A stretch of 63,646 nt of DNA, counting the filler, from Globobulimina sp. (lineage: Eukaryota), in assembly GCA_003354225.1 (NCBI GenBank). It is 37 parts of 37 records of this genome, joined end to end, with 100 filler letters (N's around TTAATTAATTAA, not from the genome) between each part and the next. Parts side by side here need not be neighbours in the genome. Positions count along the whole stretch, not along the records: positions 8,621 to 10,244 come from PIVH01013970.1; positions 10,345 to 11,968 come from PIVH01013971.1; 35 more parts are not named here. The stretch is one strand, 5' to 3'. Both the position numbers and the translations under genes were made by a program. Below, in pieces: positions 1-63,646 of the stretch. The stretch's first letter is position 1. The number at the start of each line of letters is the position of its first letter. The notes beneath the pieces are model-generated. The model did no database searches. It was given only the letters and a program-made list of their open reading frames with translations, and was not told the DNA's origin.

Positions 1-285
1 GATCGATGGTTCATCATTACTTCGTTCCTCTATCTCCGGACACATGCGCTCCGGATCCAGAATGCCTGTTTTATCGATTACGTAACGGCTCTTGATACCT
101 GAAGCCTTTTCGATGAATTCGACCGAGGATTCTGCCAGGGCTTCCATTTCGCCAGCGGCGATCTCGTCAGCGTGGGCCTGATTGAAGTTCGCTACATAAG
201 TATTGAAGGACTCAACCAGTTCTTCGTTGGATATACTTTGTTCAGGCGTAAAGAGTCCGGTTCCGCTGATGACAATGTTGCTCAC
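1..285 (-). CDS. Bacterial beta-ketoacyl-ACP synthase III (PA3286-like KAS III), N-terminal 95 codons; not in the ORF track
   Basis: Manual translation from GTG at 285, with AAGGA RBS 7 nt upstream: [83 protein letters not shown]. Closely resembles gammaproteobacterial long-type KAS III. Runs off the contig end. Confidence 0.85.
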
Positions 286-305
286 TTCAATATCCTTGTT
301 GAATC

Positions 306-1624
306 ATGTGAATCGTATTGCGCCAAGGCAGAAATTGAATTTCGAGGTGGAAGAGACAAAAGAAAATATGGTGATGTGTAATAACACTGCGACGTTGGAA
401 CAGAAATTGAAAACGAAGACGATTCGTAAAAACGACGGTTGGAAGAACTTCAAAGTGGGAATGGAAGTGGGCGCGTTGGATAGTACGAACAGGTGGTATT
501 TGGCGGAGATTTTGCGGCATAAACCAAAGAGTGACACGTTGCAGGAATACGGCAATAATTTGAAACTGTGGCAACAAAATCAATTATGGAAATATAACGC
601 GATGGAAGGCATTTACGTGCATTACATGGGTTGGAGCGCCAAATGGGACGAATGGGTTTTTATCGACACCGATACGTTATGTAACTGCATCAGCGACACT
701 TGTACGAGTTTCCTGCACCGCATCATGTCCAAAGAGAAACATGAGGCCAAATTCGGCAAAACCAAGAAAAAAAAGAAGAAGAAAAAGAAATGGCAAAAAA
801 ATGCGGGCGGCGGATGGATGGCGAATGCCGCCAACACGGTGGTGAACACAGTGGCGGCCTGGATCCCCGGCGTAGGCGATGTGGGCAATAACAGCAATCA
901 GTACAGTACCTACAATAACAGCAATCAATACAGCAGCACGAGTAACTACAGCAACCAATATAACAGCAATAGCACCTATAACGCCGGCAACCAATATGGC
1001 ACCGGCAACCAATACAACAGCACCAGCCAATACAGCAGCGGCGGCACCTACAACAGCACCAACTATAACAACAGCACCACCTCCAACTACAGCACCAACT
1101 ACAACAACAGCACCGGCACCAACTTCAATAACAGCACCGGCACCAACTACAACAGCAACACTAGCAACGATAATACTGCACAGGGCTTAGATGAGGACGG
1201 TGAGGGTGGTGGAGGCGACGCAGACGGTGACGATTCGGGCGATGCTGGCGACGATAAAGAGGAAGACGAAGAGTTCGACATTGCGTGCGATACGTTCATA
1301 TTAGAAGGCCACCGCATGAGTGGATATTGTCAGATGTTTAAACAGAAAGAGCGGCCCGACAGCAATACCATCGATAAGACGTGCTGGAACACCAAAGAAG
1401 TGAAGGAGTTTCTGATTGAAATCAACAACCAATATATATTGGAATGGAAGGGCAGTTTTGTAAATAAATCGAGCGGCATCGACTTCTTAGCCTGGGCCAT
1501 TTGCAACGATGTGTATGAGGAATTTAATAAAGATAAGGAAGCGTTGGACGTCGAGGAACAGGGCGAGAAAGAAAACAGTAAAATCAAAATCAAAGTGGAC
1601 GAAGTGTTGGATGTGCGGCATCGA
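306..1624 (+). CDS. Eukaryotic protein fragment with Tudor-knot/MBT/Agenet-like domain, poly-Lys, N/S/T/Y-rich and acidic tracts
   Basis: FKVGMEVGALDSTNRWYLAEI...IYVHYMGWSAKWDEWV is a Royal-family signature. A second copy may start at the end (KVDEVLDVRH). The first ~34 aa of track ORF 203..1672 are antisense bacterial DNA, so the start is approximate. Confidence 0.65.
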
Positions 1625-1724
1625 NNNNNNNNNNNNNNNNNNNNNNNNNNNNNNNNNNNNNNNNNNNNTTAATTAATTAANNNNNNNNNNNNNNNNNNNN
1701 NNNNNNNNNNNNNNNNNNNNNNNN
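1625..1724. other. Artificial contig spacer (44 N + TTAATTAATTAA + 44 N), first of 36 identical spacers
   Basis: Identical 100-nt linker with stops in all six frames recurs every 1721-1724 nt. Intervening contigs decrease monotonically from 1624 to 1621 nt. Confidence 0.99.
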
Positions 1725-2057
1725 GTGGAGAATGAATATAATGATATCACAATGGTTGAATATATTGACGACGATGTAATTGTAAATGAATTGGGGATCA
1801 CTAATAAAGTGCATATACAATTATTATTGAGGCAGGTCGAGGAATTTAAAGATATGAGACAGAAATTTGATGCATTAATGGCAAGAAATACAATTTTAAA
1901 ACAATTTGAACAAAACTTGAATGGAAATGGGATATTAACAATCAATGATTTAAAGAAAGATATAACCACTAAAGCGGACGCAAAGCGAATATTGAAAATA
2001 AATAATCAAAAAGAAATACAGCAAATTTTAAGTATGATTAAACTTATTGAACGTTGA
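1725..2057 (+). CDS. SAM-domain protein, C-terminal fragment
   Basis: ENEYNDITMVEYIDDDVIVNELGITNKVHIQLLLRQV fits the SAM helix pattern; 5' partial. Confidence 0.55.
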   Translation: MENEYNDITMVEYIDDDVIVNELGITNKVHIQLLLRQVEEFKDMRQKFDALMARNTILKQFEQNLNGNGILTINDLKKDITTKADAKRILKINNQKEIQQILSMIKLIER

Positions 2058-2472
2058 TAACAATTAACAACTATTAAATTTATTTATGTTTTACTTCCAG
2101 AAATATCGATCAATATAAAGTTTGCATTTGGTTTGCGAATGTAGTCAATGTACAACCCAATGCAAATGTGTTTGTATTCACTTTGCAAACCCAATGTAAA
2201 TTTTCTTTGCATAAATCATATACAAAATAGCAAACCGTTTCTGGTGAGTGACATTGTGACAAAGGTAAAAAATTATATATGTTTGCCTTCGTTTCTCAGA
2301 AACCATAAAAATCTGACGCTGAAAACAGAATGCTCTTTTCAAAAATTTATAAATGTGTTAACTCAAAAATCCTACTTTTTACTACTAAAGTTTTTGTTTT
2401 GTTCAATTGGATCTCCAAAGTGCTGCAATATCCACAAACAAACACTACCAATTTATAATTATAATACCAAAT

Positions 2473-3348
2473 ATGAATCCAATTTATCCCACCACAAACA
2501 CATGGTCAGCCCGCTCACCTCGCTTTACATTCCCATCATTAACTCCCGCAGAAGCCTCCCTATCCATTGATTTCTCCTCCTTACGGCCTGACATCGAAGC
2601 GATTTATAAGAGCGATACGGAAGAGGCTGCGATTGACCCCGTTGTTTTAAGATTTCTTATTTCAGGTACGAATATAAAAATATTCTCTTTTATTTTCCGA
2701 TTTTGCGCTTCTATTAAAATATATATATATAATGTGAAATATATACAGAGCAAATTAAAACATTAGAAAAAGAAATGAAACGCGAAGAAAATGCGTTACA
2801 AAGATTGTTGAATGCGCCTACAACGCATTTATCCGCGCCAACGCCATATAGTCCATCGCGCACAAACGCATTTTTTAATGGCTACGAATCCGATTCAGAA
2901 AGAAAAGAAGACGGAGCACCATATACCCCACGTGCCGGCGCCCAAACACCATCCCCCGGCCCTATTTATTTCGAGGAGAATGAAGCAGCGCCATCATCGC
3001 CAAATGGTGTTGGTATAGGTATTGCTCCTGATGCGCCACCACATTTTTACAGACCGAGATACGGCGACCAATACATTGACGAATCCAGCTACGAATCCAC
3101 CTACGAATCCACCGAGGAGTCTACCACTAGCTCCTCATCATTAAACTATTCGCAAACAACAACAGAATCATGGAGCACGAGTGCCGACGTATATTCCTGC
3201 AGCGACCCAGAGTACGAATATCACGGTTTAACCACTCGACAAACTATGCACAAACTATTCCCACATGCAATCGAATTGCTAAAACCCACTGATGGTGCAC
3301 TTCCAAATCATTTCATTCTTCACTATCGTTTTCCTTTCATACCTCACA
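2473..3348 (+). CDS. Hypothetical Pro/Ser/Thr-rich protein, intron 2666..2748, 3' partial
   Basis: Removing GTACGA...ATACAG joins MNPIYPT...LRFLIS in frame to EQIKTLEKEMKREE. Confidence 0.6.
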
Positions 3349-3448
3349 NNNNNNNNNNNNNNNNNNNNNNNNNNNNNNNNNNNNNNNNNNNNTTAATTAA
3401 TTAANNNNNNNNNNNNNNNNNNNNNNNNNNNNNNNNNNNNNNNNNNNN

Positions 3449-5000
3449 ATGGACCAACACCAATTTTTTCAGTCCAGGCCACGAAGAGATTATTGGTGCA
3501 TGGCAGACCATGTTCCCTTTGCAAGAACAAGCGGCGCAAAGCCCACCACACGTACACACGCATACAAATAATACAAATACGCCTTACAAAAAAGCACGGC
3601 CCGCTCCTCTATCCATCCCACCTCCAGAGCCAATGAATAATATATCGACCACCACCACCACCACACAGCATACAAATTTGACCGCCGGTCTCCAAGATAT
3701 GCAATTTAGTAACGGCTCGCGTTGTGTTTCCGCGCCCATTCATGCCAACAACAATGAGGTGAATTATAGAAACGATATCAATCCGTATCTCACATTGCCA
3801 AATCTCAGCGAAATGCAATTAAATTCGCAGGTTTGTGTTAGGATTTATATTATATGTATTTGATATATATATCCTCAACGCCGACATATGCAATCCACAG
3901 AAGTACGACATTTGCCATGAAGCAAACCGGTTCTTTCCGCACCATTCTGTGATCGCGCAATCTATGAACATCTCTGCATTGAGCAACCAAGACGCGATCA
4001 TCCCGCACAATGCATCGATGCGGGCCTATCCCACTCGCATCGCTCTGCCAATCGTCCCCGCCGCATATCAAAACATTCAGCCTTCGTTTTGGCAAAAGCA
4101 TCAAGAAAATGACGTACATAAATTTGCAAATTCGAATCAAAGCTATCTTAATTATTCGTACAATCCGTACTTTGCACCGATACCTAATTCTGCGCCGTCT
4201 ACGCAAATGAGAGTTAATGTACATAATAATCCGCACTTTGTTGTACGTGTTATATACAAATAAAACATAACAAAAATTAAATCAAATCAAAGATGCCAAA
4301 CGTTTCCAGCACACTCGGTCACAATAACCGCAATAATGGGAATAGTGGCAATATTCGCGCACATTCTGCAGTGCCACTCGCGTGTAACAAGAATGCGAAT
4401 AAACCCAAAGTGAAACGAAAGAGAGGGCGGCCACGCAAATATAAGCGAGACAGCGACGACAAAATCATTGCCAATTTGTTGCGTACGCCGCCACCAAAAA
4501 AACGGAAGATATGTCGGCGAAGTGCAGATCGAAAGAATTTGCAGTTTCAGCAATATTTTGCCGGCGATGGGACCGGCCCAGAAATGCAAATCGAAGACTT
4601 ATCGCCGCAGAAGAATAGGAACGGAGTCAGTGGGCCCAATGCAAAGGGCTTCCAAAGGGGCGGTTTGCGGCATAACAAGAATGAGAATCAGGTGGTACGT
4701 ATCATTGGTGGCCGCGACAAATCTTACAAGAAACCGCCTGTCCGGCACCAGGCATATAATCGGATCCGAATATGGAAGGATAAGATCGGTCGACAGTTTT
4801 ATGACTGCATCTGCAATGCGAGGAAACCGGTGCAAGACTTAAATAAAATAAAATCGCACGTCTTGGGACACGACAAAATCGTATGGGTTTGCGATATTTG
4901 CGGCAGAGAGTTTTTTAATAACCATCTCCAATTAAATGCGCATATGAAGACGCATAAAAAAAGGGAAATTAAAGCTGGCGAACAACCCATTATTAAATAA
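3449..5000 (+). CDS. AT-hook plus C2H2 zinc-finger transcription factor, introns 3831..3900 and 4243..4292, 5' partial
   Basis: Two phase-0 GT-AG introns fuse three track ORFs. KRKRGRPRK AT-hook; CDICGREFFNNHLQLNAHMKTH finger; a degenerate finger CICN...HVLGH. Confidence 0.8.
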
Positions 5001-5860
5001 TAAGACATATTTTTGCTGTTTTCCATTTGGTGTTTTGCAGTTCATTCTTTTTTATTTGTATTTTTGTTAAATNNNNNNNNNNNNNNNNNNNNNNNNNNNN
5101 NNNNNNNNNNNNNNNNTTAATTAATTAANNNNNNNNNNNNNNNNNNNNNNNNNNNNNNNNNNNNNNNNNNNNGTGGATTAACTGCAATTGGATATGTCAC
5201 TGAATTTGTGAATATCAAACGTGTAGATTTACTTTTGTGTGTTTTTTGTATAATATGTTTGAATTTGTAGGTGAAGGACAGAGGAATGTAGTTGTGAAGG
5301 AAATGTGAAAAGTTGGGTTGTAGTAGTTTTTTTTTTGATGATTATTTTTAACTTTTCACTTTCTTTATGAAATCATGTCAGCTACACACATATAGATTAT
5401 ACCAATGTTGTTTTTAATTCGTAATTTTAAGGAGGTAATATGTGCCACATCTACCCTAACACCCACCAACTATACAACCGGTTACATATCTACTCTATAT
5501 ACATCAACAATATTTACAATAAACACATCAGTTTATCTTTAAAATAAATGGCAATCAGTTTGCTTAAATGAATATGCAATTGCAGTTCTTGCACAAACTC
5601 GTTAATTAAATTAAATCAGTAAATAATAATTATATATAAAAAAAGTTACCTAATGTGTGGACTAAATATATGCGATTACTGCCTTACAACGTTACATGGC
5701 AATAGTGACAGTTCAATCGCAATTGACTATATTTCATTCCATTTCTGGACAGGCGTTAATAATATATCTGGTATAGATTCGATGAGATATATATTGTAAA
5801 ACCATTGTTATCGTCAGAATTATGAATGATAATATAGTCGGAATTATGAACTATAATTAG

Positions 5861-6787
5861 TTGTTTGCTATTTTTATTAAACCACTCCAATCCGGAATGA
5901 TACGCAAAAACAAATTGTGTGCTGAAGCTTCTATCTATGTCATTGCTTTGTTGATATGGTGTCACATTTTCAAGAAAATAATCATAGTTTGGATGCACGG
6001 AAAAGATTACTTATCCACAACATATCGTCGCTTGTTCCTCATAGTAACAGTCTCAAGTTTCGCTGCATTAGCCTCAAAACTAACAAATATTATAATTGTG
6101 GCACACGGTAAACAAGGCAGGGGAAGTACCAGTGACGCCGCTACAATATTCATTACTATCTCAGTGCTTTGTTATTGTGCTATGGTAGTAACCATTTTGT
6201 TTAATCTTCGACAAAGATTGATCACCATGTTGCAGATCACAGTTTGGTTAAAAAAAGTTTTGTTGGTATTTATCGTCATAGGAACGTGTATCATAGCCAC
6301 TGGGTCAGTTATCATAGCTGTTAATTCCACAAAAGTTGCGATATTAGACATAATTGGGCGCGGTTTGGTAGTTTTGTCGTTATTTTTATTCCAGGTCGAA
6401 TCATGGACAATGATTGGTATTTTTATACAAAAATTGCGAAAACTCGTTGGCGACCACGAATTACATGTAATTTGTCGAAGGAATTCAACGGCAGAGATTC
6501 TAATGAAAGTGTGCATTAAAGTTATCGTTGTGTACAGTGTTGTGATGCTCTCAACGACACTGCTTATTGCGAATCATTTAGTGATTATCCATACATCCAT
6601 GGAAATATCATGGATGTATGGAGTGGATATCATCATTAATTTTGTTTGTTGCTATTTGCAATATGAATTCGCGTATAAGGATTATGAAAAATGTTGCTGT
6701 TGTTTTGGTTGTTTGCATACAAGGTATACAAGCCAATATGTTGTGGGTAGTACAGATATGCGTTCATTGAATGAATCAATTGCTTAA
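5861..6787 (+). CDS. Multi-pass (about 6-7 TM, GPCR-like) membrane protein; start uncertain
   Basis: Successive hydrophobic segments and a Cys cluster (KCCCCFGC) after the last TM helix. Confidence 0.55.
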   Translation: MFAIFIKPLQSGMIRKNKLCAEASIYVIALLIWCHIFKKIIIVWMHGKDYLSTTYRRLFLIVTVSSFAALASKLTNIIIVAHGKQGRGSTSDAATIFITISVLCYCAMVVTILFNLRQRLITMLQITVWLKKVLLVFIVIGTCIIATGSVIIAVNSTKVAILDIIGRGLVVLSLFLFQVESWTMIGIFIQKLRKLVGDHELHVICRRNSTAEILMKVCIKVIVVYSVVMLSTTLLIANHLVIIHTSMEISWMYGVDIIINFVCCYLQYEFAYKDYEKCCCCFGCLHTRYTSQYVVGSTDMRSLNESIA

Positions 6788-7372
6788 GCGGTGGAANNNN
6801 NNNNNNNNNNNNNNNNNNNNNNNNNNNNNNNNNNNNNNNNTTAATTAATTAANNNNNNNNNNNNNNNNNNNNNNNNNNNNNNNNNNNNNNNNNNNNAAAT
6901 AAGTCAACTATATCCCTTTTAACATAAATATGATTGATATTATTAAACATTTATTCGATTAGTCTAATAAATATAGACTGTAGACGGATAAAATCAACTG
7001 AATTATCGACTTTGCTTTCAATTCAGTTAAATGCACTAATTCTATTCATATTTTCTATTTTTATGTTGTATTCCTTTGTTTGTGGCAAGTGAATATCGGT
7101 GACGCTGATTCTCAGCCGGAATGCATTTTATAACTTCTTCAATGTATTTTATGTCTTCTTTTGGAATACCTTCTTTTCGTAGTTTGTTTGCTACTTTTTT
7201 CCATTTTGATGTTGTTGTTTGACCATCAATCCACGGATTGTCTTGTGTTTGAAGGAGAGGAAAATTGTCTGCCATGTTGTAATAGAAAGAGTACAAAGTA
7301 CAATTTTAATGGCTGAAGTTTTGAATCAAACTACAATTTAAATGTCAAAAAACAAAAACAGCTCAACATTTT

Positions 7373-8114
7373 TTACAACAAATCTTGATATCGATATCTG
7401 TGACTGTGGGATGTTAAATTTTGAAATCGAGAAAGGGCGGATATTTTATCACCGCCATCAATACACATAAAATAACGCAAGCTATCACTTAGCAATTTTT
7501 GTTGAATCCAATCGAACATTTCATTAATTTTTTGCGGTGTTAACACACCGGAACGTTGTAAAAATAACTCCATTCCAGAAACATATCTTGCATCTACACG
7601 CACTTTAGTTCGCATGTCATCATTTGGTCGGTATCTACGCAGTGTATTCGCAGCAACAAATAAATGTTTCCATGCTTCATGATAATATTCACGATTATCA
7701 TTTTCTTTTTTAACAATTTCTCCGATTCTATCAAATATTTCTATTAATTTATTATAATACTGCTCATATTCAGCTTTATTGTGAATGACTGAACACATTT
7801 GCGTAACGATAAAGATGTTTCATTTGCAATTGATATGGTTGTTGTTGATCATTACAATAAATCTTTTCAAGTAAATTTCTTTGTAATTGCAATATATTTG
7901 CATCGTTATTATTTTTTATTTTTGAATCCATTAAAAGATCAAATATTAATGACGTCTCATTTTGAAATCGGATTTGCAATTGTTGCGAAACATAATTTGC
8001 ATGATTATAATTGCGAAAATAAACGAAGAATCGTGTCGCTTCTAAGATCTTCATAGTTTCCGATGCGAAGGCATTGCTCATTTCAGAATTGAGAGAGGTG
8101 CGAAGAGAAGACAT
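7373..8114 (-). pseudogene. Host-type hypothetical gene broken by a frame change near 7790
   Basis: Two overlapping AT-rich ORFs (MSSLRTS... and ...IHNKAEYEQYY...) in different frames with no obvious intron. Confidence 0.35.
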
Positions 8115-8133
8115 AATTTGTTGATGTAATCTG

Positions 8134-8520
8134 TGGGTGGGAATTTCTGCTAAAGGGTAAAGCGTACAGTTTATCAAGCTCGTCACATGAGAGCAGATCG
8201 GCAGAAGGAGTAGTGACAATACGCATTCCGGAACAGTTCTGCCAGAGCAGTCTGTCACGCATTTGTTCAGTTATATTGTGGCAATGAACATATGCCTCAG
8301 CATCTTTTGAAACGCTTTCAAAATCAGGCAATTCAAGACCTGATTCAGGAGGCTCGCTGCTTTTTGCAACTTTGTAATTGATGCCGTTTATTTCTTTCAA
8401 GTCTGCTAAAACTTTATAAGCATCCCAAATCAGCTTGCCTTTTTTCCTGTTCTGATACGCGGGTTCATCTTTTAAAATGCCTCTGAACTTGGTTGCAAGA
8501 TCTAGCACAGGTTTTTCACC
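8134..8520 (-). CDS. ygiQ: Bacterial YgiQ/UPF0313 radical SAM protein, internal fragment
   Basis: GEKPVLDLA...LELPDFESVSKD...TPSADLLSCDELDKLYALPFSRNSHP matches the YgiQ N-terminal domain pattern. Abrupt junction to AT-rich DNA after HP. Confidence 0.75.
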
Positions 8521-8620
8521 NNNNNNNNNNNNNNNNNNNNNNNNNNNNNNNNNNNNNNNNNNNNTTAATTAATTAANNNNNNNNNNNNNNNNNNNNNNNN
8601 NNNNNNNNNNNNNNNNNNNN

Positions 8621-8774
8621 AAAGCAAACGGATTCTGAATAGCGGGGTTTTTGTGTGAGGGCTTAACTTTCTTCCTTCCTGTTTGAGACAGCTGTTTTGC
8701 AGTCCTTCCATCAAAAAGAGAAAGAATTCCTGGGCGTCGTCCTGGCGGCCAGGCCGTAGTTTCTTTGAGAGCAC
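8621..8774 (-). CDS. Ubiquitin-specific protease (USP36/42-like) fragment, probably chimeric
   Basis: LRPGRQDDAQEFFLFLMEGLQ contains the USP QxDAxEF box. GC is higher than the adjacent DNA. Confidence 0.6.
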
Positions 8775-8955
8775 TGTTTTGTTTTTCGAGTTGGATTGTG
8801 TGGGATTGAGCAGTTTTATTATAATTACATTAATTATTAGATTGCATCATTCCCAATGCATAAATGCTGTATATATGGTAACAACAAATCAATTATTTAT
8901 ATTTTGTAGAGGAAGGATAGGAAAGGAAAACAAATAAATATTTTAAGTTAATTTA

Positions 8956-9034
8956 TCAGAAAGCCATGCAAGTGGATCGGGGTTAGTCGTCATATAAATT
9001 ATTATCAGTCATACGCTCCCAAAATAATCATCAG
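8956..9034 (-). ncRNA. Box C/D snoRNA E, snR74/SNORD27-like (18S Am28) with a second 18S guide
   Basis: C CUGAUGA 9034-9028, D' CUGA 9008-9005, C' AUGACGA 8993-8987, D CUGA 8959-8956. The D' guide targets UCAUACGCU, with +5 on the A equivalent to yeast A28. The D guide is a 15-nt complement of AAGCCAUGCAAGUGG. Confidence 0.9.
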
Positions 9035-9215
9035 ATTAAGAAAAAGAAAACATTCATATAGAAACATACCATATTGTTCCTATGACGTACGTCGTATCTG
9101 CAGTTCCATTGCCATCACATAAACCTAAATATCAATTCATTATTCATCCATTTTTAGACATTGACAAAAAACAATCCCGTATTAAAAACATGTTTGTTAG
9201 GCAAAAATGAAAAAA

Positions 9216-9276
9216 TCAGTTAAAATTGTCGACATTATCTTTCAGTTCAAGTAGAGGTAAAAAAGGATATCATCAC
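9216..9276 (-). ncRNA. Box C/D snoRNA D, target unassigned
   Basis: C GUGAUGA 9276-9270, D' CUGA 9245-9242, D CUGA 9219-9216, inside intron 9310..9125 and 91 nt from the acceptor. Confidence 0.75.
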
Positions 9277-9438
9277 AAATATTTATAAGAAATAAAGATC
9301 AAATACATACCTATCCACTTATTATTTTGTATGGTTCATCATTATAATGCCTGTAATGTAAAAAACAAAAATTCAATAAATGTTTGTATAGTTTGCATTG
9401 TGTATAAAAATGTCATAATATAAAAAAAATGGGTGTGA

Positions 9439-9507
9439 TCAGATCAGGTCTCCATAGGGAGTTTTTCACGGATTCATCTCAAAACTGTGAACTATGCGTT
9501 TCATCCG
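9439..9507 (-). ncRNA. Box C/D snoRNA C, two LSU rRNA guides
   Basis: Variant C box GGAUGA 9506-9501 and D CUGA 9442-9439. Antisense elements are complementary to the conserved LSU motifs GUGAACUAUGC (11 nt) and AUCAGGUCUCCA (12 nt). Confidence 0.8.
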
Positions 9508-9678
9508 GCAAAGTTTACCAATGTACAAAACATACCATTCACCAAATGATTGTTATCCGCATTAATGATCTATGTCGAGTCGCTATATATATTAAAAAAA
9601 AAACATTATTCAGCAAAAATTATTCAGGAAAATTCAAGAAATTAAATTGTTTGGACAAATAACAAAAATTGGATTGGA

Positions 9679-9751
9679 TCATAATGACATAATGGCGTAT
9701 CTTCATTGTAGGTCAGATACCACAGCACGTGTTTAATTTAAATGTAATCAT
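9679..9751 (-). ncRNA. Box C/D snoRNA B with compensatory variant boxes
   Basis: C AUGAUUA 9751-9745, D' CUGA 9716-9713, C' AUGAAGA 9706-9700, D AUGA 9682-9679. Perfect terminal stem UUGGA/UCCAA. The D guide is complementary to UGACAUAAUGGC (possible LSU target). Confidence 0.7.
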
Positions 9752-9956
9752 TTCCAAAGTGTTTCTATCAATCAATCTATAAAAGTTACATACGTCTAAA
9801 TGGGCAAAATAACACCAATCACGCTGAGAATAACATTAATTTGTACCAATACATTTTCATTCTTTATTATTATTTGATTCCTGTGTAAATATGAAAAAAA
9901 AAGTCAGTTGAGCAAATTATTCAAAATTTTGTGTTTGATTTGATAATTTATATTAA

Positions 9957-10034
9957 TCAGCAAATTTAGATTTGTTTCAATCTCAACAGATTTACTTTCA
10001 GCAGAACGAAGGTTGTGAACAATACTATCATCAG
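9957..10034 (-). ncRNA. Box C/D snoRNA A, snR54/SNORD59-like (18S Am974 equivalent)
   Basis: C CUGAUGA 10034-10028, D' CUGA 10001-9998, D CUGA 9960-9957, terminal stem AUUGA/UUAAU. The D' guide is complementary to AGAACGAAGGUU, with +5 on the second A of GAAC. Confidence 0.88.
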
Positions 10035-10549
10035 TCAATGGAATGGAATGGAATGGTGTATAAAATGAGTTTTTCTTAACATACCATGAGGTGGGAATGA
10101 ATTGATGTTAATTGCTTCCAATATTGCTCAATTTGGGTTGTGATTGCTCAATTTACGTTTTGCTCATTATGTGTTTAGAATGGTGAAAGTGGGTGTTGTT
10201 GTTTTTTGAAGTGAAGGAGTTATTGTTAAAAACTTTGTTGTAGANNNNNNNNNNNNNNNNNNNNNNNNNNNNNNNNNNNNNNNNNNNNTTAATTAATTAA
10301 NNNNNNNNNNNNNNNNNNNNNNNNNNNNNNNNNNNNNNNNNNNNTTCTTTTATTTACAACATTGTTCACTTGTAATTTAGTACCAAGTGGATTTGTTGCA
10401 ATTGCAATCGCCGATGGTTTGTAGAATTCAATCTCTTTCGTCTCTGCTGGAAAATCAGATAGTAACATGGTCACAGTGGTACTAGAACGCTCAAGAAAAG
10501 TTTTGGGGATCGGCATCTGAGACGATATAAACGTTTACAAAGATGCATT

Positions 10550-11968
10550 TTAGGTTTTGTTCAAAGCAGCAACTCGTTGGCTTGTGCCAAAATAACAAAA
10601 TAAAAACGCGCCAATTGTTTGCATTCCGAATGCAACGTAAAACAATATTCGCCATTGTTGAATACCGGGTGATTCGCCTAAAATATAACCACTAAATATA
10701 GGTGCCATAATTCCAGGTATTGTTGCAATTGAGTTTGCTATTCCGTATATAACACTGCTTAAAGTTGGCGATATTTCAACAAATACTGGCATCAAACCAC
10801 ATGCACCAAACCAAGATAAGCATATACTTAAATATAAAAACAATATTGTTACCATATTATTCGGTGCATAACTGCATAAAACCAACAATGTGCCAGGCAA
10901 TACAGTCGCAATTATTTGTGCTATTCGACGAACATTCCATCGCTTCCACCCATTTTGTATTAAATTATCAGCCAAAAAACCCGATGAAATGGCTGTTACC
11001 GTTTTCAATATGCAGGGTAACATTGTAATGTATGCAGAAGTGGACAAATCATATTTTAATTCTTTGTTAATAAAAGTTGGAAGCATTGTTAATATAAAAT
11101 ACGTGCTCCAATTTGCGCAAAACATGGCCGCATATAAAGAGCATGCAACAGGATGAGTCAATAAGGACTGCCATGGATATATCAGCTGATGTTCTGATGT
11201 CAGTGATTTGTCTTTGATTAATAATTTGTCCTTTGATAAGGTCAATAATTCATTGTTTTTAATGAATGGATCAGTTTCTGGTGAATCATATAGCAAATGA
11301 TACCACAATACACTAAACAGAATGGACAGTACTGCAAATATATAAAATGTATATTTCCATCCAAATAATTGAGATTCGATCAGCATCGGACATAGAAACA
11401 ATGTGAAAGCAGTGCCTATGGCAGCTCCCGCAGAATTCAATGAGACAAAGCGTGATCTCTCAGTGTCAATGGTCCAATTATTTAATAAGAAATAAGATGA
11501 TGGATAGGCCACAGATTCCGATAATCCAATTACTATTCGCATCAAACATAACACGTAAAAATCTGCTTTGTATTCACATATTGAATTGGAATCAAATAAA
11601 ATATCTTTTATGTCACCAATTTGTTGATAATGACCATCCATAAATGCCCAGCCATTTGCGATGGATTCATCACATTTGCAATTTATTTTCGCTTCGGGTG
11701 GCTCAGAAACGCCTTGCTCAGAATTATAAGATATCATTGATGGTAATAAGAGAGTTAAAATGGAGGTTATAAACAACCCACTGCCATATACTAATTTTGC
11801 CCCATATTTGTCAGATAACAATCCGGAGGGAATATTACCAATAAAGTATCCAACAAAGAAAGAACTTAATGCATAACCTTGCAACTTATTTGACCATCTG
11901 TATTTGCATGATATCGGTTCAATGGATACTGATAAATTTGCGCGCATTGTGTAAATAAAAAATGATCC
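10550..11968 (-). CDS. MFS anion:cation symporter (SLC17/sialin-like), 5' partial
   Basis: YTMRANLSVSI, QGYALSSFFVGY, GLLSDKYGAK, WTIDTERSR, GIANSIATIPG; about 12 TM segments. Confidence 0.9.
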   Translation of the reverse strand, partial: GSFFIYTMRANLSVSIEPISCKYRWSNKLQGYALSSFFVGYFIGNIPSGLLSDKYGAKLVYGSGLFITSILTLLLPSMISYNSEQGVSEPPEAKINCKCDESIANGWAFMDGHYQQIGDIKDILFDSNSICEYKADFYVLCLMRIVIGLSESVAYPSSYFLLNNWTIDTERSRFVSLNSAGAAIGTAFTLFLCPMLIESQLFGWKYTFYIFAVLSILFSVLWYHLLYDSPETDPFIKNNELLTLSKDKLLIKDKSLTSEHQLIYPWQSLLTHPVACSLYAAMFCANWSTYFILTMLPTFINKELKYDLSTSAYITMLPCILKTVTAISSGFLADNLIQNGWKRWNVRRIAQIIATVLPGTLLVLCSYAPNNMVTILFLYLSICLSWFGACGLMPVFVEISPTLSSVIYGIANSIATIPGIMAPIFSGYILGESPGIQQWRILFYVAFGMQTIGAFLFCYFGTSQRVAALNKT

Positions 11969-12266
11969 NNNNNNNNNNNNNNNNNNNNNNNNNNNNNNNN
12001 NNNNNNNNNNNNTTAATTAATTAANNNNNNNNNNNNNNNNNNNNNNNNNNNNNNNNNNNNNNNNNNNNTTTTGCCTTTTGCCCCTTTTTCGTTTTTCGCT
12101 TTCTCGGAAGAGAGCCAATTGGTTGTAACCTTTTGCTGACATCAGGTTGAGATTGGGTTTGAATAATCGAGTGCGCAACGTGAGTGTGTGTGTGTGTTGT
12201 GGCTATTGATCAAAAACCTAACTCAACTTGAAAAGCAAAAATAAACTTGCTTGATTATTTAATACA

Positions 12267-13361
12267 ATGTCATCAACAGAGCAAATAAATGCAAAAAAAG
12301 AATTAATTTATAGAACATTATTAGAATTACAAGCAATGAAAATAAAAATCAATGATTATTTGGATGAAGTAAATAAAAAATTTGAAAATGAGTCAAAAGA
12401 TGAGGAGAAAAAGCAACAAAATATTAAACAAAATAAAATAACGAAAATATCATTATTAGTGAATGTTGATACGAATAAAGATAATAAAGCGTTGCCATCG
12501 TGGTGTGATAAAGGACATGACTTAAAGTGTAGTCATAACATAAAATGGAATAAGGATCAATGTGATGGATGCAGTTCAAACAAAGGAGACGTTTTTATAT
12601 GTTTACTATGCTCAAATTATGATAAAGTATTTAATTCAGATAAATTTGTTCAAACAAACTCAAAATATTTATGGTGTTCAAAATGTGCCAATAAAACCAA
12701 TCCAAAAAATGTCAAAACAGAGATTTTCCGAAATAATGCAATAAGAAAAAGAGTGATCCATTCAACACAAATCAGCATTGATTTATTAACGGGATTACAA
12801 AATAAAAAATCATTAAATTATTTATTAAATGAAATCTCAATTAACAGCAATAAAGATCGTTATTCATTGTATTTATTCAACATCGATGGGTTTAACTCAT
12901 TGAAGTTTTTAAATGAAAGTTTATTGTCTGATGATAAAATATTAAAAGACATTGGTAAAACTTTAAATAATTTTGAACAAAAAACAGAAACTTATTTTTG
13001 TGATAAAAAACTAGGAATTAAACGTTGTTGGTGTTTCCGTCTCGGCTGTGATGAATTCGCCGTTGTGACTCTGGCAACGAGCTGTTTAATATAGAAACAA
13101 GAACCATTTTATTTGTTATTCAACCAAGAAATCCAAAAATTGGCCATTACAATATCCGTTGGGATGTGTTGTATGGGACTTGGTTTTGCGTATTCTTCTC
13201 AAAATATCAATGCAGCACAAGATTGGTTGTTATTTGCAGATAACGCATTGGATGAAGCTAAAAATTTTAAGTCAGGGAAAAATGGATTGCGAATTTATGA
13301 TAATAAACAAAAGAAAAATGTTAAAGGATTTACTGATTATCTTGTTAGTGATGGGTGGTAA
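12267..13361 (+). CDS. Coiled-coil + ZZ-like Zn finger + GGDEF-family domain protein, with an in-frame TAG at 13092-13094
   Basis: DLLTGLQNKK, LYLFNIDGF, DKILKDIG, FRLGCDEFAV, then in the same frame after TAG: ITISVGM, ADNALDEAK..GKN. N-terminal WCDKGHDL..CDGC..CLLC..CSKC. Confidence 0.8.
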
Positions 13362-13792
13362 TATACAAAGTTCGATCAAGTGTTATATGCATTTTTCTGT
13401 GTTGTGAGTGTGCGTACTGAAAGTTTTTAAATTTGAAAAATTCCAGTAACAAAAACAACATTGATTTCTTAGTATTTGAAGTCACTCTCAAATCTCATTC
13501 TGATAAACTCAATCATGCAGTTACAATTATTAATGGTATTTGCAAGTATATGTATGCATATATCGATGAGTGCGACTTATATCGATTCCGAATGGTGGGG
13601 AAAACAATTTAAAAATCGCATATCCGATTCCAAATTAAAATATCAAACAACTGTTACATTTTGTAACAATACAATTGGATCGTTAATTATTCNNNNNNNN
13701 NNNNNNNNNNNNNNNNNNNNNNNNNNNNNNNNNNNNTTAATTAATTAANNNNNNNNNNNNNNNNNNNNNNNNNNNNNNNNNNNNNNNNNNNN

Positions 13793-14462
13793 TTTCCATC
13801 ATTTTCTGAAAATATTTGAGTGCTAAGGAGGTTAACTCGGATACTTTTTGAATTGTATTCGTTTCAAATTTGTCTTTAAGCATTAAAATATCGGACAAAG
13901 CTTCGCCAAAATCATTGATTTCAAACTTTTGCGAGTCGTGGATGGAAGTCATAAATTTCTCGGCAAAGCCTTTAATTTCTTCTCGGATTAATCCAATTTT
14001 ATTCCCAGACGCGCTTAAAATGGAGGTTAGTTCATTGAAATTGGATTGATATCCATCGTTTTTATTTTTTGTGATTAATTTAATATTTAATTTATTATTA
14101 TTGTTGTTGTTGTTATTCCGATTACTAACTAATTGTTGCAATGTCTGTGAGGTTTTGGATCCGGCACAAATATAAATATCTCGATGCGTGATAATAATAA
14201 TTGTGGATAATAATTCATAGCCAAATAACCAGATATGTATAGAATTATTTCTTTTATAACCGGCATCGTCCGATTTGCCACATAGTATTACAATGGAGTT
14301 TGCGGCATGCCATCCGGGATAGGGATTTATCGTACTTTGTTTTGTTTTCTTTCGGCAAAATTCTAAATGACGTTGCCAATGTCCATGTAATATTCCTAAT
14401 CTCTGCCAAAATCGATCTACGTTGATTTCGTAAGGCGAGCTTGTCTGTTGCGCTGAAGACAT
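13793..14462 (-). CDS. SPT16: FACT complex subunit Spt16, N-terminal domain, 3' partial
   Basis: INVDRFWQRL, YKRNNSIHIWLFGYEL, LSDILMLKDKFE. Confidence 0.88.
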
Positions 14463-14515
14463 TATTGTTCAAAGTATGAGTAAAGTAAAAAACTTAGTTT
14501 AGCATTTTTGGCACA

Positions 14516-15416
14516 ATGCAAGTAAGGATTGGTTTCTCTCCAAATGCTGATGAGTTGTTTAGCAAACCAGAAAATGGGGAAAGTAAAAAACCAAGACAGT
14601 GGGATGGAATGTGGCTAGATACAGGTTTTTATATTAAATAATATGTTGAAATATTTTATTGCCCACTTATATTATTTATAGATCCAACATATGTGCATAA
14701 ATGGTACGATTCTATCAAAGAGTTTACGTTTCCAACAGAAATAATTAAGTTAACATTGGATGAAGCAAACGCAATAAAATTTATGTGTCAACATTATCAT
14801 ATTTATAAAAATAGCACAGTAACACCAGAAAGTGAGAAAATATCTGAAGGTGTTATTGCAAATTATGACCTCTACAAATTATATAACGACAATTCATATA
14901 ATTATGGCGAACAATTTAATTGGAAAAGAGTTGTAGCGGAAAAATATCTAAATCCAATGCTATCATTGGAAAAAAAGATTGATGCTATCATGAATAGAAT
15001 GAATTGGAAGGATGGCATATTTATTGGATTACATACGCATTCACCCAAAGATGCTGCGATGCATTCTATTAATACATACAAGCTATTTTATGAGGAATTG
15101 AAATTATGGGATAAAATAAATAGATTTAATGAGGATATGACAGAAGAAGAAGCAGATTGTAAAAGTAAAAACAATTTATATTTAAAAGATATTCAAATAT
15201 GTCAAGCGTATTATAGATCAGCCACAAAGTCATTGGGATATAAGAATGGCTTTGCAGCGTTGGATACGTTTTGTAGAAGTTATGAGAAAATATTTTATGA
15301 TATAAACCTATCGATGTTAAAACAAGACGAAGAAAATGTGAAATTGTATTTAATTTTAAGAAAATGGGAAAAAGAGTTGGATCCAATATGGGAGTTCCGA
15401 CTGGTTGTACAAAATA
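14516..15416 (+). CDS. Cdc123/D123-like ATP-grasp protein, intron 14625..14681, 3' partial
   Basis: WYDSIKEFTFPT, HSPKDA, LILRKW...WEFRLVV motifs. The intron joins an upstream ATG exon in frame. Confidence 0.7.
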
Positions 15417-15591
15417 NNNNNNNNNNNNNNNNNNNNNNNNNNNNNNNNNNNNNNNNNNNNTTAATTAATTAANNNNNNNNNNNNNNNNNNNNNNNNNNNN
15501 NNNNNNNNNNNNNNNNGGTTTTGTTCGTAAGTGATGCGTTGCCATGGTCATACAACTCAGGAAACGCAAAAACCATACAACCTAAATTACA

Positions 15592-16917
15592 ATGTTTACT
15601 TCTAAACCTAAATTGTTTGCTTCTATTATGGTGGTAGCGATTGCTATAGGCTTAGCAGCAATAACTAAAGCACCCGAAAGCTGGTTTTATACAGATTTTA
15701 AATCAACACCACGTCCTCAAGGTGGTGCAGCAGCGATACAGGATCCAGATCCAGAAAAGGATGGTATTCAAAAAGAAACGGTAAAATTTTCATGTAGGAC
15801 AAATTCAACAGTGTCAATACAAGAGATGTGGCGGTGTCATGCTTGGCTATATACACCAATGAAACAGTTATCATTACAGAATAAAAATAACCAATTCCCC
15901 GCCATCATAATGGCGCATGGTCTTGGTTCTACGAAGGATATGGGTTTACATAAATTTGCAAGACACTTTGCAAAAAACGGTTTCATAGTCTTACTGTTCG
16001 ATTATTTACATTTTGGTTTATCTGATGGTTATCCACGACGTGTGTTATAACGTTAACTCATGCATAGATATAAAATAATATCACTTTTTTCATGATATGA
16101 TATTTATTGACAGTGACATTATTGGTATACATCACGTTGGTTACTGTCAATAAATACCATATCATGATATGTCACAATAACAGATGAAATAAACCCATTT
16201 CAACACGTAAGAGATTATGAATCAGCCATACAATATGTGCAAAGAAATGAGAATGTCGATGGTAGACGTATTGGATTATGGGGTACTTCATACGCTGGCG
16301 GGCATGTTTTGGTAACCGCAGCAAAGCAGAACGTAAATATCAAAGCAGTCATATCACAAATGCCATTTTTAGGGCCAACACCTGGAGAGAATGCATTCGA
16401 TGAAATATTAAAAAGAGGGATTGATAATGTGGTCAAAGCAATTTTTGGTGCTTTCTCGTCCAAAGTAAGACGCCAATTAGGAATGACTCCATTGTATGCT
16501 CGTTTATATGGCCATGTTGGTGATAGCGGTAAATTGGCACTTAATTATTGGGAAAAGTTTGACGGTGATGAGAAACAATGGTTGCAAAAACATCCAAAAA
16601 ACAGGGAAAACGATTGGAGGAATACTGTGATGATTGAGAGTATGATGGCGATGATTAAATATAAACCAATACAATATATTGATAAAATTGATACGCAAAA
16701 AACAAAAGTTTTGCTTATTAAAGCAAAGATGGATAAATTATGTCCAAATAATAGAGTGGATTATGTGATTGAAAAATTACAGTGTGAATCACATATGGTC
16801 GACAGTACACATTTTGGAATGTATGATGGTGAAGCCTTTAATCAACATATTGAAGTTCAAATTGATTTCTTTAAAAAGAATTTAAAACATAAAAATACAT
16901 TGAAGGTTCTTGATTAA
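15592..16917 (+). CDS. Alpha/beta hydrolase (S15/FrsA-like), intron 16040..16183
   Basis: IIMAHGLG, FDYLHFGLSDGYPR|HEINP, RIGLWGTSYAGGH nucleophile elbow, candidate Asp (DKLC) and His (THF); N-terminal hydrophobic anchor. Confidence 0.88.
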
Positions 16918-17022
16918 ATAAAAATAAATTTGAAATTGTGCGCCGTGGAAACATCCGATGCATTTTAGTGTTGATTTTAGATGCTTACATTTTATTTTAT
17001 AAAAAAACGTATCGACAAAAAC

Positions 17023-17140
17023 AATTGACTAGTGCTAACTAACTTTTTTCTAAGTACTAATACTTAAAACTTCGAAAAGCACTTAGTGAATTGCATGCAA
17101 GGAGCGTGGATTAATTAAAAGTACTCATTCCACTCCTCCC
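17023..17140 (+). repeat. Dispersed ~120-bp repeat, copy 1
   Basis: Aligns to the reverse complement of 32760..32885, sharing AATTGACTAGTGC, AATACTTAAAACT and GGAGCGTGGATT-ATTAAAAGTACTC. Confidence 0.8.
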
Positions 17141-17411
17141 NNNNNNNNNNNNNNNNNNNNNNNNNNNNNNNNNNNNNNNNNNNNTTAATTAATTAANNNN
17201 NNNNNNNNNNNNNNNNNNNNNNNNNNNNNNNNNNNNNNNNGAATTATCCAGGAATAGTGACGAAAAACTAGCATATTTTGTAAATTGGGCAGGAATATTC
17301 TCATTCTCATTGATCATAATTGTACATTTTGTGTCGGTGGTTGCCTCTGCAGAAGGAAAAGAAGATAAAAAAAAATCAGAATAAATAAAACACATCACAC
17401 AAAAAAACAAA

Positions 17412-18350
17412 ATGTCGCAACCAACAAACAGCCCGATTCAACAAAACGAACATAAAACCAACACAAAGACAGCCATCCCATCAACACACAAATGCCATAA
17501 ATGTGCATCATTAATATCTAATAACTCAAACAACTCAAATATAGCTAATCCGGCTCAAATGCCCAAGCAATGTGTCTACGTCGACTGTTCCTTACGAAGT
17601 AAGAATTTATTCGAATGTGCGCGATGCAGTGAATTATCATTGTGCCGCAATTGCAATATGATTTTGTGCAAATTATGTCGCATAAATCTAAAAGTATTAG
17701 CTTGCGCATATTGTAATTCATATATATGTTCACAGCAATGTTACGCCTCATTGTTAAAGAAATATTTCCAATGTTTGGAGAATTTTGGTATTTCAATCCA
17801 TGCGCACGAATCCATGCATTTTTTCAGAAAGTTACTGCTTCCGCCACATTTACATGCGGCCATAGCCAATATCAGCGATGATAATTTGCCCTTTCATGTT
17901 TGCGAGAATTGCAAAGCACAGAATTGTGGCTGCATCGATTGGTTATCTTGCGTGAACTGCAGGAAATATTATTGTGTCGATTGTGGTATGTTATGTTATG
18001 TTTTGTGTACGTTGAAATTTCGCGAATTTTCTTTGTTTTTGGATGCGTGAACAGAGGATAATGTGCTTAAGAAATGTGGATTGGAAGATTGTCAAAGTTA
18101 TACATGTTGTTATAAAAAGGAATGGAACGCAAAATGTGATTATTGCAATAGAATGGGTGGAATGAATAGCTCTGGAAATTGTGGATTGATATTTTGTACA
18201 AAAGGACATTGCAACAGACATATTATTATAAATAGAGAAATTACCTATGATGAAATAAATAATCCAAACAAAGATCATCATGATATGAAAGATAATGATC
18301 AAGATATCGATGCTGATGCTAATAATAATGACAATGATGATATTTTTTAA
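17412..18350 (+). CDS. Cys-rich multi-CxxC (zinc-binding) protein, intron 17986..18054
   Basis: Many CxxC pairs. GTATGT...AACAG intron joins the two track ORFs in frame. Confidence 0.7.
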
Positions 18351-18964
18351 CTTCATTGCATTGTTTTTTCTTTTTTTTGCTTGCATTTGCATTAAATTAA
18401 AGGCTACGACAACAAAAATATAAATCGCATATTCATTGAACGCTTTGTTTCCATCACCATTGATTTCTTAGTGTTTTGAAGACTCAATACTCAATATATG
18501 TTGATGCCATTTACAAAGACTTGAACAATAAATTAAAATGAACTCGATCATATAATGCAATTTTAATTAAAAAATGACCGGTCATTTAATATGTATCAAA
18601 AATACCAATCCGACATTATTTAATGATTTCGCTTACAACAAACAGCACGCCAAACAAAAAAAAAAAGGTGCCCATCCTACAATAAGCACCCATACGATTG
18701 GGATATATGTAACTATGTTAAATGCCAAAGTTGCTGGTGCTGATTCAGTTCATTTATCATGGCATGTAGTCGAGCCAAGGGGAAAGACCTTCTTTATTTA
18801 CAGGAGTAACGAACTCTTAGCTTCAATTGAAAAAATTAAAAAAGCAAAGAATATTGCAATTATANNNNNNNNNNNNNNNNNNNNNNNNNNNNNNNNNNNN
18901 NNNNNNNNTTAATTAATTAANNNNNNNNNNNNNNNNNNNNNNNNNNNNNNNNNNNNNNNNNNNN

Positions 18965-19960
18965 TTTTAGTGGGCGATTTTGATGGATTGGGGGTCTCCT
19001 CAGGTTTTGTGGGGCTGCGTGTAGGCAATGTGGTAGGTGCAGGCGTGGGTGATTTAGTTGGCGATGAGGTAATGTCAGTGGGGGTTGGTGTAGGTATTGA
19101 TGTTGGTGCCGGTGTAGGGGATGTGGATGGGATGTAAGTAGGTGAAGGTGTAGGAAATAGAGTGGGTGATGGAGTGGGTGAAGGTGTAGGAGATGGAGTG
19201 GGCGAATCTGTAGGAAATACCACAATACCTATACAGCCATAGGATTCTGCACAGCCACCTGGATCTTCCTGTATATATAATATATGTTTTTTATACGCAA
19301 AATCGCAAAAGTCTGTGCTATATGTACCTGTATGCAATTGCTTTCGCCTTCGTAACAGTTTAGTTCATTGATGTAAGTTTCTACACATAACAGGCCGCAG
19401 GGAAGTGTACAACCGCAACATGCATAGGCATTGTCACAGTGATGTGTGCATGTTCCGATCGTATAGCAATCTAAACTGACACCAATACATGTATAGTAAC
19501 CACCATTATCGACGCAATTGATGTCGCAAGTTGATATCCCGTCATTGTGACATGCCATACGGACATTATCAGTGTAGGAGCCTTGTGATGTTAAGGCTGC
19601 GGAGATCTTATCATTTGGATTGTTGCCATAGACTTCAACGGTTAAATAGTCGCATGAATCGTATCCATCGCAGAGGATAGTTATATCTCTATATGATACG
19701 ACGTGTGTATTTGCACAACTTGATTGTCCATAACAATTTATATTGCATGTACCATGTAAATAATCGTCGGTACATGTAATGGTGCTTCCAGCACATGAAT
19801 TGGCTGCATTGCAATTAAAATAGCATGCTGATGATGAGGTAGAACATGTCAATTGCTGATTTGAACATGATGATCCTGAGTTACAGTCCCGAGTATAGGT
19901 TGTATATAGTTCTGGGAATATACAGATCCAATATAGTAATTTTACAAGCTCCGCTGCCAT
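18965..19960 (-). CDS. Secreted Cys-rich protein with PT/SPT mucin-like stalk, intron 19327..19269, 3' partial
   Basis: Hydrophobic N-terminus, repeated C-x-G-x-x-S-C units, then (PTPS)n. Phase-0 intron gives CIQ|EDPGG. Confidence 0.75.
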
Positions 19961-20688
19961 TGATTTTATTCAAAAAAAAACCCTACTACGTTTTTGACGA
20001 TCCACAAACACCCAAAAAAATAATATAATGGCGGAACCTAAGACAGCACCTGAAGCCGAAATTAAAAGTAATTGCATTATCATCGAGATTCGGGACTTCT
20101 TTAAACACCACAGAAACCAGATGGCATTAAGGCGCATATAAATTACAACAAGAGTATGACGCAGAGGAAAAATATGGTAAAGAGTATAGATTTTCAGAAC
20201 AAAAACCAACAGTTTAATACCATCGATTTTATTTTCGTTACAAATGAAGAAATTTAATGTCATAATGAAGAAATTTAATGGTAAGATCATAGTAAAATTT
20301 GATGAAGTTTGGTTTGCATCTGAAATGTATACAACTATACAAAACGCCAACAAGATAAAGGTATACAGGGTGGATAGCATTGTTAAACTGAATGAACGAT
20401 GATACTGAATTAGTGACTTTGCTTTCGATTCAACGATATATTCCACAAACCGTTTCTGGATCTGAAAAGCGTTTCTCAGATAATTGAATAAAATGTATAC
20501 AACTTATCGACCAGGGGGGGGGTTATCTTTTGGAATATATCGTTCAGTTAAATGCACGAATTCTATACACTAAGAACAATTCTTCAAANNNNNNNNNNNN
20601 NNNNNNNNNNNNNNNNNNNNNNNNNNNNNNNNTTAATTAATTAANNNNNNNNNNNNNNNNNNNNNNNNNNNNNNNNNNNNNNNNNNNN

Positions 20689-22312
20689 AAAAAACAATCA
20701 ATGCATTGTTCAGTTTCTTGTGCGTTGCTGTTACGCTGTGATGAAGCACCATTTTCACACTGTAATGAACAGGAAGAACATACGAATAATGATAAGTAAT
20801 CAGTGTGAATGTACTGTGATGTCAATGCGTATTCATTTGTTTCAAAGGAATAACTGTCGTTGATGCCATCTAATAAAATTGATAAATCCGTGACTGTCCA
20901 ATATGCATCTTCTACATTCATAACTGTGGTGCAGTCGCAATACCATCCATTACAAATGGATTGCGCTGATTCACTGTATTCATCATACAATGCTTTACGT
21001 ACTGCACCATTCATACAGTCGGGTAAGACATTGCCACCGCAAGTTATGCGATTACAATATCCATTATTGATATCAATATTATCTTGCTCCCATTTGCAAA
21101 AAATAGGCCAGGTATCCGGATAACTTATATAATTTGTTCCGTTTATGTCACCTTCACATTCGTGCTGTGTTTTAAATGCATAACAATCACTGTACACACA
21201 TTTGTTGTCATTTGTAGATTCGCATAAGATATTATTGTTGCATTCAACTGAATTTGAAGTCAATGTTGAACAATAATCGGTTGGTATTTCGCAGTAAAAC
21301 CCTTCAAAATGTGGATCGGAACAACCATTGATATTACATCGCTGAGAGGATGAGTTTGATGAATTGTATGAAGTATAATCGCATTGAGATGAAAAACATT
21401 TTGGTTTAATATCTCCAGACGCGATACTGGAACCACATTCATTTTGGCTCCCATCGCATTTGGCAAACTCCCAGTTGTCGCACACTGAAAATTGGCAGGA
21501 ATATCCACTCCATCCATCATCACAGACACAGTCAGTATTTGCACTGTTACATTGGCCATGGCCTGTTGAATTGCAATTATTTTCGCTGCATTGTATGGTC
21601 AATATATCAGATTCAATGTTATATATATTATTAAATCGAATTATTAGTTTATAATATCCAGTTTCAATGTCATTTGGAATTGTAAATGCAAAATCATTGC
21701 ACGAGATATCATTATAACATTCATCCGGAATATCACAAGTCGACCCATCATCAGATGCTAATGCGTTACCGACATAAAATGGGAAATCGTAATTTGGATC
21801 CAATGCATCACCGGTTATGGCATCCACTTGTAACATCCCAACAGCTACAAAGTGTATACTGCCGGTACTGTCCCATCGCACCGCAATATTACTGCCAATA
21901 TATAATTCATTCAAAGTATCCACATCATCAATGGGTGTTATTCTGGTTGCCGTTGCGCTGTCATATTCAGCTAATATGCTATCATTTGTATCAAAGCACG
22001 GATTTGCACGATTTTCAATAATATCACCACTGATTACATCCGTATATGTTAATGAGACAATACCCGTAAAGGTCAAAGACGGCTCAATATCGCAGAATTC
22101 GCCGGCATATCCACTGTCACAGTCGCAAATACCACGTTCAACATCGCAGTCGCCATTCTCACCACAAATACCTACAAAACTGCAAAAATTGCATACATGA
22201 TCATTACAAATGCGATAACCAATGGGTTTATCGCCTGAATCAATGCAATATGTATCATCTGCGATAGTGCCATCCTGCAACGTACAGTTCACGATTCACT
22301 GCTGTGTGACGG
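20689..22312 (-). CDS. Large extracellular EGF-repeat protein, internal fragment
   Basis: TSP1-like end (VNCTLQDG..C..KP..RICNDHVC) and EGF motifs CDCDSGYAGEFC, CVCDDGWSGYSC, FEGFYC. Open across the contig. Confidence 0.8.
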
Positions 22313-22412
22313 NNNNNNNNNNNNNNNNNNNNNNNNNNNNNNNNNNNNNNNNNNNNTTAATTAATTAANNNNNNNNNNNNNNNNNNNNNNNNNNNNNNNN
22401 NNNNNNNNNNNN

Positions 22413-23493
22413 GTAAAAAATATAAATCTGTTTTGAAAAAATTCATATGTTCACTCTGCAATAAATCGCACGCGACTTTAAAATGCAGAGTCAAAGGTTG
22501 TAGTGAATACTATCATCCTTTGTGTTTAATTGAGAAACACAGGAACTGTATGATTGAAAATAATGGCACTGTCGATGCTTTTCATTGCAAAGTATATCAT
22601 GTTTATTGTCCTCATCATGTACAATCGCATAAAGTTTGGTACTGTATACATTTCAAAACAAACCCATATACTTATCATTGTATACATAGCCTTGGAATCA
22701 TAACAAAGGGCACAAAAAAGGTAAATCGCGGGAGGTTGTGTTTGAAAGAAAAGCCCAAATTAATAGTAATTATAAGGCTGATTCAGGTGATCGTGATCGC
22801 GATATAGCAATGACAGAGACAGAAAACAACGACGCCGACAGTGATATTGTCATCCTTAACGGCAAGAAATTTGAATGTGAATCAGGTACAAATGTGGTCG
22901 CTCACCGTTCATCAGCAAATCAAGAAAACCCAGCAACGCCTCAGGCACAAATATTATCGACATTTATATCGCGCGATAGTGCCACACCGACGCCCTCCAT
23001 GCAAATGGATATAGCGAGCCAATGGACGGAAAGGTTGCAAAATGCATACATGTCGGACCGAGATAGTATTCATGGATTTAATCACCATTTGCCGCTGCGA
23101 GAATATTCGCCATTGACCATTGGGAATAATGTACCTCAAATGACTCCGAGTTCGATATATAATGAGAAAATATTTAATACCGAGAATACGCCGGATTGTG
23201 ACTTTAATTGTTATCCAAATTGGCATAATTTCTCTGCAGCGTTGAATGTAAATAATGGGTCAGAGAGCAACGTGGACGCGAACAACATGCAAAGTGAGGA
23301 AGCGAAGGTATCGAAAAGTGCGTCGTTGCCAACGGTTGGGACTGTATCTACAAATAGCACTTTTGCCACAATATCCTCACCACAAACAACTGTGTCTCAT
23401 TACAGTGCATCAAACTCGCCGCATAACGGTAACGGTGAACAATGCCAATTTAAAGATGTGATTGATATCGATGTCGATTTAACCGGTGAATAA
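22413..23493 (+). CDS. Extended-PHD (zf-HC5HC2H-like) protein, intron 22634..22689, 5' partial
   Basis: CSLC...LKCRVKGCSEYYHPLC...YCPHH. The phase-0 intron joins it to disordered ORF 22738..23493. Confidence 0.75.
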
Positions 23494-24350
23494 CATTTAT
23501 GATATATTCATATCATATTCATATACATGTGTACTATATTTATTTTATTTGACATTTTTTGACTTCTTACATGGTTTTGTGTCGGTTTAATTTGTCCATT
23601 TTGACCATTTCTATGTATATTGTGAATAATAAATATAAGATTATTGTATAAGTATTAACTTTTTATCCTTTCTTTTAATTTGTTTTAAATATTGTTGTCT
23701 TTCCCCCTATTTTCGTTATTCGACAGTGCATAAATGAATATGTATGAACTGTCGATCTACATTAAACTTATTAATATATTCAGGCATAATTTACCTAACA
23801 ATGTTATTAGGATCGGTCGGTTTGCAGCAATATGAACATGAAGCAATAACAGTTTTTTTTGTCACCAATTGGCTGTGTGGTAAATGTCAAACTGCTGTGA
23901 ATGTTGCTTCAGATTTATTTATTGCTAAAATATGTGATTAAATACTAAATATCATTTTAAATATTAAATATAAATAATAAATATAAATAATAAATGTTAA
24001 ACATAAATTCTAAATGTTAAATAATAAATTTTAAATNNNNNNNNNNNNNNNNNNNNNNNNNNNNNNNNNNNNNNNNNNNNTTAATTAATTAANNNNNNNN
24101 NNNNNNNNNNNNNNNNNNNNNNNNNNNNNNNNNNNNGACATAAAATGTACATTGTATACATTGAACATAAATAGTGTTGAATACTAGTAACATAAACCTT
24201 TTATTTTAAACATATGTAAACAAACATATTTTTACATAATTCACTCAATTTTTTGCAAACTCAAAAGAAAGTTATAACAAATTTCGTTGAAAAAATGCAC
24301 ACAAAACAGATAACGTTAAAAAAAAAGAAAAATAAAATTAGAAAGACATT

Positions 24351-25278
24351 TTATTGATTAATATTATGTGGAAATATAGGTTTAATTAAATCAAATTCAT
24401 CATGTTTTTCCGTTTTAATTTCAATGGAAGGATCATCATCTCCCAACTTATCGATGTACAGCGAATCATACTCAAAAGCATGTTTTTTAAACATTAAAAC
24501 CATTTTATTCTCGCAAAAATCTATCAATTCGCGGCATTTATATGCTTCGTCCTCGTCGATATCCGTGCTTTTTTTATCATCTTCATCATATTTTTCTGTC
24601 TTTTTTCCATTACAATTTAATTTGTCACCATATTTCTGTACTAAGTCGTCATACAAATTTTGAAAAATCGCATCATTTCGTTTATGAGCCTCAATGTGCT
24701 CTGCTTTCATATCCTTACCAAAATTAAATATATTCATAAAATATTCTTCAGTCTCATTATGAATGCTGACGGCCGTTATAAATTTATTTAAATCTTTTAT
24801 ATTCCCATTGCAATATATCTCATTCATAATATCTATGATATTCTTGTGCTGATTGTCCAAAATTTCAATTTTAAGACCAAACAAATCTCCCCAATGCACC
24901 AAGGATTCACCAACAGTGCCAATACAGTGTCCTTTTAAAAGACTGAGTGCATTTTCAGAATGCATCATTTTGTAAAAAATCTCCGTCAAATTCTGATCTG
25001 ATATTATTAAACATGTAAAAAAAAGCGTAGTCCAATTGTATTATCCCAATATGTTACATCTAAACTTAACTAATTTTAACTTGCTCCCATATCACATCTT
25101 CACCACCGGGATGTTTCGCGACTATATTTGAAATATCATAGACCCGCTCTGCCATTATAATCCATACATCTTTCTTTTTTCTGTGTTTTCTGATTTCATG
25201 CAAATCATATGTTGTTAAACTCGAAAATGAACAGTCTGATATGTCATCTTTTGGAAGGTTTAGAAAGGTTTCTGCCAT
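24351..25278 (-). CDS. Cytochrome b5-hemerythrin fusion protein, one intron (about 25070/25080 to 24998/24993)
   Basis: b5: YDLHEIRKH..DVWII..RVYDIS..KHPGG..HSENA..CIG. Hemerythrin: WGDLFGLKIEILDNQHK, HNETEE, HIEAH, HAFEYD. Confidence 0.85.
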
Positions 25279-25859
25279 GATTCCGTGTCTGCAAAGTTAG
25301 GGAAAAACAGCTTTTTAATATGTATATTCAAACAAGTTCACGCAACTCAGCGTAGTTCATCTTTATTGCAATTTGTAGTACAAAACGAACAGATGTTATT
25401 TCTTAAATAAATCAGGGTGGAGGTTCAATAAATAATGGTATTATCATAACCCAACCAACACAAAACAATGCTACACAACATGCTTAAATGATTTTTTTTT
25501 TACATAAAACATATTGCTACAAATTCTGTATCAGCGTAAAATTCGATCATATTGATAACGATGTCTATTAACATATATATGCCAAATTAACTCCTTATGA
25601 TAAAATATAGCGCCCAGCGATGTTATCAATCCATCACAATTTTCTGTGTTGTTAATAATTATAATAAGCAAAAGTTAGTAGTTAGTACTGAAATTTAGTT
25701 TAGTTCAGGAACAATGCTTAAACGTTCCAACGGGTCGAGCACAGAACATAATGATGTTANNNNNNNNNNNNNNNNNNNNNNNNNNNNNNNNNNNNNNNNN
25801 NNNTTAATTAATTAANNNNNNNNNNNNNNNNNNNNNNNNNNNNNNNNNNNNNNNNNNNN

Positions 25860-27482
25860 TAATGCTCCGGAAGCAACAAAGTTTTATTGGTCAATATTTA
25901 TGGCAAAAAAGGGCATTCATCAACGATGTCCCGGCTATTTTAAGATATTAGATCTAGAAAAAGATGATGATAACAAATCTAATGACAATTATACCCCCTG
26001 TACCCAGACAAAAATTAGTAGTGAAGATTTGAAAGTATTTTTATATTTCTTGCATCACCCAAAAATAAGAAAATATTTAGATATAAAAAATAGAGAATGT
26101 TGGGATAAGTATAACATTAAAATTAATATAAATCAGCAACAATACGCACTCAAATATTGGAATGGCAAAGACATCAATCAATGCCAAACATTGGTGATTT
26201 TAAAACCCAAATCACATAATACATATAAAACAATTTATGCATTATATTTTCCAGAGCCAAACAAGGCCATAGAATGGAGGTGGTATGACCCAGACCATCA
26301 GAAATATTCGCCATATGAACACAATACGTTACAAATATTAGAATTTGAAGCCTCGTATTATGCAAATATTCAAACAAATTTCCCAATTTGTAACAAACTG
26401 TTCCGCTCTGAATTAAACACATTTGATTGTTGCTATTTACACAAATTCTCGCAAATTATGGCACAAAAATATTGTATGCGATATACATTGGATAGAAAGA
26501 ACGATGGCACCTATGATATAATTATGGATCAAATACGTTTAGAAACCGCAAGATTCGGATATCCTCGCACTGTGAAACGACATTTTGACCGGCAAAAATA
26601 TTTAGAAACCATGGTGGGTTTCACTGTCAACAAGGCATTGACGCAAAATGTTACAGCAATCTGTCCAATGATCACCGCGACCGAAACAAATCCGGAAAAT
26701 AAAACAAAAATAATAAATACATATGAACAGAAAATAAAATGGATCGCATTGTTTGATAACACCCCATCAGAGGCAAATAAATATAATTTAACCATAACAT
26801 CCGATTTTAACGAAGAGAAAAGCACTCAATATTCAAGCAAAACAATTCAAGTAAAGCCAGGCATGAATGCCATGAAAGTTAAAACCATAAATATTAAAGA
26901 ACCTGAATTAGTGACAAGTCGATGTAAACAATTTATGTGGGCAAAATTTAAAAGAAATAAAAGCAGACAAACCAGGCTTTGTCAATTTGCAAATGGATTT
27001 TGGGATATTTCTTTTGATTCTGATGAGAAATATACACAGTTAAGAACTCATTTGGACGCAATTTTGAGTATTATACAACATAGCGATGTCCAGCAACACT
27101 TTGGATTGAAGATTAATAAGACATTACATATTACCATTGATGAACAATATGAATATGACTTGTTATGGTATAATAATTTACAAACCGTCAAAAAAACGCA
27201 AGCTGTACGTATTAAACAAAAAAAAAAGCAATCCGATAATACGTATAAAATGTCAACAATGTTCATTATGTATTTCCCAAAACCAGCTATTAAGACATTT
27301 TCCATTTGGCAGTGGTATGATAATAATAAATGTCAATATATACATTATAAGGATGAGAATGAATTATTACAATTAGAATGTTCTTATTTATCCAATTTAT
27401 ATGAGAATTATCCAAAAGATATTGTAGGAAATTATTTTACCCATTGCTTATTTTCTACATTTATGCTAAATCATAAAACATC
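25860..27482 (+). CDS. Protein with two tandem units, each ending in a WWE-like domain; partial
   Basis: YFPEP..IEWRWYD..YSPY..LEFEASY is repeated as YFPKP..IWQWYD..YIHY..LECSY. Confidence 0.55.
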
Positions 27483-27686
27483 NNNNNNNNNNNNNNNNNN
27501 NNNNNNNNNNNNNNNNNNNNNNNNNNTTAATTAATTAANNNNNNNNNNNNNNNNNNNNNNNNNNNNNNNNNNNNNNNNNNNNAAATGCATTCCTTCCAAT
27601 ATGTAAACCCTTTTTACTGTGCTCCTTTAATTGTGTTAAGTAAGCGCTCCTTTAATACAAAAATTAAATAAACAATTAACAACAAA

Positions 27687-29205
27687 TCAATAATGGCAAT
27701 TTTTGAAAACAGGATGGTGTAAAGCTTGTTTGGCAGTGAGTCTTTCGTTCGGATCCCAGCACAATAGCTTCGTACATAAATCATACAATTGCGCGCACTC
27801 TGTGTTAATGAATCTATCTTTAAAATACGTAGCTAATTTGTCGCATTGCACCGGTGACCTTTTAGCTTTCTGCAGCTTCAAAGCGCCCCTCGCATCAAAA
27901 TATTCCTCCCACGTGTCATCCGCCACCAACTCCAACAAACAACTCGGCGGCGCATCTAAGCACTTCACCATTTGATTCAAATGGTCAATGCTGTCATGCG
28001 TATTAAATATCATTCTGCCGTGCACCAATTCAGCCAAAATACAGCCAACACTCCAGATGTCTGCGCTGTACATCCACGGCAATTTAAATACCACTTCCGG
28101 CGCTCTATAATGTCGGGTTTGTATCAAATGTTTGTGTACTTTGTTTTTTTTGTGGATTACCGCACTGCCAAAGTCGATCAACTTTATTTTTGTTAGTTTT
28201 GGTGTTGCATAAATTTCGGAATTGATTGGTCGACTTTTATCGATTTCGTCATTTATCAATACGATGTTTTCAGGCTTTAAGTCCGTTATTATAATATCTA
28301 ATGAATGAATATACTCGACGCCACGGCAAATTTGCCACATTAAATGGATAACATCTTTATTGCAAAATGGTTTATATTGGTTGAGCACCATGAACGAATA
28401 TATAGATTTGCCTAAAAGAGGGAAGACAAACACTGGATGGCCGTTATATTGGTCATCTTCGACAAGGCGAATGCAACACGCGGTGTTGCTTGTGTCGTTG
28501 TCTCTTATTTTCTTCAAGACTTCAACTTCCAGTTGTGCTGCCATTTGGTACTTGTAGACATTTCTAATCACTTTGATGGCATATTTTTGGTGTTTGCGAT
28601 TTTTATTGGTGCCATCATGAGGCACTTGAGACACTTCAGAGCACTCAAAAACTCTGGAAAATGTACCTTTGCCCAGTTGTTTGAGCAGTTTGTATTTGTC
28701 GAGTATTATTAGTCCTTTAACAAACACAAGATATCCTTTGTGGTCTTTTTCGTACAAATCGCTGGATACAGATTCTATCGATTCTTCTGTGGATGAGTCA
28801 CGGTTGGAGTCAGATAATGATGACACCAGATTTATAACTTGCGTATTCGTCTTTGTTGGATGCAATTCATATTTGAATAGCATGTCGTTGCTATTTATTT
28901 CATGTGTTGATGTTAATTATGGTCGAATTAAAAAACGGTGCATGCAAATATTTGAGAAACCGTTGAGGAGTAAGGATAACTTTGTACATACTTAGATGTT
29001 ATTTGCTTCATGTTTGTATCAGTAGTCTCTGTCAATGCGATTTTTGATAATTCTGGTATTTGAATTTGGTCGTTATTTTCTTGCATTTCACCATTCTTTT
29101 CTTGAATTTGTTGATGCTGATTTATCAATTTGGCTTTATTATTGTTTAATTTTTGTCTTTTTGATGGGTGTTGTATTGAGTATTTTTCTCGATCACGCTT
29201 CATTA
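27687..29205 (-). CDS. CLK/LAMMER-family dual-specificity kinase, intron 28991..28891
   Basis: LGKGTFSRV, YAIKVIR, TDLKPEN, IKLIDFGSA, TRHYRAPE, DSIDHLNQM (divergent EHLAMM). Confidence 0.9.
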
Positions 29206-29331
29206 NNNNNNNNNNNNNNNNNNNNNNNNNNNNNNNNNNNNNNNNNNNNTTAATTAATTAANNNNNNNNNNNNNNNNNNNNNNNNNNNNNNNNNNNNNNN
29301 NNNNNACGACAATCACTATGAAAAAAATACA

Positions 29332-30732
29332 ATGTGGCAGTACTTCCACAAACATGAATGTGTACAAATATTCTTTACTAAAATAATATTAGCAAGACCC
29401 TATTCCGTATTGTATGCATTAGAACATTTTGACTCTGCAACCTATATTAGATCTAGATGGGGTAATGGGGGTATATCATTCATGGAACTGTACTCTAACT
29501 ACAGACCAGCAAAAAGTTATGATTATCTATTAAATAAATATAACACTATCAATTTCAACGCAATATCTGAATTTAAATGTTTATGGAAAATTGGACAGAA
29601 TAGAGATTGGAAAAATGGCTCTGCTTTGAGTTTCTTTTGCAGTCATAACGATTATTATACTTTTTTTTATGTTCAAACTACAAACGATGACAGCAATTAT
29701 CCCAACGAGTGGCTGCAATCAACAGGTGATCACTTTATAGGTTATAACAGGGATACTTCGTTGGGTGAGTTGATAACATGCTTTGATGCGGATAATATTG
29801 TATTGAAAGCTGACGGCAGAAGGCATACAGACATTAATCGTTTCTTAAATTATCCAAACTTTTATTATGGAAATAAGATAGGAACACTACACAATGTTAA
29901 ATTGATAATTAAACATTGGTTAAATGTCCAACAAATTGGAAATTGTGTGGTAGATGTAATTGTATCTTATTATCAATGGGATGGGGACGATCGTACAGAG
30001 GATATCCATCCTCATACGCATTGTTTTGAAGTGTGTTACCCATTGATTGATTGTTTGCACTGTAGATGTAAATATTGCTCTGATATGGGGTCTGCACGTT
30101 TTTTACAGGACCGCTATCCGGAAATTGGAGGGTCGTTTTATAAAATATTCGCAAGAAATCATCAATTTAGAGATGTTTTGTTTCGTAGATTTCAACAAAA
30201 GGTTGCTAAATATGTGACGAATATTGTTGATTTCATAAAATGTAATGATAAAATATGCAATGTTTTGAAATGTATGACATTGATGGATAGAATGAGAATG
30301 AATATAAATGAATATCAAAATATAAAAGCATCCAAAGTGCTGCAACAATCGATTGAGAGATGTATTCGAAGGATCGTTAATTCATTGTTGCCGCTGAAAC
30401 ATATTAAATCAATTATAATCAAACAAATTCGTAATCAAACAAAATTCAGCTACATAGAATCGATTGAATATAGAATCAATAAATCTTTTGATATTTCAAT
30501 ATCAAACGCTAGACCCAGTTTATGGCCAGCTGTATATTTAGTGATTGCCATAGATTGGATAAAGGTAGTTGTGCAATTTTTGAAATTTGATTTGTTATCG
30601 GTTTCCCAAGAGAAAAGAAAAAAGATTTCAATGAAGAACTTAAATAAAAAGCTCAAACAAAAAGGACTTTTTGTGGCGAAAAGTTCAACAAAATCATTAT
30701 TTTGTGACATGTTACAATCATCACTAATATAA
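29332..30732 (+). CDS. Hypothetical protein, 466 aa
   Basis: Long uninterrupted ORF in AT-rich DNA; no recognised motif. Confidence 0.55.
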   Translation: MWQYFHKHECVQIFFTKIILARPYSVLYALEHFDSATYIRSRWGNGGISFMELYSNYRPAKSYDYLLNKYNTINFNAISEFKCLWKIGQNRDWKNGSALSFFCSHNDYYTFFYVQTTNDDSNYPNEWLQSTGDHFIGYNRDTSLGELITCFDADNIVLKADGRRHTDINRFLNYPNFYYGNKIGTLHNVKLIIKHWLNVQQIGNCVVDVIVSYYQWDGDDRTEDIHPHTHCFEVCYPLIDCLHCRCKYCSDMGSARFLQDRYPEIGGSFYKIFARNHQFRDVLFRRFQQKVAKYVTNIVDFIKCNDKICNVLKCMTLMDRMRMNINEYQNIKASKVLQQSIERCIRRIVNSLLPLKHIKSIIIKQIRNQTKFSYIESIEYRINKSFDISISNARPSLWPAVYLVIAIDWIKVVVQFLKFDLLSVSQEKRKKISMKNLNKKLKQKGLFVAKSSTKSLFCDMLQSSLI

Positions 30733-31028
30733 TTACATTTTCTCCTTCAAACGAAATCAAAACCATCCAAATGTGATACTGATATCATCAAACAAGCACT
30801 TAATTGGGTGTAATATAGCTGATGTAAGTTGTAAAATGAATTGTATTCAATCAATCATGGTTCATATTTTAGATGTTGTATCCATAAAATCCAACACATT
30901 CCCAGTGAACAAACTAAATGCCATAAAANNNNNNNNNNNNNNNNNNNNNNNNNNNNNNNNNNNNNNNNNNNNTTAATTAATTAANNNNNNNNNNNNNNNN
31001 NNNNNNNNNNNNNNNNNNNNNNNNNNNN

Positions 31029-31480
31029 AAACCAATAAAATATGATATAAATAACAACATTAACATACTGAAAGACGCCGACGACAATAAATTATTCGTA
31101 ATAAATGAGTTGGAGTTGGAATTGGAATTTATTGAGTTTGCAGAATTTATTGCTGGAATAATGTCTATTTGCAATGGGTTTGTATTTATTTTGGAAATGG
31201 AATTGTTGGATTTATTGTTATTGTTATTGTGTTGTCTTCGTACATATAAATTATTTATTTCATTTTCTTGTATTTGTGCATTATCATTGTTATTGATTAC
31301 GGATTTAATTTCATTTAACATTGGTTTCTGCGATGGATCCATATTTTCATTTGAGATGACATTAAAATGTGATAATGGCACATTATAACAGTCCATCAAA
31401 TTATTTGTACCTTTTTGTGGTTTAATATGTTGTAATGGCTCCCTACTGTTTGAATTGTAATCATTACTCAGACATTGCAT
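31029..31480 (-). CDS. Asn-rich hypothetical protein, N-terminal fragment
   Basis: Low-complexity ORF running off the contig, with a hydrophobic segment at the end. Confidence 0.35.
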
Positions 31481-31888
31481 GGTGGATAAATAGTTGCTTT
31501 GCAAACTGAAAACTAGCTAAAGAATCACTTAGTATCTAACCTTGTTGTTCTGTGAAAACCTTTCAAGTAAGTTAAATATAAATTGAGATGCATTTACTTT
31601 TTGCATGTTTGTGAGTGCAAGGATAAGGATAAAGATGAGATAAGATTTGTGAGTGCCAGGATAAGGACGATATGTGAACACCAAATTAAACTGATTGTGA
31701 AAAAACAACGAAGAACAAGAAAATAAGCAATATTTCAAAAAAAACATTAAAAAAAACAACAACAACAACAACGAGAAAAAAGGTTAAAGAAATAAAAAAT
31801 ATAAAGAAATTAAAGGGAGAAAAAAAAATAACAAATAGTTTATTAATAATAGTGTGAAATTCTGAAATTCAAAGAATATAAATTAAGT

Positions 31889-32651
31889 TTATAAGTTTAT
31901 AGATTGTAATGCCTGGCGGGCAAAAAATTGAACGTCTTCATCTTGATCAGATTTGGCAATTTTGCCTAAAATGTCTTTAAATTGCAATTTTAGATCTTGA
32001 TCCAATTTGATTTTAATGAGACATGTTCGGACAACGCGACAAGCCGTAAATCGAACATTTGAGATTGAGTCTTTTAAGGCCGCACACAATAAATCATTGA
32101 ATTGCGACTTGAAATGTTTATTTGAGAGCGATGGCGGATTGCTATTAGCCATCAATTGTATGGCTTTAAGGGGCACCATACGATGTAAATAATTGCCAGA
32201 TTGAGAATAAATCTTTTTCATTTCCTCAAAAACGTATTTCCTCATCCACTCAAACCCAAAATTGGCATTCAAAAGATTGACTTGCTGGGCGGCGGTCTCT
32301 CTCACAGTGGACGCCGGATCTTTCAATGACTGAATCAAGATATCCCTCAATCGCGACTTGCTAAACTTCTCTTTGTTCATTTGGATGCCGATCTGCGCGA
32401 TGTTGGTCACAATGCTGTTGCGGACGCGCCATTTCTGATCAATGGTCACCTCATTCAAAAGCGGCAAGATCTCGCTCTCAAACAACTCAATGCCCAAAAT
32501 GGACGACACATTGCTTAATTTGCTGCACAAATTTAACCGCGTTTGGGGCGATTCATCCGAGGCTAATTTCTTTAAGATGGGCAATAATTTCTCTTTGGCC
32601 ACCGCAGAGTCTAAATATTGCCCAATAAAAGAGATTTGTTCGGCGAGCGCC
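31889..32651 (-). CDS. PPP2R1A: PP2A scaffold subunit A (HEAT repeats), C-terminal part
   Basis: DQKWRVR, LKDPASTVRETAA, FGFEW, NYLHRM, LKDSISNVRF, DQDEDVQFFA. Confidence 0.88.
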
Positions 32652-32754
32652 NNNNNNNNNNNNNNNNNNNNNNNNNNNNNNNNNNNNNNNNNNNNTTAAT
32701 TAATTAANNNNNNNNNNNNNNNNNNNNNNNNNNNNNNNNNNNNNNNNNNNNCAT

Positions 32755-32885
32755 GACTAGGGAGGTGAGAAACGAGTACTTTTAATCAATCCACGCTCCT
32801 GGCACGCAATGCAGTATATTAAAGTGTTCTTCTAGTTTTAAGTATTTAATAGCTCTTAGGAAAAAGTTAGTTGGCACTAGTCAAT
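32755..32885 (-). repeat. Dispersed ~120-bp repeat, copy 2, bounded by TGACTAG/CTAGTCA inverted ends
   Basis: Homologous to 17023..17140. Confidence 0.8.
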
Positions 32886-34179
32886 TTTGTTCAATTATAA
32901 ATTTGTTCTGACTTTGTGCTGGATTTGCAAACCCAAGACAAAGTTATAACAAAAAAGAGCAAACCCAAGACAAACCTATAGCAAAGAGTTTCTCAGATAA
33001 TTGAATCAAATGTATACCATTATCTCGGTCACTCGGTGCACGTTTGTTGGAAACCTAAGAGAAATATTGGGGGGTCAGTATTCACTCAATTACCACAGTC
33101 AAACAGCAATGGAATGGTGCTGTCGAATCACCAACGATTCAACAAAGGAGCAGGAACAGAAACAGTAAAATGGACAGAAGAATGAAGAAGGCAGTCACTG
33201 CTACTGTCTCACCAACGGCAAAAGGAACAGGAACTGTGACACCAACCACACCACACCAAACGCAAAAAGGAACAACAACAAAAGGTACAGAAGAAGGCGT
33301 AGTCACTGCTACTGCCACACCAACAGCAAAAAGAACACAAACCGCAACAGAAGTAGGCGTCATACCAACAGCAACAGCAGCAGTAAAATGCAGAGAATGA
33401 CACGGTCACACCAACGGCAACAGAAAGAGCAAAGCAAGAGTGTTTGTTTTTTGTTTGAGTTTCCACTTCCGCATTGCGTTTCCACTTCTAAAAACGGTTC
33501 CACCAAACAACTACTTTGCACTTTGACTTTTCCGCAATGCTTGTTCCATAAAACATAGCTAAAACTCCACAACTCTGTTCCGCAAAAATAGTGTCACTTT
33601 TGGGGGTTGACTTGATAGGTACAAGGATCATATATGGAAATTTTTATTGTTTCTGAGAAACAAAATGCTCTTTTTTTGTAGGAAAACGGTGATTTGAGAT
33701 GAACCAAGTTATCATATTTTTTTGGTTTAATTTTTAGCATTGTTGAAAATACTGATTTGACATAAACCAAGTTATCATATTTAAAACGTACAATCTAAAT
33801 TTCAATTAAAATATTTTTACAATAAATTATGTTAACATTTTCTGCATTATCTTCCTTTTTTTTTCCTCTAATTTCAAACAATTTTGATCATGAGTTTTGT
33901 GGTTAACGTGCTATCCAAACTATACTTATTTCTCCAAATTAGAAGCATGTTCAACAATTGAATTGCAAAAACTTTTAAATTCTATTGTTTGTGATTCGAT
34001 AAATGTTAAAAAAAAAGTTCTTGAACGTCAACGAAATTTTGTTGCAGGCCCAAGAAACAAAAAAATAAGTTGGTTTCTTTATGTATAAAATATAAAATGA
34101 AGGCTCATCATGTTTTCAACGTTGTTGCAAAACGATATTTTCTGTTTGTAAAAGACAGATCCTGACGAAGTAAATTTTA

Positions 34180-34374
34180 TGCCAAGTGCAGCCAGACCAG
34201 CTTCATTGGCCAGCGTCGCATCATCCAGAAAGGATAGTGCCATGTCCAAGGCCTGAGGCCGGGCGATCTGTGCCAGTTGACTCAAGGCAAGCCTTTTCTC
34301 TTCAGCGCGGCGCGCAAGCTTTAGAGCATCCTGCAGAAAGGCCAGTTTGCGTGCGGGATCGGCTTCGTGAGCGC
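34180..34374 (-). other. GC-rich bacterial-type HEAT-like CDS fragment fused to host DNA
   Basis: KLARRAEEKRLALSQLAQIARPQALDMALSFLDDATLANEAGLAALGI. Sharp GC shift near 34180. Confidence 0.6.
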
Positions 34375-34630
34375 NNNNNNNNNNNNNNNNNNNNNNNNNN
34401 NNNNNNNNNNNNNNNNNNTTAATTAATTAANNNNNNNNNNNNNNNNNNNNNNNNNNNNNNNNNNNNNNNNNNNNTGTCCCTGTTTTAGTTTTGATATGCA
34501 GTAATAACTTCTTAAAATATAAATAACAAAAAGTTCCAATATTGAAAACAATGGTATAAGATATTTAATGACATGGGACGTTTTGCTATGGAGCGCTGTA
34601 AAAAAAGTAGAACATTATAAATGTAGCAAA

Positions 34631-35596
34631 CTATTGATAATGTGATCGATTAAGCTGTCGAATAAATTTTACGTTTGCACATTCATTATTTGTTTGATTT
34701 TGTAGCCAAAAAGAATGCGAAATTGGCACATTTTCATCATGCACTCCATGCAAACAATAAATTTGAATATCTTTCCCAATGTCACAGATTTGTTGAATGT
34801 TAAATCCCCATTCATTGTAATTATGGATAATATATAAATCCTTCAAAACTGCAGCAATTCCATTATTAAACGCAGTTTTCATATTAATTATAATTCCTCT
34901 CACAAACTGTGGGTATTTGCTCAATATTTCTTTATCAGGAAAGTCTGAATTGGAAATTGAAGCCTTTTCATCCATAGTCATTGCATTCAAATATAAAAAA
35001 AAAGCGCCAATATATGGTGGTAAACTAAACAATATTTTGCCTCCAATTTGCATTCCATTCAAAGAATGTTTGAACTCATTAATTGGCGCTATGCCGACAA
35101 GACATATTATGCCAAATAAACGTGAATGAGGAATGGCAACGGCTGCAGCCAATGCATATGGGCCACCTCCCGATGTGCCCAAAATTAAAAACTTATCTAT
35201 GCGTAATTCATCAGCAAATAGTAACACATTCCGTGCAAATAACAGTGGATTATAATCATAATAAGATGACAAGCCACAGCCCGGACGGTCTATAGATATA
35301 AGCCGCAGAGTGGATGTCTCCATATCGCCAAATATGTCATCAAATAAATTAGCAAATTCAAGACGAGATGATGGAAGTCCGTGGAATGAAATAATCACAT
35401 TTTTTCCATTTACATTGCCATGCTCCGCGTACCCGATTGTTATGTTATTTACTTGTAATTGTTGATGTAATGGATGATGAGGTTTAGTGGAAATCGGGAC
35501 AACCAATTGTGAATTTTGTAATAACATTGCCAGATATATTGAAATGAGCAGAATAATCAAACCCAAACCACTTAAACAGTTGACACAAACACCCAT
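34631..35596 (-). CDS. Alpha/beta hydrolase (Abhydrolase_1)
   Basis: IGYAEHG, FHGLPSSRLE, IDRPGCGLS, LGTSGGGPYALA, LHGVHDENVP; N-terminal TM helix. Confidence 0.9.
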   Translation of the reverse strand: MGVCVNCLSGLGLIILLISIYLAMLLQNSQLVVPISTKPHHPLHQQLQVNNITIGYAEHGNVNGKNVIISFHGLPSSRLEFANLFDDIFGDMETSTLRLISIDRPGCGLSSYYDYNPLLFARNVLLFADELRIDKFLILGTSGGGPYALAAAVAIPHSRLFGIICLVGIAPINEFKHSLNGMQIGGKILFSLPPYIGAFFLYLNAMTMDEKASISNSDFPDKEILSKYPQFVRGIIINMKTAFNNGIAAVLKDLYIIHNYNEWGFNIQQICDIGKDIQIYCLHGVHDENVPISHSFWLQNQTNNECANVKFIRQLNRSHYQ

Positions 35597-35629
35597 TTAG
35601 ATTCCAAAGTGATCTTAAAAGATTTTTGT

Positions 35630-36097
35630 TTGATGATGTCTTCTTGTTGGTTGTTGGTAGTGTTGTTTGCTACCATTTGTCTTGAATCAAACGATTGTAA
35701 GTCTGATGATAATGCATTAACACAATTCCTATCATTATGCATTAAAAATCCAGCGCAGAAAGAACAAGTACAGAAAAAATTAGATGATGAAGAAATTGAT
35801 TATAACGCATTATTTCAATTATCAGAAGATGATATCCGCGCAACATTCAAAGAGATTGGCATTAGATCATTGCATATTGGTTTAATTATCAGTAACTTAC
35901 ATAATATCAAAGGTTCCGGTGTTCAAAAATATCCATCACATTCTGTAACTTCATCCATTGTGATATTAAATAATGAGCAAAATAAATATATATTAGAATT
36001 AAATCAAAATATAGCAAATGTTAAAAACAATATTGCCAAATTAGAGCAGAATATGGTTGAAATGAATGAATCCGCTCAAAGCATTACCTTACAAATT
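35630..36097 (+). CDS. SAM + coiled-coil protein fragment
   Basis: KLDDEEIDYNALFQLSEDDIRATFKEIGIRSLH. Hydrophobic N-terminus may be chimeric. Confidence 0.55.
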
Positions 36098-36197
36098 NNN
36101 NNNNNNNNNNNNNNNNNNNNNNNNNNNNNNNNNNNNNNNNNTTAATTAATTAANNNNNNNNNNNNNNNNNNNNNNNNNNNNNNNNNNNNNNNNNNNN

Positions 36198-36315
36198 AAC
36201 TAAATAGTTGCATATTTTCGTTTTTGTATTGAAATAATGACTAAATAGTTGCCAATTTTCGTTTTTGTCACTAAATAGTCACAAATAGTCACTAAATAGT
36301 CACATAGTGACTAAT
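36198..36315 (+). repeat. Short tandem ACTAAATAGT repeats
   Basis: Four exact copies plus degenerate ones, upstream of the MutS gene. Confidence 0.7.
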
Positions 36316-36376
36316 TAACTTGTGTAGGCTCACAATAACTCGATTCAGTTTTGAACCATCAAATCCCGACAATGCT

Positions 36377-37820
36377 ATGCCAGATCAAAGTAGATGGTCA
36401 TGCAAGGAATGTACATTTGAAAACGATTGCAATGCCATTGAATGCAAAATCTGTCAAACTGACCGCTGCCAAAAAAGAGTACTTGATCAATCACATAATA
36501 ATAATATTCGCCAACCATCACCAAAAAAACGTAAAATAAATCAAACCAAAACTGTTCAACAAAATGAAATGGATATTGATGAAAACACAAACAATAACAA
36601 TCATGACATGGAACAATTATATTTCCCATCAAACCACAACAATGACGAAAAACGAGCAGATCCGACATTGGATTCAATGGATAAGTTTGGAGCAGCAAAG
36701 CCAAGCATTAATCGTATCAAAAAAGAAGAATATCCATATGAATGGGACAATAATTCCGTGATTAAACAAGAAGAAGAAATGAATGATAGTATAAACTACA
36801 TGTTTGATACTGATTTTTCATCTCATTTGACAGATGATATGTATTTATATTATAGTGGCCAAGATATGGATGCATTGGATTGGAGTGCCTCGGAATATGA
36901 ACAGGATAAGTTATGGGAATTAGAAAAGCATTTCTTTGAATGGAAGAATGCATATCGCGGCTGTCTAGTACTGATACAAAATGTATATAAATATGAATCT
37001 TATGAGGACGATGCCTTTATTGTGTCCATGGTACTCGGCGTTCAAACCTTTCGTCGCAAATTGGGTACTTTACTAAAAGTGTTGTTGCCAGAATTTAAGT
37101 TAGATTCTTATTTGCGAAGATTAGGTAAGATCCACCTTTGTTGACTACACATTCATTGAAGCAACAAACATAAAAACATTTTGCGTGTACAGTTGAAGTG
37201 GGTTTGATGGTGGCGGTGATATCGCAAACACAGACATCGACGACAATGGACAGAAAGACTCAGAAAACACTGCGTCGCGAATTAACCGGCATATACAGCA
37301 AAGGCACCTTGTTTTTCCCACACATTACTTCATTAACTTTGGATAACTGTATCTCGCAAACTTATCTCGACGATGAAACTCCAGAAAGTCGGTATATTTT
37401 ATCCTTTCATGAGGTACCACTGGACGCCGCATTTGAAATGGCGAAGAATATCCAATTTAATATAATTTTATGCGACCTATACTCCGGATATTTATATTAC
37501 GATCAATTCGAAGATACGTTTCTGAGACCGAAATTTTTGACCATTTTAAATCATTTTAACATTGTTGAGATTCTGTTGCCCAACAAAGAGATATCAAACA
37601 ATACACTGTGTTTATTGAAGAATAGATACAGCAAACTGGGAAATAGAAGGTCTGTCCGCTGGGCACCATATCAACTGTCACAGTTTGGATATTCGCAATG
37701 TAACACATTGCTGATCGATGCTTATAGCGAAGATAATGGCGAATGGATAGCTTTTATTTTAGAAACATGGCATCCATCCATCATAATATCGTTTTGTATG
37801 TTGGTGGATTATTTGCGGAA
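36377..37820 (+). CDS. MutS homologue (MSH3-like) with N-terminal RanBP2-type zinc finger, intron 37125..37192, 3' partial
   Basis: WSCKECTFENDCNAIECKICQT finger. MutS domain I: LVLIQNVYKYESYEDDA, YLRRL|VEVGLMVAVISQT, RRELTGIYSKGT. Connector: YDQFEDTFLR..VEILL. Confidence 0.8.
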
Positions 37821-38764
37821 NNNNNNNNNNNNNNNNNNNNNNNNNNNNNNNNNNNNNNNNNNNNTTAATTAATTAANNNNNNNNNNNNNNNNNNNNNNNN
37901 NNNNNNNNNNNNNNNNNNNNTCCAAATGCATTGCGATAATCACCATAAGCACGTACCATCACCTTTGCTGGTAACGGTTTTCCCATTGTTTGAGATTGTA
38001 ATCCATCGATGAGCAATTTTGAATGTGTCTACACTTTTCGTATAATAACCGCCCGTTCCTCCAGATTTTTGGGGTAATGAAAATTATTCAAACCAATCAA
38101 ATAAGATATAATTATCAATTTTCACTCTTAGGACAAAAATTAATGGGTATACAACCTTGGTAACAATTTGTTATTATTGCTCTGATGTTAATCTATATTT
38201 AGAGCTTTTAGCAGCACACTTTTTTCTGTGACATGAACAAAAATTACAGTCATTGATCACCAATTCTGCATCAGATTCAATTCCACAAAACAAAAAAGGC
38301 AAAACCCAAACGTTTGCAACTTTGTACAAACAGAACACGCCTAATTATAATCAACAATTTCCTAAATCAATACCATATTTAGATAAGTTTCGTGTGTTCG
38401 ATAGAGAATCCCTCGAAAAAATTTGTCTAAAACGATAAATCAAGCAAAGTACAGACAGATAACAATTTATCTGAATAACACTGAGATGGTTTAACCCATA
38501 CAATAAGAATGTAGTAATACAGATCACAGAGTTGGGGAGGACACAGCCGAAGCTGCAGACACACGCTCTATCAAATATTAATTAATTGAGCTACTGAGTC
38601 TTGTATATTTCTTGTGCATAACATAATTATTGATGCGCTATATATGTTGCTATCGAATGGCACACAAATATTTATGGTATGCATATGCCGGGCCACTGCT
38701 ACATTAAATTCTTTGAAATCAAATCAAATCAAATCAAAATGTAATACATATATTATTTGCAATT

Positions 38765-38890
38765 GATTCAAAAAAATGATTGGTATTAAAATGATTTGAT
38801 TGGTATCGAATTTGATTGGTATGATTTGATTGGTATAATTTGATTAATATTATTTGCAAAAATCGAATTTGATTGGTATTAAAATGATTG
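38765..38890 (+). repeat. Degenerate tandem repeat of ATTTGATTGGTAT-like unit
   Basis: About five imperfect copies visible. Confidence 0.7.
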
Positions 38891-39643
38891 TTATTGTTAT
38901 TGTTATTGTTTACTATGAATATATGATCGATATCGATATCATTGATATGAATGCGTACGTTGTGTAACTGTAACAACCATAAAATTATATGCACTGTGCT
39001 GTAAAATGTTCATCATCAATTCAAGTGGCTCCATTGTTCATTGTTAAATGCAGGATCGATCCGATCGACTCGCAAACTTGCAATTGAGTTGCCAGTGCCA
39101 TGCTGGATGTTGCATGATGTTTTCTTGTGACTGACTGACTGACTGACTGCATTTTATTCAACATTTTTAATTTAAACAAAATGGATTAAACCAAACCATA
39201 AGCATTTTGCAGTAAATTGAATCATGTATAAATATACGTCAATATTATGCAGTTTAAAACAAGAAGGAAGTTCCAAGTGATATTAACTTGAGACAAAACA
39301 TATTTCGATTGGTTTGCGTCAACATCATTCCTTATTAACACCTCTTTCCAAATCTGCAATATAAAGATACTCAGTAGTTTTCATCTTGCTTTCTTCTTTT
39401 TTTTCGATTACAATGATGAATCAAAAAAAAAAAAAGAACAATTATTTGCATTTTGTGTTTCTCAATAGTGAATAATACGCGCAATAATTGAGTGAAAAAG
39501 GCACCATTTGTGCTCAAGGATGCAGCTCTCGGAATAAATCAGANNNNNNNNNNNNNNNNNNNNNNNNNNNNNNNNNNNNNNNNNNNNTTAATTAATTAAN
39601 NNNNNNNNNNNNNNNNNNNNNNNNNNNNNNNNNNNNNNNNNNN

Positions 39644-40113
39644 CGAACAGTGCCTATATGTGGCTCTCGCTCTCGTCCAATTACCGGATAATTGATGTAC
39701 GAATATGCTGCAATGTATACTGCTAAAAATACTAACAAAATGATAAAGGTGTAATTTGATATTTTATACACAGAATACTGAAATGTATGCTTTATTCGTA
39801 ACAAATATATGATGTATGATGAAACTGTTACTATATTGCAACAAACATTTACGATGACCATAATAATGAAGTTCTTGTCCTTTGTGATGATATTTGCATC
39901 GGGGTTTGACGCAAATAATATTAATATAGCGCATGTTGTTAGAAAAGCGAAGACAGTGGCAATGAATGTGACACATTTTAGAGACAATTTAATTTCTGGT
40001 TTGATTTTGTATATCTTCATCGTCGAATATGAAATTATTAATATCACAATCACTACTAATGCACATAAAATGAGTGATGACACACGAAGGACATAAATTT
40101 GCTTCATAACCAT
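39644..40113 (-). CDS. Multi-pass membrane protein (GPCR-like), N-terminal fragment
   Basis: Four hydrophobic helices and YLLRIKHTFQYSVY; same general type as 5861..6787. Confidence 0.55.
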
Positions 40114-40285
40114 AGTTATCTTGAATTATTGAAAAGAACTTTAAAAAAAAACTTCAGAAAAAACATAATGTTAAGTATTTACTGCGGTAAGCCTTAATTT
40201 TATGCATTTTAACTTTGAATATTCCAGCGTATTTATGGATATGGGACATTATCTCACAGTTGTAAAGTTTTGGGAAAGTTTATAA

Positions 40286-41265
40286 CTAAAGCTTGTTATG
40301 TAGTGGTGTATATGTTAATGATTTGCTCCAATTCCGAGGCCACAATGTGAAATGATTATGTATCCTTTTCATATGTACAATTAAACGGTTACTTATCAAT
40401 TGCTTAATTTTCGAAACACGCATACATTTCATAACATTCACAAATTCATTTCTTAATATTTCTATAACCCTTTCAATACCATTCGAGCCATCGCATGACA
40501 TGCCATGCAAATAAGGTCTCCCAATACCTACACCATTTGCCCCCATTGCCAATGCTTTAAACATATCCATACCACTCCTTATCCCACCATCAATATATAT
40601 TTTAATATTATTCTTCCTCAAATCAGTAAAATCTATATTATCCATAACTTCTTTCAACACTTCTAACGAAGATCGAGCTGTATCCAATTGGCGGCCACCA
40701 TGATTGGACAATATAACCGCATCAACAATGTCGTTATATTCATCTAAAACTTTCAACACATCCTCCAAACATTGTATTCCTTTTAATATTAATTTAACCC
40801 GCTATTCAACACAAACGTTAACAATTTGATCCATATGTTTTGGCGTATTATATCTATAAAAACAACTTAACTTTGTTATTTTTATTATTTCTATCCAAAA
40901 ATGAGCGAATCCAAACAACATCGTTCCACGTTAACGAAGGATTAATAAATGATGATAACCTTCCCGCAGTACCTTGGCGCAAACTATTCGCACTTTTATT
41001 CGTTTTATCATACAGACCCTTGACAATATGCGCTGATCCATCAAAATCCTGTGCAACATTCGAATTTTCCAAGTTATATTTGATATCTTTTTCCCTTCTC
41101 CCAACTTGCGGCGCATCCACTGTCACTACGAATGTATTGCATTTATACTGCAATGCTTCCAACATCATCTTTTTTGTCACATTATGGTCCTGACATACAT
41201 ACAATTGATACCATATATTTTGCCTACCGTTTGATATTATATCTGAGAAATGGAATATTTGTTTC
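40286..41265 (-). CDS. FMN-dependent alpha-hydroxy acid dehydrogenase (flavocytochrome b2/glycolate oxidase family), intron 40871..40802, 5' partial
   Basis: WYQLYV, VTVDAPQVGRRE, LILKGIQ, SNHGGRQLD, DGGIRSG, GIGRP. Confidence 0.92.
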
Positions 41266-41365
41266 NNNNNNNNNNNNNNNNNNNNNNNNNNNNNNNNNNN
41301 NNNNNNNNNTTAATTAATTAANNNNNNNNNNNNNNNNNNNNNNNNNNNNNNNNNNNNNNNNNNNN

Positions 41366-41655
41366 ATCCCACGAATACCACAAATCACACCAATCACACA
41401 AATCACACCAATCACACAAATCACACCAGTCACACAAAGCACACCAGTCACACAAATCACACAAATCACACCAATCCCACGAATCCCACAAATCCCAACA
41501 GATTAACAATCACACTAATCACACTAATCACACAAATACCAACAATAATAATAAGAATCACACCTCAATCACACAAATCTCAACAGATTAACAATCACAC
41601 TAATCACACAAACAAATCACAGTGTGATAATCACACCTCAATCACACAAAAGCAC
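41366..41655 (+). repeat. 9-bp unit minisatellite (AATCACACC/AATCACACA)
   Basis: Direct tandem array. The DLCDWC ORF on the minus strand is its by-product. Confidence 0.9.
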
Positions 41656-42729
41656 AACCCCTGAAACCTGTATTGACCAATCATGCTATTCCTTTGTACG
41701 TTATATTTATTCGCATAAAAAAACTTCAAATTGTGTACATGTAATCGCATATAAGTTTATTGTTTGTAAGATATAGCCTTAAAATAAACATACCTTGAAT
41801 TTGGCTATTGTTTCTGTCAGATCGACTGTAATAATATATATATTTATATATATATTATTTAAGGCAACAAGGACTGGCTCTGTCACAGAAAAAGTGCTCA
41901 TATATTGATGTATGATCATGCTATTCCTTTGATTATTCAGTTCATATAAATCATAGAGTATTTTTTTAGGGTTTTCATTAAAAAAAAACCCTTAGTTTAA
42001 AAAGTGACACTAAAAGACCTCGCAAAAGAATGAAGCTGAGGAAGGAGATGCACAACCAGAAAGAACCGTAGAGACCAAAATGGAATCGAAGAAACCTGAC
42101 GAGGAAAATAAACACGCGAAAGAAGAGAATGATTTACCAATGTATGGTACTCTTATTCATGTAAATGCAGAGACATTGAATTCAGAGCGCTTGGTAAACC
42201 ATAAAGTGGCCATTACTGGAGCGATATGTCAATAGTCCTGAAAAAAAATGTTATACTTTCAAATGTACTGTATGTAAGGATAAAACATTTATGGTATGCG
42301 CCAGTTGGTGGTTATATTAAAGATTCGCTGTATCAAATTATTGGACACGTCTGTCGCGACTATACAATTACCCAAGAAAGTTATGAACGGATTTGGATGA
42401 AAAAAAACAAGAGAAACAAGAATATGGTACAATCACTCATGTAAATGCAGAATTATTACATTCTGGGCGCTTTGTTAACAAAAAAGTTGCCATTGTCAGT
42501 CGATATATTAAGAAGGACTTGTGGCCGATATATGTCTTTGCAGCATGTGGTGAAAGAAGATTTATGGTCTGTAATGAATCATTTATATTTCAAGGTTACA
42601 ATAAAGATACAGTATTTAATATTTTTTTTTTTGGAACAGTAGGAACCATTCCGAACGAACACCATTAACAATAACCACTTTCCACACATTGCGGAACAAA
42701 TCACGAATAACATTAATAACATTATTTCT

Positions 42730-42987
42730 TTAATCAGGAAACCGATAATATTTCTTTAATCTCCGCAATAATATGTCATATGGAATGCTCGGGAAACACT
42801 GCTCAATATCGGAATACACCGAAAAAACCAGATTTTTTATTTCCCACCGTGAATAAATAAAATCAACAATATAATTATAAGCATCACCGGTGGATTTGCC
42901 AGGCAGTGATGCACAATTATTTGGATGTATGATATCTGCCTTAACCACATGATCAATTATCTTCAAATTCCAACAAATTTCATATAA
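42730..42987 (-). mobile_element. Non-LTR retrotransposon reverse transcriptase fragment
   Basis: PGKSTGDA...SVYSDIEQCFPSIPYDILLRRL matches the LINE RT pattern GRST..D..KAFDSV.H..L; truncated. Confidence 0.7.
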
Positions 42988-43087
42988 NNNNNNNNNNNNN
43001 NNNNNNNNNNNNNNNNNNNNNNNNNNNNNNNTTAATTAATTAANNNNNNNNNNNNNNNNNNNNNNNNNNNNNNNNNNNNNNNNNNNN

Positions 43088-43780
43088 TTTAAGACACAAA
43101 GCAATAAATGTTTTGTATTAACTGCGGCTCATATTATAAGAATGAGAATAATGGAATGTCCAAAATGTCTCAAATATATGGGGTGCGGCTATGTAAAGTG
43201 TATCCGTTGTAATTGCGATCGATTAAAATATAAACTAATACCAGCGACAAAAATAATATTTCGAAGAAGAGAAATTAGGCATCACGTATTATTAGAAAAA
43301 AATGATGGAGAAACCACAGGTTACAAGTTTGGAGACATTAGAAAATCGTATTTGTGTAAATGTGAATTCGTAGATGATGTAAACTATAATTCATTTGATT
43401 ATTCTATATTATCATTTATAAATAATGACAATTATGGCTACACAAAATGCACTCAACACATAACAATCAAAAACGAAGTCAATGCATTAAAGAAAAAAAC
43501 CATTCCCACATTTAACATATATGGATATTCAATAGAAAGAGATAAAAGAAATAAAATGTATGGAATGGAATCAACAAATAGTAATTATTCTGTTGGAATA
43601 TCCAGACATAGCAATCAATATTTTTTGAAACAAAGAGAAATCGACACCCTCTGCGGTCAACAAGGTGCTGCTGTTTGGTATAAAAGAAATAATGCTGTTA
43701 TAATCTTTGCAATACATAGTGGTGGAAACAACATAAAGCACTGGAATGGCGCTCAAATTATAAATGTAATATTTTACTGA
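43088..43780 (+). CDS. Trypsin/V8-like serine protease homologue, catalytic Ser replaced, 5' partial
   Basis: VLTAAHII upstream of the track start, DYSIL, IDTLCGQQGAAV, AIHSGG. Inserted CPKC..CIRC. Confidence 0.7.
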   Translation, partial: FKTQSNKCFVLTAAHIIRMRIMECPKCLKYMGCGYVKCIRCNCDRLKYKLIPATKIIFRRREIRHHVLLEKNDGETTGYKFGDIRKSYLCKCEFVDDVNYNSFDYSILSFINNDNYGYTKCTQHITIKNEVNALKKKTIPTFNIYGYSIERDKRNKMYGMESTNSNYSVGISRHSNQYFLKQREIDTLCGQQGAAVWYKRNNAVIIFAIHSGGNNIKHWNGAQIINVIFY

Positions 43781-43851
43781 ATATCTCAAATATCACAAAT
43801 TATATCTATAACTTTGTTAAATACAAACGAGCGCAGCAGATACTATTTAAT

Positions 43852-44709
43852 GATGTGAATGATTTAAATCATCAAATTCATAATATTGGCATTGTAATGT
43901 CTGAGTTTGGAGATTGGACTCATCAGACAACAGGTTTTGTTTTTGCACATTCATCATTTTCGGCAGAATTATATGTGTTAACTGAGGCACAAGCTGTGAT
44001 TTCATGGAATGGCGAAACTAAAGAATTTGAACAGGCTGACAACGTTTCCTTTCATTTGAGAAAAAATGTGGATATAAATAATTCAGAGTATATATCAAAT
44101 TATTCAGCAGTGAGTTGGGAAGTGCATCCAAAATATATTCAACACAAATCAAAGTATTATAATATCGCAATTATAAAAATTATTGATCCTAAAAATGAAT
44201 TATGGAATGTTAAACCTTTGCAATTATGTGCATCCACAAAGAATTATGATTCATATAATAGAGCAAAAGTATTTGGCTTTGCAGGTGTTTGGAATGAAGA
44301 ACTGTTTGGAATGAAAGGTGCGGTCAACTGCTTGGATGGGAAAATAATAAGATATGAAAATATTGTATGTCGTGGAAGAGGAGGACCAGTTTTTTGTTAT
44401 GGTGAAAGAAAAAATAATGATGACAAACAAGAACAGAAAATGAACGATGAGTGCACAAAAGCATTGAAATTATTGAATTTAGGGTTGGATGTTGACTCTG
44501 TGATCAATGAGCTGAATAATCAAAAGATTGAAAAAAAGAAATGGACGTTTTTCTCCAGAAAGAGTTCAAATGTTCAAGATATTTATAATAAAATATACAA
44601 AGAAGGTGCGTATAGACCATCAAGTATAGACCAATGGCTTTATAATGCCGTAGATGCAGATTATTGTGATATATTTAATTGTTTTGGTGACGAAGTGATG
44701 GGAATCAGT
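43852..44709 (+). CDS. Degenerate trypsin-like protease homologue, 3' partial
   Basis: TGFV, VLTEAQAV (His lost), VHPKY..NIAIIKI (Asp lost), GRGGPV. Confidence 0.6.
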
Positions 44710-45021
44710 NNNNNNNNNNNNNNNNNNNNNNNNNNNNNNNNNNNNNNNNNNNNTTAATTAATTAANNNNNNNNNNNNNNNNNNNNNNNNNNNNNNNNNNN
44801 NNNNNNNNNCTTGACGACATGCCGTCCTGCCCGCAAACTTCGCCGTGCTGTCCACAGAGACATTCTGCACTTTCTTGCGCGAGTTCTCGCCACGCCTGCT
44901 ATGAAATACCGCTGACGTGCAGGCGCAAGACTCGTTGGACCAATTCAGCCGTCGTATGAAATGAAATGTAGGCTATGTGCCAGCGCAAGATTCGTTGGAC
45001 CAGTTCAGTGGACCACTACAA

Positions 45022-45889
45022 TGGTAGTGGATCCCCCACCACCTCCAATGGCACACCTTATTCAAGTTTAAGCACTGTTAGCTCCAACGCATCAGACAAC
45101 GATCCTAATTTTATGAATTCGAATATGAACTCGAACAATCTGAATAATATGAATAGTATGAATAATGAATATTATTCAGTGTCAGCAACAGCAAACAATT
45201 GCAATAATATCGGTTGTTTTGGTTCATTTCAAGCGCAGGAATATCCGTTCTCAAATAGTCAGCAACAGGTTAACAATAATTGTTATTATTCAGTTAATCC
45301 ACCTAATTCGTCTCAAAACGTATTACGGACTCCCACCGCTACCAATAATATCAATCAGATTAATCATAAATATATGCCTGTCGTAGCAGATGCATATAAT
45401 AATAAAACAGGCACTGATATTAAACCATTAGCCTCGTTAATTAATGGTAGTTTCGAATGTTCAGTCTGTGGTAAATCATTTAAACACAAATGTAATTTAA
45501 AAATCCATTCTATCATTCATACCTCGGCAGCCTTATCGTGTTCGTTTTGCTGCAAAAAATTTGCACGCATCTCCAATCTGAATGAGCATATTAAAATTCA
45601 TACAAATTTCAGACCGTTTAAATGCAGATATTGTGACAAGACCTTTCGTCAAAAACAAACCTTAATCGATCATATTCGAACGCATACTGGAGAGCGACCC
45701 TTCAAATGTGATTTTTGTAACAAAGCATTCAAAGTCAAACATAATTTAAAATCACATCGAAGATTACATACTGGCGAAAGGCCATTTGTTTGCGCTTTGT
45801 GTCCCAAAAGATTTGCCAGTAAAAGCAGCTTAAATGGACATATTCGACGCAAACATATCCAATTTTGGACAAATCGCAATAGAAAATAA
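45022..45889 (+). CDS. Kruppel-type C2H2 zinc-finger protein, 5 fingers; 5' end probably chimeric
   Basis: Five CxxC..HxxxH fingers with TGERPF linkers and an Asn-rich N-terminus. Confidence 0.9.
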
Positions 45890-46531
45890 ACTTTTTATCA
45901 TTTTATTATTAATTTGCTGAGAATTAATTCAATTCAAAACGCGGATTGTTTTTGTTCCATCAAAAAAATAGCATTTAGCACCTTCTATATACGTTAAAAT
46001 AGTATGTATATAATAAAAATAAATTGCTTGTTTTAGTGGCATTCCTTTTCTTTTTTTCTTTTCTGTTTGTATCAAAACCAGCAAATATTAGAGCCATTAT
46101 TTTTTGAATTGCCATGATATTATTTATATTTTCTAATATTTTCCCTCATTACGCAAAAAATGTAATTTTTTTGGTTGCATTGTAAAGATTTATTTTATTT
46201 TTTAGATTGTTTATACTGTTCATGTATATTTTGTGTAATGCATCGGCAAATAATTAAATATTAAAACATATCATTCCTCAATCCGTTCATTCAAAGTATT
46301 AATTTTTTAACAATTTGTTATGTTACTAAAACAAACGCCATTTATATTTTCACTGTTTGTAAAACATAAATCGATCAACAACGATTTATAAATATTGTTT
46401 TATTACTTATTTGTCACTATTTATGTCTCAANNNNNNNNNNNNNNNNNNNNNNNNNNNNNNNNNNNNNNNNNNNNTTAATTAATTAANNNNNNNNNNNNN
46501 NNNNNNNNNNNNNNNNNNNNNNNNNNNNNNN

Positions 46532-48153
46532 ATATCCGGAGGAGCCTTTGAACTATGTGGTTAAATTGGGTCCCATTGCATTCAACATGGTAAACCCCAA
46601 TATCTGTGGGGGAGCTTCGACGATATTGAAGAGACTGTCTGTATGTGGATACACCAAAATACAACCACACAGATTCGAAACTCCTGAAATTGTGGAAAAT
46701 ATAATGCTGTTAGATTTTAACACGTTGTATGGGTCAACTTCAGAATTTGAGTGTCCAGTTTTGGGTTCCTACTCGATCAGAATCAAATCCAATAAATTTC
46801 GGACCGAAACTGTGCAGGAACGAGGTCTCATGCCACTTTGCTGGCTCAGATACGAATCCATGTTGGTTCACAAAAAACCCATGCAGACCATATTGAGCCT
46901 CAGATCGGAGAAAAGAATTCGAATATCCAATAGCCGAACTGCTCGTTTAGATGGCTGGGTTGTAATAGGACGAACCAAGAAAGGCGAACAGATCGGGTTT
47001 TCTTTCGAGTTCCATGGATCGGTCGTTCACTCGAGCCCTGACATTATGACAAAAGAGGAGTTTGAACACGGATTGAATCCAATCAATGGTCGACCAAACA
47101 AAGAAGTATATGAAGAGACATTAGCCAGAGATGAAGAACTCAGCAGACATCCTCGAGTGGCTCATCATTTTGTCATGTGGGAACATGAATGGAAAAAGAA
47201 GATTAAGGAAAATCCTTTTCTGATGTCCTTTGTAAAACGGTCTATGGCATACTTGGCTCCAAATTCAGTGGAAAAGTCATTTTCTTGGCAACGATGTTTG
47301 CAGTTGATATTGGAGAGTAAATTGCATGGCATTGTTAAATGCAGTTTGAAGACACCATCGGAAAAAATGCAGACAATTGCTTTGTACCCTCCATTCTGGT
47401 TGCACAGAGATCTTACTCGAGCAGATTTATGTGAGAACGAGAAAACTTATGCAGAAAAGTATGACATGTTCAAAGATAAGAAAGGGCAGAGAACTCTCTG
47501 CAATGAACTATCGGTGGAGGATACGGTAATAACGACAGATCTGCTTAAATTTTATGTCTTAGATATGGGTTTACTTTGCACAGATATAGACTGCATTATT
47601 CAGTTCAGAGGACACGGAAGACCCTGGCTGCCTATGTTGAAAAGGTGCATCGAGTTCAGAGTTGAAGGAAGAGATAAAGGAAATCCAGTTCAGGTAAACG
47701 CTGCCAAAGCTGTACTAAATACATTCTTTGGTTCATCCATCATCAAAGCCGAAGGGAGAAACCAATGTCTTTTTGTTTGGGACAAGGATGCGAGGAAAAC
47801 TATTCAGAAAGACAATTATTTGGATATTAATCCAGCTGGTCCTAGTCACAATCCGGAAGCGATGCATGAAGCAAAATTGTCAAAGAATTCCATAAACCAG
47901 AACAGCCCAAAACAGATCGGTTTTTGGATTTTGAATAGCAGCAAAATGATTTTGCTGCATTTCATTCACTTGCAGCTCCAGAAATACCTTAAACCCGAAT
48001 CTTTCGAAATTTACGCAACGGACACAGACTCCTGCGTATTGGGTGTGTCAATGAAAGGCACAGATTTGAGAGAAATATGCAAACCCGAATTGAGAGACGA
48101 GTTCGACAGATGTTACTTGGATATTTTCGTCACAAGAGATGAGCACACCCTTC
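46532..48153 (+). mobile_element. Polinton/Maverick/adintovirus-like family B DNA polymerase with inserted Vsr/PDDEXK-like domain, internal fragment
   Basis: ICGGAS, DFNTLYG (motif A), KAVLNTFFG (motif B), YATDTDS (motif C). Insert RLDGW..FEFHG..H...VMWEHEW. Intronless and more GC-rich than host genes. Confidence 0.82.
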
Positions 48154-48330
48154 NNNNNNNNNNNNNNNNNNNNNNNNNNNNNNNNNNNNNNNNNNNNTTA
48201 ATTAATTAANNNNNNNNNNNNNNNNNNNNNNNNNNNNNNNNNNNNNNNNNNNNGAATACGAATGAATATGGTATACATACATATAATAAAATAATTGTAT
48301 ACATATATAATATATAATATAATATAATAA

Positions 48331-48918
48331 GCTTTGGTTTTATTGGCGAAATGTCCCAAAGAACAGGAGCTTATTTATGCGGAGCTCTTTGATGTATTTG
48401 GTAATGATGTTAAAATGGAAAAGTATAAATTAAAAAATGTGATACATAAATTACATTATTTTCGTGCATTTATTCATGAATCACTTCGATTATCGAATGT
48501 TGTACCAGTTGGTGTTCCTCATTATAATCGAGATAGAGCCATTAAAATTGATAATTATATAATTCCTAAAGGCACTGTGATTATTTCTGATCTTCAAACT
48601 GCGAATTTAAACGATGAACATTGGAAAAAAGAAACGAATGGTGATGCAAAAAAAGTATGTTTAAAAGCATGGTTAGATAACAATAATAAATTTACTTTAA
48701 ATGCACAGAAAGATAAATTAATGACATTTAGTACTGGGCCAAGAAATTGTGCCGGCAAAGCATTGGCGATGAGAAGTTTATATTTAATAATGGCGAAATT
48801 AATTTTGTCATATAAATTTGAGATTGCTGATGGCAATGTTCAGGTTGAAATGAAACAAAAATATGAGTTCACACAGATGTTGTATCCGATGATACCGCTT
48901 AAAATCTCAAGGCGATGA
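48331..48918 (+). CDS. Cytochrome P450, C-terminal exon
   Basis: ExxR (HESLR), IPKGT, heme motif FSTGPRNCAG. Confidence 0.92.
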   Translation, partial: ALVLLAKCPKEQELIYAELFDVFGNDVKMEKYKLKNVIHKLHYFRAFIHESLRLSNVVPVGVPHYNRDRAIKIDNYIIPKGTVIISDLQTANLNDEHWKKETNGDAKKVCLKAWLDNNNKFTLNAQKDKLMTFSTGPRNCAGKALAMRSLYLIMAKLILSYKFEIADGNVQVEMKQKYEFTQMLYPMIPLKISRR

Positions 48919-49227
48919 CTTCATTGACTTGCTATAGCAGATTTGTACTATTTATTATTTTATTTATGACTCAATTTCGAATATTCCTAAAACTGAAAAC
49001 GGTCATATATTGTGCCAGGATATATTGATTTCTTAGTGTTTTGAAGAATCCTAGTATTCAAAGTTGAAAACCACTCCAGCTAACCCAAAAACCTTTCCAA
49101 TCACACAAGAAATGTTTAGAAGTGAACCTAAAAAGTCAATTGGTTATAATCAATGCTTATTACAAAACAAACAAATAATATCAATTTATCCATGCTACCA
49201 CCAAACAATTAAAAGTAATCACAACGT

Positions 49228-49875
49228 CTAAGAATAAGTAATCACAACTTCTTCTTTTTGCCTTTTATCATCAATTTTTTTATAACCTTTTAACTCAACA
49301 ATGACATCTTTTGTTGATATTTGTTTAATTCGAACTGCTTCGATGGCTCCTTCATTTTCTTCATTTGTTGGTATTTCTTCGGTTCTGACTGATTTATATT
49401 GTTTGAGTTTGCGTCTTAATCTTACATTACTATCACTAATATTATAATACCACATATTATTATTACCAATGCGGTGTCCGATACAATAATTCGTGATGGA
49501 CAGGGCTTTGGAGGCAACATCACTGATGGACATGATGTCTCAGCACATTGTTGTCCAGAATCAAATGTTGCGGGAAAGTTACAACTGACAGACATGGAAT
49601 ATGCACCATAAAAATATGCACCTCTATAAGTGCCATTTTTATGAGAGCCACCTTCCTCCCACCAATCATCATAATAATAATCTCCAATTCCTAATACATA
49701 ATCACCACAACACACAGGAGACATTGATAATTGGGCTCTTCTTCCACAATCTCCACAATCATCGCATGTATAAATTCCGGTTCCATCCGCTTCATAAAAA
49801 TAAAGAACTGTATCAATTGCAGACCCACATGAATCAAATAACACAGTATATGGTGTTGTAAATGTGTAATAATGA
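49228..49875 (-). CDS. Cell-surface protein C-terminal part (PPC-like domain + TM), with a stop or frame disruption near 49422
   Basis: FDSCGSAIDTVLYFY..CDDCGDCG..YVLGIG, then TM ALVIIICGIIILVIVM. Cytoplasmic tail is in another frame. Confidence 0.5.
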
Positions 49876-49975
49876 NNNNNNNNNNNNNNNNNNNNNNNNN
49901 NNNNNNNNNNNNNNNNNNNTTAATTAATTAANNNNNNNNNNNNNNNNNNNNNNNNNNNNNNNNNNNNNNNNNNNN

Positions 49976-51597
49976 ATCCATGCGGACAATCGTGTTTTAT
50001 TATTGCCGCCGCGAGGAATGGCAGTCATCGCAATATGTGTTCCAGTCTGCATTGCTAAACTTGTCGTCCTTGTTTTAATTCCTTTAACTTTCTTTCTCAA
50101 TTTCCAATACACCAAAAACGCGATTAATAAAATAAAACCTATGCTAAATATAATTATCAGCATTGTGACCACTCCGCTTTTATTAGCATTGCCATCATCT
50201 CCCTCTACCTCCTCATATTCGATTGGATCATCGATGGTGACGGCTGCATTCGATGTATCAACTGTGCATTCTACAGAATCCACCAAACCTTCATCGACAA
50301 CTAATGCACATAACTTTTGTTTAAAATGCACCGCAAATTCATGTTTATCCAATCCATCAAACACCGCATCTTGCAAATTGTCGTTATATTGGAATGTCGC
50401 AGCAACTTCATACTGCTCACTATTCTGTAATAACCGTCTTCTCCTTCCATTTTTCGCAGTAATTGATAGTCCATCATCCAATAAATCAAAGCAAAACGTA
50501 TCAGTCCAACTAACTTTTCCTACGGCGAACTTGAACGCAGTTTTACAATTTGTTTTAATTTTACTTTTTCTCTCCACTGTGTTTGGGTCATCTTTAAATC
50601 TCAAACGAAATTTTATTTTTATCCTCCAACGGTTATCACCGTCACATGGACCATTATCACCATCGTCGGTGCTGAATATAGCAGGATTTGGAGTGGGTGG
50701 AGGTGATGGATTATCTGTTGGCGATGTGGTCGGCTCAGTTGTTTCTTTGTTTATTTTCTTTTGTAATGTGAAAAATTAAAATATAAATCTGTACCTTTAG
50801 AGGTGGGATTATCTGTGGGTGCTGGCGTTGGATTATTTGTAGGAGAAGAGGTAGGAGCATGTATAGGATTGTTTGTGGGTGATTTTGTAGGTTTATTTGT
50901 ACCATCTGTAGGCGCTTCAGTAGGCGAACCAGGAATAATTGGAGTATCTGTTGGGCGCTGTGTTGGATTATCAGTTGGAGAAAGAGTTGGATTGTCCGTC
51001 GGAGAAAGGGTGGGATTAATTGTTGGGCGCTGTGTTGGATTATCCGTCGGAGAAACAGTTGGATTAATTGTTGGAGATGGTGTTGGATAGCTGCTTGGTA
51101 CTACGTATTATGGTGATGTATACGTATTATATTTGAATAATTACAACAAGATTATAATAAATATACCATGTGTTGGTTGATGAGTAGGTGTCGGTGTTGG
51201 ATTATTGCTTGGATACGGTGTAGGATAATTTGTTGGTGGTGGTGTTGGTGATTGTGATGGATTGGTGGTTGGATTTGGCGTAGGATCGGTGGGTGCTTTA
51301 GTTGGTGAGCCAGGTGTAATTGGTGCAGCGGTTGGACGTGGCGTAGGATTGTCTGTGGGTGTTTGGGTTGGATTGATGGTTGGAGCCGCTGTTGGAATAT
51401 TCGTCGGTGTTACAGTAGGCTGATTAGAGGGTGTTAGTGTCGGATTACTTGTTGGTGCTATATCAAAAAGTGAAAACGTTTTTGTTTATATGAATTTGCC
51501 AGAAAATTCGTGTAATGTATACATAATTTATACCTGGCGTAGGTTGGCGTGTTGGTGGTTGTGTAGGATCATGCGTTGGTGCTATATATTATTTGTA
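49976..51597 (-). CDS. Multi-exon PT-repeat mucin-like type I membrane protein, fragment
   Basis: Long (PTxx)n exons separated by short AT-rich introns, an RRRLL motif and TM VVTMLIIIFSIGFILLIAFLVYW. Exon limits not all resolved. Confidence 0.7.
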
Positions 51598-51697
51598 NNN
51601 NNNNNNNNNNNNNNNNNNNNNNNNNNNNNNNNNNNNNNNNNTTAATTAATTAANNNNNNNNNNNNNNNNNNNNNNNNNNNNNNNNNNNNNNNNNNNN

Positions 51698-51815
51698 GAA
51701 ATTATTTATACTATCATGTGCTGTATTGATTCCATCTTCATGTTTCCAACCACCGTGTACAAAGGCACGATTATTATCATCAATATAATAAGGAGCTAAT
51801 TTATCATAAAACTTA
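51698..51815 (-). other. Bacterial/phage metallophosphoesterase fragment (chimeric)
   Basis: FYDKLAPYYIDDNNRAFVHGGW resembles the PPP/ApaH-like FVHGG motif. Confidence 0.5.
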
Positions 51816-51865
51816 ATAGTGTTAAAAATAGCATTAAACAGGAAGGCGAATATAAAAATGGTGAG

Positions 51866-53319
51866 ATGATTGCAATATTTGTAAACCTGATAAACAATAT
51901 TACTGATATTGAAATACTCAGTCAATCGATAATTATCTTAGGCCGAATCTTATCCCATTGTGAAAATGCAATATTTTCAGCCATGTTCATCACCAACAAT
52001 GGCATCCAATGCCTGTACAACAAAGTATTATCACGCAAATACAACAACAAACAGCGCATTTTATATTCCTTGGTCGATTTCTTATTCTCAATCAACCAAA
52101 ATACCGAAATCGGCCAGAAACAAATCGTATTAAACAACACCGAGTTTCAGTTTATATTTCAAATAGCATCCATATTAAAAAAAAATATAAAGTTTGACAA
52201 AGTCATCAACAAATTCTCTCAGCTACTTTGCAAATTATATCACCAACATAACCATCAACATAACGACAGCGAAGACGAACAATCCGATATCGACGACGAT
52301 GACGATGACGATGACGACGAAGAGGATGAAAATAATATAAAATCCATCATCAACACCTTAATATTCACTGGTTTCATAAACACAATCTCCAAACGTACAA
52401 AAATGATAAAAACAGGTGTAAACTTATAAAATGTATACATTTATACAAAAACAAACCATACATATTACAATTATAATATAAAACAGATTCGCCCAATGAC
52501 ATCATGGCAATGATGGACATGATAATGGTATTAATGGACTGTAACAGCAAGAAAACCTGCAACAAATTGCTCAACGCGTCCATCATCAAACGCATGTTGC
52601 AATTCCTAAACCAAAACAAATCCAAAAAGCAAGTTCTATCCAAAACCTTCGACTGTTTAACTAAATTCTATACGCATTCCAATCAAAGCACGTTACGTGC
52701 CTTGGAAGACAACAATTATATGTATATCATAGGCAGCATATCCAAGCACATCAAATCCAAAGAAATATTCCTGTCACACATCAACCCCTCCTCATTTATC
52801 AGCGTCTCGCCGTCCGATACCTCCCTCAATGGCACTGTCAGCATCAACGAAGAACAGACCTTGCAACAGTTAGAAGAGGAAGATGAAGAAAAGGAGGCGG
52901 CGACTATGAGCGTCGATATATCGGAACAGGAAGATATGTCCACTGTCATTGAGGAGATAGAATCAGATTACGTATCACCAAACATATCCCAACCACAGCC
53001 ACAGCCACAGCCGCAGCCACAGTCACAAGCACAGCCACCACCCGCTCAGACGCAAAATGACAGCATGGACAGTGCCAGCGAGGAGAGTATAAATCTGCCG
53101 CCTATCCCGGTGATATCGCCGCGTCGTAATGGCGCAGTGCATAAACAGAGTGGGAGCAGCAATGACAGTGCGATGGAGTTAGTATTAGACGCTATATCCG
53201 ATATACAGAGCACGATAACGAATCTACAACAAAATATAGACAAAACTCCACAGATAGGCATGGTAAAGAAATATGTGTCTGAACACCACGCGCCTCGCTA
53301 TTCTGGCATCGAGCAGCAG
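51866..53319 (+). CDS. ARM/HEAT-like helical protein with acidic and PQ tracts, intron 52416..52486, partial
   Basis: The intron joins ORFs 51866 and 52504 in frame; helical repeat character. Confidence 0.6.
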
Positions 53320-53846
53320 NNNNNNNNNNNNNNNNNNNNNNNNNNNNNNNNNNNNNNNNNNNNTTAATTAATTAANNNNNNNNNNNNNNNNNNNNNNNNN
53401 NNNNNNNNNNNNNNNNNNNATAAACAACATGAAATATATGATATATTTATAATCGGCTTACGACTCTTAAAGAAATCATGCGTGAATAACTCTGATCGAG
53501 AGAAGTTTATCACTTCTATGATAATTAATGGTAATGAGCAATATATCAATCCAATGAATACAATGGCTGAGCAGTACAAACTGAAGGACATTATTGTGCA
53601 AGTTTTGTAGCAAAACAGATATCAAGTCATATCAAAAAAACAATCTAGAAAATAAATGTCAACGGTGAGCGATATTAAACATTCTCTTTATACAAATCAC
53701 ACAATAAAATCAACAAAAAAACACAAGAAAAAAAGTAAAACTAAATATCAAAAAAAATATACAAAAATGTCAGACAGAAATGAAAAAATACTTATCCCAT
53801 TCACATTATATAAAACAGCAAAAACAACAAAACAATATTGATACAT

Positions 53847-55041
53847 TTATGTACGCATAGAATATAATTCATTCATAGCCGATTCCATATTCCCATTATG
53901 TTTAATCAACGCATTTTCACATTGTTTAGCATTATTAAACCCGATCATTTTTAAATGCTTTAATTCTTTTTCAAACACTGACGCTGAAGACCCTCGACTT
54001 TGACTTATCAACATATTCCAATCAATGTTATTATCATTGAATGCGGATTCCATTAAACTTTCAAACAAAATGCAGTCACTTTGCGTCAACACACCAAACA
54101 TAACACAAACAATCGAGTTTATCAATAACTTCTCCTCTTCTTTCTTTTGAACATTATCCTTTTTTTTATTATTATTTTTAATCGCATTGTTTAACGCGTC
54201 ATCATCCTCAAAATCATCAATCAATATCACCTCATCATTATCATCCAGCTTATTTTCGTCCTTATTGGCTTGTATATATTTAACCAAGTCCTCGCCAGCT
54301 TCGCTACATATTTGCATAATTAATTTGAACCCAAAATCGTACTGATTCACCACATACAAACTCACGCACAATTCCAGTAACATTGACATTTTCTTTGCTA
54401 AATATTCTGCGTTTTTGAAGCCATTCGTCGACAATAAAGTGAGTGTTATGGATATTTTGTTGCTGCGCGGCATGGCAAATGGCTGTACAATTTTGCTCAT
54501 AATGTCATTGCTGTCGTTATTGACATACTTTTTCTTGGTCACAATAAAAATGCGCGTATTGCCATGCAACGGGATGCGTTTTTCATTGATGATCATATGA
54601 TTTTTATTTTCATTCAAATGATAGTTTATCGATGTCGCGTAATATGAGATTTGACCACCAAATTGTTTGATGTCGGCTTCTTTTAAAATGCCAAAACCAC
54701 CGCAACTGCTGATGCCCGCAAACCAATTAAATAAACGATCGCTATCATTCATGCGCGATATGTCCGACAGGCAGCTCTGGTTTGCATTAAATATTTTGTA
54801 TGGACGACCCAACGAATATGCAAACACTTTCAAGCTCTCAATGCGGCCCATTCCAATGTTGCCGTACACATTGCTGATGTTATGGTTTTCGATGGTTGTC
54901 TGCAATAAGGAGGGGAACAACGTGTCGGTGTTCACCGTCCGAGTGTATATAAACGATTCTATATCACCATAAAACTCATAGCCATAATGATAGATTTTAC
55001 GGTTGCATTTTATGTACAGTTTTTTGAATATGTTGTATTGA
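53847..55041 (-). CDS. Degenerate dynein heavy chain AAA1-like domain fused to a C-terminal UBA domain, 5' partial
   Basis: YGYEFYG, GMGRIESLK..LGR, FAGISSCGGFG, NGFKNAEYLAKK, QYDFG. Ends FEKELKHLKMIGFNNAKQCENALIKHNGNMESAMNELY then a stop. Confidence 0.75.
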
Positions 55042-55141
55042 NNNNNNNNNNNNNNNNNNNNNNNNNNNNNNNNNNNNNNNNNNNNTTAATTAATTAANNN
55101 NNNNNNNNNNNNNNNNNNNNNNNNNNNNNNNNNNNNNNNNN

Positions 55142-55260
55142 ATAACATATCATCATACAGTTTCCAATCATAACTAATTGTATTCATCCAATGCAAATTA
55201 ACAATTAAATGATGAACATTTATAACAAAGTGATGAAATAATCTTAATATATACGTATCT
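55142..55260 (+). repeat. 119-nt terminal direct repeat identical to 56644..56762 (circular or tandem contig)
   Basis: The first and last 119 nt of the contig match exactly. Confidence 0.92.
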
Positions 55261-55458
55261 GTTTTAGCTTTCTTAGCCATTATATATTTATTTGATAATT
55301 CATCATTAATCATTTGACGCAAATATTTTAAATCCTTTTATTTGATTCTCTCATTCCTTGTATTGGATATCCGAGTATTATCGTTTGAAACATTGTAAGT
55401 GGTTGCACAAAATTTGCGAAATTCTTTCTCTGTGGAATCTGTCTAATTGTTAGAAAAA

Positions 55459-55905
55459 ATGGAAGGAAGGCATTATAATGGAAGGAAGGCATTTGATGAG
55501 GATTTCGACTCTGATGACGAAAATATGATGAATGAGAATGAAAATGACAAATTGCAACGGATAATTTATGAGCTAATGCAAAAAATGGATAATATGAATG
55601 ATGAGAAAAGTAACGGAGATATTAAAAATTATCACCATTTGACTCCGTTTCAATCGTTGCAGAAACAAAAAGAAAAGAATTTAAAAAATATTAGGTTCAA
55701 GAAAAAAAAAGAAAAAAAATTAAAAGATGAGGATGTCATCGGATTGATGATGGATACGACGGAGTTAAAAAAGTCAATACGAAGTGTGAAAAATGTATCT
55801 GAATTAGATTTTGATGATGCTAACATCGAAGAAGAAGAAGAAGATAAACTTAAAAAAGTTTCATTTCAAGATGATAATGAACGAAATGACGATGAACAAC
55901 CCTAA
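55459..55905 (+). CDS. Charged low-complexity hypothetical protein
   Basis: D/E/K/N-rich ORF. Confidence 0.4.
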   Translation: MEGRHYNGRKAFDEDFDSDDENMMNENENDKLQRIIYELMQKMDNMNDEKSNGDIKNYHHLTPFQSLQKQKEKNLKNIRFKKKKEKKLKDEDVIGLMMDTTELKKSIRSVKNVSELDFDDANIEEEEEDKLKKVSFQDDNERNDDEQP

Positions 55906-56245
55906 GTCCGTAACAACTGTTTTTATTGTTTTGTTTTTGTGTAATATATGTTGTAATTATGTTCTTAATCGTTTTCAGTTTCTGCAAATAATACAAATCT
56001 GCGTTTTTCCTTCAAATTAATTGCACAAAAACGGTCTAGTCACCCCTTCCAAAATAAAAACCACACCTTTTCGAAAATAGTAATTAATCTTCAAAATAGT
56101 AATTAATAATGTAATATTACGGTATCAAGCAAAAAAATACGAATAATTTATATGATTATATTTTACAAAAACTTAACATCAAAAATGGAAGAAAAAAAAA
56201 AGTACAATACAAAACAACACAGTCACACATGATTTTATTATATAT

Positions 56246-56762
56246 TTATAATTCTTTTTGAATACTTAATGTATCATTTACTGCTTTACCTGGTCTTTCC
56301 ATATTTTTATATGTAATTTGCTTTAATTGCCAACCAATTTGAATAAATAATTTATTATATTTTTCAATTACATTTTGAATGCAATCAGTATTTAATAATT
56401 GAGGCCGTACAATAATAAATTGTTTAAATCCTTTTCTTAATGATTTATGTGCATTTAATGTTTTTATTGTTTTTATGATGGAATATATCCATTCCTCAGT
56501 TAATAATATTGATGCTTGATATTGACCCAATTCCTGGCTAAATATTGTAAATGTTTCCGTTTTAATAAATAATGATAAAAAAAAATATATATTTAAGGTG
56601 TTATCATCCGATAAAAATAATGGTTTAAATGCAGTATATCCATATAACATATCATCATACAGTTTCCAATCATAACTAATTGTATTCATCCAATGCAAAT
56701 TAACAATTAAATGATGAACATTTATAACAAAGTGATGAAATAATCTTAATATATACGTATCT
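56246..56762 (-). CDS. Hypothetical protein; its upstream part lies at 55142..55340 through the terminal repeat
   Basis: HWMNTISYDWKLYDDML is shared by both track ORFs. Confidence 0.6.
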
Positions 56763-57496
56763 NNNNNNNNNNNNNNNNNNNNNNNNNNNNNNNNNNNNNN
56801 NNNNNNTTAATTAATTAANNNNNNNNNNNNNNNNNNNNNNNNNNNNNNNNNNNNNNNNNNNNTAATTCGCTGAGTGCCATGACGAAAGCAAAATGTTATG
56901 TTTCTAAATGACAAAAGTTTTTTTTTCTTCAATTATCAAAGCGTTCATTGAAGAAATGAACTAAAAGCAAAAACCCTATTAATACAAGAAACATGCAAAA
57001 AATGCAAAAAAATACCAAAGAATACCCTTACATCACTGCAGTCCAACTATTGACCTAATTTATTGTGGTGATCGAGTTACTCTAACAGTTAAAATCCGAC
57101 TGCAGTGGAGAGGTGAATAAATATATAGAATATTTCATTGAGCAACTTATTAATTTTTGTAGAAAGAACAATCATCATGAAAGCAAAATTATCCATTAAT
57201 TTCAATGGCATTGGGATTAACATTAAAACGGGATGTGAAATCCAAACCACAATAACATCAGCGTTGTACATCATGACACAGCATTTAGACAGATCATAAA
57301 TTACTGTTTGTGCTATCATGCAAAAATTGATGGGAGATTATTTATGTAATATTTAAATGATGAATTAAAACAACACGTTTCTGGTTCATTTATGTATTGG
57401 TTGTTTGGTTGTTTCTGAATGATTTTTTATTGATTGAACTAAAATATTTGAATAAAAGTTTTTAAACAATCTCTCGGTCTACCTTATAATACTAGC

Positions 57497-58483
57497 ATGA
57501 TGATGGCCTTTACAACGTTTCTATTCTTAGCATCGTGGATTACAATGTCATATAGCACGGTTAATGTGAGTGTGCCAACTTATGTGTTCAACACAAGTCT
57601 TCCAGCAAATGAATATTTATATAAATTTTGTGAAGAACAAAGAGAAAACGCATTACGTGCATTCCCCGTCATGCTCAATAAGCTACCAAAAGCACTGCAA
57701 CCCGCAGCAGAAAGGGTAGCAATGGAATATTGGAATTCAGGTGCAGTCATCGAACCGTATCATTCAGAGATTGAATATTTATCCAAATGTAGCGGATTGA
57801 CATTGGAACAGTTAATGACTGTAAACATTATCTATGATCTCACCGCATTTTGTACATCAATTGTTTGTGTAACAGCAAATGGCCAAATATTACATGCAAG
57901 AAATCAGGATTTCCCCACTGTTTTACGAAATGATACTGTTAATTTAATTTATGTTGATGCTGCCAATAATACCTTATATGAAGGCACTACATTTGCGGGT
58001 TATGTCGGCATCCCAACGGGTATTAAATTCAATGGATTTAGCATTACCATCGATGCTCGATATGATATCTATGGATTACAGAATTGGATTGATATTCTAT
58101 CAAATGATTATTTTCCAGCGGGATGGCTCGTTCGTGAGGCGTTAAGGAAAGATTCCACTTTCGAGCGAGCTGTAGAACGATTGTCAAATACAAAGATTCA
58201 AGCTCCGATTTATTATATTATTGCGGGGACAGACCATACGATGAATGGTGCAGTGATTACCAGAAACCAAACAGAGGTCAATGGTCCAGATAGAAGCCAT
58301 GATGTCTGGTATTTAAATAATTCAAATTATGGCTGGTATTTAGTTGAAACTAATTATGATCATTGGAGAGCTGCGCTTGATCCGCGAAGGGAACATGCTA
58401 TTAAGATGTTGGATGCTGTCGGCCAAGAAAATATTTCGTTGCAGCAATTATTTGAGATATTATCCACTCCGCCGGTGTTAGCA
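57497..58483 (+). CDS. Acid ceramidase/NAAA-family Ntn hydrolase, 3' partial
   Basis: Signal peptide, FCTSIV nucleophile, HARNQDF, TFAGYVG, GAVITR, LVETNYDHW. Confidence 0.92.
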
Positions 58484-58787
58484 NNNNNNNNNNNNNNNNN
58501 NNNNNNNNNNNNNNNNNNNNNNNNNNNTTAATTAATTAANNNNNNNNNNNNNNNNNNNNNNNNNNNNNNNNNNNNNNNNNNNNTATTCCTTTTTTTCTTT
58601 TTTCCAATTTTTTCATTTTTTTCTTTCAGTTCGTGGGGATGACCACCTTCTTTTTCTTCATTTTTTTTTTCAGATTTTGGGTTGTTTGTTGTTGTGGTGA
58701 TGATGGCGATGTATTATGCGCTCTACCAATTGACTGTGTTGTTTCCTTGGCGCTTTGGCATTCGATTTCAACTTAAGAACTTATATA

Positions 58788-60204
58788 ATGTCGTCGGAAC
58801 AGTTGGTGATTTATAATTGCTTATCAATCAACATAACAACAGCAACATTTGCGCAGCCTCGTTCATATTTTTTAACTGCACAATGCATTCACAAAGACAG
58901 TGATATTGACGATTCCGTCAATGAATCAAATCCAAAATATCAGACCGCTACATCCAAATCGACTAAAACACCACAATTTAATTCAAAGAAACCATTTTTA
59001 GTCAAACTACCAAATGACATTCAATTATCTCAAGCATTGGAAGAATATAAAATTGTATTTGAAGCATATATAATTGTATCGGTTAACGAAAATAAAGCAG
59101 CAAAATTAATGGGTGAAAGTATATTAGTTTTATCCGATAAAAAACCGCTACTTTTAAGCAAAGAAGCAATTGTTGACGTAATTACATTGGAGGGAAATAT
59201 GAAAATTGGAGAAACAAAAGAAAGAGTGCCCGTCGGTCAGGTTTCAGTTACTATGCAAATCCAACAAATCACTGAAAATACAGCTGCAGAAACCACAGAA
59301 AATAAAGAAAACTCAAAAACTACTGAAAATTTTGAAAGTATACAAAATACACCAAAACAACAAGAAAAAGGGTCAGAAGATGAGAATAAGAATACAGTCA
59401 AAACAGCAAATAATAATAATAATTCTGAACAAACAATAGCAATGTCACCAGATTCACGCATTAATATTGAATATGTTCCTAATGTAAAATGTAAACAGCT
59501 GATAAATGCGCAGTTATTTGAATCGATCCGATCTCAGCTCACTGATTTTGATACTTTTAATGATGAGATTAACAAACAACAATTATTTGAGGCGATAGAC
59601 AGAGAATTAACGCTGAAACAATCAAACATTGACAGTGTAAATTGTGAATTTAAAATTCTTGGAAATGAAATTGTTCGCTTACGACGAGAATCACTTAAAA
59701 TCAAACAATTAAATGAAAAGTTATCAAACCGGTTACAAGTAATTATCAAAAACGATTTGCGAAATTGTGAAAATATAAATAATTTATCAAATGAGAAATT
59801 AAAATCAATGTTAATAAAATATGTAAACGGACATAAAACAGAGAAAAATAAAAGGAAACATTTAGAAAAAACAGTATTAAAATTAATTGAAAAATTGAAA
59901 GCAGCAAAACGAAGCCATTATAAATCAGTTGAAGCTCAAGAACGAGCTGGAAATGATATGGATGGATATAAAGATACAATAATTTCACAGGAAAAAGTGA
60001 TTGGAAAATTAGAAGAAATGTTGAATTGGGCACATGAAACAATAAAAGCGTTGCAACAAAAAATGGATTGTGGACAAATTGGGTCCAATACAAATAGAGA
60101 AAATAGAGAATGTGAATTAGAAAATGAAATAATTTCATTGCAAAAAGAAAATGAAGAATTAAGAAAACAAATTGAAATTCAAAAATATGCAACAAATCCT
60201 CAAC
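58788..60204 (+). CDS. C2-like domain + long coiled-coil protein (CCDC33-like), 3' partial
   Basis: N-terminal beta-sandwich pattern (KYQTATSKSTKTPQFN), C-terminal heptads including YKDTIISQEKVIGKLE. Confidence 0.5.
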
Positions 60205-60489
60205 NNNNNNNNNNNNNNNNNNNNNNNNNNNNNNNNNNNNNNNNNNNNTTAATTAATTAANNNNNNNNNNNNNNNNNNNNNNNNNNNNNNNNNNNNNNNN
60301 NNNNGACATCATTAATTGTTCTGGTTCATTTTTCCGTCTTTCAGGAAATTTCGCACAACTACAGTTCTTGTTGTTCGAAATGGATAAAAATTTGAGAGAA
60401 CAAACTCTATATATGCTGTTATTTAGTCTGAAAATTTCATAAAGTTTCATGGTAAAATAGAAACTTAGGTGGGACACCCTGTACTTAGA

Positions 60490-60735
60490 ATTTCCCCGAT
60501 TTTACTCAGTTAATTCGAATAGCGCCGATTTTAATTTATTATACTTCGTATCACTCCGAATTTACTCGATTTACTTAGAATCGCTCCGATTTTAATCGAT
60601 TCACTACTAATCGCTCCGATTTTACTCGATTCACTACTAATCGCTCCGATTTTACTATGTGTATTTACTTCGAATCCCTCCGATTGTGCTACATATATTT
60701 ACCACGAATCGATGCAATTGTACTCGATTCACTGA
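60490..60735 (+). repeat. ~29-30 bp tandem repeat (TCGCTCCGATTTTACTCGATTCACTACTAA)
   Basis: Several near-identical and degenerate copies. Confidence 0.85.
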
Positions 60736-62652
60736 CGGAGCAACCAACTTGCACTGCACGAACTCAAACGTTTGCTATTATAAGCAGTCGGAACGATCAA
60801 CTTGCAGTGACTCAATAGTTTAGTTGCATTTGGAACAATCAATTGTAGTGACTTAAATTGTTTGCGTTTCTAAACAGTCGGAATCGGAATGATCAACATG
60901 CAGTGATTCAAATTTCAATTGTATGCGAGTCTAAGCAGTCGGATCAATCAACTCGGGAGTTAATTAGATTTCGATCGATAATCAGATTTCGATTTACAAT
61001 ATCGTATCAACGCCTATCATGAGATATCGAAAATTATCAATTATTAATCGAGTATATGCAATAATCGATCATCAATTTATTTAAAATTTTAATCGAGTTT
61101 AACTCAGGCAACAATTAGCTTTGGACAGTATGGAACAGTGCAGTATTGGATAAATAATACAATACAGCACATTTTATCTACATTTTCGCTTCCACTGAAT
61201 TTGTGCTATATTAATTTTTGTTTCATACAATTTATATGCGCATCTGAAACAAAAATTTACATAATGGGATACTATGCAAATTTTCACCAAAAATTCTCAT
61301 ATCACAGACTGGAAACGAAAATCATGGAAATGGATTGATATCGAGGTAGGTACTAAAAATTGTCCAAACATGGAGTTTGAATCGCTCATTACGTTTTTTT
61401 TGCTTGCATTAGCATGGTAGCCTAACATGTACATATTATTAGCTGTACTGTACTAAACTGTACCATGTAGCTATGTGATAACCAAATCTCAAAGGCTCTG
61501 TCTACTATCCTGACTATAGTTAATGTGATCTACATATTTGAAACCATTTCCAAAATCGCAAAAAATATGAATTCCTGCCTGGGCCCACCCCACGCCAAAT
61601 CCTATTTAAAACGTGCCACTCCTCCACTCATCCGTACATATGTGCACAGCTGCATCTTCTAAACGACTAAGCCGATTTGGCTGAAACTTGAAACAGTGAT
61701 AGTAGACCACCATTTATTTTTTTCATCGCTATCGGGTTACTGTATCCCGAGATATGGCGAATTGCCGGAAAACATGAAATTAACTATTAGTTCCGTTCCG
61801 AACGAGCGGTCTGATCGAGCTGAAATTTATGTGGGATATATGTTGCCTGTAGGGGAACGAAAAACTTGCGGTTTTTGCCGTCCGATGTTGGAATCGTGGA
61901 TTCGGCGAAATTATTCGGAATCGACNNNNNNNNNNNNNNNNNNNNNNNNNNNNNNNNNNNNNNNNNNNNTTAATTAATTAANNNNNNNNNNNNNNNNNNN
62001 NNNNNNNNNNNNNNNNNNNNNNNNNTGACCCTTGTCAATTCCAAAATAACACAATAAATGTTTTGGTAAATCCATCAATTGATGGTAAATCATATAACAA
62101 TAAAATATTTTGCGCCGGTTATAATAAATTAGGTAATAATGGCAGTGTTTGTGTGATGGGCATTCGTTCAACAACAGCATATGTAAAAGGACACAGGCAG
62201 TTTAATACTCATTTTTCTCTATATATTTATACTAGTTATTCATGACTGGTTGCCTTTGTTTCTTTTGTTGTGTATTTATAACAAACATTTGTTGTGTATT
62301 TATGTAATAAATTCAGATCGCCAGGAAATAATCATCTTATTGCCTGGACATTCGATGCAGAGAATGGACCAATTATTGAGACAAATATTAAACATTTTTA
62401 TCATTTGCTGGATGCATATAACGAAGATACTGATTTTAAAGTTAATTATAATGACGATCCGGTTCGAATACAATTATTGGTTGATTTAATAACAAATGAT
62501 ACACCGATAATGGTTGAATTTGCGAAAAAAGGTTTGTACTGATATGTTAACCTTACTTTAAACAAATGTTTTTACTTAATTAATATTTCAAACATGTCAA
62601 ACTTTGTGTGTTGTGCCTTTTTATTTTGTGTGCTGTTTGGTATTGTTACAGG

Positions 62653-63538
62653 ATCGCCGGCGAGTATAAATTTTGTTATATTTTTCGAAGGATGTTATAA
62701 AGGTAATCAATATCAAGTGAACTCGTGGGAAATGTCAGTATTAATCAGTATGAGAACAACAGATAAAGTGTTACGTTTCCGAGGCAGAGATAAAATATAT
62801 GTTATTGGTATTGGGTTGGATGAAGATACTTATATGAAACGAAAAAAATTTGGATATATTAATATAGATAAATTTAAAAAAGATAAAGAAAAAAAGGAAA
62901 AAAAAAGAAATTTGAAAGGAAATACTCATTTAAGAGGGCCACAAATATTTATATCAGTTATTGAACAAAAATGTGATGAAAATAATTATTTAGAATTTAG
63001 TGATTATACACGGGATGATTTGGGGTACTCTGAATACACGAAAATAATGAAGCAATTTTATTTAAACAATGGATCAATAAATTCATTGGATGATAATTCA
63101 TTTAATTTGGAATTCTGCTCATTTTCAGTTAAACAAAATGGTAAAATATCAGAGAAAATACGAGGTTTGGTAGCATCTCGCGGTCGAAGCAGATTTAAAC
63201 GAATTAGACACGCTCTCACTGTGCAAACAGCAAATCGCATAACAATAAAAGTTAAATTAAACATTGAATATGATACACAACATAAAAAAATTAAAATTCT
63301 GTGTGAAAATAGACGAATTGCAATGGATATTGCAAATTCAACATACGGTGATTATTATGACAAGATATCTATAAATAATTTAATTATCGATTATTTGCAT
63401 GTAAGTAATAATTTGGCGAAGTATGATCGCCATTTATTTTTATCAATCATTATAAATAAAATTAAAAATGTTAGAGTGTCATTTATGTTAGAGTGTCATT
63501 TATGTGAATATCTGACTTCCAGGTTTTTCAGCAACTAA
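62653..63538 (+). CDS. Hypothetical protein, last exon of a multi-exon gene (upstream exons near 62026-62180 and 62318-62531)
   Basis: Long ORF preceded by GTTTGT...TTACAG intron-like sequence. Confidence 0.45.
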
Positions 63539-63646
63539 CTCACATCTTTTCTTCATACTATTTGCCAAATTTTATAAGATATGAACAGGAATCTTGCCTC
63601 ATTCTTGCTCAATTTTTCTTTGAATTGCTTTGATTGTGCAGAATCC

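Follow-up and report, generated by a model that had tools for sequence, protein, structure and literature searches.

The minus strand of one Globobulimina sp. contig very probably carries a foraminiferal host gene for several snoRNAs, with a spliced transcript from which five introns are removed, each holding one box C/D snoRNA. The window, i.e., the whole stretch of 63,646 nucleotides analyzed here, is made up of 37 contigs, each 1621-1624 nt long, with N/TTAATTAATTAA/N linkers between them; since the linkers are all that connects them, the sequence neighbouring the host contig is unrelated to it. The gene lies on the 1,624-base contig at 8621-10244. The minus strand of this contig has five GTATGT donors (at 10084, 9793, 9535, 9310, and 9069) and its plus strand has none, for a composition that predicts about 0.5 per strand, and every one of the other 36 contigs has at most two on either strand. 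We found no paralogues of the host contig in the rest of the window.

The contig was compared with contigs of four public sequencing runs (X1-X4, for which no library kind is recorded). The exons, the introns, and the joints between exons are, in the order of transcription:

10085-10244, minus strand: exon 1, ending in ATG before GTATGT, with an undefined 5′ end
9881-10084, minus strand: intron 1, 204 nt, GTATGT...CAG, joint 9880/10085 in contigs of X2 and X4
9794-9880, minus strand: exon 2, 87 nt
9583-9793, minus strand: intron 2, 211 nt, GTATGT...TAG, joint 9582/9794 in a contig of X3
9536-9582, minus strand: exon 3, 47 nt
9351-9535, minus strand: intron 3, 185 nt, GTATGT...CAG, joint 9350/9536 in a contig of X4
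9311-9350, minus strand: exon 4, 40 nt
9125-9310, minus strand: intron 4, 186 nt, GTATGT...TAG, joint 9124/9311 in a contig of X3
9070-9124, minus strand: exon 5, 55 nt
8867-9069, minus strand: intron 5, 203 nt, GTATGT...CAG, joint 8866/9070 in contigs of X2, X3, and X4 (two studies)
8727-8866, minus strand: exon 6, to the extent seen in contigs of the locus

An earlier note on this DNA had described five GTATGT...YAG introns of 185-211 nt and internal exons of 40-87 nt without naming a strand. All of these were reproduced, on the minus strand, and the spliced transcript that the note had postulated is seen in contigs from three of the runs (X2-X4, two studies), which join exactly across all five introns. 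The joints at introns 1, 3, and 4 were listed with cut shifts (+1, +1, and +2) and give the exact intron ends once shifted. Read on the plus strand, every removed piece begins with CT and ends with AC, so that its ends are GT..AG in the direction of transcription. In exon 1, contigs of X2 and X4 cover 10084/5-10186 and then join exon 2, and past 10186 those of X1, X2, and X4 continue unlike the window. Exon 6 is spanned by X3 record 18 and X4 record 24 (8727-8867), as well as by X1 record 2 (8776-8862, with 0 differences from the window). A heuristic search of the other contigs for ORF-joining GTA[TA]GT...YAG introns returned 10 candidates of 54-177 nt. The five host introns are longer than all of these by about one snoRNA length, which roughly supports the earlier statement that they exceed the others in size. 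Two minor features can be added: the intron interiors are without cover in X2 and X3, which we do not count as evidence on snoRNA expression, and exon 1 has a 12-nt direct repeat, AAATTGAGCAAT, at 10154-10143 and 10134-10123.

The first 409 nt of the spliced RNA form a leader with 15 ATGs, in which the longest ATG-initiated ORF has at most 14 codons. For this part, the description of the region as non-coding and devoid of a meaningful ORF was accurate. It is less secure for the last exon, which reads unbroken from unique sequence (8866-8815) into sequence shared with a ubiquitin-protease (USP) gene and enters a frame of 75 codons (8846-8622), still open where the contig ends, which holds the following block:

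8667-8773, minus strand: USP-derived exon-sized block with the QxDAQEF box region, preceded by CAG and followed by GTTAAG

This block is the only protein similarity of the contig and its only USP match. It aligns with Pfam UCH PF00443 (E-value 1.3e-4, 22.1 bits, below the gathering cutoff of 23.9) over profile positions 79-125 of 254 only, and its best relative is a 986-aa protein from an Ammonia transcriptome, with 76% identity over 41 aa (residues 178-218). Both this relative and the fit of the guides to foram-type rRNA mark the organism as a foraminifer. We found no counterpart of the catalytic Cys box when the contig was searched with tblastn using three foraminiferal USP proteins, for which only residues 178-218 matched. 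No USP remnants were found in exons 1-5, and we regard a faint 'GL..GN' likeness in a single frame of exon 5 as fortuitous. Abundant contigs of X2-X4 part from the window sequence at precisely the two block ends, 8773 and 8667. Since the block has neither a start codon nor the catalytic Cys box, we read it as a partial gene duplicate. Judging from its sequence, the end of the last exon is most likely such a duplicate, copied from the genomic form of a ubiquitin-protease gene (an intron tail and one exon), although the contig is too short on this side to decide the matter. The spliced exons probably serve as a vehicle only, and we infer that the transcript as a whole is non-coding, a label that is so far only partly borne out.

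The earlier note had regarded exons splicing into a conserved protein ORF as speaking against its proposal, and the USP block, devoid as it is of start codon and Cys box, touches on this point. It raises the alternative that the small exons are an alternative 5′ leader, or the product of a nested promoter, of a protein-coding USP paralogue, which would place the snoRNAs in 5′-UTR introns of an mRNA. We consider this unlikely. The unbroken passage of exon 6 into the USP exon, in a frame open to the contig end, is what one would expect of such an mRNA, as are the usable GTTAAG donor after the exon (8667/8666) and the conserved QEDAQEFLRF kept in the runs' version of it, and there is a precedent in Drosophila, where the dUhg6 transcript, called non-coding, proved to be part of the protein-coding gene mfl (PMC1821038, in its available part). 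Yet the frame is closed by a stop 25 codons ahead of the homologous block and offers no ATG before the QxDAQEF box, 15 ATGs lie further upstream, and nothing in the contig corresponds to the Cys box or to the first ~180 residues of the Ammonia relative. In the abundant USP mRNA contigs, another exon is joined to 8773 on the upstream side, and a DNA-like contig of X1 reaches that other exon via a short intron (deduced from loose ends at 8773 and 8814 and translated by hand), of which the last ~41 nt alone are common to the window; together, these contigs point to a separate, intact USP locus. The copy in the window also has 5 differences, which change 3 conserved residues. The layout of mfl is also different: there the snoRNA introns are downstream, in alternative 3′ regions of an intact gene, as far as the available text goes (PMC1821038), whereas here they are upstream of a protease fragment without an N-terminus.

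The reading of the locus as a multi-snoRNA host gene rests in part on the content of its introns. There is one box C/D snoRNA-like unit per intron, in a uniform position, in all five:

9952-10039, minus strand: snoRNA 1, stem ATTGA/TTAAT, box C CUGAUGA (10034-10028), D′ guide (10014-10002), D′ box CUGA (10001-9998), box D CUGA (9960-9957)
9674-9757, minus strand: snoRNA 2, stem TTGGA (9757-9753)/TCCAA (9678-9674), box C AUGAUUA (9751-9745), D′ box CUGA (9716-9713), C′ box AUGAAGA (9706-9700), box D AUGA (9682-9679)
9439-9506, minus strand: snoRNA 3, degenerate box C AUGAAAC (9504-9498), D′ guide core (9497-9487), D′-like UUGA (9482-9479), D guide (9454-9443), box D CUGA (9442-9439)
9216-9276, minus strand: snoRNA 4, box C GUGAUGA (9276-9270), D′ guide (9257-9246), D′ box CUGA (9245-9242), box D CUGA (9219-9216)
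8956-9034, minus strand: snoRNA 5, box C CUGAUGA (9034-9028), D′ guide (9019-9009), D′ box CUGA (9008-9005), C′ box UGACGA (8992-8987), D guide (8975-8961), box D CUGA (8959-8956)

In introns 1-5, box C begins 50, 42, 31, 34, and 35 nt after the 5′ splice site, and the D box ends 76, 96, 88, 91, and 89 nt before the 3′ splice site. The latter distances are exactly those given in the earlier note. They are in line with the rule that intronic snoRNAs lie ~70-80 nt upstream of the 3′ splice site, for which the original paper is reportedly that of Hirose and Steitz (2001). The C-to-D spans of snoRNAs 1-5 are 78, 73, 66, 61, and 79 nt, which agrees with the box C/D class, where 60-100 nt separate a box C (RUGAUGA) close to the 5′ end from a box D (CUGA) close to the 3′ end, and the removal of several one-snoRNA introns from a spliced transcript, as in known hosts, is observed for all five introns in the contigs of X2-X4.

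A C and a D box had been claimed for each intron, and indeed all five units have them, but they are canonical (C/GUGAUGA and CUGA) in snoRNAs 1, 4, and 5 only; snoRNA 2 (AUGAUUA/AUGA) and snoRNA 3 (box C AUGAAAC) deviate. The box C change of snoRNA 2 (G6 to U) is matched by one in its box D (C1 to A), a compensated pair given that, as we assume from K-turn geometry, position 6 of box C pairs with position 1 of box D. A canonical CUGA D′ box was recovered, as described before, in four of the five units, the exception being snoRNA 3, which has a second CUGA at 9447-9444. Terminal stems of 5 bp are present in snoRNA 1 (with one G.U) and snoRNA 2, only weak or offset A-U pairs can be drawn for snoRNAs 4 and 5, and snoRNA 3 has no stem. 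The strict pattern TGATGA-N14-30-CTGA-N15-60-CTGA occurs three times on the minus strand of the host contig versus one place on both strands of the 36 others, at 19829, where it is probably due to chance as its D guide would have no room.

The Rfam check suggested by the earlier note did not return a known family: at gathering score, there were 0 matches across the window. In E-value mode, 11 of the 15 matches on the contig are to C/D families (9 on the minus strand); the best scores (22.9-23.1 bits) lie far below gathering. One of these weak matches relates snoRNA 1 to snR54 (RF00473; 22.9 bits versus a gathering score of 50, E-value 2.5), and the model aligns the guide and the D′ box in register. 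Other weak matches link snoRNA 3 to Afu_294 (16.5 bits) and snoRNA 4 to Me28S-Am982 and SNORD12. Around snoRNA 5 (8945-9045), all seven matches with E-values up to 10 are to minus-strand C/D families; in this narrow scan they were generic, with no SNORD27/snR74 among them.

The guides were compared with foraminiferal rRNAs from metagenome loci, none of which is the organism's own and only one of which covers the 3′ half of the LSU. All 6 loci examined with Rfam have a eukaryotic SSU rRNA, 3.3-4.7 kb long, and foram-specific primers match exactly in 10/11 and 9/11 of the loci reaching that region. Against these metagenome rRNAs, four of the five snoRNAs have an antisense element of at least 10 nt that ends 1-2 nt upstream of the D or D′ box, so that the antisense elements reported earlier hold up as rRNA-fitting guides in all units except snoRNA 2, for which no convincing target was found. 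In snoRNA 5, both guides are complementary to rRNA, over 11 nt (D′) and 15 nt (D), with predicted targets at Rfam SSU model positions A28 and C49, respectively. A pattern built from both complements was found in 43 metagenome stretches, in 43/43 at the SSU 5′ end, ~24 nt into long eukaryotic SSU rRNA genes; since match statistics within the fetched loci are circular, the support lies in the pattern existing only at SSU 5′ ends. The D′ guide of snoRNA 1 has a 13-nt Watson-Crick match to AGAACGAAGGTTG, present in 11 loci (predicted target A983 of the same model), and that of snoRNA 4 pairs over 12 nt from position 1, 11 of them Watson-Crick and one G.U, with TTCAAGTGGAGG, present in 14 loci (predicted target A547). 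For the D guide of snoRNA 3, a 12-nt pairing that starts at position 1 was found with ATCAGGTCTCCA in the LSU of L033, no other locus extending over that stretch; the match is weak taken alone because 13/327 control sites reach at least 12 nt in any locus. Going only by yeast numbering, snoRNA 3 may be of U24 type.

Controls set the frame for these matches. Without filtering, 35/300 CTGA sites reach at least 11 nt against foraminiferal rRNAs, owing to the AT-rich expansions of the latter. Such statistics are weak, and we therefore counted only targets common to at least three loci. On that basis, the 13 Watson-Crick pairs of the snoRNA 1 D′ guide compare with 5/327 controls that reach at least 11 nt and 0/327 that reach at least 13, and the 12 pairs (one of them G.U) of the snoRNA 4 D′ guide compare with 4/327 controls that reach at least 12. 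The control matches are rich in A and T, and nothing around them resembles a snoRNA.

Half of the candidate guides (5/10) have no convincing target in this set of metagenome rRNAs, which are not the organism's own, namely the D guides of snoRNAs 1, 2, and 4, the D′ guide of snoRNA 2, and the D′ guide of snoRNA 3 in its correct register. Imperfect matches were seen and are not claimed: for snoRNA 2, one of 16 nt with 2 mismatches (D guide, ITS1 of L006) and one of 8 bp (D′ guide, LSU ...UUACCACAG...), and for the D guide of snoRNA 4, one of 13/15 in a variable SSU region of L006 and L040. The D′ core of snoRNA 3, GCATAGTTCAC, has its complement, GTGAACTATGC, in the LSU of L006, L003, and L025; this 11-nt core is real, but as a guide it is a doubtful candidate, as the UUGA register leaves a mismatch at position 4 and points to a G unlisted for fungi.

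The predicted SSU targets appear to correspond to known methylation sites. The N. crassa table, in the available part of PMC2780460, lists 18S-Am28 (snR74/U27, D′), 18S-Cm49 (CD4), 18S-Am538 (snR41/U62), and 18S-Am971 (snR54/U59, D′). Model positions A28 and C49 coincide with the first two; for A547 and A983, the base itself and the distance to another site in the table agree with Am538 and Am971 (A547-U584, 37 nt, as Am538-Um575; A983-C1016, 33 nt, as Am971-Cm1004). At three sites, the guides fit the foraminiferal letters better than the pan-eukaryote consensus. In sum, the guide complements adjoin the boxes and are predicted to fall on conserved rRNA core sites methylated in other eukaryotes.

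These observations make it very improbable that the C/D-like motifs arose by chance in introns rich in A and T and that the transcript is a common non-coding or junk RNA without snoRNA cargo. Short boxes, departures from the canonical sequence in two of the five C boxes and in one D box, and the lack of any Rfam match at gathering score would suit such a view, half of the guides lack a target, and unfiltered controls often reach 10-12 nt of complementarity to AT-rich foraminiferal rRNA, but chance would have to account for one unit at the same place in each of five introns, for the excess of about one snoRNA length in all of them, for the recurrence of the strict C-D′-D pattern on this contig, for guide complements next to boxes and on methylated core sites (PMC2780460, available part), and for a two-guide pattern confined to SSU 5′ ends. 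We give hardly any credence to the idea that the intron-less forms in X2-X4 are DNA, e.g., a processed retrocopy: no listed run is on record as RNA and joined forms can exist as DNA, but X1, which covers all 30 bins including the introns, has 0 of the five exon joints, the joints of X2-X4 are in exon-covering contigs found beside properly spliced USP mRNA, one diverged X4 contig is partly spliced (intron 3 out, intron 2 kept), and all skipped parts have GT..AG ends.

As a multi-snoRNA host gene, the locus could work as follows. The transcript, presumably made by RNA polymerase II, would carry each snoRNA at a distance of 31-50 nt from the 5′ splice site and 76-96 nt from the 3′ splice site; after splicing, the lariats would be debranched and trimmed to snoRNP-protected cores of 61-88 nt, which may direct fibrillarin-type 2′-O-methylation of rRNA. 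snoRNA 5 would guide modification of SSU A28 and C49, the D′ guides of snoRNAs 4 and 1 that of the SSU sites served by snR41/U62 and snR54/U59, respectively, and the D guide of snoRNA 3 possibly that of the LSU G in ...AUCA[G]GUCUCC.... The leader, full of short upstream ORFs, and the exons would act as carrier. The introns and their removal, the boxes, the complementarity to rRNA, and the USP fragment are observed, whereas snoRNP assembly and rRNA methylation by these five candidate RNAs are inferred.

The architecture resembles that of the vertebrate hosts SNHG1 (UHG) and GAS5, which are spliced, with many short exons devoid of a substantial ORF and one box C/D snoRNA per intron, which precedes the 3′ splice site by some 70-90 nt. 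These vertebrate genes have a 5′TOP promoter and are sensitive to NMD. U27, which guides 18S Am27/28 as the D′ guide of snoRNA 5 is predicted to do, is a product of a UHG intron. Unlike in these genes, to which no sequence relationship is seen or expected, the introns here are far shorter (185-211 nt) and the last exon runs into a duplicated USP protease fragment. The predicted target positions are those of the snR54/SNORD59, snR74/SNORD27, snR41/SNORD62, and U24-type families, with, for snR54, the same element (D′) and the same guide register in the Rfam alignment, but there is no detectable similarity to these families outside boxes and guides, and the guides are adapted to foram-specific rRNA letters.

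The earlier note had presented this design as a vertebrate one, which is too narrow. Non-coding hosts of the UHG kind, in which each intron contains a single snoRNA, have been described for Neurospora crassa and related fungi (PMC2780460), and dUhg host genes, with one small RNA per intron and a conserved rule for snoRNA position, for Drosophila (PMC1821038), both in the available parts of these papers, which also both cite the ~70-80 nt rule. The N. crassa hosts are likewise polycistronic, with short ORFs (159-267 bp) and similar positional constraints relative to splice sites, and their guide repertoire overlaps with the present one at the four sites listed above; Am28 is guided from D′ here as in N. 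crassa CD21, but A28 and C49 are served by one snoRNA here versus CD21 and CD4 there (PMC2780460, available part). N. crassa belongs to a different supergroup, and the available text reports no USP-derived terminal exon for it (PMC2780460). Given the descriptions in Drosophila and Neurospora, the locus is a further case of a known design, new for Rhizaria.

In agreement with the earlier note, a full-text search covering titles and abstract openings showed, among the papers listed, none on snoRNA host genes in Foraminifera or Rhizaria. To our knowledge, Foraminifera have almost no annotated non-coding RNA. The locus provides five candidate box C/D snoRNAs and at least five concrete predicted 2′-O-methylation sites in a group with unusually long, divergent rRNAs, while the USP fragment at its 3′ end is a warning that calls of "non-coding host" from short contigs can be incomplete. 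A bolder and rather doubtful reading would have the locus record the birth of a non-coding snoRNA host, in which a five-intron array was fused to a partial duplicate of a protease gene and which follows a positional rule common to Rhizaria, animals, and fungi, with intronic box C/D snoRNAs ~50-65 nt before the branch site. If this were true, the protease exon and its splice signals would now serve only as the 3′ part of a carrier RNA, and splicing-coupled snoRNP assembly would be an ancestral trait of eukaryotes rather than one of opisthokonts.

Diverged copies of two of the units occur in the public runs. In X4 record 25, the 84-nt unit of snoRNA 2 has 1 listed substitution, and the intron flanking it has several deletions and a replaced 64-nt block; in a diverged copy of intron 5 in X1, 5 of the 7 listed substitutions fall inside snoRNA 5, which counts against the host-gene reading. 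A further C/D-like element can be noted inside exon 6:

8800-8855, minus strand: possible decayed sixth C/D element, stem TGGGA...TCCCA, AUGAUGC, no CUGA

This element has a weak Rfam match to SNORD20 (20.2 bits versus a gathering score of 43).

The locus is very probably a UHG/GAS5-like host gene for multiple snoRNAs, contained within a single contig (8621-10244) and read on its minus strand. The window is made of 37 contigs of 1621-1624 nt each, sorted by length and separated by linkers of 44 N, TTAATTAATTAA and 44 N; since these are separate contigs, features are not readable across the joins and the DNA beside 8621-10244 is uninformative on the host gene. The contig has five GTATGT donors on the minus strand and none on the plus strand, where about 0.5 per strand are expected, and the remaining contigs have at most two on any one strand. 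With intron ends set by the nearest suitable YAG acceptors, introns 1-5 measure 204, 211, 185, 186 and 203 nt, and the internal exons 87, 47, 40 and 55 nt. A heuristic scan of the other contigs gave 10 candidate ORF-joining introns of 54-177 nt, so that the host introns are indeed longer, as the earlier note had proposed, by approximately one snoRNA.

Five public sequencing runs were found to have matching sequence, none of them recorded as RNA. To look for splicing, contigs of four (X1-X4, with X2 coming from a study separate from the remaining ones) were aligned to the host contig. Those of X1 cover 30 of its 30 bins and have no intron-sized joints. The contigs of X2, X3 and X4 have joints with GT..AG ends when read on the minus strand, and all five introns, for which junction reads had been suggested as a check, are joined across in these public runs, whose library kinds are not on record. 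The joints are as follows, after the cut shifts stated by the alignment.

8867-9069, minus strand: intron 5, removed exactly in contigs of X2, X3 and X4
9125-9310, minus strand: intron 4, removed exactly in a contig of X3
9351-9535, minus strand: intron 3, removed exactly in a contig of X4
9583-9793, minus strand: intron 2, removed exactly in a contig of X3
9881-10084, minus strand: intron 1, removed exactly in contigs of X2 and X4

We read the joined contigs as cDNA-derived, and the caveat on the libraries stands.

The absence of a meaningful ORF, also put forward from the sequence, holds for the first 409 of the 635 nt of spliced RNA within the contig, which have 15 ATGs and no ATG-started ORF of more than 14 codons, but not for exon 6, where a 75-codon open frame (8846-8622, minus strand) runs off the contig. 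This frame aligns with positions 79-125 of the 254-position UCH profile of Pfam (E 1.3e-4; 22.1 bits, below the cutoff of 23.9). In database comparisons it is closest to ubiquitin-specific proteases (USP) of 850-986 aa, one of which, from an Ammonia transcriptome, is 76% identical to it over 41 residues (178-218). The main rival explanation, that the small exons are the leader of a USP paralogue, seems to us unlikely, even with a direct precedent in Drosophila, where the host design is known and dUhg6, first regarded as "non-coding", was found to form part of the gene mfl (PMC1821038). The similarity is limited to a block at 8773-8667 (minus strand), preceded by CAG and followed by GTTAAG; no further USP similarity was found in the host contig, and the Cys-box region has no counterpart there. 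Abundant contigs of X2-X4 match 8667-8773 and then diverge from the window at both ends, and hand translation of these loose ends extends the USP frame in both directions, agreeing well with the Ammonia protein. One DNA-like contig of X1, with a loose end at 8814 (minus strand), reads through the end of an upstream USP exon, GTATGT and 20 more letters into window sequence. Hence, there is an intact USP gene whose short intron measures approximately 67 nt; the window shares with it only the last ~41 nt of this intron, plus the exon and no less than 46 nt of the following intron. The window junction is itself real, because contigs of X1, X3 and X4 span 8814, with over 31 letters to either side. 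From these comparisons we conclude that exon 6 probably ends in a partial genomic duplicate of the USP gene. Within 8719-8751, five letters differ from the window in every contig of all four runs, and the letters of the runs restore three conserved USP residues (QEDAQEFLRF versus QDDAQEFFLF in the window); the window copy may be drifting, or come from another strain. The narrower claim that the spliced RNA of the host gene is non-coding is, in our view, fairly probable. In Neurospora and related fungi, snoRNA hosts have ORFs of just 159-267 bp and undergo alternative splicing (PMC2780460).

Each of the five introns has one box C/D-like unit. In snoRNAs 1, 4 and 5, box C is C/GUGAUGA and box D is CUGA, and the internal D' box is CUGA as well. 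The boxes of snoRNA 2 are AUGAUUA (C) and AUGA (D), with a perfect 5-bp stem (TTGGA/TCCAA) around both. In the K-turn, the sixth nucleotide of box C pairs with the first of box D; if this geometry applies here, the two boxes would represent a compensated change from G-C to U-A. In snoRNA 3, box C is poor (AUGAAAC), D' is replaced by UUGA, and either of two overlapping CUGA motifs could be box D. From snoRNA 1 to 5, box C starts 50, 42, 31, 34 and 35 nt from the 5' splice site, and box D ends 76, 96, 88, 91 and 89 nt from the 3' splice site; the box D distances reproduce exactly those reported previously. No Rfam family reached its gathering score in the window. In E-value mode, 11 of the 15 matches in the host contig were C/D families, of which nine fell on the five units in minus-strand orientation, and a narrow scan of snoRNA 5 gave only C/D families on the minus strand (7/7). 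The best informative match, snR54 with snoRNA 1 (22.9 bits versus a gathering score of 50), keeps the D' guide and D' box in register. That the motifs arose by chance is very improbable: the minus strand of the host contig has three instances of the strict pattern TGATGA-N14-30-CTGA-N15-60-CTGA, against a single place on both strands of the other 36. This lone instance (19829-19880, plus strand) is too tight for a D guide and probably fortuitous. Exon 6 also has, at 8800-8855 (minus strand), a C/D-like relic with a 5-bp stem (TGGGA...TCCCA) around AUGAUGC, no CUGA, and a weak Rfam match to SNORD20 (20.2 bits); it may be a decayed sixth snoRNA.

Such host genes have been described in vertebrates. 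One snoRNA per intron is the rule for animals, according to a 2024 review (PMC11028025). The design is known, and is here in a new supergroup; full-text literature searches gave no paper on such snoRNA host genes, either among the matches for Foraminifera or among those listed for Rhizaria, judged by titles and the start of abstracts. Further interest comes from the 3' end of USP origin and from snoRNA 2, with its compensated pair of non-canonical boxes.

Diverged copies of the locus are present in the runs. One record of X4 (record 25, window 9535-9879) has intron 3 removed and intron 2 kept. It has one listed substitution across the 84-nt snoRNA 2, while the intron around it has lost a few letters at several places and has 33 other letters instead of a 64-nt block. 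In contrast, X1 has a diverged intron 5 in which five of the seven listed substitutions fall within snoRNA 5. That the joined forms of X2-X4 are retrocopies in DNA is extremely unlikely. In exon 1, a 12-nt direct repeat, AAATTGAGCAAT, is present in two copies (10123-10154, minus strand), and one X2 contig is 16 nt shorter there, so copies or alleles vary in length at this place.

The guides were compared with foraminiferal-type rRNAs from metagenome contigs. The joined complements of both snoRNA 5 guides, a pattern of 23 letters, matched 43 metagenome stretches, all of them starting about 24 nt past the start of an SSU-like 5' end. Rfam identified eukaryotic SSU rRNA of 3.3-4.7 kb in the 6 loci examined, and one locus (L033) has a complete SSU-5.8S-LSU unit. 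Of the 11 loci reaching the region of two SSU primers specific to Foraminifera, 10 have an exact match to one primer and 9 to the other. A 23-letter pattern would not be expected in a database unless both guides face one rRNA region, and snoRNA 5 is supported chiefly by this.

For the other guides, 11 candidate box positions were tested, with all other CTGA of the window (327 sites) as controls. Unfiltered controls are noisy, with at least 11 nt of complementarity at 35 of 300 sites, because foraminiferal rRNA expansions are AT-rich. When the target string had to be present in at least 3 loci, controls reached 11 nt or more at 5/327 sites and 13 nt or more at none, and the D' guide of snoRNA 1 has 13 nt, with its target in 11 loci. 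With one G.U allowed, 4/327 controls have at least 12 nt, and the D' guide of snoRNA 4 has 12 nt, with its target in 14 loci. The control hits are of low complexity and lack any snoRNA context. Starting at position 1, the D guide of snoRNA 3 has 12 nt complementary to the LSU of L033, the sole locus covering that part, a match that is weak by itself given an unfiltered control rate of 13/327; this LSU site may be that of U24. The D' core of snoRNA 3 can pair over 11 nt with a conserved LSU stretch in three of the four covering loci, in imperfect register with the UUGA. Among these rRNAs, we found no convincing target for either guide of snoRNA 2, or for the D guides of snoRNAs 1 and 4.

Alignment of SSU fragments from one locus (L006) placed the predicted target nucleotides on the Rfam SSU model.

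A28: predicted target of the snoRNA 5 D' guide
C49: predicted target of the snoRNA 5 D guide
A547: predicted target of the snoRNA 4 D' guide
A983: predicted target of the snoRNA 1 D' guide

We take the adenosines to be A28, A541 and A974 in yeast numbering. At three sites the guides fit the foraminiferal letters better than the Rfam eukaryote consensus, which is what guide-target co-evolution predicts. The corresponding sites in the N. crassa snoRNA table would be 18S-Am28 (D' element guide, snR74/U27 family), 18S-Cm49 (guided by CD4, for which no homologue is given there), 18S-Am538 (snR41/U62) and 18S-Am971 (D' element guide, snR54/U59) (PMC2780460). The spacings in the model from A547 to U584 (37 nt) and from A983 to C1016 (33 nt) equal those of Am538-Um575 and Am971-Cm1004 in the same table, and the bases at either end agree too (PMC2780460).

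Two further observations concern the metagenome loci. Upstream of the SSU rRNA gene of a foraminiferal-type contig, L017:7850-14150 has a dense array of approximately 50 tRNA genes, most of them in the orientation of the rRNA, with a 5S rRNA gene. In L003:547-3135, Rfam aligned the whole eukaryotic LSU model (positions 1-3401) to just 2589 nt, which suggests that this LSU is truncated, rearranged or misassembled.

Follow-up and report, generated by a model that had tools for sequence, protein, structure and literature searches.

The 79-nt element on the minus strand at 9034..8956 is very probably a real snoRNA of a foraminifer-like protist, located within a cluster of such genes. We place at about 0.8 the probability that it is an expressed, intron-derived box C/D snoRNP which would methylate both the homologue of 18S rRNA A28, through its D' guide, and the C at position 49, through its D guide, both activities being predicted from sequence. 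The main rival accepts the snoRNA and grants it a single active guide; a silent gene copy and chance similarity are both unlikely. The DNA analysed, referred to as the window, is 63,646 nt long and is made up of 37 complete contigs, each 1621-1624 nt in length and arranged by size, joined by 100-nt linkers composed of 44 N, a 12-nt all-frame stop spacer and 44 N (1625-1724, 3349-3448, 8521-8620, 10245-10344 and so on). As the window is a chain of separate contigs, gene adjacency across the linkers is meaningless, and the MFS-like and Radical_SAM_N ORFs present in the adjoining pieces were rejected as genomic neighbours of the element.

Structure of the candidate snoRNA

The element, termed sno5, possesses the features by which box C/D snoRNAs are recognized in sequence: C and D boxes near its ends, internal D' and C' boxes, guides of at least 10 nt and a predicted target at the +5 nucleotide. 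Reading 5' to 3' along the minus strand, the C box UGAUGA (9028..9033), preceded by a C and not by a purine, is followed by a 19-nt D' guide spacer (9009..9027), which ends in GAGCGUAUGA and of which the 3' 11-12 nt pair with 18S nt 25/26-36, and by the D' box CUGA (9005..9008). A 12-nt A/U loop separates the D' box from the C' box UGACGA (8987..8992), which differs from UGAUGA by a single U-to-C change. The 27-nt D guide spacer (8960..8986) ends in CCACUUGCAUGGCUUU, pairs with 18S nt 51-65 and is closed by the D box CUGA (8956..8959). Boxes, spacing and two rRNA-complementary guides thus agree with the double-guide box C/D anatomy proposed in a sequence-only reading of the locus, the coordinates of which, 8956-9034, are correct and to which the minus strand, unstated there, can be added. 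The same reading described the boxes as canonical, a description that holds for the presence of all four in C-D'-C'-D order and does not hold for the mismatch in C' or the C preceding the C box. The U-to-C change in C' falls on the position that forms the U.U pair of the K-turn or K-loop; a weaker C'/D' snoRNP, and with it reduced D' (A28) function, could result.

Folding does not distinguish sno5 from shuffled sequence, with a minimum free energy (MFE) of -10 kcal/mol, a z score of +0.70 and 150 of 200 shuffles folding equally well. A possible terminal stem, UUAAU/AUUAA, can be drawn by eye as 5 bp, all A-U, with an internal loop; it is missing from the MFE fold. Absence of a folding signal is usual among C/D snoRNAs and lends the candidate no support. 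At the gathering score, Rfam produced no match anywhere in the window, to rRNA or to any other family. A permissive search of 8850-9150, at E values up to 10, returned five matches, RF00086 (SNORD27) not being among them; the best were sub-threshold and generic to C/D RNAs, namely plasmodium_snoR21 (23.6 bits vs 90), snR75 (15 vs 40) and SNORD53_SNORD92 (12.9 vs 46). No second copy of sno5 is present in the window.

Foraminifer-type 18S rRNA as a reference

Metagenome contigs were scanned with a 15-mer, the sense copy of the D-guide target, which identified 119 loci. Ten of these are eukaryotic SSU 5' ends and one, L007, is a different SSU; the remainder are chance matches in unrelated DNA. 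The L007 SSU start (...CCGGUUGAUCCUGCCGGAG...) is GC-rich and archaeal-looking and carries the same 15-mer, which is consequently not unique to foraminifer-type 18S. In all four loci tested (L008, L020, L098 and L112), Rfam confirmed a full SSU gene, 2972-3712 nt in length, together with 5.8S and LSU. SSU genes of this length and the primers sA10, s6rA and s14F1 presumably mark Foraminifera, and it is on this hallmark and on exact primer copies that the loci are called foraminifer-type. The three primers match exactly in each of the four loci, and sBf in one of them. sA10, s6rA and s14F1 are SSU primers from the available part of Table 1 of PMC4757448, a paper on planktonic foraminifers.

Predicted methylation of the A28 homologue

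The D' guide forms 11 Watson-Crick pairs (nt 25-35) and one G.U pair (nt 36) with the 18S of L020 and L112. Against L098 the duplex comprises 10 Watson-Crick pairs and one G.U, the loss of one pair resulting from a C at nt 25 of L098. The complement of the guide at 18S nt 26-36 is CAUACGCUCC(U/C). Its +5 nucleotide faces A29 of L098, which corresponds to Rfam SSU model position 28 in the cmscan alignment, the foraminifer-type 18S of L098 having one extra base before the A28 homologue relative to the model. The +5 nucleotide had previously been assigned to the A of UCAUA, and it is the second A of this motif that is selected. Among the environmental 18S 5' ends, seven of the nine that reach this first site read UCAUACGCUCC; with nt 25 included, one change is found in L098 (at nt 25) and in L119 (CAUAUGCU), and two in L079 (CGCUUC). 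The first site played no part in the selection of these loci, the D-guide 15-mer having served as search key. The D' guide also matches nt 609-618 of the L098 LSU perfectly over 10 nt, a match that was dismissed as chance, as it is absent from the other two of the three LSU pieces, both of which are incomplete.

Methylation of the target adenosine ranks with the most conserved rRNA methylations. The accessible portion of Table 1 of PMC8817022 gives Am28 for Dictyostelium (CD18), yeast (snR74) and Arabidopsis (AtU27), and Am27 for human (U27), and U27, snR74 and AtU27 are grouped under RF00086 in the part of the table seen in PMC3511168; the two tables thus bear out the assignment of Am28/Am27 to snR74/SNORD27 made in the earlier reading. 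Drosophila Am28 (snoRNA:CD5a-c) is marked as conserved in six species in the portion of Table 1 available from PMC11014333, and the Plasmodium snoRNA PFS4 is listed, as a prediction, for 18S Am28 in that of Table 1 of PMC2656528. Judged by complementarity and by the position of +5, the D' guide of sno5 very probably directs 2'-O-methylation of the A28 homologue.

A second predicted target at position 49

The D guide, nt 2-16 upstream of the D box, forms 15 uninterrupted Watson-Crick pairs with 18S nt 51-65, AAGCCAUGCAAGUGG. The 15-bp pairing is found in all three full rDNA loci, an agreement that was guaranteed in the environmental loci by the use of this 15-mer as search key. The +5 nucleotide faces C54 of L098, equivalent to position 49 of the Rfam SSU model; this is the first C of GCC, as originally proposed, and the predicted targets of the two guides are 25 nt apart in 18S. 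The second site had been said not to be familiar from yeast or human, and we likewise know of no methylation at position 49 of yeast or human 18S. With respect to this position, undescribed is used here to mean absent from the available parts of the Arabidopsis, Dictyostelium and Drosophila tables, in addition to the yeast and human 18S as we know them. The Arabidopsis 18S methylations in the accessible part of PMC8053127 are A28 and C38, followed by U123, with none at 49. Likewise, the Dictyostelium entries in the corresponding part of PMC8817022 run from Am28 and Cm38 to Am432, and those for Drosophila in the part of Table 1 obtained from PMC11014333 pass from Am28 to Gm393, neither series having an entry at 49. 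Position-49 methylation is absent from the main texts on Leishmania, zebrafish, Tetrahymena and Ostreococcus, whose site lists are largely in supplements, and the papers listed by a literature search for Cm at approximately 18S position 49 were unrelated or, as judged by title, general reviews of RNA or tRNA modification.

The geometry of the D duplex is standard, the pairing starting at nt 2 with the +5 nucleotide well inside, and the guide adjoins the canonical C/D pair at the terminus, the half of a C/D snoRNA that is usually the more active. Both observations argue against the main rival, in which sno5 is a real snoRNA with one active guide. In one version of this rival the D' guide modifies A28 and the D duplex is an accessory pairing or folding clamp, nt 25-65 of 18S being held open while U3 and the SSU processome act and C49 remaining unmethylated; in the reverse version it is the D guide that works and the weakened C'/D' pair that does not. 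A single active guide would be consistent with the non-consensus C' box, with the location of the two targets, 25 nt apart and both in strands marked as paired in long-range helices of the Rfam consensus structure, and with the lack of position 49 in the portions of the Arabidopsis, Dictyostelium and Drosophila tables cited above. However, lineage-specific methylation is common, accounting for 21 of 49 sites in Dictyostelium in the available part of PMC8817022, and we consider the one-guide alternative doubtful in either version. The reading in which both guides are active is preferred, and the D guide probably directs a second, undescribed methylation, predicted to fall on the C at position 49.

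Target sites in the organism's own 18S rRNA

Five sequencing runs, none of them recorded as RNA, contain parts of the sno5 contig, and the contigs of four of these (X1-X4) were aligned to L098:8700-9200. In each of the four runs, contigs at depths from approximately 10 to 4000 align to L098:9086-9155, corresponding to 18S nt 1-67, with 0-2 differences from the L098 18S 5' end over approximately 68 nt and no gaps, these values being counts of differences without the letters involved. One contig, record 10 of X2, is identical to L098 over nt 41-67, so the second site and two flanking bases are exact. Absence of the D-guide complement from 18S had been named as an outcome that would contradict the snoRNA assignment; the complement is present in full in this contig. 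The same outcome at the first site is probably also excluded, the D' complement being probably present, with one difference within nt 30-40 possible. Contigs covering nt 26-67 (X1 and X3) and nt 30-67 (X4) show one difference each from L098. If their sequence is shared with record 10 of X2, this difference falls in nt 30-40 and could affect the D' duplex at nt 30-36. Among the environmental loci the variable position within nt 30-40 is mostly nt 38, which lies outside this duplex.

Two families of contigs in runs X1-X4 begin at the same point and then diverge into different upstream (ETS) sequence. From the contig ends and the behaviour of de Bruijn assembly we infer that two 18S 5'-end variants are present, which seem to differ at nt 25; they could reflect rDNA variation within one genome or the presence of two related organisms in the samples. 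Beyond 18S nt 67 the variable region is 48 nt long in X1-X3, compared with 101 nt in L098.

The host contig and neighbouring candidates

The 1624-nt contig that contains sno5 (8621..10244) carries on its minus strand five GTATGT...YAG units, at least four of which have a C/D candidate. The GTATGT motifs, at 10084, 9793, 9535, 9310 and 9069, represent 5 of the 25 occurrences on both strands of the window; a contig strand carries 0.34 on average, and none but this one has more than two. Each is followed by a pyrimidine-rich tract and a YAG 185-212 nt downstream, the tract of the sno5 unit itself being polypyrimidine-poor. In four units the C/D candidates start 24-46 nt after GTATGT and end 74-91 nt before YAG. 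sno5 lies in a putative intron, delimited by motifs, at 8867..9069 on the minus strand, with GTATGT at 9069 and a ...ACAG end near 8867; the donor-like signal lies 35 nt before its start and the acceptor-like signal approximately 89 nt beyond its end. The GTATGT...YAG units are thus regarded as putative introns, their splicing being deduced from these motifs. This clustered, intron-like setting is the strongest added evidence for sno5.

The other candidates on the minus strand also possess rRNA complementarity. sno1 (10038..9955) has a D' guide with 13 perfect pairs to SSU AGAACGAAGGUUG in all three environmental SSUs and a D guide for which the only match is 10 nt long and AT-rich. The D guide of sno3 (~9511..9439) forms 12 perfect pairs with LSU AUCAGGUCUCCA in L098; the C box of this candidate is degenerate (GGAUGAA), its 3' end has two overlapping CUGA motifs, and if the D box is chosen differently the guide pairs with LSU CUCCAAAGGGAGU at 12 of 13 positions in all three LSUs. 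A stretch upstream in sno3 pairs with SSU (C/U)UCAACACUGUGAAC in the three SSUs, the target beginning CUCAAC in L098 and UUCAAC in L020 and L112. The smallest candidate, sno4 (61 nt, 9276..9216), consists of GUGAUGA, a guide and CUGA, with another CUGA 22 nt downstream; its D' guide forms 11 Watson-Crick pairs and one G.U pair with SSU UUCAAGUGGAGG in the three SSUs, and its Rfam matches are weak (Me28S-Am982, 19.5 bits; SNORD12, 17.5 bits). The fifth unit (9793..9582, minus strand, ~212 nt) is similar in size to the others, and a search for boxes and conserved rRNA complements within it revealed no convincing snoRNA, the boxes being degenerate (AUGAUUA, AUGAAGA) and a conserved rRNA complement absent; an orphan or H/ACA RNA may be encoded there.

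The stretches between units are short, and at least one of these presumptive exons has stops in all three frames. An exon-like ORF at the 3' end of the contig (8644..8846, minus strand) gives a weak match to UCH (ubiquitin C-terminal hydrolase) around a QDAQEF motif, scoring 21 bits (E 2.9e-4) where the cut-off is 23.9; none of the three frames of 10250-8640 contained a Cys box upstream of this ORF. The host transcript may therefore be non-coding, or the units may lie among 5'-UTR exons of a ubiquitin hydrolase gene.

A regular array of this kind, with other intact candidates between splice-like signals, is not what would be expected of an inactive copy of a gene that functions elsewhere in the genome, whether a snoRNA pseudogene or an unexpressed paralogue on a small contig. 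The imperfect C' box and the highly fragmented state of the assembly, as seen in the 37 contigs of 1621-1624 nt, would be compatible with such a silent copy, but none of the four boxes is missing, the two guides remain intact at 15 and 11 perfect pairs, and the window contains no second copy. We consider this explanation very improbable and retain the expressed, intron-derived snoRNA as the preferred interpretation.

Frequency of chance matches

Fortuitous complementarity was evaluated by block-shuffling the window and scoring anchored matches, defined as perfect complements of at least 10 nt ending 0-2 nt before CTGA. When the target was the first 70 nt of foraminifer-type 18S, at least one anchored match occurred in 103 of 3000 shuffles and at least two in 4 of 3000. 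In the real window there are two, located 49 nt apart on one strand within a C/D frame, one of which spans 15 nt. When the target was the whole rDNA, 16 anchored matches were observed compared with 9.7 expected, and a match of at least 15 nt was obtained in 17 of 500 shuffles; paired matches 30-70 nt apart numbered two in the real window, compared with a mean of 0.056 and a maximum of one per shuffle. The whole-rDNA control is the weaker of the two, because the rRNA expansions share the AT-richness of the window. A chance origin, whether as an AT-rich intron with box-like motifs and rRNA-like words or as a scrambled rDNA fragment, is scarcely credible: UGAUGA (97 occurrences) and CUGA (347) are frequent on the two strands of the window, the folding is no better than that of shuffles and the matches to whole rDNA are near background, but the two anchored 18S matches, a combination so rare in the shuffles window-wide, stand in C-D'-C'-D order with one on a universally methylated base, and the rRNA-like words in sno5 are antisense and in the reverse order of 18S, indicating that it is not a collinear piece of rDNA.

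Relationship to known snoRNAs

sno5 resembles U27/SNORD27, snR74, AtU27, CD18, CD5a-c and PFS4, as these are described in the available parts of the tables, in placing the +5 nucleotide of a guide on the 18S A28/A27 homologue. The likeness to RF00086 is by target alone, the covariance model giving no hit, and sno5 is accordingly filed as a functional counterpart of U27/snR74. Its second guide, for position 49, has no counterpart in the accessible portions of the tables, where PFS4 is listed with 18S Am28 alone. A further difference from the U27/snR74 group is that the guide of sno5 fits the 18S of its own lineage, including the CC of a 4-nt insertion.

The sequence-only reading had interpreted both guides as following divergent foraminifer 18S and thus as evidence of guide-target co-evolution. 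For the D guide this is borne out over its 15 nt, where it follows the lineage sequence GCAAGUGG and not the consensus GCAUGUcU. At the first site, CAUACGCU is not foraminifer-specific, because the Rfam eukaryotic consensus itself reads aUAcgCU, and the guide G would pair with either C or U; what is particular to the lineage in the D' duplex is the CC of the 4-nt insertion after CGCU, which is met by GG in the guide. Thus, by sequence comparison, the guides of sno5 fit the rRNA of their own lineage better than generic rRNA. As the comparison involves one snoRNA from one genome and no orthologue from another lineage, co-evolution is offered as an interpretation of this fit.

The arrangement of one snoRNA per intron is of the animal type, exemplified by GAS5/UHG-like hosts. 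The sno5 contig is similar in having five consecutive units of approximately 185-212 nt, at least four with one candidate each, and differs in that its introns are assigned by motif and an UCH-like ORF lies at the contig end. Of the neighbouring candidates, sno1 resembles yeast snR54 (RF00473), to which it gives a weak match over the full model and with which it shares the guide end ...UUCGUUCU before CUGA; at 22.9 bits (E 1.6) it falls below the family rule, the gathering score being 50.

Proposed mechanism and significance

sno5 would be released from a spliced intron of a multi-intron host transcript, one snoRNA per intron, and would assemble with fibrillarin, Nop56, Nop58 and Snu13 on the C/D and C'/D' motifs. 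The resulting particle is predicted to pair with nascent 18S near its 5' end, at two sites separated by 25 nt, where the D' guide would direct 2'-O-methylation of the A28 homologue, the ancient function of U27/snR74, and the D guide that of the first C of GCC, at position 49. Both target strands being marked as paired in long-range helices of the Rfam consensus structure, sno5 would have to reach them in nascent 18S, before the 5' domain folds. Its two duplexes together take in 26-27 bases among the first 65 nt of 18S, and it could also act as a clamp.

At the level of the lineage, the proposal is that the 18S of Foraminifera, or of this lineage among them, carries a Cm49, in the GCC strand of a long-range 5'-domain helix, that is absent from the maps cited above and made by the Am28 snoRNA, possibly with a clamp function, and that the locus is the first foraminifer snoRNA host gene; we regard the odds for this larger proposal as even. 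A full-text literature search for Foraminifera and Reticulomyxa, judged by title or abstract, found no description of foraminifer snoRNAs. One rhizarian-related paper that was examined concerns nucleomorph RNAs. Both the type of element and the way it works are textbook matters; what would be gained is coverage of the eukaryotic tree and not a new principle.

If the proposal is correct, the snoRNP would hold 26-27 nt among the first 65 of 18S and could serve as a lineage-specific folding clamp beside the U3 binding region, and the locus would be the first foraminifer snoRNA host gene to be described, with an animal-like layout of one snoRNA per intron. sno5 combines an Am28 guide retained in the lineage with a predicted new methylation site, in a compact host locus with at least four snoRNA candidates. 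The contig would thereby afford an initial view of the rRNA-modification machinery in a lineage with an unusually expanded 18S, 2972-3712 nt in the four environmental SSUs.

Follow-up and report, generated by a model that had tools for sequence, protein, structure and literature searches.

Signalling through GGDEF domains is regarded as a bacterial trait. The bacterial diguanylate cyclases (DGCs) PleD, WspR, DgcZ and SiaD share one fold and an ordered series of motifs, DxLTGLxN, DxD...FK..N, GH..D, RxGGDEF, SxG and AK..GxN, and the domains fused to bacterial DGCs include PAS, REC and EAL. Degenerate, non-catalytic GGDEF domains are also known from bacteria, in PelD, FimX, LapD and the GTP-sensing domain of PdeA (CC3396), where the fold is kept and the sequence conserved while the signature residues are replaced. 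These proteins work either through an I-site or by partnering allosterically with an EAL domain of the same polypeptide, and in bacteria degenerate GGDEF domains such as that of PelD, like the I-sites of many DGCs, serve as c-di-GMP receptors. The zinc-regulated DgcZ (YdeH) of Escherichia coli carries an N-terminal zinc-binding domain, the helical CZB, together with its GGDEF domain.

Among eukaryotes, Dictyostelium DgcA, which Chen and Schaap reportedly presented in 2012 as a eukaryotic diguanylate cyclase, is to our knowledge the one characterised enzyme of this kind, and it gives eukaryotic c-di-GMP signalling a precedent. A 2010 survey describes GGDEF as 'entirely absent in eukaryotes' (PMC2904730), and a 2025 review, which cites Chen and Schaap 2012, treats such messengers as no more than occasional introductions in eukaryotes (PMC13375341). 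A full-text search, with most subscription journals outside its coverage, found no literature joining foraminifera or Reticulomyxa with GGDEF, diguanylate or di-GMP, and the foraminiferal GGDEF family described below is apparently undescribed so far.

The window analysed here is a 63,646-nt stretch of DNA from an assembly of Globobulimina sp., made up of 37 unlinked contigs of 1621-1624 bp each with N linkers between them. A gene for a zinc-finger-GGDEF protein is the sole gene on its contig (Table 1). The first-pass annotation had read this gene as a single ORF at 12267-13361; the coding frame is real, but the annotation overlooked an in-frame TAG, which splits the ORF as written in the window into 275 and 82-88 codons. 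Contigs derived from the reads of four public runs (X1, X3, X6 and X7), which belong to four separate studies, all carry G>T at position 13094, at depths of 4.08, 61.9, 8.05 and 12.7, respectively, so that codon 276 is TAT (Tyr) and the gene is intact. No indels, frameshifts or joints occur in the gene in the contigs of these four runs. The gene is real, and the TAG in the window reflects either a rare allele or a mistake in the assembly. Two other accounts of the TAG were tried and rejected. With TAG as a sense codon under an alternative genetic code, just 2 of the 37 contigs gain more than 50 codons in their longest ORF, and the runs read TAT; an intron around the TAG is contradicted by a GGDEF-to-ISxG spacing equal to that in the family member P0002 and by the absence of any joint from the read-derived contigs. 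Among the public runs, no RNA runs are listed as carrying the gene stretch, although X6 and X7 may be of RNA. Ten other ORFs of the window were looked up by exact sequence, and the protein collection contains none of them. Cover is missing from the contig at positions 12069-12123 in X1, X3, X6 and X7, and at about 13440-13550 in X3, X6 and X7. High-depth contigs in X1, X6 and X7 touch 18-24 nt of the stretch and are taken as low-complexity chance matches.

Table 1. Features of the zinc-finger-GGDEF gene and its contig, in coordinates of the window.
Feature	Position	Strand	Basis or remark
Gene-bearing contig, 1624 bp, unlinked to the other 36	12069..13692	.	G+C 29.5%
Linkers N44-TTAATTAATTAA-N44	both sides of 12069..13692		
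Intronless CDS, 364 codons + TAA, zinc-finger-GGDEF protein	12267..13361	+	translation; Pfam; read-derived contigs; dN/dS
N-terminal helical hairpin, residues 2-42; low-confidence Lys/Glu/Asn-rich linker after it	12270..12392	+	AlphaFold2
ISLLV motif and Cys/His module, eight ligands, predicted two-zinc	12447..12686	+	conservation in 22 sequences; AlphaFold2
Long stalk-like helix into GGDEF, residues 138-164	12678..12758	+	AlphaFold2: 138-162 in full-length model, 138-164 in N-terminal model
GGDEF domain, residues 171-334 (Pfam envelope)	12777..13268	+	Pfam; PDB profile search; fold
NID in place of DxD metal-binding motif (N205); 3-residue insertion, then GH lost	12879..12887	+	
GCDEF in place of GGDEF (C261)	13044..13058	+	
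In-frame TAG, codon 276	13092..13094	+	TAT (Tyr) in 4/4 runs

All of the GGDEF landmarks listed by the annotation are present, in order, in the translation: DLLTGLQN (from residue 172), NIDGF (205-209), RLGCDEF (258-264), ITISVG (294-299) and ADNALDEAKNFKSGKN. The HMMER check that the annotation had proposed agrees, with PF00990 matching at 28.9 bits with an E of 1.1e-6 over profile positions 3-157 of 161, against a gathering score of 23.8 bits when the TAG is read through as X. The match exceeds the threshold only because of this read-through, the two halves split at the TAG scoring 16.1 and 13.7 bits, each under the gathering score. A profile built from the protein and two relatives retrieves diguanylate cyclases from the PDB (best 9p6j_A, E 1.9e-8), with 23 distinct sequences at E <= 0.01. 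AlphaFold2 models the full-length protein with a mean pLDDT of 86.4 and a pTM of 0.80, and Foldseek matches this model to the GGDEF domains of WspR, PleD, SiaD and DgcZ (E from 5.8e-8; target-normalised TM-score <=0.77). Judged by profile and by model, the protein carries the GGDEF fold of the bacterial DGCs, and a predicted helix runs into the domain as it does in stalk- or coiled-coil-regulated DGCs.

Within the N-terminal half, AlphaFold2 places helices at residues 2-23 and 28-42, pLDDT drops below 50 at residues 49-56, and a Cys/His-rich stretch occupies residues 80-140. Across 22 family sequences, C80, C99, C102, C112, C115 and C137 are invariant, while H84 and C140 reach 90% conservation or more, and the 10-residue blocks from 81 to 150 have pLDDT values of 92-96. 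The module is predicted from these data to bind two zinc ions. The annotation had called it a ZZ-like finger; the eight conserved Cys/His positions stand, but the likeness to ZZ is faint. Pfam ZZ has no match in the window protein at E <= 1 and matches 1 of the 22 family members (E 0.0036). A profile of the N-module searched against the PDB gives 21 weak matches, the best at E 0.35, almost all of them ZZ fingers and mostly from p62, p300, CBP, MIB1 and KCMF1, which we take to be ZZ-finger proteins. They align on the C-x2-C ... C-x2-C-x-YD motif of the N-module, a central spacing that it has in common with ZZ fingers (p62/SQSTM1, p300/CBP, MIB1, KCMF1; PF00569). It differs from them in an insertion of ~17 residues before the third CxxC, and the terminal His pair, a feature of ZZ fingers, is not evident; an upstream C-x3-H is found instead.

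Other searches with the N-module identified no significant Pfam family or solved fold. Foldseek returned only generic small zinc-binding proteins (best E 2.4) and no ZZ, VIA-align matched the helical hairpin at 1-52 only (Z <=5.6) and likewise no ZZ, and an ESM Atlas search with residues 1-165 gave no usable match. DUF5894 matches residues 61-88 weakly in Pfam (21.6 bits; cut-off 25) and is found in 1 of the 22 members, and a homodimer prediction with two copies of residues 1-165 scored 0.02, which speaks neither for nor against a dimer. The predicted layout, a zinc-binding N-terminal domain with a GGDEF domain, resembles that of E. coli DgcZ, whose structures 3tvk and 4h54 are among the profile-search and Foldseek matches, but no similarity to the CZB domain is detectable in the Cys-rich finger of the window protein.

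The closest relatives of the window protein form a family of roughly 30-45 clusters, in which the close relatives are only foraminiferal-transcriptome proteins and environmental records. Sources were looked up for 12 members, of which 10 are from Bolivina argentea, one is from Elphidium margaritaceum and one is a Logan/ENA record; one more member comes from a JGI record, on a 2.3-kb contig. Among 1.84 billion representatives, a profile search picked out 16 matches at E <= 1e-30, and ~36 of the best 47 matches also cover the N-terminal part of the profile (start <= position 140). Among the matches listed in a profile search with a 34-sequence alignment, whose candidates were overwhelmingly bacterial GGDEF proteins, three are family members, and bacterial PAS/EAL-GGDEF proteins are present at E 6.8e-19 or weaker. 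The window protein is nearest, at 34-50% identity, to foraminiferal transcripts that share its architecture, and its full-length alignment to P0002, P0003, P0004, P0006 and P0007 places the N-module and the GGDEF domain in one chain. The finger and the GGDEF domain are not a chimera, a danger that the annotation had raised: one contig of X3 (12296-13339) and one of X7 (12417-12890) cross from the finger into the domain, and the Bolivina transcripts share the arrangement.

Pfam searches of 10 long family members detected PH and SPRY domains in P0005, an E2 domain (UQ_con) in P0023, and ankyrin repeats in P0013 (over the curated cut-off) and P0015 (under it), although false fusions are possible in transcriptome assemblies and single domain fusions therefore need caution. 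These PH, SPRY, ankyrin and E2 domains stand in place of the PAS, REC and EAL domains of bacterial DGCs, and a pattern scan of prokaryote genomes did not find a Cys/His N-terminal input of the present kind. In the phylogeny of GGDEF domains, proposed by the annotation along with a paralogue count, the window copy falls within a single 24-row clade (SH-aLRT 99) apart from 97 other GGDEF domains. It also forms a subclade with P0001 and P0009, and in the N-terminal tree the fragment P0009 lies nearest to it (SH-aLRT 90). On sequence grounds, this appears to be a lineage-specific, much-duplicated foraminiferal GGDEF family. It shares with DgcA of Dictyostelium the property of being encoded by a eukaryote, but differs from it in being multi-copy (Bolivina alone has 10 or more named clusters of paralogues) and in having an N-terminal module of its own.

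Active-site columns were compared between the window copy, 23 clade members and the 97 other GGDEF domains. Nearly all family members retain DxD, GH and RQGGDEF: the first metal-binding Asp is conserved in 22 of 23 clade members (95/97 of the others), the second Gly of the signature in 21 of 23 (97/97), and the Gly and His of the GH pair in 17 and 21 of 23, respectively (97/97 and 96/97). The RxxD I-site, five residues upstream of the signature, is a point of difference from bacterial DGCs, occurring in 0 of 21 clade members as against 34 of 93 others. Most family members look catalytically competent in these columns, and keep all the residues needed to convert 2 GTP into c-di-GMP, with the RxxD feedback site in none.

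A wider proposal, which we put forward tentatively and regard as close to an even prospect but on the doubtful side of it, is that foraminifera run a large cyclic-dinucleotide system of their own, comprising dozens of GGDEF proteins, zinc-driven and with degenerate paralogues, the window gene among them, as regulators. Most GGDEF proteins of such a system would have intact catalytic residues and no product-inhibition site, a lineage-specific two-zinc finger would act as the driver, and there would be wiring to PH/SPRY, ankyrin and E2 ubiquitin-conjugating domains. If this were true, foraminifera would be the second eukaryotic lineage, after Dictyostelia, that is known to make c-di-GMP, and would have by far the largest repertoire; a canonical, duplicated and domain-shuffled family would show that a major marine protist group, one that matters for sediment biogeochemistry and lives closely with bacteria, adopted and expanded GGDEF chemistry. 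The questions opened are whether c-di-GMP is an endogenous eukaryotic messenger beyond slime moulds and what part a new zinc module plays as input to a cyclase, and two test proteins are on offer for them, the canonical P0002 and the natural degenerate product of the window gene.

The window copy departs from its own family as well as from bacterial DGCs, and the column-by-column comparison upholds the degenerate site (GCDEF, NID, no GH) that the annotation had described. It has N205 in the first metal-binding Asp column, presumably that of PleD D327, and C261 in the second signature Gly column; the GH pair is replaced by L220/S221, with a 2-residue deletion in the nucleotide-binding loop. At the position of the I-site it reads IKRC. 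Residues D207, K213, N216, D223, R258, G260, D262, E263, F264 and K332 are all kept, among them the guanine-contacting Asn and Asp (N216, D223) and the phosphate-binding Lys (K332), which we take to be the equivalents of PleD N335, D344 and K442. In this combination of a kept fold, replaced signature residues and a conserved sequence, the window copy resembles PelD, FimX, LapD and PdeA/CC3396, and the LapD GGDEF-EAL structure 3pjw is among the Foldseek matches; it differs from them in that it lacks both an I-site and an accompanying EAL domain.

The loss of the Asp at N205, of GH and of the canonical signature, with nucleotide contacts kept and the gene under purifying selection, makes a non-catalytic or strongly impaired paralogue the most likely identity of the window copy. 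On balance, and with modest assurance, we favour the explanation that this is an intact foraminiferal zinc-module-GGDEF gene and that its product is such a paralogue within a mostly competent family; the window copy is a eukaryote-encoded and conserved member that is probably non-catalytic. The gene would be an intronless nuclear gene of a foraminifer or a close relative, and its 364-residue product would have four parts, namely a helical hairpin, a family-specific Cys/His module with eight ligands for two predicted zinc ions, a long helix as connector, and a GGDEF domain that has lost the Asp at position 205, the GH pair and the second signature Gly but kept the DEF acidic pair. GGDEF cyclases work as dimers in which each protomer takes one GTP, so the window copy could pair with active paralogues, and it may, by binding nucleotide or by such pairing, modulate signalling and not make the messenger itself. 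The data show an intact gene under constraint, a GGDEF fold, foraminiferal relatives and the loss of specific residues. The loss of activity is read from the altered motifs, and we infer zinc binding, cyclase activity of the canonical paralogues and the regulatory or heterodimer role of the window copy.

It seems unlikely, though it deserves serious thought, that the window protein is instead an active cyclase, for c-di-GMP or another cyclic dinucleotide, one that tolerates Asn205 and Cys261 and is regulated through its zinc module. The kept residues listed above and the purifying selection on the gene would fit such an enzyme, and the Vibrio cholerae AGDEF enzyme VCA0965 is reported to be active despite its degenerate site (PMC3974145). 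The window copy, however, has lost three hallmarks together (the first Asp, the second Gly and GH), and its nucleotide-binding loop bears both a 3-residue insertion and the 2-residue deletion.

The annotation had left a choice between a receptor and an inactive paralogue. The loss of hallmark residues agrees with the second of these, and the absence of RxxD from the window copy, and from all 21 clade members compared, means that a receptor role through the canonical I-site is not supported. A protein that senses the c-di-GMP of prey or symbiont bacteria through its degenerate GGDEF domain is accordingly improbable in our estimation, even though degenerate GGDEF domains are c-di-GMP receptors in bacteria and foraminifera have bacteria both as food and as residents.

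The gene favoured here as an impaired paralogue is under purifying selection. Its variants in X3 are four synonymous and no non-synonymous ones, and dN/dS is 0.151 in X6 and 0.142 in X7, two values that are not independent estimates of constraint because X6 and X7 share most of their differences. No differences at the N205 or C261 codons are listed among the variants of X3, X6 and X7, and NID recurs in P0009, which suggests that it is an older, retained state. A decaying pseudogene, combining a nonsense codon with a degenerate site, is very improbable beside these results: it would account for the TAG in the window, for the altered motif and for the failure to find the exact 275-residue product in the protein collection, but all four runs read TAT with neither indel nor frameshift, and the AlphaFold2 model is confident across the domain.

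The annotation had also taken the protein to be encoded by a eukaryote in AT-rich, host-like DNA, and both points are supported. The contig has a low G+C, and the codon usage of the gene matches that of the other eukaryotic genes in the window (RSCU correlation of 0.67 with their pooled markers). Peptide patterns specific to the family, searched in 185,579 prokaryotic species genomes, hit 153 stretches with a single relative, an ordinary bacterial protein that matches in its GGDEF part and has no N-module; the same patterns hit 594 stretches in JGI metagenomes and 27 in viral contigs with no relative in either, these scans using two short patterns by which diverged relatives would be missed. 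Together with the foraminiferal relatives and the PH, SPRY, ankyrin and E2 fusions, these results support a eukaryotic, foraminiferal origin of the gene. Least probable of all, and scarcely credible, is an origin of the gene as contamination from bacteria or viruses, or by one recent transfer, in place of a resident foraminiferal gene, which could appeal to the overwhelmingly bacterial distribution of GGDEF and to an intronless gene alone on a 1.6-kb contig without linkage to an undoubted eukaryotic gene, but which is opposed by nearest relatives that are foraminiferal transcripts of the same architecture, by the eukaryotic domains of family members, by a clade separate from the 97 other GGDEF domains, by codon usage, by pattern scans in which neither prokaryote genomes nor viral contigs yielded a relative with the N-module, and by the presence of the stretch in runs of four studies.

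The gene at 12267-13361 is intact and under constraint; it belongs to a foraminiferal zinc-module-GGDEF family, within which it is probably a non-catalytic copy. All of the GGDEF motifs listed in the first-pass annotation are present in frame 1, though an in-frame TAG codon was overlooked there, so that the window as written holds two same-frame ORFs of 275 and then 82-88 codons. With this stop read through, the translation scores 28.9 bits against PF00990, the Pfam GGDEF family (E 1.1e-6, covering positions 3-157 of the 161 in the profile), while the separate halves on either side of it score 16.1 and 13.7 bits, both below the gathering score of 23.8. An AlphaFold2 model of the full-length protein, built on a 56-sequence alignment (mean pLDDT 86.4, pTM 0.80), was matched by Foldseek to the GGDEF domains of WspR, PleD, SiaD, DgcR, DgcZ, and DosC (E from 5.8e-8, target-normalised TM-score up to 0.77), and a three-sequence profile retrieved 23 distinct PDB sequences at E ≤ 0.01 (best 1.9e-8), most of them named diguanylate cyclase or GGDEF-domain proteins.

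Of 1524 candidates in the first homologue search, only two proved to be relatives, and both belong to the EukProt set for Bolivina argentea. Searching 1.84 billion representatives with a profile brought up the entire GGDEF world, with 14,156 matches at E ≤ 1e-3, of which just 16 reached E ≤ 1e-30. Some 36 of the best 47 extended into the N-terminal part (profile start no later than position 140), whereas ordinary GGDEF proteins, which appear from E ~1e-13, cover only profile positions ~172-340. The 12 family members that were looked up came from Bolivina argentea (10), Elphidium margaritaceum (one, MMETSP1385) and a Logan/ENA record (one), and one more came from JGI; the family sequences were already public, some with a precomputed PF00990 label. 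An unrooted tree (IQ-TREE quick, LG+G4, 172 columns) built from 121 full-length GGDEF domains puts the window protein in a 24-row clade (SH-aLRT 99) apart from the other 97 rows. This clade comprises 21 rows labelled as having the N-terminal Cys/His module (N-module), the window protein included, and three short rows with no N-module match (P0034, P0058, and P0080, numbered as relatives from the homologue search). A tree over the N-terminal 200-230 residues places the window protein with P0009 (SH-aLRT 90) and P0001 (96).

A Pfam architecture scan of 10 long family members found GGDEF joined to PH and SPRY domains in P0005, to ankyrin repeats in P0013 (ankyrin in P0015 fell below the curated cut-off), and to an E2 UQ_con domain in P0023. 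These are eukaryotic architectures, though single fusions in transcriptome assemblies need caution. P0011 (Bolivina argentea, 715 aa) has no GGDEF domain; behind its helical and Cys/His N-module (residues 2-185) lies an acyltransferase domain (PF00698, E 1.6e-20), so the N-module may be a portable input domain unless this transcript is a false fusion. P0016 (Elphidium margaritaceum, 444 aa) has a tandem duplication of the leader and the initial part of the finger, with QQQQLEPLSLLIDANAKWICPRGHTA occurring repeatedly, and a canonical RQGGDEF domain after it. One subclade (P0017, P0019, P0020, P0023, P0026, P0034, P0040, P0044, and P0047) has a Lys/Glu/Asn-rich insertion of ~45-80 residues between the post-GGDEF helix and the SxG strand, an unusual insertion site in a GGDEF domain.

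Contamination, under which the gene would not be foraminiferal, is very improbable given the codon usage, the foraminiferal relatives, the eukaryotic domain fusions and the nearly empty pattern scans. Two short family peptide patterns were used in each scan, making these weak negatives: among 185,579 prokaryotic species genomes 153 stretches matched and one encodes a relative (residues 168-268, in an ordinary GGDEF protein from Macrococcoides goetzii), and no relatives were found among 594 stretches from JGI metagenomes or 27 from viral contigs. Relative synonymous codon usage in the gene and in the pooled MFS, Spt16, kinase, and dynein ORFs from the window shows a correlation of 0.67, as high as these marker ORFs correlate among themselves (0.39-0.63).

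A second alternative, that the TAG marks a pseudogene, is very improbable given the read-derived contigs and the constraint. The stretch is present in eight public runs from four studies. Logan contigs were compared for four of these runs, each from a different study, and position 13094 is T in every case, giving TAT (Tyr) at depths of 4.08 (X1), 61.9 (X3), 8.05 (X6), and 12.7 (X7). As X1 matches the window exactly apart from this base, the G at 13094 is either a minor allele or an error of the assembly. No insertions, deletions or joints were reported over the gene in these contigs, and single contigs from X3 (12296-13339) and X7 (12417-12890) cross the finger-GGDEF junction, which is thus not the chimera that the first-pass annotation had allowed for. 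X3 differs from the window by four synonymous and no non-synonymous changes, and dN/dS is 0.151 for X6 (351 codons) and 0.142 for X7 (311 codons), two values that are not independent because most changes are common to both. An intron is unnecessary, as the spacing from GCDEF to ITISVG is the same as in a full-length relative and the stop aligns opposite an ordinary residue. A variant genetic code was rejected, since reading TAG as sense adds more than 50 codons to the longest ORF in only 2 of 37 contigs.

The N-module is confidently modelled within the full-length protein (pLDDT 92-96 in 10-residue blocks over residues 81-150), and a separate model of residues 1-165 reached pLDDT 80.7. Across 22 family sequences there is no variation at C80, G83, C99, C102, C112, C115, and C137, and conservation at H84 and C140 is at least 90%; the eight conserved ligands are predicted to suffice for two zinc ions. 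For the 1-165 model, Foldseek found no match at E ≤ 0.001 (best 2.4), and VIA-align matched only the helical hairpin at 1-52 (Z up to 5.6). Pfam assigned no family to the module across the 22 members, with ZZ in one (E 0.0036) and DUF5894 in one. A five-sequence N-module profile gave 21 PDB matches at E ≤ 10 (best E 0.35), mostly to p300, CBP, p62/sequestosome-1, MIB1, and KCMF1, which are ZZ-finger proteins, aligned on C-x2-C...C-x2-C-x-YD. The earlier description as "ZZ-like" is thus a reasonable label for the core motif, though with these scores membership of the ZZ family is not established.

The window protein was compared with 23 clade members and 97 other GGDEF domains in an HMM-guided alignment, which bore out the degenerate site (GCDEF, N in DxD, no GH) described earlier.

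Catalytic-site positions altered in the window protein
Residue	Position in motif	Window	Clade members	Other GGDEF domains
205	First Asp of DxD	N	D 22/23	D 95/97
220	Gly of GH	L	G 17/23	G 97/97
221	His of GH	S	H 21/23	H 96/97
261	Second Gly of signature	C	G 21/23	G 97/97

In the window protein, three residues are also inserted after F209 and two are missing from the same loop. Retained are D172, D207, K213, N216, D223, R258, G260, D262, E263, F264, G299, D325, and K332; the roles of the equivalents of PleD D327, N335, D344, and K442 are presumed from the PleD and WspR literature. All 29 matches to G-x-[DE]-E-F among P0001-P0047 read GG, and the read-derived variants list no difference at N205 or C261. 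NID also occurs in P0009, the nearest fragment of the N-terminal tree, a hint that this state predates the window species. The guanine-specifying Asp is kept in 20 of 23 clade members, and the RxxD I-site, present in 34 of 93 other domains, is found in none of 21 clade members, the window protein reading IKRC. With the catalytic columns largely kept across the clade and RxxD missing, the family looks, from its residues, like a set of competent cyclases that lack product inhibition, and the window copy looks impaired in catalysis.

The family would thus carry out zinc-module-controlled, dimer-dependent synthesis of c-di-GMP from GTP with no I-site feedback, and the window copy probably has a conserved non-catalytic or weakly active role. 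A GGDEF active site requires two protomers, and for this reason the simplest role would be pairing with active paralogues or nucleotide sensing. The first-pass observation was therefore real and its interpretation largely borne out, and the main value lies at the family level, where foraminifera may make and use c-di-GMP. A 2010 analysis describes the GGDEF domain as entirely absent in eukaryotes (PMC2904730), and a 2025 review, citing Chen and Schaap 2012 among others, has cyclic di- and oligonucleotides only occasionally introduced there (PMC13375341). Excerpts of a 2026 paper on archaeal GGDEF proteins held no passage on eukaryotic ones (PMC13725321), and those of the Physarum genome paper mention Reticulomyxa only for kinesins (PMC4758236). 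Full-text searches for GGDEF, diguanylate or di-GMP together with foraminifera or Reticulomyxa found no papers, and we could not find a description of this family, though relevant statements may exist beyond the searched texts.

Features of the window
Feature	Coordinates	Strand	Remarks
Gene-bearing contig	12069-13692		G+C 29.5%
(GT)n microsatellite gtgagtgtgtgtgtgtgttgtgg	12180-12200		~70 bp upstream of the GGDEF gene's start codon
Zinc-module-GGDEF gene	12267-13361	+	No intron
In-frame TAG	13092-13094	+	
FACT subunit Spt16 fragment	13793-14462	-	N-lobe, E 2e-28
Contig lengthened by read-through	18965-20588	-	Longest ORF 246 codons; 335 with TAG sense, 424 with TGA sense
Adjoining ORFs on that contig	19229-19960, 19970-20446	-	
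ORF pair	36320-37144, 37198-37872	+	Short gap, one contig (36320-37872)
ORF pair	43142-43780, 43855-44757	+	Short gap, one contig (43142-44757)
Dynein heavy chain fragment	53850-54935	-	AAA_6, E 7.4e-25

The 63,646-base window is formed of 37 contigs of 1621-1624 bp in order of falling length, joined by N44-TTAATTAATTAA-N44 linkers; it is not a single locus, and because the contigs are merely concatenated, adjacent ones are not linked. G+C in the remaining contigs is 25.8-46.6%. Pfam matches in 6 of 10 long ORFs scanned on other contigs (dynein motor AAA_6, FACT-Spt16 N-lobe, protein kinase, Tudor-knot, EGF, and MFS) form a eukaryotic domain set, in which the dynein and Spt16 fragments are useful markers of a eukaryotic assembly. 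Both plus-strand ORF pairs look like exons split by short introns, in contrast to the GGDEF gene. Only one other contig is strongly lengthened by stop read-through, and its two adjoining minus-strand ORFs point to an intron, to a frameshift or to a further error of assembly.
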